DNA from: Haliotis cracherodii
Taxonomy: Eukaryota
Length of the DNA: 64,000 bases
Direction: 5' to 3'
Assembly (NCBI RefSeq): GCF_022045235.1
Contig: NW_027266297.1
Span: 72,168,001 to 72,232,000 of the forward strand
The stretch's first letter is position 1; the number at the start of each line of letters is the position of its first letter. The notes beneath the pieces were generated by a model that worked only from the letters and a program-made list of their open reading frames with translations, made no database searches and was not told the origin of the DNA. Positions 1 through 64,000 of this stretch are shown here, piece by piece. Both the position numbers and the translations under genes were made by a program.

Positions 1-15
1 TGTTAAAGAGGTGTA

Positions 16-402
16 TGGACAGAAGCCCTCATGGACAAAACCCCCTTGGACAAGAGACGTCTGGGACATAGCCCTCAACCCGCTAGGACAAAAGCCCCTG
101 TAAGCTTCATTAGTAAAGAAACAGAAGATGTAAGTCACACTCAGTGTTGTTCTGAGAATACCTAGGGCCTTCCTATGGCTTCACTCCCATCTGATGTAAA
201 GATGTTTTCTTAATTAATACTCTGAGGCTTCCTTCTCCAATGGCTGATTTTATAAGTCAGTTAAACCTTAGGGTGTTTTTTTTACAACAATTATTAAATG
301 TTGTTAGTAAGACATTTACTTATATAAATGCCAAAATAATAGCTGTTAGCTCATGTAGGGACTTTTGACCCAGTTGTCAAATAAGGGGTTTTGTCCTAGG
401 GG
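16..402. mobile_element. Probable degenerate MITE with subterminal GGACAAAAGCCCC-like repeats
   Basis: Several ggacaaaa(g/c)ccc motifs at 16-98, with inverted versions (gggacttttgacc, ggggttttgtcc) at 358-397. Confidence 0.4.
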
Positions 403-537
403 GACAACTAGTTTAATTTCTTTCAACAGCTCGCAAATCAAGTCATAACATCAACGCCAGACAATAATCAGTCCTGATAATATGCTGAAACAGATTCTAT
501 AATTCTAGAAATATCAGCAGAATAAATCAAATTATAT

Positions 538-808
538 GAGTGAGTGAGTCTGGTTTGTCATGATTTTGAATATCATTCTAGTTTTATCATGGCGTGTCAG
601 CTTAATGTGGGAGGAAAGCCCCAAGTGATGCAGGTTTCAGATAGTCACCGCTTCGGTGAAACCGACGAGCATGGGCATTATGCCAAAAAACCTCGAAATA
701 TAATTGGGGCAAGGCGGGATTCGAACCCACAATCAAAGATTTCCAGCGTGCCCAAGGAATGCAACTCTGCGCAATGAATAGCTGTGCCTCAGATGACTGG
801 TGCCCCCA
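538..808 (-). mobile_element. tRNA-headed SINE family A, diverged copy
   Basis: Similar to 12115-12400. B-box ggattcgaacc at about 717-727; (GAGT)n tail. Confidence 0.8.
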
Positions 809-954
809 AATCAAATCAAATGATGGGTAACACTTATCTCATCTACAGAATCATCTTTGATTAAAAAGAGCAAGAAAATGACCAGTAACAGATTATTCCT
901 CTTTCTCCACAGCATTTTACAGATCTTCCTGATCTTAACTTTTTATCAAGCTGG

Positions 955-1288
955 TGGTGAGGTGAAATGGGGTTAAACATTGCTTCCAAGATTATTGCAC
1001 TTATATGGCGACGTGCATGTACGTGTGTGTCTGCTTGTACTAGTCTGGACTGGTGCCAATTTTAGTGCTAGCACACTGACATGCATTGCTGCAGTTTAAC
1101 ATGAATACCTCACTCATACACAGTATACAGACTCCGAGCCGACCAGTCCTTGTTTTAGCCCTTTAATGCAGGCAGGGTAACAACAAGTACCATCTTTAAA
1201 AGTCTTTTGGTATGATGCAATCGGGGATCGAACCCAAGACCTTCCACTCTCCGGGTTGACGCACTACCTCTTGACCACAGAGGCGGTC
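955..1288 (-). mobile_element. tRNA-headed SINE family C (MetaSINE-like central domain)
   Basis: Minus strand has A/B boxes, then cataccaaaagactttt..gatggtacttg; tail aaccccatttcacctc. Homologous to 42062-42412 and 38021-38450. Confidence 0.8.
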
Positions 1289-1319
1289 CTCATGAAGCTG
1301 AGATGAATTTTGAGAATAC

Positions 1320-1406
1320 CTGATCATTCAGCAGGAATGTTTTGACATCGCCATATCCAGATTTGTGTCTGTGTTTAATGACCAGCTCACACCATCGGTG
1401 ACGCAC
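1320..1406 (-). CDS. AOPEP: Aminopeptidase O-like internal exon (VRHRWCELVIKHRHKSGYGDVKTFLLNDQ)
   Basis: tccctctgcag|GTGCGT...GATCAG|gtattc. 87 nt, phase 0/0. VRHRWCEL.(I/V)KH...V..FL..DQ is characteristic of AOPEP (recalled from memory, not searched). Confidence 0.93.
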
Positions 1407-2287
1407 CTGCAGAGGGACATGACACGCTAATATTGCACAGTATCATTGGATTTGGCTTCACAAATTGTAATCACTTGGAGACAAGAACCCAGGCCTTTGG
1501 TGAGGCAACATCTCCATCTGACCCTTCCACCCACCTCAACAGTTGTATACCGGTACTCACATTAATCATTTTCAGTTTGCAGTGGTTATAAGGGATGAAT
1601 GGATCAGAATACTCTTGAGAGAGCTGTCATGTCACAAATTTTGTGTTGCCGGAAAATGCGTAACAACTGATACAAAAGGAGTAACCAACAAAGGTTCAAC
1701 TTCGTTTTTTATTTGCAGAATCTAGCAACCAAAGAGAAATCAAAATCATTGTATATTACATTTCCCTTGCGAGCAACAGAATGAATAACTCAACAATGCG
1801 AAAACATCCATTCTCTGCAATAATATAACTACTCCCCGATGAATCAGCTTGATGCTTCATCATGAGTGTTTTAGCATTCAAGGATGGTTGTTTTATGTTA
1901 AACTCCATCAACATAACCACTGCAATGAGAAAATAAAAAACAATCTCCTTCAAGGGAAATAGCTCTCTAGTGCAAGACATCATATCATATTCTCCATATC
2001 AACAATATCTCCGACTCTCAAGATACCAGCATGTGGATCGTTCTTCCAGTGATCATTGTGTCACCAGATCAGGGTAACCTAATACACTGGGCAGAAATAA
2101 AGGGTCGATATTAAATGGGAGTGTTTAAAAATTGTTGACATGACAACTTTATCCTTTTGAAGATGACCGAGCTGATCAGCAACATAGTGCAAAACATCAT
2201 TTCACTGTATCTAGTTTACGTGATATCAGGAATCTGCATCGAAAACAGCACAGCCATCTTGTTTTCTTTTCCCCTATTGTTGTTTTC

Positions 2288-3319
2288 TATCAGTGGACCA
2301 ATGGTAGTCCTAGAGAGGCCGTTTTCTCCCCTAGTAATATCCAAGTTCAAACCTAACTGCCTGTACAGGCAACACTAGTACTGTTCAGTTATCAGTGTAC
2401 CAATGGTAGTCCTAGAGTGGCCGTTTTCCCACCTAGTAATATCCAAGTTCAATCCTAACTGCCTGTACAGGCAACACTAGTACTATTCAGTTATCAGTGT
2501 ACCAATGGTAGTCCTAGAGTGGCCGTTTTCCCACCTAGTAATATCCAAGTTCAATCCTAACTGCCTGTACAGGCAACACTAGTACTGTTCAGTTATCAGT
2601 GTACCAATGGTAGTCCTAGAGTGGCCGTTTTCCCACCTAGTAATATCCAAGTTCAATCCTAACTGCCTATACAGGCAACACTAGTACTGTTCAGTTATCA
2701 GTGTACCAATGGTAGTCCTAGAGTGGCCGTTTTCTCACCTAGTAATATCCAAGTTCAATCCTAACTGCCTGTACAGGCAACACTAGTACTATTCAGTTAT
2801 CAGTGTACCAATGGTAGTCCTAGAGTGGCCGTTTTCCCACCTAGTAATATCCAAGTTCAATCCTAACTGCCTGTACAGGCAACACTAGTACTGTTCAGTT
2901 ATCAGTGTACCAATGGTAGTCCTAGAGTGGCCGTTTTCTCACCTAGTAATATCCAAGTTCAATCCTAACTGCCTGTACAGGCAACACTAGTACTGTTCAG
3001 TTATCAGTGTACCAATGGTAGTCCTAGAGTGGCCGTTTTCCCACCTAGTAATATCCAAGTTCAATCCTAACTGCCTGTACAGGCAACACTAGTTACTGTT
3101 CAGTTATCAGTGTACCAATGGTAGTCCTAGAGTGGCCGTTTTCTCACCTAGTAATATCCAAGTTCAATCCTAACTGCCTGTACAGGCAACACTAGTACTA
3201 TTCAGTTATCAGTGTACCAATGGTAGTCCTAGAGTGGCCGTTTTCCCACCTAGTAATATCCAAGTTCAATCCTAACTGCCTGTACAGGCAACACTACTAC
3301 TGTTCAGTTATCAGTGTAC
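2288..3319. repeat. Tandem array, 102-bp unit, about 10 copies
   Basis: atcagtgtaccaatgg recurs at 2391, 2493, 2595 and so on. Confidence 0.97.
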
Positions 3320-3593
3320 TGTAAAACATACAGTGCCTATCATGGGCGTGTGTTTTAGGATGGTAAACATGCTGGAGCACTGTGGACAATGTTTCTGTCC
3401 ACTCTCACAACAACCAAGGGGTACATGTTCTACCAGATAGGCCCTGTGTGGGCTATAATTCATATTTAGTTTGTCAAAAACCATTTATCAAAACATTTAC
3501 ACAAAAAATGAAAGGTTTCGCTCATCAGTTTTGAAACAACTCTTAAGACAAATGGTACCAGACAGACACTTGTCTAGTTTTTGGTTTGGTTTA

Positions 3594-3770
3594 TTCCAGC
3601 TATATTACAGCGGTCTGTAAATAATCGAGTCTGGACCAGACAATCCAGTGATCAATATCATGAGCATGCAATTGGGATCGATGGCGTGAATCAACTAAGT
3701 CAGCGAGCCTGACCACCCAATCCCCTTAGTTGCCTCTTACGACAAGCATAGTCGGCTTTTACGGCAAGTC
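3594..3770 (-). mobile_element. SINE-like family D, 5'-truncated
   Basis: Homologous to 19003-19250 (ctggaccagacaatccagtgat; gcctcttacgacaagcat). Confidence 0.85.
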
Positions 3771-3824
3771 TAGTAATCTCTATAGAATTTAGTGTGGACA
3801 AACATGTTAGTCATCTGTACCTAC

Positions 3825-3941
3825 ATCTGGATTAGCTGATGGCAGCTGGTATGTCTTATGCACAAGGTCAAGGACACTTCCTTGTATGAGGCGCAGCTGC
3901 AGCAGGTCCTCTAGGAACAGCACCAGCTGGTCAGGGTCAAG
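3825..3941 (-). CDS. AOPEP: Aminopeptidase O-like internal exon (LDPDQLVLFLEDLLQLRLIQGSVLDLVHKTYQLPSANPD)
   Basis: tttttgtttcag|CTTGAC...CCAGAT|gtaggt. 117 nt, phase 0/0. PDQLVLxLExLL...TYxL matches the AOPEP/LTA4H-type C-terminal helical domain. Confidence 0.92.
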
Positions 3942-4094
3942 CTGAAACAAAAACTCTCACATTGAAAAATCAAAGGTTGATTCCATAGGGAATATCTTGA
4001 TAATCGTTTTTTTCTTGTGTTCTTTGTTCTTGTCTACATATAAACCTTCATTCCAACTGTAGTTAATACCTCACATAATTCATTCACAACCCTT

Positions 4095-4420
4095 CATTTC
4101 AAAGGAACATATTACCCTTACCCTCTGAACATTCAATAGAATATGTCACCCTTGCTCTTTGAACATTCAAAAAAACATGTCACCATAGCTCTATGAACAT
4201 TCAACAGAACATGTCACCATAGTTCTATGAACATTCAACAGAACATGTCACCATAGCTCTATGAACATTCAACACAACATGTCATCATAGTTCTATGAAC
4301 ATTCAACAGAACATGTCACCATAGCTCCATGAACATTCAACACAACATATTACCCTTACCCTAGGACAATTCAAATGAGAATAAAAGCCTTTCTCCTTGA
4401 ACATTCAACAGAATACATCA
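4095..4420. repeat. Tandem array, 34-bp unit
   Basis: catgtcaccatag(c/t)tctatgaacattcaacagaa repeated. Confidence 0.9.
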
Positions 4421-4488
4421 CACAAACATATATCTTAACTCAGCATGAGCCATTATTTTGTCCTCCTTCATTAATGGATTCTTTTCGT

Positions 4489-4798
4489 GACATTCATGGG
4501 TATCTGGCATCAAATGACCTTTTACACATCATACTGACATTCATATATTGACATTCATGGGTATCTGGCATCAAATGACCTTTTGCACATCATACTGACA
4601 TTCATATATTGACATTCATGGGTATCTGGCATCAAATGACCTTTTACAGATCATACTGACATTCATATATTGACATTCATGGCTATCTGGCATCAAATGA
4701 CCTCCTGCACATCAAACTGACATTCATATATTGCCATTCGTGGGTTTCTGGCATCAAATGACCTGCTACACATCAAACTGACATTCGTATATTGACAT
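4489..4798. repeat. Tandem array, 61-bp unit, 5 copies
   Basis: gacattcatgggtatctggcatcaaatgacc... repeated. Confidence 0.93.
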
Positions 4799-4954
4799 TG
4801 GTAATGGCCACTATTTCATTTAAAAGAGATATAGAAATGATTTAGAGCTCTTTACCTTCTATTGATGATATTTAATTGTGTTGTTTCCAGAAATACCTTT
4901 TCTGAAGATGAAGTATCAAAGATGTTAACTACATATAAACCATTCTTTGAAATA

Positions 4955-5438
4955 CCATATATGACCGTGTATAAGCCGAATTTTGAGGACCAGAAAAAAG
5001 ATTCTGCAGAAAGGGGTTGGCTTATCCACGGGATACACTTTCATGATAGTATTTTTCAGATCGTGATCTGTCTGAAACATCGCCTAAATGACGGTCCGAT
5101 AGATTACAAAATGGCGCTTGGTTGTTGATGGCAACATATAACGATCATTATGAGATTAAAAAAAACCACGAGAAACAGCTTCCCACATTATGAAAGTGGA
5201 TGACTGGTTTGTTAAATCTTTATTAGAAATAATAATGACTTTTTCAATATAATTACAACGTTTTTCATCATATATGCGAGTACCGGCACATGTCTTGCAG
5301 TCCGACTTCGCAGTGTTTTTTGTCTTTCAATTCCTGATTCAGCTTATCTGCGGGTCATATCATTGTCTTTCGTATTTCAATGGTCAAATTAACACCTCGG
5401 CTTATCTACTGGGTCGGCTTTTCCGCGGTCATATATGG
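4955..5438. mobile_element. Tc1/mariner-type MITE
   Basis: TIRs CCATATATGACCG...CGGTCATATATGG, flanked by TA on both sides. Confidence 0.8.
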
Positions 5439-7089
5439 TATAAAATATCAACACCAGAGAAAAGTCTTGATTATCTGCCCAAACAGAGATTCCATTGCGG
5501 GTAAAAGGCAAAAGCGATGACACCTGGTGCTTATGCATATTCCGTGTACAAAGCTGACTGAACCAATAACTTTAATTTTTGTGAAACTATGAGCAAATGC
5601 GCAGATTTCTGTCCTTGGAATAAGATTCAGTTGATTTTGGTTATAATGCCATGATAGGAAATCAAAACAGTGGAAATACTTTCCTGTGGACTTACTGTAC
5701 CAGTTATCTCCATCATCTATACAGCAGGTGACATGTGATCACGTGTACCGCTTTAGTTATACAAATAAAAAAAGTAGTATCTCGGGTATCTCACTCATTC
5801 ATCAAAATGAATAAGAAATGCTATTATCAATATGTCGTCAGCAAAGACATAAACCAATATTCACCAAATTCGATTTACACATGCTTATCCCTAACACTAT
5901 GTACTATGGATTTTGCGATATATACAGGTTATGCATTTTTGGATACATAGCTCAAATAGGTTTCACAATTGTATTTTGGGCAAGAAGTGACAGACAGATA
6001 GAAAGCAATGACAGAACTCATCATCGTGGTGTTTGATTTATATTTTCGTGTGAATCAGTCACGTGACACTGCCCGCCTGCATTTTCTTAAGTTGTATTAG
6101 AGCAAAGTAATTATGGGGTTATTTTTTTTTAAATATTCCCAGAAAAGAGTCTGTTTTGTTCATCATTTTTGGATAAATATTTCCCACTTCTAATGAAATC
6201 GATCAAAGGTAAAATGAGATGTGATCACGTGCAAGCTATAACGGAGAGTTGCCAATAATTGATCCTCGGCAATACGTGGTCACTAGCCAGTAACCATCAG
6301 ACTTAAAGTCACAAAGGTGTGTAATACAATCAGAAGTCTGGCCTAAAATCAAATTATTGGTCTCTATTGATATTTCCTAGCTGCAGATAATATACGGGAA
6401 GAAATATCTCCATATACCACAAACTTTAAGAATCTTGATTTGTTATATCTGGCTAGTCACTATGTTAACCTCTTGGGTAAACAATGTACTCAGACTGACG
6501 ACATTTCACTCCAAATCTGAGCTAATCAATGCCAGAACATAATCTTGTTGAATGTAGCAATAGTTTGCTGCCAAAATCTTTTCATAAGGTGGCAAAATAT
6601 AAAAAATGCTAAACAAAAACTATTGTCAGTAACCAAAATTACTTTACAATTACAATTTCATCTAAAATCAAATTCATTTTCATCCTAAAGGTCCAAAGAT
6701 GAAGGTATGACCTTGCACAGATGAACAGTATTAATGTTTGAAAATAGCAAATTTGACAAATACATCAGAGAAGCAGGCTTAAAATTGACCAAAACAGGTC
6801 ACATTTTTTGTATTATTTTGCATTCATGCCACTTGTTTCTACAAGTTTTGAACTTATCATTGTTACAATTCAGTGGACAATATTGTCATTATACAATCTG
6901 ATGTAGGTGTCCTCCTTCATAAGGTCTTCACCCACTGGAAGAGTTGTGTAGTGCCCCTCGATGGCCATCTTGACCAGGCAAAGGAGTTCACTGACTGTCA
7001 AAGTCCTTCCACCCTTGCCAAATGATGGAATTATATTTTGGCAGGACTAACAAGTCTATGCTCAACTTCAAGCTCTAGATTGTGACATA

Positions 7090-7838
7090 ACATTTGGAGA
7101 TGCAAAGGTAACACCAAGCCAGAAAGTGAAGAACCTTGGAAAATGGTTTGACAGACATCTCCAGATGACAGACCAAACATAATCAGGACAGCTAACCGTT
7201 ATCTCAGCAACATTGGTAAATTACGAAACTATCTTAGTCAATCTGCTGCATCAACTCTGGCCCTGTCCCTTGTTATGTCCCAGATTGACAAAAGCAATAG
7301 CCTTCTCTCTAAAATCAGTCAACAACAAATAAACCGACTTCAACTATTACAGAATGCCACTGCAAGAATCGTCACAAGAACCCGCAAATTTGAACACATA
7401 ACCCCGATTCTAGAGAGCCTACACTGGTTGCCGATACCTGCACAACTTGACTACAAACTTCTTCTCTTTGCCAACAAATGTGTCAACCATCTAGCCCCAG
7501 CTAGCCTACTTGACAGAACTGATTCCACCTTACAAAAATGTGCGCTTTCTGCAGTCCCAAAACCAGCTCCTTCTATCAGTGCCACCCGTGAAGACATCAC
7601 TATTTGGCATGTGATCCTTTGCTTACACAGCAAGCTTCAAGTGGAATGAACTCCCTCTCTCCATAAAGACTTCCTCATCACTCTCCTGCTTCAAGAAAAC
7701 CATCAAGACCCACTTGTTCTCACTGACTCTAAGTTTCATTTGCAGAACACAGAGCACTAATGCACAGGGAATGTTGTGCTATGTAAATGCATTTATCATT
7801 ATTATTATTATTAATATTATTGTTGTTGTTGTTATTAT
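7090..7838 (+). pseudogene. L2/CR1-group LINE 3' remnant (ORF2 C-terminus, disrupted) with (TTA)n tail
   Basis: KVKNLGKWFD...LQLLQNATARIVTRTRKFEHITPILESLHWLP is the typical L2 ORF2 C-terminus. Stops and frameshifts present; microsatellite tail at 7793-7838. Confidence 0.88.
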
Positions 7839-7844
7839 GCATAT

Positions 7845-8242
7845 TCCAATCAAAATCAAATAATGAAATCAACATCCAGTTTGTAAACTGCTGTGCAGAT
7901 TTCTGTCAGTTGCAGGATTTGCAAAACATGTGTACAAGCAACTCGAAGTCAACAGATATTTTCCCAATCTTTTCATGTTTTTAACCAAGGTGCTCATTAT
8001 TTCATACACTTTGCGAAGTAAGACCCGTTTTATTACAATGTAGATTTTGATTATCAATCAGATCGTCTTGACTGGGTGTCACCATTATGTTTGAAGCAAA
8101 TGCAAGTAATTTTAGAGATGGAACCTGATTGGTCAATAGGTAGGACATAGAAGGGACATAACTTGTAACAGTATCTGGTGGCACTACGATCGATACCAGA
8201 ACTTCAAGCCTCGGTCGGCAAGGGTGGAAACTGGACTTTTAC
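7845..8242. mobile_element. Partial copy of MITE family E
   Basis: Internal sequence homologous to 40530-40912 and 59800-60180. Confidence 0.75.
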
Positions 8243-9796
8243 AGGAAGAAGCTCGATGGCACACAATCTGCTATTTGGAGTCATACTCTAACTGATGTCA
8301 TTATTCTAACAACGCGTGTCGGTCCAACGTTGATTAATTTATAATTTGCATACTCGTATACGCAAGGGGCCGACGTATGGTTCCTGTAGGAAGTGACAAC
8401 TTGGAGACGATGGCTTGCAGTATATACAGTTTTACTTTATACATGTAGATATATATACATACAAAAGACACTATGTGTCAGCACATGGTGGTAGTGGTTG
8501 TTGTCTAGGTGCCCCAGTGCACCCAGCCTAACCCTAGCTAGGCTAAGGGTAAGACCTTTCTTTCTCTCCCTCCTTTCAATCTCTCTGGACCAAGGCTTAT
8601 ATAGCCAAGGTCACCTGACATTTAGTAAGTTATAAATATAAACATAAACAGTAATTCATCAGTGGCATACTTGCACATCTCGTTCAGGATGGCAGACAGC
8701 CGATGTACACAAAAATGGGGATTAACAAATAGGACTACAGCTCAATTTTACGGCACATTTTGGGTCTCCAGGAATTACCTTTGAAGATGGAATATAACTC
8801 CTTAAAAGGACAATGGTTACATCTAAATGTTGAGCAAAGTACAACGACTTAAAGACATCCATCACAATCCTGACAAAGTGTATTATGATCGCAGTAAGGA
8901 TGATTCAAGATAGGGCTGTTGTTACGGTCTGCCATATCCAAATGTTCATTAAACTGACTTTATCACAGTTGAGGAGATTAACCATCTAATAGACTAATTC
9001 TGTTTTATATCATCGTGGGTTCTAGCATCTTATTGAAAAAATAATTTGTTTCAGAAAATACTGGAAACGAAAGAATTTTGACCTCAGATATTACAAAAAG
9101 AATAAAACCATTTGCTTGACAAATTCTTTTGTAACTAAAATTGTTTTATAAATAAACATTATTTGGCTCCAGGTTACAGTGATACATTTGTTTTGAAGCA
9201 AGGACTGGAAAAATAATTTTCTCTAAAAAGAGTCCTTGTGGTCCCAAGTATATCCAGTACCTGTCCCTCCTACCTTTTCACTTATTCTGCCATGGCAACT
9301 TAATGAACATGCAGACATCAATCCTCACATGTTAACTACAAATTGAACACCCTCGGTGGACAATGTAAGAACACTTCAGCTTATTCCATGCCGGAACATT
9401 AACCCACATGAAATTCTACAAATTCTTGAAGCATGACTTTATTGGATTATTATTAGTCATAACTTGTGTATGAACAACACAATCATCATCCCCATCGGTT
9501 CTATACCTGAATGTTGAGCATCACTGTCGTGTCTATTGCTCCAGAGCCTTAATGAACCAATAAAAAAGCACACTAATATCAGGTGACGTGCGACTATAAC
9601 TACTATATGTGCTGTCAAGGGGGCTGTAAAACTCTATACAATGGTGATTAACTGGTAGCGTAATTCACTTTGTCCCCCGAGAACTGTTTACACTTACAGA
9701 ATGAAACACGACATCACAGGCTGTCATCAGGTAGAATCAACTACCAGAGCCTTTGTATGAGTTCAAAGTAATGATGGTTTATTGGCAGACAGTGCA

Positions 9797-11114
9797 ACAG
9801 TGCCCTAACATAGGCTTCCAACACTGTAGTCTGTGAGTGGACAGTGTCCTAACATAGGCTTCCAACACTGTGGTCTGTGAGTGGACAGTGTCCTAACATA
9901 GGCTTCCAACACTGTGGTCTGTGAGTGGACAGTGTCCTAACATAGGCTTCCAACACTGTAGTCTGTGAGTGGACAGTGCCCTAACATAGGCTTCCAACAC
10001 TGTGGTCTGTGAGTGGACAGTGTCCTAACATAGGCTTCCAACACTGTGGTCTGTGAGTGGACAGTGTCCTAACATAGGCTTCCAACACTGTAGTCTGTGA
10101 GTGGACAGTGCCCTAACATAGGCTTCCAACACTGTGGTCTGTGAGTGGACAGTGTCCTAACATAGGCTTCCAACACTGTAGTCTGTGAGTGGACAGTGTC
10201 CTAACATAGGCTTCCAACACTGTAGTCTGTGAGTGGACAGTGTCCTAACATAGGCTTCCAACACTGTAGTCTGTGAGTGGACAGTGTCCTAACATAGGCT
10301 TCCAACACTGTGGTCTGTGAGTGGACAGTACCCTAACATAGGCTTCCAACACTGTAGTCTGTGAGTGGACAGTGTCCTAACATAGGCTTCCAACACTGTA
10401 GTCTGTGAGTGGACAGTGTCCTAACAATACCCCAACACTGTAGTCTGTGAGTGGACAGTGTCCTAACATAGGCTTCCAACACTGTAGTCTGTGAGTGGAC
10501 AGTGTCCTAACATAGGCTTCCAACACTGTGGTCTGTGAGTGGACAGTGCCCTAACATAGGCTACATACACTGTAGTCTGTGAGTGGACAGTGTCCTAACA
10601 TAGGCTTCCAACACTGTAGTCTGTGAGTGGACAGTGTCCTAACATAGGCTTCCAACACTGTGGTCTGTGAGTGGACAGTGTCCTAACATAGGCTTCCAAC
10701 ACTGTAGTCTGTGAGTGGACAGTGTCCTAACATAGGCTTCCAACACTGTGGTCTGTGAGTGGACAGTGTCCTAACATAGGCTTCCAACACTGTAGTCTGT
10801 GAGTGGACAGTGTCCTAACATAGGCTTCCAACACTGTGGTCTGTGAGTGGACAGTGCCCTAACATAGGCTACATACACTGTAGTCTGTGAGTGGACAGTG
10901 TCCTAACATAGGCTTCCAACACTGTAGTCTGTGAGTGGACAGTGTCCTAACATAGGCTTCCAACACTGTGGTCTGTGAGTGGACAGTGCCCTAACATAGG
11001 CTACATACACTGTAGTCTGTGAGTGGACAGTGTCCTAACATAGGCTTCCAACACTGTAGTCTGTGAGTGGACAGTGTCCTAACATAGGCTACATACACAG
11101 TAGTCTGTGAGTGG
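9797..11114. repeat. Tandem array, 44-bp unit, about 30 copies
   Basis: acagtgtcctaacataggcttccaacactgt(a/g)gtctgtgagtgg repeated. Confidence 0.97.
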
Positions 11115-11646
11115 GGCAGGATTCAGGCCATCCTCAGCACCTGTGGGTCCATGGCAGAATTCATCATATTACACATAAAACATAACTGTTGTTGATTTAT
11201 TCATACTCTCAATGTAAATAATACAGTAAATTTGTTTTGCTTTTAAATAATCTCTATCCACTGTGGCATGCTTGAAACACACATTTAGAACACAACATTA
11301 AAGCGACATCACATGATGAAAATATAGTGCCAACTGAAACTATTTCCAACACCAAGCCAAATACAGATGTTTCTGTTGCTCGAGCTGCATGTGTGACAGG
11401 GAACTAAGTAACATCCATCCCCACAGGGATAACTGAGGCAAATACAAAGCCCTGCAACTCACCTAGTTATATAACACTGCATTCATTTCAACAGCTTCAA
11501 ATTTCAGCCTCAATATTTTGATCAATAGCGACAACATGGTGACAATAAGAAAACGTCAAAACAAATATTTCAATATCAACCCAATCAATACTACTACCGC
11601 AGTAAAACGAAGATGAAGAACATGGCAAGTAACTCTTATTTTACTT

Positions 11647-11925
11647 GGGGGCACGGGTGGCCCAGTCGTCTAAGTCGCTGCAATTTGCTGTGCACAGTTG
11701 CATCGCTCGGGCACCCCAGAAACCTATGATTGTGGGTTCGAATTCCGGTTCGCCCCGATTATGTTTCTAGGTTTGTCAGCACCATACCCATGCTCGTGGG
11801 TTTTTACCAAGATGAAAAATGTCTTAAGACCTGCATCTTCTCGGGATTTCCTCCCACATTAAGCTGACATGCCGTGATATAACTGAAATACTGTTCAAAG
11901 ATTGTTAAACCCAACTCACTCACTC
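11647..11925 (+). mobile_element. tRNA-headed SINE family A, full length
   Basis: A-box tggcccagtcgtctaag; B-box ggttcgaattcc; (ACTC)n tail. Confidence 0.88.
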
Positions 11926-12114
11926 TAATAGCACGTGGGAGTCAAGAGAGCCAAGTGTGGTCCTGAGTGGACTCTGCTGCTGCATGATACCTCCCCAGAC
12001 ACATTCAGTGAAAGACAAGACAAGACAAGTCCACCCCTTGCCCTTCCAACGCTGACAATCATAGAAATGGGGAATTGATGAAATGTTTGAAACTGGGAGT
12101 AGGCACATGACTAG

Positions 12115-12400
12115 GAGTGAGTGAGTGAGTGAGTTGGGTTTAACGCCGCTTTTAACAGTATTCCAGTCATATCACGGCATGTCAGCTTAATGTGGGGGGA
12201 AAGCCCGAAGTGATGCAGGTCTAAGACGTTTACCACTTCGGTGAAACCCACGAGCATGGGTATGGTGCTGACAAACCTAGAAACATAATCGGGGCGAATC
12301 GGGATTCGAACCCACAATCATAGGTTTCTGGCGTGCCCAAGGGACGCAACTCTGCACAGCGAATCGCGGCGCCTTAGACGACTAGGCCACCCGTGCCCCC
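12115..12400 (-). mobile_element. tRNA-headed SINE family A, full length with TSD
   Basis: Reverse-complement homolog of 11647-11925; TSD acatgactagga at about 12105-12116 and 12402-12413. Confidence 0.92.
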
Positions 12401-12479
12401 TACATGACTAGGAATGCAGGACAATGAAAGATCATCTCTACAAACAAGAACACTGATTCAGTGTACCAAAGACCACAAG

Positions 12480-12770
12480 TTTGTCTGTCTGTCTGTGTCC
12501 GTCTGTGTATGCATATGTATGTATGTCTGTCTGTCTCTCTGTGCATATGTATGTCTGTCTGTGCTTATCTGTCTGTCTGTGTATGCATATGTATGTCTGT
12601 GCATATGTATGTCTGTATCTGTCTGTGCATATGTTTGTATGTCTGTGCATATGTCTCCCCGTCTGTGAATATGAATGTCTGTAGTCTGTCTGTGCATGTC
12701 TGTCTGTACTTATGTAAGTGTGCACATGTATGTCTGTGCATGTCTGTTTGTCTATCTGTCTGTCTGTTAT
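12480..12770. repeat. Low-complexity (TGTC/TGTA/TGCA) microsatellite mosaic
   Basis: Direct inspection. Confidence 0.85.
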
Positions 12771-12803
12771 CTTTACCAAACCCTTTCCATAATGCACACC
12801 AAC

Positions 12804-12899
12804 CTCCTGCAGTGTAAGTTCCATGTTGGCCACTTTCTGCTTCTTGTTGTTCCTGTGGCGGCGACCTATCTTGAGACAGTGAGACTGCACCAGAGCCAC
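12804..12899 (-). CDS. AOPEP: Aminopeptidase O-like internal exon (VALVQSHCLKIGRRHRNNKKQKVANMELTLQE)
   Basis: gtgtttcag|GTGGCT...CAGGAG|gttggt. 96 nt, phase 0/0. Basic cluster sits where mammalian AP-O has its basic stretch. Confidence 0.8.
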
Positions 12900-13435
12900 C
12901 TGAAACACCAACAATCAGAGTCAAAACAAAAGCTTTCATCAGACTCTAAATGACAAAAACTTAAATAGATTTCTCACAATCTACGCAGTAATATTGCTTT
13001 GATTTTTTCATAACAGATTCAATCTACGTAAGAAGACATTAAGGCTGCCAATACTTACAACCTTATCCTCCTTTGAACATCTGATATCTCATATGATATG
13101 TAGTGTGAAACATGAGATGGTATGAATTTAAGATTGCGGTGTTATTTCCAAGCAGCTTTCTGATCAACACACACACACACACAAACCATTTAAAGAGCTT
13201 ATATGAAGTTAAGGGATATTTTAAGTCAATTAGAGAGATAAAAGAATTTTGTAAGAGACAATATATATAGGATGAAAGAATGTGTATAGCAACTATCTGT
13301 ACTACTAAGATTGAAATTGTAGACAAGCTACTTGTTTCATATTTCCCAGAAACAAGCAGGAAATAAGCAGAAATACCATCGACCATTGAAGATCTGGGTT
13401 AGAATAGGTCTGCATTGCATAATTCCAGGGTCAAG

Positions 13436-14240
13436 TGCTGCACATGACTGAACCAGCCACAAGTGTTGCACAAGACTGAACCAGGGACAAATGCTGCACA
13501 GGACTGAACCAGCCACAAATGCTGCACTAGACTGAACCAGCCACAAATGCTGCACAAGACTGAACCAGTCACAAATGCTGCACAAGACTGAACCAGCCAC
13601 AAATGCTGCACTAGACTGAACCAGCCACAAATGCTGCACAAGACTGAACCAGTCACAAATGCTGCACAAGACTGAACCAGCCACAAATGCTGCAAATGAC
13701 TGAACCAGCCACAAATGCTGCACAAGACTGAACCAGCCATAAATACTGCACTAGACTGAACCAGCCACAAATGCTGCACAAGACTGAACCAGCCACAAAT
13801 GCTGCAAATGACTGAACCAGCCACAAATGCTGCACAAGACTGAACCAGGGACAAATGCTGCACAAGACTGAACCAGCCACAAATGCTGCAAATGACTGAA
13901 CCAGCCACAAATGCTGCACAAGGCTGATCCAGGGACAAATGCTGCACAAGACTGAACCAGCCACAAATGCTGCACATGACTGAACCAGCCACAAATGCTG
14001 CACAAGACTGAACCAGGGACAAATGCTGCACAAGGCTGAACCAGGGACAAATGCTGCACAAGACTGAACCAGTCACAAATGCTGCACAGGACTGAACCAG
14101 CCACAAATGCTGCACAAGACTGAACCAGCCATAAATGCTGCACTAGAATGAACCAGCCACAAATGCTGCACAAGACTGAACCAGCCACAAATGCTGCACA
14201 AGACTGAACCAGCCACAAATGCTGCACTAGACTGAACCAC
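13436..14240. repeat. Tandem array, 28-bp unit
   Basis: gactgaaccagccacaaatgctgcacaa repeated. Confidence 0.96.
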
Positions 14241-14940
14241 AAACATCACTCAAGCTGGGGAACTCACGCACGTATTTGGATCAAGAGCATAGTGCCAATT
14301 CGTCACTTATGAATATGAGTAACATTACTTAACACATCGCTCATTAGATGAACCCTTAGTTTAGTTCTGTTTAAACAACAGTTAAGTGGATTAATCATCA
14401 AAGGTCACTGCACTGGTACTTTGTGCAAATACTTTTTGTAAACAGGTTGACATTCTACAAATCCGATGCTAAACATCTTTGACCTGGTCCACCAGGGCAG
14501 CTAGGCTTTCCTCCCACTAAGCTGCAAGCCATGCTATCACTTGAGTACTGTTCAAAGTGGCATTAAAACTAACTCATTAACTGGAAAAAAAGCTTGGCAC
14601 AACAAAATGATTAAACTGATCATTTCAGCTGGTGTTTTCTGACCATGCTGAGCCATGATTAATTGGCAAAACAATGCTAATGAAAACTACACAAGTATTC
14701 CCATTAAGAATTAGCTGCTTGCTGCTGAGACCCTTTGCCTGTCTTCCCATCTTCATGCAACAACTCATGGCGCTGAAAAAATACACAGTGAAACAACCAT
14801 CCTTTCAAACATCTTCGGCATCCACTGAAGTTTTGAACAATAACTTTCATTTGTCTTCCATGTTTATCGCTCTACTTTAACAAACAAGAGCACATTACAC
14901 AAGCCATTTTGTAGCAAAATTAGAACAATTATTGACCAAC

Positions 14941-15000
14941 CTGTGTCGTCACTGCACTGTATAGATGGTTTTCTGAGCTGGCTTTAAACAGAGATACACC
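14941..15000 (-). CDS. AOPEP: Aminopeptidase O-like internal exon (GVSLFKASSENHLYSAVTTQ)
   Basis: gtcttactttcag|GGTGTA...ACACAG|gttggt. 60 nt, phase 0/0, stop-free. Length fits the gap between the flanking exons. Confidence 0.75.
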
Positions 15001-15569
15001 CTGAAAGTAAGACAAATATACATCAAACAGGCCATCACGGGATGAGAGACCGGCCACTTGAGATGCTGGAGGAGAGGGTGGAGCAGACGGATATAAACGC
15101 AAGTACCTCAGGAAACAATAGTATTAAAGATTTATTCTACGAGAACGTTTTCATCACATTTGAAGATGTTGGGTATGCCTTTTTGTAGCGCACCAGTACC
15201 TATGTTAGTCAACACAAGTGAAATCTATAATGCTAGAAGTTATATATATATGCCCTGCTGCTCGTTTTGGTCGGGCACATTGTCATGCCATGAAATGTTG
15301 TTATTTGAAAATGTTTGGAGCAGACATTATTCTTGGCACTGCTGTTGACATAAAGTCTCTCATCTGAGATGTGTTAAAGACACCCGGGTCATTGTGTAAC
15401 ATAAGTGTACTCTAAAACCAGGGTACTTCTCATCTAAAGTAATCACACAGAACAAATCAACATAGACTTAAAACGAGTATATTTTTAGAGATTCAAGATT
15501 ATTTTGTTAGGATGGGCTTATAGTAAAAGTTGGAATCGAAGAAAGAGCTTTAAATGATTTGAAAGTATG

Positions 15570-16430
15570 CATATATATATATATATTCATGTTTATTCAA
15601 GTATGGGAGGCGATAGGCCCATGTACATTTCAGTTATATATAGTAACACACAACTGAGGCAATTTACATTGAAAAGAATGCTAAGGGTACAATATTAGGT
15701 CTTTGTACATAATAACTGAGCTTCCTTCACATACTTAGCTACATTTCTGAGTATACAGTCATTTTGGTTATTTAAGAGATTGCTAAAAGTATTAATACAT
15801 GGATTGTTATAGAATCTTACAGGAATATACTTTTGTCTTAACTATGCGTAATACGGGCAGACAAACAAAAAGTGGACTTCGTCCTCAATACAACCATTGT
15901 TTCATAGCCGACAACATCGTTGTGAATAAACAATATCCTCTCTTCTGCCCAGATTACTCTGTATAAGCAATTCACTTTATCTCAATAGGCACAGCATATG
16001 TCTATGGTCTCATTTTCTGAAAGATGTAACATAATATTCCATATCCAATAATATCTTGAATAATACCTTAATTTACAAGACTCATAAATATTCATCTGTA
16101 TACTCTGTTTGTTACAATTCAACAAACGTTGTCTAAACAGCAGCAAGAAACACTTAACATCACCAATATTCTGTTCGTACCACACATAACCAAATCCATA
16201 AATGTCTAGTAAATATTGAACATGAGTTGCCCAAGTAATTGCCCGAGTGAGTGAGTGAGTGAGTGAGTGAGTGAGTGAGTGAGTGAGTGAGTGAGTGAGT
16301 GAGTGAGTGAGTGAGTGAGTATGGTTTTACACTGCTTTTAGCAATATTCCAGCAATATCACGGCAATATGTTGCACCATGTGAAGCTTCTCTGAGAGTAA
16401 CTCCTGTTGTGACGTACAGTTATCCCATAT
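15570..16430 (-). pseudogene. Non-LTR retrotransposon 3' remnant (RTE-X-like), interrupted by a SINE tail
   Basis: Minus strand gives WATHVQYLLDIYGFGYVWYEQ..FRQRL and the C-terminal zinc-knuckle-like RCCRL*NNGCIEDEVHFLFVCPYY, then aataaa and (AT)n. Clade assignment is inferred. Confidence 0.7.
16246..16366 (-). mobile_element. SINE family B 3' fragment with expanded (GAGT)n tail
   Basis: About 18 GAGT units followed by atggttttac..gcttttagcaatattccagcaatatc. Confidence 0.85.
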
Positions 16431-16431
16431 A

Positions 16432-17690
16432 TTAGAGTTGTCGTCGAGGACAGGTAAAATTAAATATAAATAGCGCTTTCTGGGTCAAGTGGTATTTATA
16501 TTTCCTCAAGCAATCAATCATAGGACTAGCTTTCTTAACAACACAACTAATATGTTCATGCCATTGAGCGTCTTCTTGTAATACAACTCCTAAATGCTTA
16601 TCTGATACTACCTGATTAATAATCTTTCCTTTCATGGGCAAAGGTTCTCTGTGACCAGGTGGACGCTTGCATGAAAACTGAATAGTTTCACTCTTCTCTG
16701 GATTAAACTAAACTTGCCATTTATCACCCGTTCTGCGATTCGGTGGAGATTGCCATTAAGTCTTCTGCTTGTAGTCGAGATCTTTGCCATTAAGTCTTCT
16801 GCTTGTAGTCGAGATCTTGGCCATTAAGTCTCCTGCTTGTAGTCGAGATCTTTGCCATTAAGTCTCCTGCTTGTAGTTGAGATCTTTGCCATTACGTCTC
16901 CTGCTTGTAGTCGAGATGTTTGCCATTAAGTCTCCTGCTTGTAATCGAGATCTTTGCCATTAAGTCTCCTGCTTGTAGTCGAGATCTTTGCCATTAAGTC
17001 TCCTGCTTGTAATCGAGATCTTTGACCACTACATCAAGTGGAGTATCCTCAGCAGACAGTCGTATATAGGATTGCATGCTACCAACAATGTCATTTATAT
17101 AAATACGAAAGAGCAGAGGGCCCATGACAGATTGCTGAGGTACACTTGATGCCTGTCCATTAACTACTACTCTGTGTAGTCTTTTGGATAAATAGTTTTC
17201 GATTTATTTCAATAAGTTTCCATTCATGCTGACTGCTTTTGATTTAGATAACAATCCCTTGCGCCATACCTTATTAAATGCCTTGCTTATGTCACAGAAC
17301 ACTGCCCCTACTTCCTTATCATTACTGAGAGCAGGAACTATCACACTGTAGAAGTACGTGAGTTGAGATTGGTGGAATCTCAAGGTAGAAAACCTGACAG
17401 TAATTTTGACAAAATATCATTATCTCCAAGAAAAATAAAGACATACTTGAAGACACACTTCTCGAATGTCTTCGCCTTAAGTTAAAGCAACTGGTCTGCA
17501 GTTGGGACAACTATCAATATCGCTTTTTTGTAAACTGGTGTCACATTTGCTTCTTTCCACATGTTAGGAAATATTGCATTTCGAATAGAAAAATTAAATA
17601 GTTCAATAACACATGGGATAAGCTACTGGGGATCATTTTGATTAATTTGTTTCCACCATCAGGTACAGTTGCTTTAGTAGCATCAGCAGA
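16432..17690 (-). pseudogene. CR1-group LINE reverse transcriptase remnant (disrupted)
   Basis: Minus-strand motifs FPNMWKEANVTPVYKK, VFCDISKAFNKVW, VPQQSVMGPLLF.IYINDI, FNPEKSE and KHLGVVLQED..W.EHI, with frameshifts. Confidence 0.85.
16745..17025. repeat. Tandem array, about 35-bp unit, inside the CR1 remnant
   Basis: cgagatctttgccattaagtctcctgcttgtagt repeated about 8 times. Confidence 0.92.
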
Positions 17691-17712
17691 GATCATACAC
17701 CTCGTCCTGAGA

Positions 17713-17888
17713 GGGTGCGGTCGGGTAGCCTAGTGGTTAAAGCATTCGCTGGTCACGCCGAAGACCCAGGTTTAATTCCTGAAACGGGTACAATGTGTGA
17801 AGCCCATTTCTGGTGTCCCCCACCATGATATTGCTGGAATATTGCCAAAAGCGGCGTAAAACCATACTCACTCACTCACTCACTCACT
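17713..17888 (+). mobile_element. tRNA-headed SINE family B, full length
   Basis: A-box tagcctagtggtt; degenerate B-box; tail gctggaatattgccaaaagcggcgtaaaaccat(actc)n; short TSD ctgagag. Confidence 0.88.
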
Positions 17889-17962
17889 TTCTGAGAGAAA
17901 ACTAAATCACTTACTGTATATTGCAGATCATACTCTTTTAAAACAGTAGGACATATGTAGTG

Positions 17963-18303
17963 AAGTGAGGTGAAAAGAGGTCTAACATCGCATTCAAGAT
18001 TATTGCACTTATACTGTGATATGCATGCACACGTGTGTCTGTCTGCTTGTACTAGTCCGGACTAATGCCAGTTTTGTAGTGATAGCCCACTGAGACACCA
18101 TGCCACAGTTTAACATGGACATCCACTCAGACACAGTATACTGACTCTGAGTTGACCAGTCCTTGTTTTAGCCCCTTAACGCCGAGCACCAGGCAGGTAA
18201 ACAAGAATTACAATCTTTTAATGTCTCCTAGTAGGACATGGTCGGTTATTGATGGAACCACTGACCTCCCACTTTTCAGGCAGACACACTATCCACTAGC
18301 TAT
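17963..18303 (-). mobile_element. SINE family C, diverged
   Basis: Homologous to 955-1288. Confidence 0.8.
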
Positions 18304-18444
18304 AGGGCAGGGAGCTGGTCAGTGGAACGTAGGAGGAACACCACTGCAGTGTTTGGATGATGCTCATGATAAATAAGGCCAGGAAGCTGAGGAATCACAG
18401 GGTCTCAGTCTAGAGGCACCAAAAAAGCCCATACCTCAGATGAA

Positions 18445-18603
18445 AGAGTGAGAGAGTTAGTTAGTTTTACGCTGCTTTTAGCAATATTCCAGCAATCGGT
18501 GTACTCCAGAAATAGGCTTCACATATTGCATCCATGTCAGGAATCGAAACTGGGTCTTCGGCGTGATGAGCGAACGCTTTAACCACTAGGCTACCCGACC
18601 ACC
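18445..18603 (-). mobile_element. SINE family B
   Basis: Reverse-complement homolog of 17713-17888. Confidence 0.85.
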
Positions 18604-19002
18604 AAAATGAAAGAGAGGAAGTTACCTTGATGTCAAAGATATTACCCCAAACCACTCCAAGATACAAAAGAACTTTCAGTTCCACTATTGACATAGCCAG
18701 CACATCATCATTCACCTCTGGCCCCGACAATAGCTAAATGCCCCACTTCAGCCTCTGGTTAACACACGTACCAAGTTTGGGTAAAAAATCTTTCAGGTTT
18801 CAAGTTATGCCCTGGAAATGAAATATGGACAGACTGAAGAACGGACAAACAGTTTCAAATATGAAATCTCTTAAATGTGTAGTAAACCCATGTCAGAAAA
18901 TATTTATCACATTGATCTTTTACAACATAGAAACCTGAACAACAGCCATTTTTCAAAATGTTAACCTTACTTGACTGATGAGAACAACCCCATACACAAC
19001 TA

Positions 19003-19250
19003 CCCGTGAAGATCCGGGATAGAATAGGTCTTCAGCAACCCATGCTTGCCGTAAAAGGCGAGTATGCTTGTCGTAAGAGACGACTAACGGGAGTGGTCAG
19101 GCTCGCTGACTTGGTTAATGCATGTCATCGGTCCCAATTGCGTGGATCGATGCTCATGATGTCAATCACTGGACTGTCTGGTCCTGACTCGATTATTTAC
19201 AGACCGCCGTCATACGGCGGGTATATTGGTGAGTGCAAACAAACAGACAA
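19003..19250 (+). mobile_element. SINE-like family D, apparently full length, no tRNA head
   Basis: Same 5' boundary (cccgtgaagatcc) as the copies ending at about 27900 and 59353. Candidate TSD acaactac at 18996-19003 and 19259-19266. Confidence 0.85.
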
Positions 19251-19802
19251 ATATAAAAACAACTACCAGTTGTGGAAAAGTGGAAAGAGTTGGGTTGTTG
19301 TGGAGGACACTATAACATTTTCAAAACAAGCTCTACTTAGTTGCAGTCAGGAAATTCATAGAACAAATTCTGAAAAAATCATATTGAGATGGTCAGTTGT
19401 GAAGACATTCAGTGCTCATGGACACTTTTAGTCAGTAAATGCAAGCTCTATTTTCTATTGTTATGGAGGTTATGAAGTACGGACAACTTATATTCTCCCC
19501 TGAATATCTCAATGTCACATGTCTGTCGGAGTCTACGAGCATTAACCAGAGCCATCTGGAAACTTCAAAATGCAAATTACACCAGAAAGTTGGATATATC
19601 ATCAAGTAGGAATAAAATGTTTTTTTCAAAATGAAAATCCTTTGTAAAACTAATTGAACAAGTCAAACAATGCATTAATGCTCCTCTTCAGTGAGAGAAT
19701 AACTTTCATGATGTAAACTAGACATTTTTGCTGAATAGAAAACCTACTTCATCTGCTGTGTTTGACAATAAAGGAATGGACAACGACAAGTGAATACATA
19801 TA

Positions 19803-19903
19803 TACTGCTCAAAATAGGTTAAAGAGCACACAATGCTTTCATGTTACTATAGTTTTCCTGGCATGGTAAGAATGGGGTGTTGTTTAACTTGTTTTGAGTA
19901 GTC
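19803..19903. mobile_element. Tiny Tc1-like MITE remnant
   Basis: ta|tactgctcaaaataggttaaa ... tttaacttgttttgagtagtc|ta imperfect TIRs. Confidence 0.55.
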
Positions 19904-20307
19904 TATTGTACATGATTATCGTGCTCCAGTGTACAGTGTTCCCCGATCCTGCTGGAGGGGGACTGTGCAGAGGATCACCTTGCGCTATTACACTCAGATT
20001 TATCCTACATCATGGCAGAATCCAACCAATCACCTCCAGGCAACACTCAGCTACAACCTTAAACTGAGTGAATATTTAACATATACATAATTGCACAAAC
20101 AACATGATTAGATTGGGAATATGAGACTATTTGTTGGTATAAGATCTCAATTTTATATGAATTTATATGACAGAGTGTTGTTTAATGCCAGTCAACAACT
20201 TTCCAGCAAATTACTTTCCACTGATACTTGAGTCAGGAGCAGGCAAATCAGTGACAGTACACACACAGCAATCATCTTCCTGAGGCAAGGGAGTTACAGA
20301 CTCTAAA

Positions 20308-20808
20308 TGTATGTGAGGGATATGTGGGGGGTAGGTGGGGGGTATGTGGGGGGTATGTGAGGGGTAGGTGAGGGGTATGTGAGGGATATGTGAAGGGTAT
20401 GTGGGGGGTATGTGAGGGGTATGTGTGGGGTATGTGTGGGGTATGTGAGGGATATGTGAGGGGTATGTGAGGGGTATGTGAGGGATATGTGAGGGATATG
20501 GGGGGGTTATGTTAGGGGGAGGGGGGTATGTGAGGGGTTCTTGGGGGGAATGTGAGGGGTATGTGAGGGATATGTGAGGGGTATGTGGGGGGTATGTGGG
20601 GGGTATGTGAGGGATATGTGAGGGATATATGTGAAGGGTGGGGTGGGGGAATGTGGGGGGAATGTGAGGGGTATGTGGGGGGGTATGTGGGGGATATATG
20701 TGAGGGGGTGGGGGGTGGGGTGGGGTATGTGAGGGGTATGTGGGGGGAATGTCAGGGGAATGTGAGGGGTATATGAGGGATATGTGAGGGATACGTGGGG
20801 GATATGTG
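20308..20808. repeat. G-rich degenerate minisatellite (GTATGTGAGGG-like)
   Basis: Direct inspection. Confidence 0.9.
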
Positions 20809-20844
20809 TGCCTGGGAGTAACTATGTGAAGGTACACATGGGTA

Positions 20845-22236
20845 GTAGGGGCACCTACCTGGGGGTGATGGGTGGGTACTGGGGGCACCTTCCTGGAGGC
20901 GATGGGTGGGTACTGGGGGCACCTTCCTGGAGGCGATGGGTGGGTACTGGGGGCACCTACCTGGGGGTGATGTGTGGTACTGGGGCACCTACCTGGGGGT
21001 GATGGGTGGGTACTGGGGGCAGCTACCTGGGGGTGATGGTTGGGTACTGGGGGCACCTTCCTGGAGGCGATGGGTGGGTACTGGGGGCAGCTACCTGGGG
21101 GTGATGGGTGGGTACTGGGGGCAGCTACCTGGGGGTGATGGGTGGGTACTGGGGGCACCTACCTGGGGGTGATGGGTGGGTACTGGGGGCACCTACCTGG
21201 GGGTGGTGGGTGCGTACTGGGGGCACCTACCTGGGGGTGGAGGGTGGGTACTGGGGGCACCTTCCTGGGGGTGATGGATGGGTACTTGGGGCACCTACCT
21301 GGGGGTGGTGGGTGCGTACTGGGGGCTCCTACCTGGGGGTGGGGGGTGGGGGGGTACTTGGGGCACCTACCTGGAGGCGATAGGTGGGTACTGGGGGCAC
21401 CTACCTGGAGGTTGTGGGTGGGTACTGGGGGCACCTACCTTGGGGTGGTGGTAGGGTACTGAGGGCACCTACCTGGAGGTGGAGAGTGGAAACTGGTGGC
21501 ACCTACCTGGGAGGGAGGGTGGGTACTGGTGGCACTTACCTGGGAGGGAGGGTTGGTACTGGGGGCACCTACCTGGGAGGGAGGGTGGGTACTGGTGGCA
21601 CCTACCTGGGAGGGAGGGTTGGTACTGGGGGCACCTACCTGGGAGGGAGGGTGGGTACTGGTGGCACCTACCTGGGAGGGAGGGTTGGTACTGGTGACAC
21701 CTACCTGGGAGGGAGGGTGGGTACTGGGGGCACCTACCTGGGAGGGAGGGTGGGTACTGGTGGCACCTACCTGGGAGGGAGGGTGGGTACTGGTGACACT
21801 TACCTGGGAGGGAGGGTGGGTACTGGTGACACTTACCTGGGAGGGAGGGTTGGTACTGGGGGCACCTACCTGGGAGGGAGGGTTGGTACTTGGGGCACCT
21901 ACCTGGGAGGGAGGGTGGGTACTGGTGGCACCTACCAGGGAGGGAGGGTGGGTACTGGTGACACTTACCTGGGAGGGAGGGTGGGTACTGGTGACACTTA
22001 CCAGGGAGGGAGGGTGGGTACTGGTGGCACTTACCAGGGAGGGAGGGTGGGTACTGGTGGCACCTACCTGGGAGGGAGGGTGGGTACTGGTGGCACCTAC
22101 CAGGGAGGGAGGGTGGGTACTGGTGACACTTACCTGGGAGGGAGGGTGGGTACTGGGGGCACCTACCTGGGAGGGAGGGTGGGTACTGGTGGCACCTACC
22201 TGGGAGGGAGGGTGGGTACTGGGGACACCTACCTGG
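20845..22236. repeat. G-rich minisatellite (33-bp units at 21490-22236, mostly 34-bp units at 20845-21490) overlapping the splice donor of the 22233-22296 exon
   Basis: Unit gcacctacctgggagggagggtgggtactggtg; each unit reads CAG|GTAGGT, CAG|GTAAGT or CTG|GTA(A/G)GT on the minus strand. Confidence 0.97.
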
Positions 22237-22296
22237 GGGAGGTGTGGACAGTCCAGCCACTCTGCTGTCAGCTGCAATTCACTCAGACCCTCAGTC
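22233..22296 (-). CDS. AOPEP: Aminopeptidase O-like internal exon ((R)TEGLSELQLTAEWLDCPHLPQ)
   Basis: cttctgttccag|G ACT GAG...CTC CCC CAG|gtaggt. 64 nt, phase 2 to phase 0. Contains the WLxxxxxP motif of the M1 aminopeptidase C-terminal region. Confidence 0.85.
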
Positions 22297-22589
22297 CTGG
22301 AACAGAAGCATATAATGCTATAACTGGGATTGTTCTTATGACATATATCAGACCAAATCATATAACCCTACATATTACAGTTCTAGTCCAGATTACATCC
22401 TTGTTGTATAGTATAATCTTGTCGTTATACTAAAGATATTCTCGGCATGCCATGAACTGCAAATAAAAGTTAAAAAAGCCTTTCTATAATCATAACAAAT
22501 ATCTGTCAACTGCACAATACCAACTAGTTATTAAGCATGTTTGATAATACCGCAGACTAACTACTGGTCCACAAGCAGCAGACTAACTA

Positions 22590-23694
22590 CCATATTTTCT
22601 TGAGTATAGTGTCCACTTTTTTTCCAAAACACAACTGTGTAGAAGGGGGTGCACATTATACACGCCATAATGAATCTTGATGTTTTTTCCCCAACGCAAA
22701 GACCTTACCATGAGCACATAAAAACTGAAATGCCATGTCAACAAATCCGTACTGAAATATGCAAGTTAATCATGTAATGACACCATCTGGCTATAAAAAG
22801 TGTTCTTTGTATCTCTGGACTTATCTGGACTTATGTTTGTAACTTAGTTCATTAATTTTATCTAAAATTCCTTTTAATATTGTTTTAATTAATTTCGTCG
22901 AAATCATGTGTGAAGCAATCGGAATATCGTATAACTCACCGTTATTAATAGCAACCACAGTCAGATTACCGCTATTGACGTCTTGAAACGAACTTTAGTT
23001 GACAGAGAATGTATACATATGTCATAAATGCTGTACTTTGACTCGTTAAACGTCATATTTATTGTAGTTTGACGATTCTACGTCAACATGTACTCCTCGC
23101 AATCACGTGTGAGGGAGTCTCAACAGTGACTGGTCAAATTGTTCCACGTGAAAAAAAATAACCGGGAATAGCGATCACCTGCAATGAAGTGCTACGCTTA
23201 GGGTTATTATCATTTTAAATATATTTAGTAAAAACTGCAACTAAAATAACATAATATTGGAATATATTATTCCGGACAAAAAAATAGTTTCAGATACAAT
23301 TTTTCACGATCCTTGCATCAAAATCCTTTAAAGTTATATCATTGGGTAAGTTTTGACTGAATCACCGGTAGATTCCAAGAAAAAGTGTGTACAGCTCATT
23401 GCTGTGTCCGGCTTAGTTTACGAGAAAATACACAAGGTAATCTTAATCCCTGGATGTTAAACAATGCCGAGCAGAACAAAAAATACAATTTAAACGGTAA
23501 ATCAACATGTCTGGTGATTTTTTAGCTCGCATTTTAAATTTGTACTGACCAAGTTTCTTATCACCCATTCATTTACCGGAATTCGCTGAAGGGGTACGGC
23601 ATAATTTTTTTCTGCAAATAATATTCGAATTATTTTTTTTTTTATTTACTGAATCTGCTAGAGAGGGGTGCGCACTATACTCAAGAAATTATGG
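22590..23694. mobile_element. Non-autonomous Tc1/mariner-type DNA element, 1.1 kb
   Basis: TIRs CCATATTTTCTTGAGTATAGTG / CACTATACTCAAGAAATTATGG; TA TSD at 22588-89 and 23695-96; inserted into a gactaacTActggtccac satellite unit. Confidence 0.9.
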
Positions 23695-23893
23695 TACTGG
23701 TCCACTGACAGCAGACTAACTACTAGTCCACTGACAGCAGACTACTGGTCCACTGACAGCACACTAACTACTGGTCCACAACAGCAGACTAATTACTGGT
23801 CCACAACAGCAGACTAACTACTGGTCTACTGACAGCAGACTTACTACTGGTCCACTAACAGCAGACTAGCTACATGTCCACTAACTGCAGACT
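23695..23893. repeat. About 27-29-bp tandem array (continues at 22552-22589 on the other side of the insertion)
   Basis: gcagactaactactggtccactgaca repeated. Confidence 0.85.
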
Positions 23894-25007
23894 GTAACCT
23901 ATTAGTCTGTTAACAGCAGACTAAAGTTAAAAAGTTAACCAGGTGTTAACAGACCAGCAGCTAACCTGATGTTAAAAGACAAATTAATCTGCTGTTAACA
24001 GACAGTGAATCTGCTGTTCTGTGGAGAAGCAGTTACCGGGTAATGTGCTGTTAACGGACATGGAACAGCCAGTCTAAGCCCGATCGTTTCAAATGGGTTC
24101 CCAACTCTTGGAGAAAACACTTCCACATTCCTCAGCATTCACCCCTAATTCCTCAGACAGGCTTGTGAAACAACTCCTTAATCACTATTGATTCTGATAT
24201 GAAAGACCTGCTACGGCATCTATTTTCATTCATATTTCATTTTTGTGAAAAGCTTCATTCCGGTCCCCACTGTCCCGTGGGAGCCGGCCATAAGCCAGCA
24301 TCATGTGACACATTCCATGTCGGCTCCAGCACAGGGACCCAAGCCTTGATATGTTAAATTACACAATATTTCTCTGAATCCTCCCATTCCAGGCTTGAAG
24401 GAGGAAAGAGTAATATAATTTAGACCCAGGGATTACTGAAGAACTTTACTGTCCAATCAGCCGCTCAGGTTAATGAAAAGTGCTGTTCATCAATGAGACT
24501 AAATTCCTCACACTCAGCCGGTCGCATGCGTCTATACATAAACATACAAATCTTTGATTACACTTGTACTATTTTTAGATAACAAAATTCGCCACAAGAT
24601 TAACACAAGCCACGATTCCAAGGCAGACCATACTGATGAGATGTCTCTTATGGTCGTAAGTCGAAGCTAAAATGAACAAATAGATGCTCAGAATTACGAT
24701 ATAAATGACACTGAGGACATTTTCCACTCTCTGTAAACAGGAAATCTAACAAAGAATGTAAGGACAAATTGGAGTATTGCCATCACAATCTAACACCCGG
24801 AGTTTAGGTAAACACCTCCTTATTAATCAGTTTCTTGTTTATTTGCTGTTGGTTAATACTGCAGTCAGCAATACTCCAGCCCGATTAGTGGAAGCAATCA
24901 ACACACATCCAAAGGCTGGAAGACTAAAGGTGGCAGATCACCTAAATATACAACATTATTACTCAAAAGAAGTCAGGATGAGCTAAGGCTTCAAGGCAAT
25001 GACTAAA

Positions 25008-25416
25008 GGGAAGATAAGCTAGGAGTCAGGGAACTGACTGATGGGAAGATGAGCTAGGAGTCAAGGAACTGACTGATGGGAAGATAAGCTAGGAGTCAAG
25101 GAACTGACTGATGGGAAGATGAGCTAGGAGTCAAGGAACTGACTGATGGGAAGATGAGCTAGGAGTCAGGGAACTGACTGATGGGAAGATAAGCTAGGAG
25201 TCAAGGAACTGACTGATGGGAAGATGAGCTAGGAGTCAAGGAACTGACTGATGGGAAGATGAGCTAGGAGTCAAGGAACGGACTGATGGGAAGATGAGCT
25301 AGGAGTCAAGGAACTGACTGATGGGAAGATGACCTAGGAGTCAAGGAACTGACTGATGGGAAGATGAGCTAGGAGTCAAGGAACTGACTGATGGGAAGAT
25401 AAGCTAGGAGTCAAGG
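25008..25416. repeat. Tandem array, 35-bp unit
   Basis: gggaagatgagctaggagtcaaggaactgactgat repeated. Confidence 0.96.
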
Positions 25417-25490
25417 CAATGTTGATCTATGTTGGTCAATTTCTACAAGTACAGATTCTTTGTGCATGTTTCTGACCCTAGAATCCCAAT

Positions 25491-27391
25491 ACCAATAGTA
25501 AACACCTTGACATGTCTGCAGGTGTCTGACACACCAATAGTAAACACCTTGACATGTCTGCAGGTGTCTGACACACCAATAGTAAACACCTTGACATGTC
25601 TGCAGGTGTCTGACACACCAATAGTAAACACCTTGACATGTCTGCAGGCGTCTGACACACCAATAGTAAACACCTTGACATGTCTGCAGGCGTCTGACAC
25701 ACCAATAGTAAACACCTTGACATGTCTGCAGGCGTCTGACACACCAATAGTAAACACCTTGACATGTCTGCAGGCGTCTGACACACCAATAGTAAACACC
25801 TTGACATGTCTGCAGGTGTCTGACACACCAATAGTAAACACCTTGACATGTCTGCAGGTGTCTGACACACCAATAGTAAACACCTTGACATGTCTGCAGG
25901 TGTCTGACACACCAATAGTAAACACCTTGACATGTCTGTAGGTGTCTGACACACCAATAGTAAACACCTTGACATGTCTGCAGGCGTCTGACACACCAAT
26001 AGTAAACACCTTGACATGTCTGCAGGTGTCTGACACACCAATAGTAAACACCTTGACATGTCTGCAGGCGTCTGACACACCAATAGTAAACACCTTGACA
26101 TGTCTGCAGGTGTCTGACACACCAATAGTAAACACCTTGACATGTCTGCAGGTGTCTGACACACCAATAGTAAACACCTTGACATGTCTGCAGGCGTCTG
26201 ACACACCAATAGTAAACACCTTGACATGTTTGCAGGCGTCTGACACACCAATAGTAAACACCTTGACATGTCTGCAGGTGTCTGACACACCAATAGTAAA
26301 CACCTTGACATGAGGTGTCTGACACACCAATAGTAAACACCTTGACATGTCTGCAGGTGTCTGACACACCAATAGTAAACACCTTGACATGTCTGCAGGC
26401 GTCTGACACACCAATAGTAAACACCTTGACATGAGGTGTCTGACACACCAATAGTAAACACCTTGACATGTCTGCAGGTGTCTGACACACCAATAGTAAA
26501 CACCTTGACATGAGGTGTCTGACACACCAATAGTAAACACCTTGACATGTCTGCAGGCGTCTGACACACCAATAGTAAACACCTTGACATGTCTGCAGGC
26601 GTCTGACACACCAATAGTAAACACCTTGACATGTCTGCAGGTGTCTGACACACCAATAGTAAACACCTTGACATGTCTGCAGGTGTCTGACACACCAATA
26701 GTAAACACCTTGACATGAGGTGTCTGACACACCAATAGTAAACACCTTGACATGTCTGCAGGTGTCTGACACACCAATAGTAAACACCTTGACATGAGGT
26801 GTCTGACACACCAATAGTAAACACCTTGACATGTCTGCAGGCGTCTGACACACCAATAGTAAACACCTTGACATGTCTGCAGGTGTCTGACACACCAATA
26901 GTAAACACCTTGACATGTCTGCAGGTGTCTGACACACCAATAGTAAACACCTTGACATGTCTGCAGGTGTCTGACACACCAATAGTAAACACCTTGACAT
27001 GTCTGCAGGCGTCTGACACACCAATAGTAAACACCTTGACATGTCTGCAGGTGTCTGACACACCAACAGTAAACACCTTGACATGTCTGCAGGTGTCTGA
27101 CACACCAATAGTAAACACCTTGACATGTCTGCAGGTGTCTGACACACCAATAGTAAACACCTTGACATGAGGTGTCTGACACACCAATAGTAAACACCTT
27201 GACATGTCTGCAGGTGTCTGACACACCAATAGTAAACACCTTGACATGTCTGCAGGTGTCTGACACACCAATAGTAAACACCTTGACATGTCTGCAGGTG
27301 TCTGACACACCAATAGTAAACACCTTGACATGTCTGCAGGTGTCTGACACACCAATAGTAAACACCTTGACATGTCTGCAGGTGTCTGACA
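25491..27391. repeat. Tandem array, 42-bp unit with interspersed 37-bp deletion variant, about 46 copies
   Basis: accaatagtaaacaccttgacatg(tctgc)aggtgtctgacac repeated. Confidence 0.98.
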
Positions 27392-27639
27392 GGCAAGTGC
27401 TGCAGTGATAATGGAAGAAACAAGCATACACCGAGAGCCAACCACCTACACAAGGTGTCCCTCAGGTTGTCAGGCACCGGTGACAGCAAGACAGTGGAGA
27501 TGAAAACTAGAGTTTTGATTCGGGAATTGTCACAATAAGTAGAGGGTTACTTAATATACTGTTAGACTGCACAGTGGGGCGGTGCAAGGTAGAAATTACT
27601 TCCATACAGCCAGGAAAAGACATAATTCTACAGGGCAAG

Positions 27640-27900
27640 TGTTTGTTTGTTGTTAAACATCGCACTCATCAATATTCCAGCTATATGACGGCACTGTGTA
27701 AATAATCAAGTCTGGACCAGACAATCCAGTGATTGACATCATAAGCATCGATTCACAAAATTGGCATACGATGACATGTATCAACCAAGTCAACGAACCT
27801 GACCACCCAATCCCGTTACTCGCTCTTATGACAAGCATAGTTTGCTCTTTGGGCAAGCACAGGTTGCAAAGACCTATTCTACCCCGGGTCTTCATAGGTC
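27640..27900 (-). mobile_element. SINE-like family D, full length, diverged
   Basis: Reverse-complement homolog of 19003-19250; (AAAC)n tail. Confidence 0.85.
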
Positions 27901-28654
27901 GTAAGTGAGTATTTAGTGAGTGAGTGACATTGAACGACTGGAACAAATCAGTACATGAAGAGGGAGCTGTCTTTCTTCATTCAACATCAGTGAACATCCA
28001 TGAGGTATTAGGACATGCACCCCCCTTAAAACACAAAATGTGAATAATTTGTCAGTATTTACATTTTTAAAGCAATAACAAATTAATTATTAGATTCTAA
28101 TCTCGTCAACCTAAATAGCAAGTTCCTGGGTCCCATCATTTTATTGTCCTGAAGTCCTAGAAGCAAAGATAATCCCTTCCAATTTGATGACATACATCAT
28201 CCTACCAAATATCTTAATGTGAATCACATCCCTCATCAGTTGATGTACCTAGATGCCTCCCACCTTTCTTGAAATCATTAAATGAAATCTGGTAATTAAC
28301 TTAATGTGGCTACAAGACCGGAAGTATTACTGGTGACTCTTAATGGCTTTTGCCATCGAATCCTAGTTATGCAGTGATTTATACATGTAGCTTGTGGTGT
28401 GACAGAGATTTGACTTAAACTGCATATCAAGCTGCTTTGCCACTAAGTTCATTGACCTACAATGGAGATGTTGTTCATTTTCTGATTACACATGGTCGTT
28501 AGGGCTTGTATTTATTATCTACACTGAGAAAAACAACTACACAAAATAGCAGGCCTATAAAACCCCATCCTCTGATTCATATGTGACATTAATATTTTGA
28601 ACTGAACCCGAGTCAGCTTGATATCACAAAGGAGAATTACAAGATATAACACTT

Positions 28655-30422
28655 GGTATGACACTAGACATGACACTAGGTATGACACAAGACATGACAC
28701 TAGGTATGACACAAGACATGACACTAGGTATGATACTAGGCATGACACTAGACATGACACAAGACATGACACAAGACATGACACTAGGTATGATACTAGG
28801 TATGACACAAGACATGACACTAGGTATGATACTAGGCATGACACTAGGTATGATACTAGGCATGACACAAGACATGACACTAGACATCACACTAGGTATG
28901 ACACAAGACATGACACAAGACATGACACTAGGTATGATACTAGGTATGACACAAGACATGACACTAGGTATGATACTAGGCATGACACTAGGTATGACAC
29001 AAGACATGACACTAGGTATGATACTAGTCGTGACACTAGACATGACACAAGACATGACACTGGGTATGACACAAGACATGACACTAGGTATGATACTAGG
29101 CATGACACTAGGTATGACACTAGAGATGACACTAGGTATGATACTAGGCATGACACTAGGTATGACACAAGACATGACACTAGGTATGATACTAGTCGTG
29201 ACACTAGACATGACACAAGACATGACACTGGGTATGACACAAGACATGACACTAGGTACGACACTAAGCATGACAATAGGTATGACACTAGAGATGACAT
29301 ACATGACACTAGGTATGGCACTAGACATAACACTGGGTCTGATACTAGGCAGTGCCTATTGTCATACCTCGTGCCATGTCTAGGGTCATGTACATTATGT
29401 CAAGTGTCATACCTAGTGTCATGCCTAGTGCATTACCTAGTGTCATGTCTTGTGTCATGCCTTGTATCATATCTAGTGCCATGCCTAGTGTCATATCTAG
29501 TGTCGTGCCTAGTGTCATGTTTTGCATCATGTATGTCATGTCTAGTGTCATACCTAGTGTCATGCCTAGTGCCATGTCTAGTGTAGTGTCTTGTATCATG
29601 TCTTATGTCATACCTAGTGCCATGCCTAGTGTCATACCTAGTGCTGTGTCTAGTGTCATGTATGTCATGTCTAGTGTTATACCTAGTGTCATGCCTAGTG
29701 TCATACCTAGTGCCATGTCTAGGGTCATGTATGTCATGTTAAGTGTCATACCTAGTGTCATGCCTAGTGCATTACCTAGAGTCATGTCTAGTGTCATACC
29801 TAGTGTCATTTCTAGTGTCATGTCTTGTGTCATGCCTAGTATCATACCTAGTGCCATGTCTAGTGCCATGTCTAGTGTCATGCCTAGTGCCATGTCTTGT
29901 GTCATGTATGTCATGTCTAGTGTCATGTCTTGTGTCATGTGTGTCATGTCTAGTGTCATACCTAGTGTCATGCCTAGTGCCATGTCTTGTGTAGTGTCTT
30001 GTATCATGTCTTATGTCATACCTAGTGTCATGCCTAGTATCATACCTAATATCATGCCTAGTGTCATGCCTAGTATTATACCTAGTATCATGCCTATTAT
30101 CATACCTAGTATCATACCTAATGTCATACCTAGTGCCATGTCTTGTGTAGTGTCTTGTATCATGTCTTATGTCATACCTAGTGTCATGCCTAGTATCATA
30201 CCTAATATCATGCCTATTATCATACCTAGTATCATACCTAGTATCATGCCTATTATCATACCTAGTATTATACCTAGTGTCATGCCTAGTATCATACCTA
30301 ATGTCATACCTAGTGCCATGTCTAGTGTAGTTGTATCATGTCTAGTGTCATACCTAGTGTCTAGATACTAGTTATCACACTAAACATGACACTAGGCCTG
30401 ACACTTGACATGACACTAGGCA
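28655..30422. repeat. 12-bp satellite with an internal orientation switch
   Basis: catgacactagg units to about 29350, cctagtgtcatg units to about 30362, then briefly forward again. Confidence 0.95.
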
Positions 30423-30737
30423 TGTCACTTGTCCCCTAACCAGGGACTGTCATACAGGATGTTTCATCCTACGCCTCTGCCATCAAGAGACAAGCATGGG
30501 GAACTGGAGACGTAGACCATCACAGAAAAGCTATTTCACTCTGAACCTAGCACAGCCAGGAGACAAGCATTTGGATGGATTTGTTAGACACCAGAATTAT
30601 CCAGTGACTATTTCACCCTGATATATTCTGACCAGAAATCACTAAACAAATCACTGAGCTGGACATGTTTTAATCTATACCTCCACCACCAGGACACAAT
30701 CAAGTTCCAGACTTAGCACCTGGGGACCAGTGTATTT

Positions 30738-31825
30738 NNNNNNNNNNNNNNNNNNNNNNNNNNNNNNNNNNNNNNNNNNNNNNNNNNNNNNNNNNNNNNN
30801 NNNNNNNNNNNNNNNNNNNNNNNNNNNNNNNNNNNNNNNNNNNNNNNNNNNNNNNNNNNNNNNNNNNNNNNNNNNNNNNNNNNNNNNNNNNNNNNNNNNN
30901 NNNNNNNNNNNNNNNNNNNNNNNNNNNNNNNNNNNNNNNNNNNNNNNNNNNNNNNNNNNNNNNNNNNNNNNNNNNNNNNNNNNNNNNNNNNNNNNNNNNN
31001 NNNNNNNNNNNNACCAACACCAACACCAACACCAACACCAACACCAACACCACCAACACCAACACCACCCACAACACCAACACCACCAACACCAACACCA
31101 TCAACACCAACACCAACACCAACANNNNNNNNNNNNNNNNNNNNNNNNNNNNNNNNNNNNNNNNNNNNNNNNNNNNNNNNNNNNNNNNNNNNNNNNNNNN
31201 NNNNNNNNNNNNNNNNNNNNNNNNNNNNNNNNNNNNNNNNNNNNNNNNNNNNNNNNNNNNNNNNNNNNNNNNNNNNNNNNNNNNNNNNNNNNNNNNNNNN
31301 NNNNNNNNNNNNNNNNNNNNNNNNNNNNNNNNNNNNNNNNNNNNNNNNNNNNNNNNNNNNNNNNNNNNNNNNNNNNNNNNNNNNNNNNNNACCACCCACA
31401 ACACCAACACCAACACCACCAACAACACCAACACCAACACCAACACCACCCACACCACCACCCACAACACCAACANNNNNNNNNNNNNNNNNNNNNNNNN
31501 NNNNNNNNNNNNNNNNNNNNNNNNNNNNNNNNNNNNNNNNNNNNNNNNNNNNNNNNNNNNNNNNNNNNNNNNNNNNNNNNNNNNNNNNNNNNNNNNNNNN
31601 NNNNNNNNNACCACCCACAACACCAACACCAACACCACCAACAACACCAACACCAACACCACCAACAACAACACCACCACCAACACCAACATCACCCACA
31701 ACACCAACACCAACACCAACACCAACACCAACACAAACAACACCACCCACAACAACACCAACACCAACACCATCCGCAACAACAACACCAACACCAACAC
31801 CACCCGCAACAACAACAACAACACA
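30738..31825. repeat. (ACCAAC)-type microsatellite broken by N gaps (30738-31012, 31125-31390, 31476-31609)
   Basis: Direct inspection. Confidence 0.9.
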
Positions 31826-32691
31826 AGGAGAGAAGCATGCATGGGAAATTTGGAACCAGCTTCATAGGAAACACTCTGCCAATAATCTGAAATGAGTTAA
31901 AATGAGTCAGTAATGGTATGGGCTTGACATTCTTTTTTGTGTGTCACAATCTCCATTCTCCAAACAGAAGCTCATGCAATAGAATAATGTTAAGCTTAAG
32001 TGAAAAACCTAATTGACAAAGCCATTTTTATTAGATTTGCTTAATTACTGTTATGATTATCTGCCTGTTTTATCAACACATGTGGGTGTGCTTTCACACG
32101 ATTTGCAACGCTTTGATGTCCAGCAAGCATAAAAAACCCATAACAAGGTGACAGTCATTGTTTACTTAAGTATCTATAAAAGTTCACTAATCAAGTAGAA
32201 ATAATATTGATGGAAGTCAAATTAAAATAGAATCCAACCTGTCATAAAAGCTGATTAAACTAATGCACACACTTTTAAATATTAGTGTTGTCTTGACAGT
32301 GTTGGGACAATGTTGCAAGTATCATAACCAAAGTTCCTAGGTACAGGAGCTCACCTTCAGGGAGAAATTATAGTTTTGTCCTTAAGTGAGAAAGATTCAG
32401 TGTTCAGATTTAAACTATGGTGTCAAGATTTTCCAACTGGACACTATGTGCCATCTGAAAGTTGGAAATGACAGATGTTAGTATTTTTTCCTTGATTTGT
32501 ACTGCAAATGAAGAATTATACATGTCTCATCTCCTACGCCTATGACTTCCAGTAAACTTATATTTTCAGTAAGTTACCTTTTTTATTTATAATTATGTAA
32601 TTTAGGAAGGAGTTTCTGCAAAATGGTTTCAATGTGTTCATTTTAATTTAGGAAGGAGTTTCTGCAAAATGGTTTCAATGTGTTCATTTTA

Positions 32692-33057
32692 ATGCAATGT
32701 GATCATGTTGTTTGCAATGTGTTCATGTTGTTTGCAATGTGTTCATGTTGTTTGCAATGAGTTCATGTTGTTTGCAATGTGTTCATGTTGTTTGCAATGT
32801 GATCATGTTGTTTGCAATGTGTTCATGTTGTTTGCAATGTGTTCATGTTGTTTGCAATGTGATCATGTTGTTTGCAATGTGTTCATGTTGTTTGCAATGT
32901 GTTCATGATGTTTGCAATGCGTTCACGTTGTTTGCAATGTGATCATGTTGTTTGCAATGTGTTCATGTTGTTTGCAATGTGTTCATGTTGTTTGCAATGT
33001 CTTCATGTTGTTTGCAATGTCTTCATGTTGTTTGCAATGTGTTCATGTTGTTTGCAA
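32692..33057. repeat. Tandem array, 20-bp unit
   Basis: atgtgttcatgttgtttgca repeated. Confidence 0.96.
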
Positions 33058-33389
33058 GTTTTTTTAGGATGACTGCATAATTGGCCAGCTTCAAAGGAAC
33101 ATAATATTTTCCCATACAGCAGAAACTGTACACTGCATGTATAACACAGGCTGCTTATATATAGACTAGTTTTCCATCACTATTGGTTTGAAGTTGGCTA
33201 ATATACACTGAATGAATGCACTTTTTTGTATCATCATTTCTTAAATGATGTATTTGTCTGAGCATGCCAGAATCCTATGGCGATGGGATCTAAATGCAGA
33301 TTTCCCTTATTATGATTGTTAGTTTGTCAGCAGCATATCAGGGTTCGTGGTTTTCTCCAAAGGTTTCCATCTTTGGAGTTACTGAAATA

Positions 33390-33733
33390 CCGTATTCGAC
33401 GTAATAAGTGCCCAGGGTGCTCTCAAAATTAGTAATATAGGGCTCTTATTAGAATATTATTTTGGTGAAAAAACAGAGTTGAAAGATAAATTTCCTGGTT
33501 TATGATGACAGCCTGAAATGTTTATATACGACAGATATATTTTTTCCAGAATTTAATTGCCCATAATTAAGGGTGCATATAACACATAAATGCATATTAT
33601 ACGCGAATAAATAAATCTTGTGTATATTGATAAATCGGAAGGGGTGCTAATTGGGATTGTTCACTAGCCAGTATATTACCAAATATCACCGTGGGCACTT
33701 ATTAGAGGGGGACGCTTATTATGTTGAATACAG
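33390..33733. mobile_element. Tc1/mariner-type MITE
   Basis: ta|CCGTATTCGACGTAATAAG ... CTTATTATGTTGAATACAG|ta. Confidence 0.78.
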
Positions 33734-34098
33734 TACTATTCAAACCCTATTCACTCATTTACTTGAAGAAGCATATTGATTTAATCGCAAATATTTCAAT
33801 TGCATGACAATCATAAGTTTGAAATAAAGATTCAGGAAGCTTGTGGTGATTCCAGTGATAAATAGTTCCCCCGACAACCAAGCGTGTAAAAAAACTGACC
33901 AAAATGAGCTTGGTTCAATGCTGTTTTAAACAGTCAGTACGTCATTGATTTCATCCCTTGAATGATGATGTGGGAGGAAAGCCCAACGTGATGTGAGGAA
34001 TAGACCCTAATGGGGGCACCCACAAACCCTGGTTGCAGGTACATTGTGTGTATGACTGCTGGTACTGGTCCTGACTAATTCCTTTTTATAGTGCTAGC

Positions 34099-34272
34099 GA
34101 GCGAGTGAGTGAGTGAAAATGGTTTTACGCCGCTTTTAGCAATGGTCCCGCAAAATCATGACGGGGCACACCAGAAATGGGCTTCACACATTGTTAACCC
34201 ATGTAGGGAATCGAACCCGGGTCTTCGGCGTGACAAGCGAACGCTTTAACCACTAGGCTCCCCGACCACCCC
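34099..34272 (-). mobile_element. SINE family B nested in a degenerate family C copy (about 34040-34440)
   Basis: TSD ttatagtgctagc on both sides; B-box ggaatcgaacc. Confidence 0.9.
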
Positions 34273-35387
34273 TTATAGTGCTAGCATACTGGGACTGTAG
34301 TTCTAACATGGAAACTGTTCGCCGGCATCTCCACATTTTGCTGAAGGAACCTAAAATTAGGCAGGGACACAGCAAGGACCACCATTTTAATGTCTTTAGG
34401 TATGCCATCGAGCTGGGGATTGAACCAATGACACCGACGTTACTGCAGCTGACTATGGCATTAAACAACATTCACTCTCATAATCAGGAACAGATAATTG
34501 ACAAGAACAAAACGTTAAAAGGACAAGCAAAAGTAACGCAGATGGCATACCAGCCGCCACAAAGGATCCATCTGAAGTTCATCACAAATATATTCAAACA
34601 ATCATAGACTCAACTCATCTCAACCATAGATTCACAATCACATTGCTTTCCATATTGATACCAAACTCCATACAGTAGCCATACAAATAGCAAAAGAAAA
34701 TTATATCCTTTCATCCTTGCCTGTTGTTCCAATATGTGGAGACAAGTCTGGTCCGAGACTGGAGGGAAGCAATACATCCAGAGAGTATGCTGGTGTGATG
34801 TGGGGGTCACCACACACATTAAGCCCAAAGCAGCATTCAGATTATTTAGATTAGTCAGCTCCTATGCTGATTTACGCACAGTCATGATTCCACTATAGAA
34901 GTGATGGATATTTTTATTAAAGAGCAAATGTATCCAAGGCTTTCGTGTCTATTGCCTACACCAGAGTGACAAATAATCAATGGACGATTATCTGGTGAAA
35001 GTTTTTCCATGTAAGGTTGGCGGATATTATCGTTTTAGTAGGTATTACAGTTAAGTAATGAGATACAATGCACACTCATCACATTAACACTATTATTTTC
35101 AAAATATTTATCCTAACATTGCATGTGCTAAAATTAGCCAAGCTTTTTGTCAATGAAACAAATCTACATTAGTTCTAGGGGCATTAGTATTCTCCTGAGA
35201 TAGTAATAGCAACGCCGTATTTTCAATCAAAATAATGCCGAGTCACAGCTGTTGGATTGAAAGGGTATTTGATTCCTTGTGTTAGCATTCTGTGCCACCG
35301 ACTCTAAGGCTGGCCGTGCACAGAATGGATAGTAATAGTTGCAGTAGGAGTGATGGTCGTAGTAGTGGTAGTAATAGTGATATTAGT

Positions 35388-35390
35388 GGC

Positions 35391-35428
<38 letters not shown>

Positions 35429-35469
35429 GAGATGTAGTAGTAGATGTAGTAGTAGTAGTAGTAGTAGAT

Positions 35470-35509
<40 letters not shown>

Positions 35510-35646
35510 ATGTAGTAGTAGTATATGTAGTAGGGGATGTAGTAGTAGTAGTCGTAGTAGATTTATTAGATGTAGTAGTAGTAGATGTAGTAGTAGTAGT
35601 AGTAGTAGTAGATGTAGTAGTAGTAGTAGATGTAGTAGTAGTAGAT

Positions 35647-35680
<34 letters not shown>

Positions 35681-35853
35681 ATGTAGTAGTAGTAGTAGAT
35701 GTAGTAGTAGTAGATGTAGTAGTAGATGTAGTAGTAGTAGATGTAGTAGTAGTTGTAGATGTAGTAGTAGTAGTAGTAGATGTAGTAGTAGTAGTAGATG
35801 TAGAAGTAGTAGTAGTAGTAGTAGATGTAGTAGTAGTAGTAGTAGTAGTAGAT

Positions 35854-35884
<31 letters not shown>

Positions 35885-35995
35885 ATGTAGTATGAGATGT
35901 AGTAGTAGTAGTAGTAGTAGATGTAGTATGAGATGTAGTAGTAGTAGTAGATGTAGTATGAGATGTAGTAGTAGTAGTAGTAAATGTAGTAGTAA
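35388..35995. repeat. (AGT)n microsatellite with AGATGT interruptions
   Basis: Direct inspection. Confidence 0.97.
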
Positions 35996-36140
35996 ATCAT
36001 GAACATTGATCTATTCAAGTGGGATGATAGCTATGACATGTATCAACCAAGCCAGCAAGCCTGACCACCCAATCCTGTTAGTCGTTCTTATGACAAGCAT
36101 GGGTTGCTGTAGACCTATTCCAACTTGGATTCTTCAGAGG
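35996..36140 (-). mobile_element. SINE-like family D, 5' half
   Basis: gcctgaccacccaatcctgttagtcgttcttatgacaagcatgggttgctgtagacctattc. Confidence 0.8.
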
Positions 36141-36237
36141 ACATAGCTATGAGTAGTGGTAGAAACAGCATCAGTAGTAATAGAAGTAGTAGTAATACTG
36201 ATGTCTTGTCAGAGAAAAATCTAAATATAATCTGTAA

Positions 36238-37741
36238 CTATACATTATTACCCAAGTGGCAACAACTATTACATTATTACCCAAGTGGCAACAGCTATTA
36301 CATTATTACCCATGTGGCAACATCTGTTATATTATTACCCAAGGGGCAACAACTATTATATTATTACCCAAGTGGCAACAACTATCATATTATTACCCAA
36401 GTGGCAACAGCTATTATATTATTACCCAAGTGGCAACAACTATTACATTATTACCCAAGTGGCAACAACTATTACATTATTACCCAAGTGGCAACAGCTA
36501 TTACATTATTACCCGGGGCAACAGCTATTATATTATTACCCAAGTGGCAACAACTATTACATTATTACCCATGTGGCAACAGCTATTACATTATTACCCA
36601 TGTGGCAACATCTATTATATAATTACCCAAGTGGCAACATCTATTATATTATTACCCATGTGGCAACAGCTATTACATTATTACCCAAGTGGCAACATCT
36701 ATTATATTATTACCAAAGTGGCAACAACTATACATTATTACCCAAGAGGCAACATCTATTATATTATTACCCAGGGGCAACAGCTATTACATTATTACCC
36801 AAGTGGCAACAACTATTACATTATTACCCAAGTGGCAACATCTATTACATAATTACCCAAGTAGCAACATCTATTATATTATTACCCAAGTGGCAACAGC
36901 TATTACATTATTACCCAAGTGGCAACATCTATTATATTATTACCAAAGTGGCAACAACTATACATTATTACCCAAGAGGCAACATCTATTATATTATTAC
37001 CTAGGGGCAACAGCTATTATATTATTACCCAAGTGGCAACAACTATTACATTATTACCCATGTGGCAACATCTATTATATAATTACCCAAGTGGCAACAT
37101 CTATTATAATATTACCCAAGTGGCAACAACTATTACATTATTACCTAAGTGGCAACAGCTATCACATTATTACCCATGTGGCAACATCTATTATATAATT
37201 ACCCAAGTGGCAACATCTATTATATTATTACCCAAGTGGCAACAACTATTACATTATTACCCAAGTGGCAACAGCTATTACATTATTACCCAAGTGGCAA
37301 CAGCTATTATATAATTACCCAAGTGGCAACATCTATTATATTATTACCCATGTGGCAACAGCTATTACATTATTACCCAAGTGGCAACATCTATTATTTT
37401 ATTACCCAAGTGGCAACAACTATACATTATTACCCAAGAGGCAACATCTATTATATTATTACCCAGGGGCAACAGCTATTATATTATTACCCAAGTGGAA
37501 AAAACTATTACATTATTACCCATGTGGCAACATCTATTATATAATTACCCAAGTGGCAACATCTATTAGATTATTACCCAAGTGGCAACAACTATTACAT
37601 TTTTACCCAAGTGGCAACAGCTATTACATTATTACCCATGTGGCAACATCTATTATATAATTACCCAAGTGGCAACATCTATTATATTATTACCCAAGTG
37701 GCAACATCTATTATATTTTTACCCAAGTGGCAACAACTATT
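36238..37741. repeat. Tandem array, about 29-bp unit
   Basis: ctattacattattacccaagtggcaaca(a/g/t) repeated. Confidence 0.97.
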
Positions 37742-38020
37742 GCTGGAATGATTTGAGATATAAATGACCTCTTGGTATCATTGTTTTTCTCATATGCAAT
37801 TGGCTCTAATAGAAATTACATCTTCAGATTGGTACAATATACTTACTTCATCAAGAAGAATTGCCAGTTAGCACAGAAATTTCATGTGCAGAAAGGGAAT
37901 TCCCTGGTGTGACTAATGCTATATAAGTGCAATAATCTTGGACCCTGACATTAAACCCAATATTTTTCCAGTCATCCTGCCTCTGCATATGACTTTAATC
38001 TGACACCCTTTAACTATTCA

Positions 38021-38450
38021 TGGACCCTCTCTATGGTCTAGTGGTAGAGCGTCCCCCCGGAGAGCGGAAAGTCTGGGGTTCCATCCCCGCCTCATCATAC
38101 CAAAAGACTTTAAAAGATGGTACTTGTTATTACCCTTTCTGGCGCTCGGCAATAATAAGGGACTAAAACAAGGACTGGTCGTCTCGGAGTCAGTATACTG
38201 TGCCTGAATGGGGTATTCATGTTAAACTGCGGCATGGTATCNNNNNNNNNNNNNNNNNNNNNNNNNNNNNNNNNNNNNNNNNNNNNNNNNNNNNNNNNNN
38301 NNNNNNNNNNNNNNNNNNNNNNNNNNNNNNNNNNNNNNNNNNNNNNNNNNNNNNNNNNNNNNNNNNNNNNNNNNNNNNNNNNNNNNNNNNNNNNNNNNNN
38401 NNNCAATAAGCTTGGACTTGAAGTTCAACCCAATTTCACTTCCCCTCACC
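38021..38450 (+). mobile_element. SINE family C spanning an N gap (38242-38403)
   Basis: A-box tggtctagtggtaga; B-box-like ggttccatccc; tail caataagcttgg..aacccaatttcact after the gap. Confidence 0.82.
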
Positions 38451-39963
38451 ATAACTTTTCATGACAAAAATGGATGATAATGATAATAAAGATGGAGTCG
38501 GACGTGTAACATCAGAGTAAGCCGCAATGACCTATCATTTCACATCCCTGCAACAAAACAGACAGAAGATTGCCACGCGGTGATGGTCGACATTAAGCAA
38601 TATACATACTCACAGCGTAGGGCATTATTGAGATTTATAACACCCCATGTTGCCATTCTGGAAAATAAGGACATATGCAAACTAGTTTGTTGAGTAAAAC
38701 TGTTCTTGCCCTAGTAATTCCTGCTGGAGGCGGTACTGAAATACCTGGCGTAACAACATCACTGTGACTGGGAGTAATCAGGCAGAAAGCAGAGTGATGG
38801 TGTAGTAATACAATCATGATCCCATCACTCCAGAAAGAGGGCAATGCATCCACTGTACCTGTGCACTAACCACAACAAGAACTTCATCAGCCCAAGCCGG
38901 TTCAGCCTGGCAACTCTCAACTCAATTTGAATTATTTTTCGGGGGTCTTTTACAGCATCTACAACAGATATAGCCTGTCTTATCCCTCTTAGTCAAGGAG
39001 GGAAAGGTTGGCCTTCAAGTCTGTCAATCCTGTTTTAACATGTGATCTGAAATCCATTTCTCATCTCCAAACTCTAAATTTGCGTTGACAGTATGTTTTA
39101 TGATGACTTTCAGTACAGCACGCAACAACAAATACAACTGCTTTGAAGAAAGAAAAAACATTGATGATTAATAGAACATGCATATCATTTAAATTCTTAA
39201 AGTGAGAGAGTGAGTGAGGCTTAATGCCTCTTTAACAAGGCATTCTTTATTCGTGAAGTTAACCTCTTACTACATTGTAGACATTTAACCCTACATTGAC
39301 ACCAACAACATGCTACCACACTGGTCATATTTGGAGAGAATCTGGGATTTAAACCCATGACTCACAGATTCTCTGGCACATGAAGGAACAAGAAATCAAC
39401 ATTAGCCAATCAGAAAGCAGCTTTCTCGAGCTTTACGGCACAAGTTTCATGCTGGCTACTTCCATTCCAGACTACGCTGTGAAATAATTTTGACAAAGTT
39501 CTTGATTCAAAATATGAAAACTGAACAAAATAATTCTGGAATTCTAACAGATGGCTCAAATTATATGACAGTACTTCCCATGGGCTACAGAAAGTCTCTT
39601 GCATTGACTATGTTTGAACCATTGATTTGAGACACAGACAATGATTTTGACAGAATCGTAACGTAATCGTAACTCAGAATACACCATGTTGACCTTTTCA
39701 AGGTCGTTCTGACGTAATCAGTAATAAGATGTCTTCAGATTTTTGTTCATCAAGCACTAAGATCTGATTTTACTGAGATCGGGTCTTTGAGCTGTGGTAG
39801 CTTAGGTACATGTCGGGAGCCAGGGTGCATTCCAGTCTGGACCAGACAAACCCAAGATGAATATTGTGAGAAATGAAACAGGAGGTGTCACAGACATTGT
39901 TGCCCCAGATGCATAACAACACTCAATCAGAGAGATTGTCTTGAGCAGCGGTCACTGTCCAAG

Positions 39964-40381
39964 TGTAGCAGGGCATGCAGTCATCCCACAGATGACATCC
40001 TTACCTTGTCAGCTTGCTGACGGGGTTAACCTCTTTGGTCATGTAGACAAGGTGTCCGACCTCTGGTCAGAAGGTCCCTGGTTCGAATCCCATCACGGGA
40101 CTCAGAAATTTTAGGGCTGCTACATTGATGCCCAACGTGAGGCTGAGCACGTTTATATTAGATTCGAGCGAAATAAGTCGCAGTACCCTTCTATGCGGCC
40201 CGGGACGTGGCTTCTGTTGGGGGAGTATGTAGCAGGGCGTGCAGTCATCCTACAGATGACATTCTTACCTTTTCAGCTTGCTGACGGGGTTAACTTCTTT
40301 GGTCATGTAGACAAGGTCTCCGACCTCTGATCAGAAGGTCCGTGGTTCGAATCCCATCACAGGACTATTATGGCCGCTACA
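39964..40381 (+). mobile_element. TRIM (miniature LTR retrotransposon) with tRNA-like LTRs, Helenus-type
   Basis: LTR1 39964-40124 and LTR2 40228-40381, both TGTAGC...GCTACA. PBS tgatgcccaacgtgaggc at 40126-40143; PPT gggggagta at 40219-40227; TSD CAAG at 39960-63 and 40382-85. Confidence 0.92.
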
Positions 40382-40436
40382 CAAGTACTGACCTTACACT
40401 GCAACCATTACAGACATTCAATACCCCATCTTCCCC

Positions 40437-40932
40437 AGGCAAGAGTGTTAACAGACTTTAAAAGTCCAGTTTTCACGCTTGCGAACTAGGTTGGTATTAT
40501 GGAGTTACATTTGGCTGGACTATGCACAGTCCAATCAAATTCATGCAATGAAATCAAAATCCGGCTCTGAACTGTCATGCATATTTCGGTCAATTGCAGG
40601 ATTTGCAAAGCATGTGCAACGCCAACTCGTTGTCAACAGATATTTTCTAAATCTTGCCATGTTTTTAATCAAGGTGCTCATGTGATTTGCACTTTGCGAA
40701 GTAAGACTCGTTTTATCACAATAGAGATCTTGATTATTGATCAGATCGTATTGACTGGACGCCACCATTTTGTTTGAAGCAAATGCAAGTGATACAAGAG
40801 GTGGAATTGGTCCATAGGAGAGTCTTAGAAGGGACAATACTTGTAATAACCACTGGTGGCGCTACAATCGAGCCTGGAAATTCCAGCCTAGTTCGGCAAC
40901 AGGACTTTAAAAGTCACGTAACTCCCTTGCCT
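40437..40932. mobile_element. MITE family E
   Basis: TIRs aggcaagagtgttaacagacttttaaaagtcc ... ggactttaaaagtcacgtaactcccttgcct; homologs at 59692-60200 and 7845-8242. Confidence 0.82.
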
Positions 40933-40942
40933 CGGAAAAATG

Positions 40943-41184
40943 CCAATACCCATTCTGTTCATGTTTTACAAAAGCATAAAGACAGAATGTTCATAGGAAG
41001 GGTACATAGAACATCGTATATATATATCAACACAGTTGGTTAACTTTGAAAGTACGAACCTTCCACACCAGCCATAACAGACATCCAATACCCATTCTGT
41101 TCATGTTTTACAACAAGCATGAAGACAGGATCTACATGGGAGGGGTACATGGAACATCTTACAATCAACACAGTTGATTAACTC
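40943..41184. repeat. Local tandem duplication, about 142-bp spacing
   Basis: ccaatacccattctgttcatgttttacaa...tcaacacagttg..taact occurs twice. Confidence 0.85.
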
Positions 41185-42061
41185 TAAGGCCTGCCATGTA
41201 ATCTTAAACTTTTGTGTTGACACATTTGTTATCAAAGGCCTGAGAGAGAGATTCTATGTATCATCCAACATCATTCTGCCACTTTCTTCAGTTGGTAACA
41301 ATAATGACCAGTGAGTGTCGAGGGGCAGCAAACCAGCTTCAGTGGCAGAGAGATTAGTGATGACGTCACAATGGTCCTCAAAGCATTGAAATTGCAGTTG
41401 CATTTTAGTGATATCTCCGAAGGAGATTTCCAATGAAAACCAGTTTTGGATGATAAATTATTTAATCCTAAGCTACATAAACTTGAAAGGATAGAACATT
41501 TACTTGCTGCAAAAACATTGAATAAAACAAATACTCAACACCACTTTTACTCCAGCAGTGCTCCATGAGGACTTGGACATACTGTTTTACATGAAACAGG
41601 ACGATTTCTCCATTGTCTTTGATCTAATGCCATGTCCACAGTGAAGTTATCACCAGGTACTACACACTTTTTTGTACTGGATATTAATATCAAATATCCC
41701 TCAAACCTATATTTGCTCATTTTATAACACATCCATCAACATCATATTTCATAATCCTGATAAAGGTCAGTGCCATTTTTGCACTGGAATGTGCAATCAT
41801 CTAATGAAGAAACAGTGTCACAGGCAGGAACAAACAAGCTGAGCGGCAAGATGAGCGGCCTCGAGAGGATTGATTCTCATATTCGACACAATTTGGTCAC
41901 CATGGTTGAGACTCCCAACATAATACCCATCACATCATCTCGGCATACACATGTCATTATCTCATGGAAAAACAGCATACACAACACAAGTGCTGAATTA
42001 CATTGTTATTTGAATTATTTGAATATTCTTTAAACCTAGAAACAAGAAGTAGCCAGGTGGG

Positions 42062-42412
42062 GGTGGAGGTGAGGTGAAATGGGGTTTAACATCACATCCA
42101 TGCTAATTGCACTTATATAGCAACATGCATGCATGTGTGTGTGTGTGGCTGCTTGTACTAGTCTGGACTGATGCGGATTTATAGCGCTAGCCCACTGAGA
42201 TATCATGCCTCAGTTTAACATGAATACTCCACTCAAAAATAGTATACTCCAGGCTGACCAGTCCTTGTTTTAGCCCCTTAATACCGAGCACCAGACAGGG
42301 TAACTGCAAGTACCATCCTTTAACTTTTCTTGGTATAACGCAGCCGGGGATCGAACCTCTGACCTTCCGCTCTCCAGGCGGATGCTCTACCACTGGACCA
42401 CGGAGGCGGTCT
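42062..42412 (-). mobile_element. SINE family C, full length
   Basis: B-box gggatcgaacc; A-box ctctaccactggacca; homologous to 955-1288. Confidence 0.88.
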
Positions 42413-42484
42413 GTCTGACATGAAGCCTTATCATTCACAAAAGTTGAATTGACAGCTGTTTCAAATTTTTTGCCAAGGACACAT

Positions 42485-43078
42485 AGATGTGATACTCCTA
42501 GTAGTTTCAGGGAAGTTTGTACCCCGCACTTGACATCAGTGTATTCAGAGAAGGGAATATGGTGCACTGTCATTGTAAGGACAGATGTGATACTCCTAGT
42601 AGTTTCAGGGAAGTTTGTACCCTGCACTTGACATCAGTGTATGCAGAGAAGGGAATATGGTGCACTGTCATTGTAAGGACAGATGTGATACTCCTAGTAG
42701 TTTCAGGGAAGTTTGTACCCAGCACTTGACATCAGTGTATTCAGAGAAGGGAATATGGTGCACTGTCATTGTAAGAACAGATGTGATACTCCTAGTAGTT
42801 TCAGGGAAGTTTGTAACCCGCACTTGACATCAGTGTATGCAGTGAAGGGAATATGGTGCACTGTCATTGTAAGGACAGATGTGATACTCCTAGTAGTTTC
42901 AGGGAAGTTTGTACCCCGCACTTGACATCAGTGTATTCAGAGAAGGGAATATGGTGCACTGTCATTGTAAGAACAGATGTGATACTCCTAGTAGTTTCAG
43001 GGAAGTTTGTAACCCGCACTTGACATCAGTGTATGCAGAGAAGGGAATATGGTGCACTGTCATTGTAAGGACAGATGC
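42485..43078. repeat. Tandem array, 98-bp unit, about 6 copies
   Basis: agatgtgatactcctagtagtttcaggg recurs every 98 bp. Confidence 0.96.
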
Positions 43079-43510
43079 ACTCATTTGTGCTATTCAGGCA
43101 ATCAGGTTATAACAGTACAGTCATTAAATATTGATGGACCTATTTTCCCCCTCAGGAAACATCATCAGGTCCTCTCATGAGTTGTTGAGTACTAATAAAC
43201 ACTGATACACTGGGAGATAACATGGGATGCCTTTGTTCTCGGAAACAGGAACCAATTGTCCACTGAGGTCTGTCCGATCGGTTGATAAATGCTGCATGCT
43301 GGAAGTGTATAGAATAAAATAATATAGATACACAACAAATGGCAAAGAACAATGAAGAACGAAGCATGACGTCATTTCTGGAGATTCTCATTCATGTGCT
43401 CGCAACTAGATGACGTCGTGGAATTCCCACTGGGAGACAAGCATGAGGTACTGGGAATTTCTTTGCTCTAGAATTCTCCTAGAACACAAGAATGGGTTAC
43501 TGTGAAGATA

Positions 43511-43800
43511 NNNNNNNNNNNNNNNNNNNNNNNNNNNNNNNNNNNNNNNNNNNNNNNNNNNNNNNNNNNNNNNNNNNNNNNNNNNNNNNNNNNNNNNNNN
43601 NNNNNNNNNNNNNNNNNNNNNNNNNNNNNNNNNNNNNNNNNNNNNNNNNNNNNNNNNNNNNNNNNNNNNNNNNNNNNNNNNNNNNNNNNNNNNNNNNNNN
43701 NNNNNNNNNNNNNNNNNNNNNNNNNNNNNNNNNNNNNNNNNNNNNNNNNNNNNNNNNNNNNNNNNNNNNNNNNNNNNNNNNNNNNNNNNNNNNNNNNNNN
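43511..43800. other. Assembly gap or masked run (N), followed by (AC)n
   Basis: 290 N. Confidence 0.99.
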
Positions 43801-44949
43801 AAACACACACACACACATCTCTCAGTAGTTTGATGGCCTGCAAAGAAAAGCAATTTTTCTGCAAAACATCAGCTACTTCACTAAAGAAAAAATATAATTT
43901 CTTTACAATCTCCATAATATTTCATTCTGCTGCAAATGTCCCAGAGGGCTATACCGCTAATCACTTGCTATCACACTATGACAATATTTCACTTGAATCT
44001 AGGCCAAGAGCAGCCTGGGTGTGAACCTCACTGCCAAATACAGTAACTTGCAAAAGCATTATCTCAAAAACTTCAGTAAAACAGCTAAAGGTATGTAGAG
44101 TTACCACATCAAGGCTTCTGACAACCAAGGCCATTTGTCAGTCTCATTGAGGCTATTCCATATTACAATGTTTGAACATTACATAGCTCAGACAATCAAC
44201 CATCCACATCACATCTCTAAATAAGCAGATTAATTTGAAAAAGCATATTGCATTGTACAAACACAGATATCCTCCATGTTTGGGTCTCTAATTTCATGTT
44301 ATTGACGATTTGAAGTCAGTATTTTGTTTGCATCAGCTGACGTCAACTAGGGTGACTTTAGAGTGTTTTCTCGTCATAACAGCCGATTGGTCGATCTCAG
44401 AAATGTGATTTTTTACAATGATTCATCAACAGAAACTAACTGATGACGTCCCAGAGCACTGCGCTATCATTAATATTTAAAACATATTTGTAAAGTAGAA
44501 ACTAATATAGAAATGTCAGCATATCTTATTTCCAGTACCATAATACTTCCATATTTTGTTTTTTTCTAATCACGTTCAAGATCACTGGAGCAATGATATG
44601 AGGTATTTCTTCCTAATTAATAGTTGATGATCTTTATACATTTATTGTTATTTCAGGTTGTCTAAAACAATTCCAATAAAATTTCAAATACAGAGTTGTA
44701 TATAACCATGCCGGGCGGCCCGTCAATATTTACTGCTGACTTTTTGCCTAAGTGTAGAATCTCCAGCCAAGGATTCTCCTTAGTGAAACAATGATACTTT
44801 CTACTGTACACTGAACTCAAATAGTTTCTAAACAGAACTCCTAAAGGGGTTGTGTGTTATATACAGGGGTACATGACAAATGACACAATATTCTGTTATG
44901 TGGCAGTAGAGCATTGAAAATTTGTTTGTAGTAATTATCAGTGGCAGCA

Positions 44950-45040
44950 TACAATGTGTGAAGCTCATTTCCGGTGTCCCCCGCTGTGATATTGCTGGAA
45001 TATTGCTAAAAGCGGCAAAAAAACCATACTCACTCACTCA
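44950..45040 (+). mobile_element. SINE family B, 5'-truncated
   Basis: tacaatgtgtgaagctcatttccggtgtcccc...(actc)n, flanked by direct repeat tcagtggcagca. Confidence 0.85.
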
Positions 45041-46049
45041 GTGGCAGCAAATGATTGAAGTGCCAGTAAAATGTTGAGTGCTGCCAGCAGCAGGGAGTTG
45101 AAGTTGGAGTTATCTGCCCCTTGTTGTTGTTTACAAACATTGCAGACTTGATCATTCGAGACATTTGGGAAAGGAAAGTTTCTAGACCTCTGGCTGTACT
45201 TGGACAATATTCTGAACATTTGTGAGTCCACTCTCATTAATTATCAGGCCTGTTATTTATCGCCACATATTTGATCCAATGCATTAGCTTTTTTATATTG
45301 TAATCCCAAATCTTGTCTTTCAAGATAATTTATTGATTATTCATTGATCTTGTTTGGTCATTTGCTGATTTCACGATTGAGATATATACAAACCAATTTC
45401 TGGGTTAACTACAGCATTTCAATTTGCAAATCACCTCATAACAATATGAAATTCTTTTATAAACATAGTTTCAAAATTTAACATAGTTTAACGGAATCTG
45501 ATCTGTTTTAAAGGACTGTGTACATGACGTTTCAGACTGCCGAAGTAACAGGGATGATAAACACCATACAAAGCAACAGAGAAATGATTATTAAGAATAT
45601 ATCTAAAAGTTCCAGAATCAAGTTATCTATATGTAATAAGACCTCTTCTCAAACATACCGTCATTGCATGTCTCATCGGTTTTTAACCTTTGAAATGTGA
45701 GCAAATTGAAAAACAAACTATTTTGAATCTCTGTAACATCATTTCGAGCTCCATGGTTTGATATTGGAAGCTGCTGTACGTCACCAGGAAGGGCTGACTT
45801 GTAGACGCCAAAACATCCAGACATCCTGGCTCTCATCGTGAGATGAGGGATTTCAATTCCAAACAATCAGTTCACATCTCAAGCTCTCATTCACAGCGGT
45901 GTTATACATTTGAAAATTGGTAATTTTTTTCCACTCTTCATTATTACCAACAGATAATTCATTACTTATCAATCAAGGGGAGGTTGTTTTTAATATTTAG
46001 CCTACCCCATGATTCATTCAATTCTAAAACCATATTCTTATCTTGATGA

Positions 46050-46178
46050 AGAGGAATAGTCTAATGGTAAAAGCACTCATCATCACACTGTAGGACTGTC
46101 TGCCATAAATACCCCACAAAGGTACAATAAAATGTGTGAATCCCAATTCTGGTTTCCCTCATTGCAATATTGCTGGAC
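46050..46178 (+). mobile_element. Degenerate SINE family B copy running into the 11-bp satellite
   Basis: tagtctaatggtaaaagca...ggtacaat..atgtgtgaatcccaattctggtttccc...aatattgctgga. Confidence 0.7.
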
Positions 46179-48218
46179 TATTGCTGGACTGTTGCTGGAC
46201 TATTGCTGGACTATTGCTGGACTAGTGCTGGACTATTGCTGGACTATAGCTGGACTAGTGCTGGACTATAGCTGGACTAGTGCTGGACTATTGCTGGACT
46301 ATTGCTGGATCATCATTTTGCTGGACTATTGCTGGACTATTGCTGGATCATCATTTTGCTGGACTATTGCTGGACTATTGCTGGACTATAGCTGGACTAG
46401 TGCTGGGATATTGCTGGGATATTGCTGGACTATTGCTGGGATATTGCTGGACTATTGAGGGATCATCATTTTGCTGGACTATTGCTGGACTATTGGACTA
46501 GTGCTGGGGTATTGCTGGACTAGTGCTGGACTATAGCTGGACTATAGCTGGACTAGTGTTGGGGTATTGCTGGACTATTGCTGGACTATAGCTGGACTAT
46601 AGCTGGATTAGTGCTGGACTATTGCTGGACTATTGCTGGACTATAGCTGGACTATAGCTGGACTATTGCGGGACTATAGCTGGACTATAGCTGGACTAGT
46701 GCTGGGATATCGCTGGACTATAGCTGGACTATAGCTGGACTATTGCTGGACTATAGCTGGACTATTGCTGGACTATAGCTGGACTATTGCTGGACTATTG
46801 CTGGACTATTGCTGGACTATTGCGGGACTATAGCTGGACTAGTGTTGCTGGAATGAAATATTGCTAGACTAGTGATTGACTATTGCTGGACTTTTGCTGG
46901 ACTATTGCATATTGCTGGCATATTAATGGATTATTGTTGGACTTTTGCTGGACTATAGGTGGACTATTTCTGGACTATCAAATTGCTGGACAAATGCTGA
47001 ACTGTTACTGGACTATTGGTGGACTAATAGTGGACTATTGATGGACTATTGCTGCATGTTGCTGGCATACTACTGGACTATTGATGGACTATAGCTGGAC
47101 CTTTTCTGGACTATCATATTGCTAGACTATTGCTGTACTATTGCTGCATATTGCTGGACTATTGCTGGACAATTGCTGGACTATTGCTGGACTATTGCTG
47201 GACTAGTGCTGGACTATTGCTGGACTATAGCTGGACTAGTGCTGGACTATAATTGGACTAGTGCTGGACTATTGCTGGACTATTGCTGGATCATCATTTT
47301 GCTGGACTATTGCTGGACTATTGCTGGATCATCATTTTGCTGGACTATTGCTGGACTATTGCTGGACTATTGCTGGACTATAGCTGGACTAGTGCTGGGA
47401 TATTGCTGGGATATTGCTGGACTATTGCTGGGATATTGCTGGACTATTGAGGGATCATCATTTTGCTGGACTATTGCTGGACTATTGGACTAGTGCTGGG
47501 GTATTGCTGGACTAGTGCTGGACTATAGCTGGACTATAGCTGGACTAGTGTTGGGGTATTGCTGGACTATTGCTGGACTATAGCTGGACTATAGCTGGAT
47601 TAGTGCTGGACTATTGCTGGACTATTGCTGGACTATAGCTGGACTATAGCTGGACTATTGCGGGACTATAGCTGGACTATAGCTGGACTAGTGCTGGGAT
47701 ATCGCTGGACTATAGCTGGACTATAGCTGGACTATTGCTGGACTATAGCTGGACTATTGCTGGACTATAGCTGGACTATTGCTGGACTATTGCTGGACTA
47801 TTGCTGGACTATTGCGGGACTATAGCTGGACTAGTGTTGCTGGAATGAAATATTGCTAGACTAGTGATTGACTATTGCTGGACTTTTGCTGGACTATTGC
47901 ATATTGCTGGCATATTAATGGATTATTGTTGGACTTTTGCTGGACTATAGGTGGACTATTTCTGGACTATCAAATTGCTGGACAAATGCTGAACTGTTAC
48001 TGGACTATTGGTGGACTAATAGTGGACTATTGATGGACTATTGCTGCATGTTGCTGGCATACTACTGGACTATTGATGGACTATAGCTGGACCTTTTCTG
48101 GACTATCATATTGCTAGACTATTGCTGTACTATTGCTGCATATTGCTGGACTATTGCTGGACAATTGCTGGACTAATGTTGGATAATTGCTGGACTATTA
48201 TTGGCCTATTGCTGGACA
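46168..48218. repeat. 11-bp satellite (TATTGCTGGAC) with about 992-bp higher-order duplication
   Basis: Unique marker gaatgaaata at 46851 and 47843; other variants are duplicated at the same spacing. Confidence 0.95.
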
Positions 48219-48477
48219 ATCACACAAGCAGGATTTCAATCACAGCACATTTTTAACTTTGTCAAAACAAAACTAATCATAGACTCATTAGAAAGAGTGT
48301 AACTTAAAGAAGCAAATCTGTAACATATTAAGTCACTGTTAAAGTACTGTTCACAAAATCCATGAACTTCAGAAAAGTTAAAAGTGCAGTCTAAATGTTC
48401 ATTATATAGATCTTGAAAAATTGGGTAATTGTTTAAAACATGACATTCTAAGAAATACATGCTGGTATGTTGTGACA

Positions 48478-49516
48478 AGAGCACAACAGTTTGTACCAGG
48501 TTGCTGTCTCTACACAAGCACAACAGTTTGTACCAGGTTGCTGTCTCTACACAAGCACAACAGTTTGTACCAGGTTGCTGTCTCTACACAAACACAACAG
48601 CTTGTACCAGGTTGCTGTCTCTACACAAGCACAACAGTTTGTACCAGGTTGCTGTCTCTACACAAGCACAACAGTTTGTACCAGGTTGCTGTCTCTACAC
48701 AAGCACAACAGTTTGTACCAGGTTGCTGTCTCTACACATTCACAACAGTTTGTACCAGGTTGCTGTCTCTACACAAGCACAACAGCTTGTACCAGGTTGC
48801 TGTCTCTACACAAGCACAACAGTTTGTACCAGGTTGCTGTCTCTACACATTCACAACAGTTTGTACCAGGATGCTGTCTCTACACAAGCACAACAGTTTG
48901 TACCAGGTTGCTGTCTCTACACAAGCACAACACTTTGTACCAGGTTGCTGTCTCTACACAAGCACAACAGTTTGTACCAGGTTGCTGTCTCTACACAAGC
49001 ACAACAGTTTGTACCAGATTGCTGTCTCTACACAAGCACAACAGTTTGTACCAGGTTGCTGTCTCTACACATTCACAACAGCTTGTACCATGTTGCTGTC
49101 TCTACACAAGCACAACAGCTTGTACCAGGTTGCTGTCTCTACACAAGCACAACAGTTTGTACCAGGTTGCTGTCTCTACACATTCACAACAGCTTGTACC
49201 AGGTTGCTGTCTCTACACAAGCACAACAGTTTGTACCAGGTTGCTGTCTCTACACAAGCACAACAGTTTGTACCAGGTTGCTGTCTCTACACAAGCACAA
49301 CAGCTTGTACCAGGTTGCTGTCTCTACACAAGCACAACAGCTTGTACCAGGTTGCTGTCTCTACACAAGCACAACAGTTTGTACCAGGTTGCTGTCTCTA
49401 CAAAAGCACAACAGTTTGTACCAGGTTGCTGTCTCTACAAAAGCACAACAGTTTGTACCAGGTTGCTGTCTCTACACAAGCACAACAGCTTGTACCAGGT
49501 TGCTGTCTCTACACAA
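48478..49516. repeat. Tandem array, 37-bp unit, about 28 copies
   Basis: gcacaacagtttgtaccaggttgctgtctctacacaa repeated. Confidence 0.97.
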
Positions 49517-49593
49517 CCCTGGTGAACTTCCCATTATTGGACAGGACAGGAGGTCATACGTCCATCAAAGCTGTCAAATACCTCATCAGGATA

Positions 49594-49922
49594 CCATATT
49601 TTCCTGAGTATAGTGCTCACTTTTTTTTTAAAAAACACAGCTGTGTAGAAGGGGGTATGCATTATACACGCCATAATGAGTTTTGATTGGTTTTTACCCC
49701 AACACAAAGACATTACCATATCTGGTGATTTTCTATCTCAAATTTCAAATTTGTACTGACCAAGTTTCTTATCACATGTTTGTTTACCCGAATAAGCTGA
49801 AGGGGTAGAGCGTAATTTCTTCTGCGCAAGATATTTGGAATTCTTTTTTTTCCAAAATACTGAATCCGCTAGAGGGGGGTGCTCATTATACTTGGGTGCG
49901 CACTACACTCAAGAAAATATGG
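49594..49922. mobile_element. Internally deleted copy of the 22590-23694 element
   Basis: Same TIRs (CCATATTTTCCTGAGTATAGTG / CACTACACTCAAGAAAATATGG) with TA flanks; centre absent. Confidence 0.88.
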
Positions 49923-50434
49923 TAATTGACAAATGTTTCAAAATGCAGCAAAAAATAGCATGTACTGATTTAAATCGTGGTTTCATTCATGGCTTCCATT
50001 CATAAAATGACCAAAATGCACGGCAAAGAATAGAAATAACCAAATTTGTTGGTAGAAATAATTAAGGTCAACCGTTATGATGATCGACATTTGATGTCTC
50101 TGGACAAGGGCTTCCATCTGCTCTGAATGAAGCCTTTGTAACCCAGTGTGTAGTCACTGTGGAGCAATTACTGGCACTGACTTGTTAAAGCGTGTACAAA
50201 TAACGGGACAAAACCATTTCCAATAGAAATCTCTGCAGAGTCAATTGTACCATTACAACTGTGGCATGAATCATGAACATTATGAATCACTATCAAATAG
50301 TGATGACACCAGGTGTTTTCAAACTGCCTAACCTGGCACCCATCACAAACACATGCAGAGGCAAGTCAATTGTCCACCTGAAAATACATGGGAACATATG
50401 GTACAAGTCAAAATAAGGAATAAAAAGACCCTCT

Positions 50435-50712
50435 GAAATAGGGTCTACTGAATAGAGTGTCTGCTTGAGATAGAAGGCCGGTGGTCAATCCCCCCCATCA
50501 TGCCATACCAAAAGACATTAAAGGATGGTACTTGTTGTTACCCTGCTTGGGGATAAAACAAGGACTTGGAATCATTATACTGTGTCTGAGTAGAGTATCC
50601 ATTTAAAACTAAGGTGTGGTATCTCAGTTGGCTAGCACAATCAATCTGGCATTAGTCCAGACTAACATAAGTGCAATAATCTTGAATGCAAGGTTAAACC
50701 CTATTTCACCTC
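50435..50712 (+). mobile_element. SINE family C, degenerate
   Basis: cataccaaaagacattaaaggatggtacttg ... gttaaaccctatttcacctc. Confidence 0.75.
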
Positions 50713-50854
50713 TATTGACACCTATGGAGAAGTCGGCCACAGACAGCCATGGAGAAGACGACCATGGACAGCCATGGAGAAGTTGGCCATAGAAACCTAT
50801 GGAGAAGTCGGCCATAGACAGCCATGGAGAAGTCGGCCAGTCGGACACCTATGG

Positions 50855-51131
50855 AGTGAGTGAGTGAGTCTGGTTTAACGCCGCTTTTAACAGCATTCCA
50901 GTTATATCACTTCGTGTCAGCTTAATGTGGGAGGAAAGCCCGAAGTGATGCATGTCTTAGATGTTTACCACTTCAGTGAAACCCACGAGCACGGGTATGG
51001 TGCTGACAAACCTAGAAACATAATCGGGGCGAACCAGGATTCGAACCCACAATCATAGGTTTCTGGCGTGCCTAAGGGACCAACTCTGCACAGCGAATCG
51101 CGGCGCCTTAGATGACTGGGCCACCCGTGCC
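50855..51131 (-). mobile_element. SINE family A, full length with TSD
   Basis: Close match to 12115-12400; TSD gacacctatggag; inserted at the end of a short tandem array (50717-50855). Confidence 0.9.
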
Positions 51132-63788: not shown

Positions 63789-64000
63789 GGCTACACTCTA
63801 GTTAGAAGGCACAGTGAGGCTACACTCTAGTTTGAAGGCACAATGAGGCTACGCTCTGGTTAGAAGGCACACACAGTGAGGCTACACTCTAGTTAGAAGG
63901 CACAGTGAGGCTACACTCTAGTTAGAAGGCACAGGGAGGCTACACTCTAGTTAGAAGGCACAGTGAGGCTACACTCTAGTTAGAAGGCACAGTGAGGCTA
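63789..64000. repeat. Tandem array, 29-bp unit, runs off the window
   Basis: ggctacactctagttagaaggcacagtga repeated. Confidence 0.95.

Follow-up and report, generated by a model that had tools for sequence, protein, structure and literature searches.

The stretch of DNA analysed here, hereafter the window, comprises 64,000 nucleotides of the Haliotis cracherodii genome (contig NW_027266297.1, positions 72,168,001 to 72,232,000 of the forward strand). It contains a family of short interspersed elements (SINEs) in which a conserved RNA module forms the head and is followed by a body and a repeat tail. The best copy is bordered by a target-site duplication (TSD) and further copies lie on the opposite strand in different states of decay (Table 1). 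The modules of four copies start within about 2 nt of one another, as had been noticed in a first-pass annotation of the window. No tRNA or other Rfam family was found to overlap the copies in the window. Other SINE families of the window lie at 55463-55634 (-), 42066-42408 (-) and 12119-12397, and two of them have tRNA-like heads with Rfam and ARAGORN matches at 55557-55628 and 42338-42408. It had been stated that the present family ends in the same tail as the tRNA-headed SINEs. This is true for one of the two: the tail aligns with 55557- at a score of 34 (best of 300 shuffles, 31), but scores only 18 with 42339-, where the best shuffle gave 24. Against the tails of two LINEs of this genome the scores were 29 (best shuffle 29) and 33 (best shuffle 29).

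Table 1. Features of the SINE family and of the fold of its head (positions are those of the window)
Feature	Position	Strand	Evidence or remark
Conserved RNA module, the SINE head	19001-19099	+	covariance model R1 match, 61.2 bits
SINE body and tail, AAAC-type repeats at the end	19092-19258	+	sequence comparison
TSD, 5' copy, 8 bp, final bases overlapping the element start	18996-19003	+	identical to 19259-19266
TSD, 3' copy	19259-19266	+	identical to 18996-19003
Full-length copy	59110-59354	-	88% identity; module (59256-59354) 54.5 bits
Full-length copy, more decayed	27655-27900	-	81% identity; module (27804-27900) 24.6 bits
5' half copy without the 22-nt duplication	35996-36142	-	module (36066-36142) 34.2 bits
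5'-truncated copy	3592-3768	-	family match
22-nt tandem duplication of the hairpin unit (19042-63, 19064-85)	19042-19085	+	read from the sequence
S1 5' strand, pairing with 19015-19018 to give a 5'-terminal H-type pseudoknot; loop 1 is U19007	19003-19006	+	partner test
S2 stem, 19008-14 with 19027-33	19008-19033	+	encloses the S1 3' strand and A-rich loop 3 (19019-26, ending AGAAUA)
P3 stem, 19034-36 with 19066-68 or 19044-46; CCC 19039-41 in the loop	19034-19068	+	covariation
P4 hairpin, 19070-73 with 19081-84, 7-nt loop, then UAA	19070-19087	+	most conserved part
Second pseudoknot, 3' strand, pairing with P3 loop 19039-41	19088-19091	+	partner test p=0.0001, 22 families

The family is very abundant. 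An exact 15-base head occurs at least 21,514 times in the 1.18-Gb genome, copies in tandem repeats included. The two bases before this head are GA in 13,349 cases, A after a base other than G in 4,569, G followed by a base other than A in 1,578 and neither in 2,018, so that a G stands two bases ahead of CCCG in 14,927 of the 21,514 heads. The ends were studied in 103 copies with head and tail, a set which came partly from searches chosen for particular leads. A TSD was detectable in 30 of these copies as compared to 1 of 510 mismatched pairs. The 5' boundary is sharp and lies 0-2 nt ahead of the first stem; among the 30 TSD-defined copies, 20 have a lead of 1-2 nt before CCCG and 11 have a G beyond the TSD. 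From CCCG to TTAAAC the modal length is 248-249 nt (84 copies), to which lead and repeats have to be added. The 22-nt duplication, which had been missed earlier like the P3 stem, is present in 71 of the 103 copies, while 21 have a single unit and 11 were unscored. The hairpin unit of the module also occurs in tandem satellites with periods of about 34 and about 42 nt (L258, L259, L260).

None of the 103 copies has an A box. The first-pass annotation had reported that both A and B boxes are missing, but a B-box-like 9-mer was found near +140, i.e. in the body, in 53 of the 103 copies; in three other families it occurs in 0 of 20, 0 of 16 and 1 of 11 copies. With the A box absent and the B-box-like 9-mer confined to the body, an origin as a tRNA-derived Pol III SINE was rejected. 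The proposal that the head marks the 5' end of a retroposon without a tRNA is borne out.

The fold of the head was studied in a MAFFT alignment of 16 hand-picked non-viral (animal) representatives. In these rows S2, P3 and P4 are paired in 88% of 223 cells and 8 of 14 pairs show two-sided changes, 6 of 7 in S2 and 2 of 3 in P3. The covariation score was 0.42 versus 0.16 (0 of 500 shuffles), and at most 0.13 when slid. Nine viral rows showed two-sided changes in 12 of 18 pairs (0 of 500 shuffles), and all pairs of S2 (7 of 7) and P3 (3 of 3) were changed on both sides. P4 is invariant in both alignments and is therefore without covariation; this invariance is partly by construction, because most of the homologs were retrieved with that core. 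A search of 58 loci in viral contigs gave no convincing variants of the P4 stem, which leaves P4 without covariation evidence.

The long-range pairings were assessed by a register-free partner test covering 14 non-viral and 8 viral families, 22 in all, and since the families are related its p values are not strict probabilities. Pairing of the 5' end with loop A (S1) gave p 0.001 over all families, 0.004 for the viral and 0.41 for the non-viral ones, the last because the non-viral rows are nearly invariant. The support for S1 is thus carried by the viral rows, where the pair 10-19 shows a two-sided change in 3 of 9, and is not significant in the animal rows alone. Loop B and the segment past the junction, the second pseudoknot, gave p 0.0001, although 3 of 8 viral rows show this pairing poorly or not at all. 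These comparisons favour a first element that would be a 5'-terminal H-type pseudoknot with 4-6 bp, a 1-nt loop, 7 bp and an A-rich loop of 8 to more than 60 nt. They likewise favour, as the second element, a 3-4-bp stem whose loop would pair downstream across an inserted hairpin. The strand order supported is S1-S2-S1'-S2'-P3-loop-P3'-P4-junction-PK2'. A divergent second version of the module with different, compensated stems exists in this genome (L253:1451-1532, +). In L040, L051, L064 and their relatives, loop 3 of the first pseudoknot accommodates a GTAA-type microsatellite of more than 50 nt with no loss of the stems or of the AGAAUA end.

The fold differs in part from the one proposed in the first-pass annotation. 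The inner stem is present and covaries, and the GUCG/CGAC hairpin is found as described. The outer stem 19003-07/19087-91 is paired in 45% of cells with no double change; its best slid register reaches 64% and varies between families. Comparison does not support this stem, and in the partner test neither of the two pairings proposed earlier was supported (p 0.25, and 0.11 for the GGG/ACCC pseudoknot). It is probable that both long-range pairings had been given wrong partners. The nested fold is nevertheless the minimum-energy fold of the 19003 copy (z -4.06), and as single-sequence folding of that copy prefers it, both folds may form there. The view that the head does not have HDV topology proved correct, since the supported strand order differs and there is no Rfam match. 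At the gathering threshold no Rfam match to the module was obtained in the window, and at E<=5 ten homolog loci gave only miRNA-type noise on repeats. With two stems that covary and a blank in Rfam, the head, as judged from sequence comparison, is a conserved, structured and pseudoknotted RNA that is absent from Rfam 15, as had been anticipated.

The module is not confined to SINEs. A host LINE contaminating a bacterial assembly was found to carry it upstream of ORF1, with an ORF2 encoding APE-RT-RNase H. Animal-type LINE or SINE sequence, probably host contamination, is present in three bacterial assemblies (L284 in G001, L285 in G002, L286 in G003); upstream of the module in L284, a single LINE, no TSD or ribozyme was found. 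A related ORF1 has 118 matches in the present genome. Upstream regions of 80 were examined and 75 of them (19 of 20 plus 56 of 60) contain the module, 377-669 nt away; in the APE-RT-RNase H LINEs it lies 500-670 nt ahead of the ORF1 matches. Two full-length LINE copies encode APE-RT-RNase H, which is consistent with the I/Nimb group. LINEs with differing ORF1 and 5' UTR lengths (L264-L283, L377-L436) have near-identical first 140 nt (HDV-like ribozyme and module), as if the head had been exchanged or were strongly constrained. At G000:C2:20.9-21.75 Mb about 65 LINE heads lie within 0.85 Mb in both orientations, and further dense clusters occur at C6:4.2-5.6 Mb and C23:35.4-35.9 Mb. Such dense clusters may be transposon-trap (piRNA-cluster-like) regions.

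Directly ahead of the module these LINEs have a 57-nt HDV-like sequence. Its parts could be read as a 7-bp P1 with a G1-U wobble, P2, a 3-bp P3, a 7-nt L3, GG for P1.1 and a J4/2 with C. Two of 4 loci matched the Rfam model HDV-F-prausnitzii, scoring 29.0 and 25.2 bits where the gathering score is 44. The TSD abuts the HDV-like G+1 in 5 of 7 full-length LINEs (by eye), and the flanks diverge at G+1. The LINEs show no extra G ahead of their start (18 of 91). The HDV-like start is whole in 95 of 99 distinct LINE-type modules and partial in 4, and no copy starts at the module; the HDV 3' strand is kept in 99 of 100 among the matches listed, of 606 genome-wide. The SINE head is a separate module that lies 3' of this putative ribozyme and is distinct from it. 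Longer elements containing the head had been named earlier as a point against a ribozyme at this place. Such elements do exist in part, in that the module lies inside LINEs, directly behind a separate HDV-like ribozyme.

Homologs are widespread. Searching for a 17-base core yielded at least 120 metagenome stretches, 9 genome contigs and 5 viral contigs; since the search demanded this core, its invariance in those sets is by construction. Most metagenome matches belong to a few interspersed families with the module at their start. In four SINE-like families conservation stops one base ahead of the C run. In two of them this first base is G (17 of 19 and 9 of 12 copies) and in the other two it is A (19 of 27 and 8 of 12). 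The tails of two metagenome families are like that of the window SINE, and in one family a tRNA-like head follows the module (by eye). In L065, L132 and related metagenome loci the module lies upstream of a tRNA-like head, as in the scallop MESC SINEs, an order which requires the RNA that transposes to begin ahead of the Pol III start site.

Viruses also contain the module. The covariance model was built from the 16 non-viral rows only, and it matched seven RNA-virus contigs (L171, L179, L205, L199, L208, L236 and L244, 6 of them distinct) with 38-72 bits; their ORFs match RdRP or capsid families. In these contigs the module is on the coding strand; it follows the stop of the last long ORF by 5-198 nt, and 82-184 nt separate it from the end of the contig. 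It is in tandem in L171 (second copy 25 bits, cut by the contig end) and in L244 (second copy by eye). A 212-kb DNA-virus contig (L233) has a 58-bit match between two genes, about 140 nt upstream of a long ORF and with an NAD-ligase gene nearby. The remaining 77 of 85 viral loci scored 21 bits or less and are chance core matches. Among 74 further loci one genome contig reached 44 bits, and two DNA-virus-like contigs of 31 kb and 76 kb gave a divergent, fully pairing module at a borderline 22.8 bits (L512:2986-3062, -; L516:353-429, +). Chimeric viral assemblies were considered and rejected: L179 and L205 have the same arrangement, no SINE body or tail adjoins the module, and the stems are virus-specific and compensated.

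Our data indicate that this is a real, uncatalogued RNA module, and the question is what it does for elements of such different kinds. The reading that we favour, giving it somewhat less than an even chance, is that the head is a portable double-pseudoknot module which would block 5'-to-3' exoribonucleases of the Xrn1/Xrn2 type and thus trim and shield the SINE RNA. A host transcript running through a SINE copy would be decapped or cut upstream, and the exonuclease would digest it up to the 5' pseudoknot and stall. A LINE reverse transcriptase could then insert a copy of the leftover RNA, which is about 250 nt long and has a LINE-like tail, into the genome. In LINEs the module could serve as a second shield behind the uncapped HDV-cut end, and in viruses it would yield a short 3' subgenomic RNA. 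Possible as well, but slightly more doubtful, is the wider claim of a new class of xrRNA common to animal retrotransposons and RNA and DNA viruses, by which SINEs would need neither promoter nor ribozyme because the decay nuclease carves their RNA. Release from host transcripts, as put forward in the first-pass annotation, is plausible, with exonuclease trimming more likely than catalysis.

Xrn1 needs a 5'-monophosphate, and a 5'-OH is not a substrate. HDV cleavage leaves a 5'-OH (according to the available part of PMC3383444), and it is proposed that LINE copies keep their ribozyme for this reason. Transcription initiation or self-cleavage at the module edge would lead to loss of the ribozyme in LINEs, which is not seen, and a nuclease stall predicts no such loss. 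The viral position and the tandem copies would match those of xrRNAs by analogy (PMC12397905, in part), and 5' stability has been described as limiting for retrotransposon (R2 donor) RNA (PMC12222951, likewise). A number of observations go against a nuclease block. LINE copies trimmed to the module are not found (0 of 99). The purine-first modules at 5' ends, with the G of most genomic heads, would fit a transcription start or a copied cap, and LINEs are without such an extra G. Xrn1 stops leave a leader of a few nucleotides, and the lead of 1-2 nt is shorter than that. Known xrRNAs are variable in sequence, and the near-invariant 19-nt core would rather suggest a site of protein binding or catalysis. 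The covariation of S1 comes from viral rows only, and the second pseudoknot is missing or weak in some of them. The fold is also without the features that define xrRNA classes 1-3 in the accessible part of PMC12397905.

The purine at the start leads to another possibility, that the head is dual-coded like Pr77 of L1Tc. Its DNA would serve as an internal Pol II promoter with initiation at the purine ahead of the C run, in line with the promoter hypothesis for LP-SINEs (PMC4758252), and the RNA fold would have a separate role. A purine is usually the first base in the SINE family and in four other families, the distance from module to 5' end is fixed, the G beyond the TSD could be a copied cap, and Pr77 itself is a precedent (PMC3383444, in part). 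However, that G may just belong to the master sequence. The stem sequences vary freely with pairing retained, the same sequence persists in RNA viruses, which have no DNA stage, and initiation at the module edge would cost the LINEs the HDV-like ribozyme that 95 of 99 keep whole. We regard such a promoter as unlikely. The sequences would also allow that the module binds a conserved host factor, be it a translation factor, the ribosome or a protein that stabilises RNA. It would then promote the cap-independent translation or the stability of LINE and viral RNAs that lack a cap, and SINEs would carry it to reach the ribosomes that make reverse transcriptase. The hairpin core is near-invariant also in the LINE set found by protein search, the module sits where RNAs are expected to be uncapped, and the copy in the DNA-virus contig precedes a long ORF. 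Alone, such binding does not account for the many independent SINE families whose end coincides exactly with the 5' edge of the module, and we regard it as slightly less likely than the promoter.

Finally, the module could represent a new class of ribozyme, one that would cleave itself just upstream of the first stem, as the first-pass annotation had suggested. A compact double pseudoknot, an invariant core and precise 5' ends would suit catalysis, and the C-Y-R-A junction resembles J4/2 of HDV. Small ribozymes have been described in the UTRs of linear RNA viruses (bioRxiv 10.1101/2024.05.16.594327, in part), and a viral location alone is therefore compatible with catalysis. Nevertheless the viral copies are in 3' UTRs, while those in the available part of that preprint are mostly in 5' UTRs; the putative cut-site bases are not conserved across families and viruses; and no Rfam ribozyme matches. 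As the LINE copies keep their ribozyme (95 of 99) and 0 of 99 start at the module, self-cleavage at its 5' edge is unlikely, and catalysis is the least probable of these readings. Among catalogued ribozymes, HDV was rejected since its order P1-P2-P3-L3-P3'-P1'-P1.1-P4-J4/2-P2' is not that of the module; twister, pistol, hammerhead and hairpin were rejected because their topologies misfit the strand order, the model check being for HDV alone.

If the module does block Xrn1, cellular mobile elements would possess a nuclease-resistant RNA of their own; in the part of PMC12397905 at hand all xrRNAs are viral. It would then represent a third way, besides promoter and ribozyme, to set the 5' end of a retrotransposon, and a compact RNA stabiliser. 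How LP SINEs are transcribed has been a question since 2016, and a covarying RNA fold makes this question testable. Unrelated viruses keep this fold, as do the LINEs and SINEs of animals. Even with one of the rival functions the module would be an RNA motif outside Rfam 15 that crosses the boundary between virus and host.

By function, an xrRNA is an RNA that blocks Xrn1 without the help of proteins, by a ring that surrounds its 5' end. Flaviviral xrRNAs occur in tandem. xrRNAs are pseudoknots in the 3' UTRs or intergenic regions of viruses and function independently of their flanks (PMC12397905, as far as available). The module resembles them in its compact pseudoknot, its 3' UTR or intergenic position in RNA viruses, its 5' strand held in a pseudoknot and its tandem copies. 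It differs from them, as they are set out in the same part of that source, in several respects. Classes 1 and 2 have a three-way junction whose double pseudoknot forms the ring; there is no such junction in the supported fold of the module, and no Rfam match was obtained. Class 3 has a P1/P2 stem-loop and a pseudoknot between loop and 3' segment, and also an apical T-loop L2B and an AGY motif. Neither of the last two was seen by eye in the module, though an H-type pseudoknot is present. The module in turn has a second pseudoknot with an inserted hairpin, and it also occurs in cellular retrotransposons.

HDV-like ribozymes at LINE 5' ends are known from R2, RTE and L1Tc/Ingi (PMC3383444 and PMC5786205, both in part). 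The LINEs of this genome likewise begin with an HDV-like sequence, exactly at G+1. Six LINE clades with 5' ribozymes are given in the available part of PMC5786205 (2018), and I/Nimb is not among them. The conserved RTE 5' UTR domain of Kojima was considered and rejected as a different motif, two core words having 0 matches in the supplement to hand (PMC5786205).

The closest known relatives of the window SINE are the LP-SINEs, described in the accessible part of PMC4758252 from Haliotis (Hdi_LP and Hmi_LP), oysters and Littorina, together with scallop SINEs that have the same head. Their head of about 70 bp is common to the 5' ends of Nimb-17_LMi, I-3_DR and RTE-9_CPB, and was proposed there to be a promoter, with the promoter/ribozyme of L1Tc given as an analogy. 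As here, these elements have a tRNA-less head common with LINE 5' ends, a length of about 255 bp (255 bp in Hdi_LP), TSDs and a tail common with tRNA-SINEs; their variable TSDs and short tandem-repeat tail are likewise found in the present family. The scallop LP head (supplementary Fig. S2 of PMC4758252) shares the core and, as judged by eye, also the stems, which are compensated. The present family fits the published Haliotis LP-SINE, and from length and the scallop head it is probably identical with Hdi_LP. In that part of PMC4758252 no structure, viral occurrence or upstream HDV-like ribozyme is reported for the LP head, and none of the three was found described in the full-text literature, a scope excluding subscription papers, Repbase reports and figures. 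The SINE type is already known, and what appears to be new is the fold, its occurrence in viruses and its place behind an HDV-like ribozyme.
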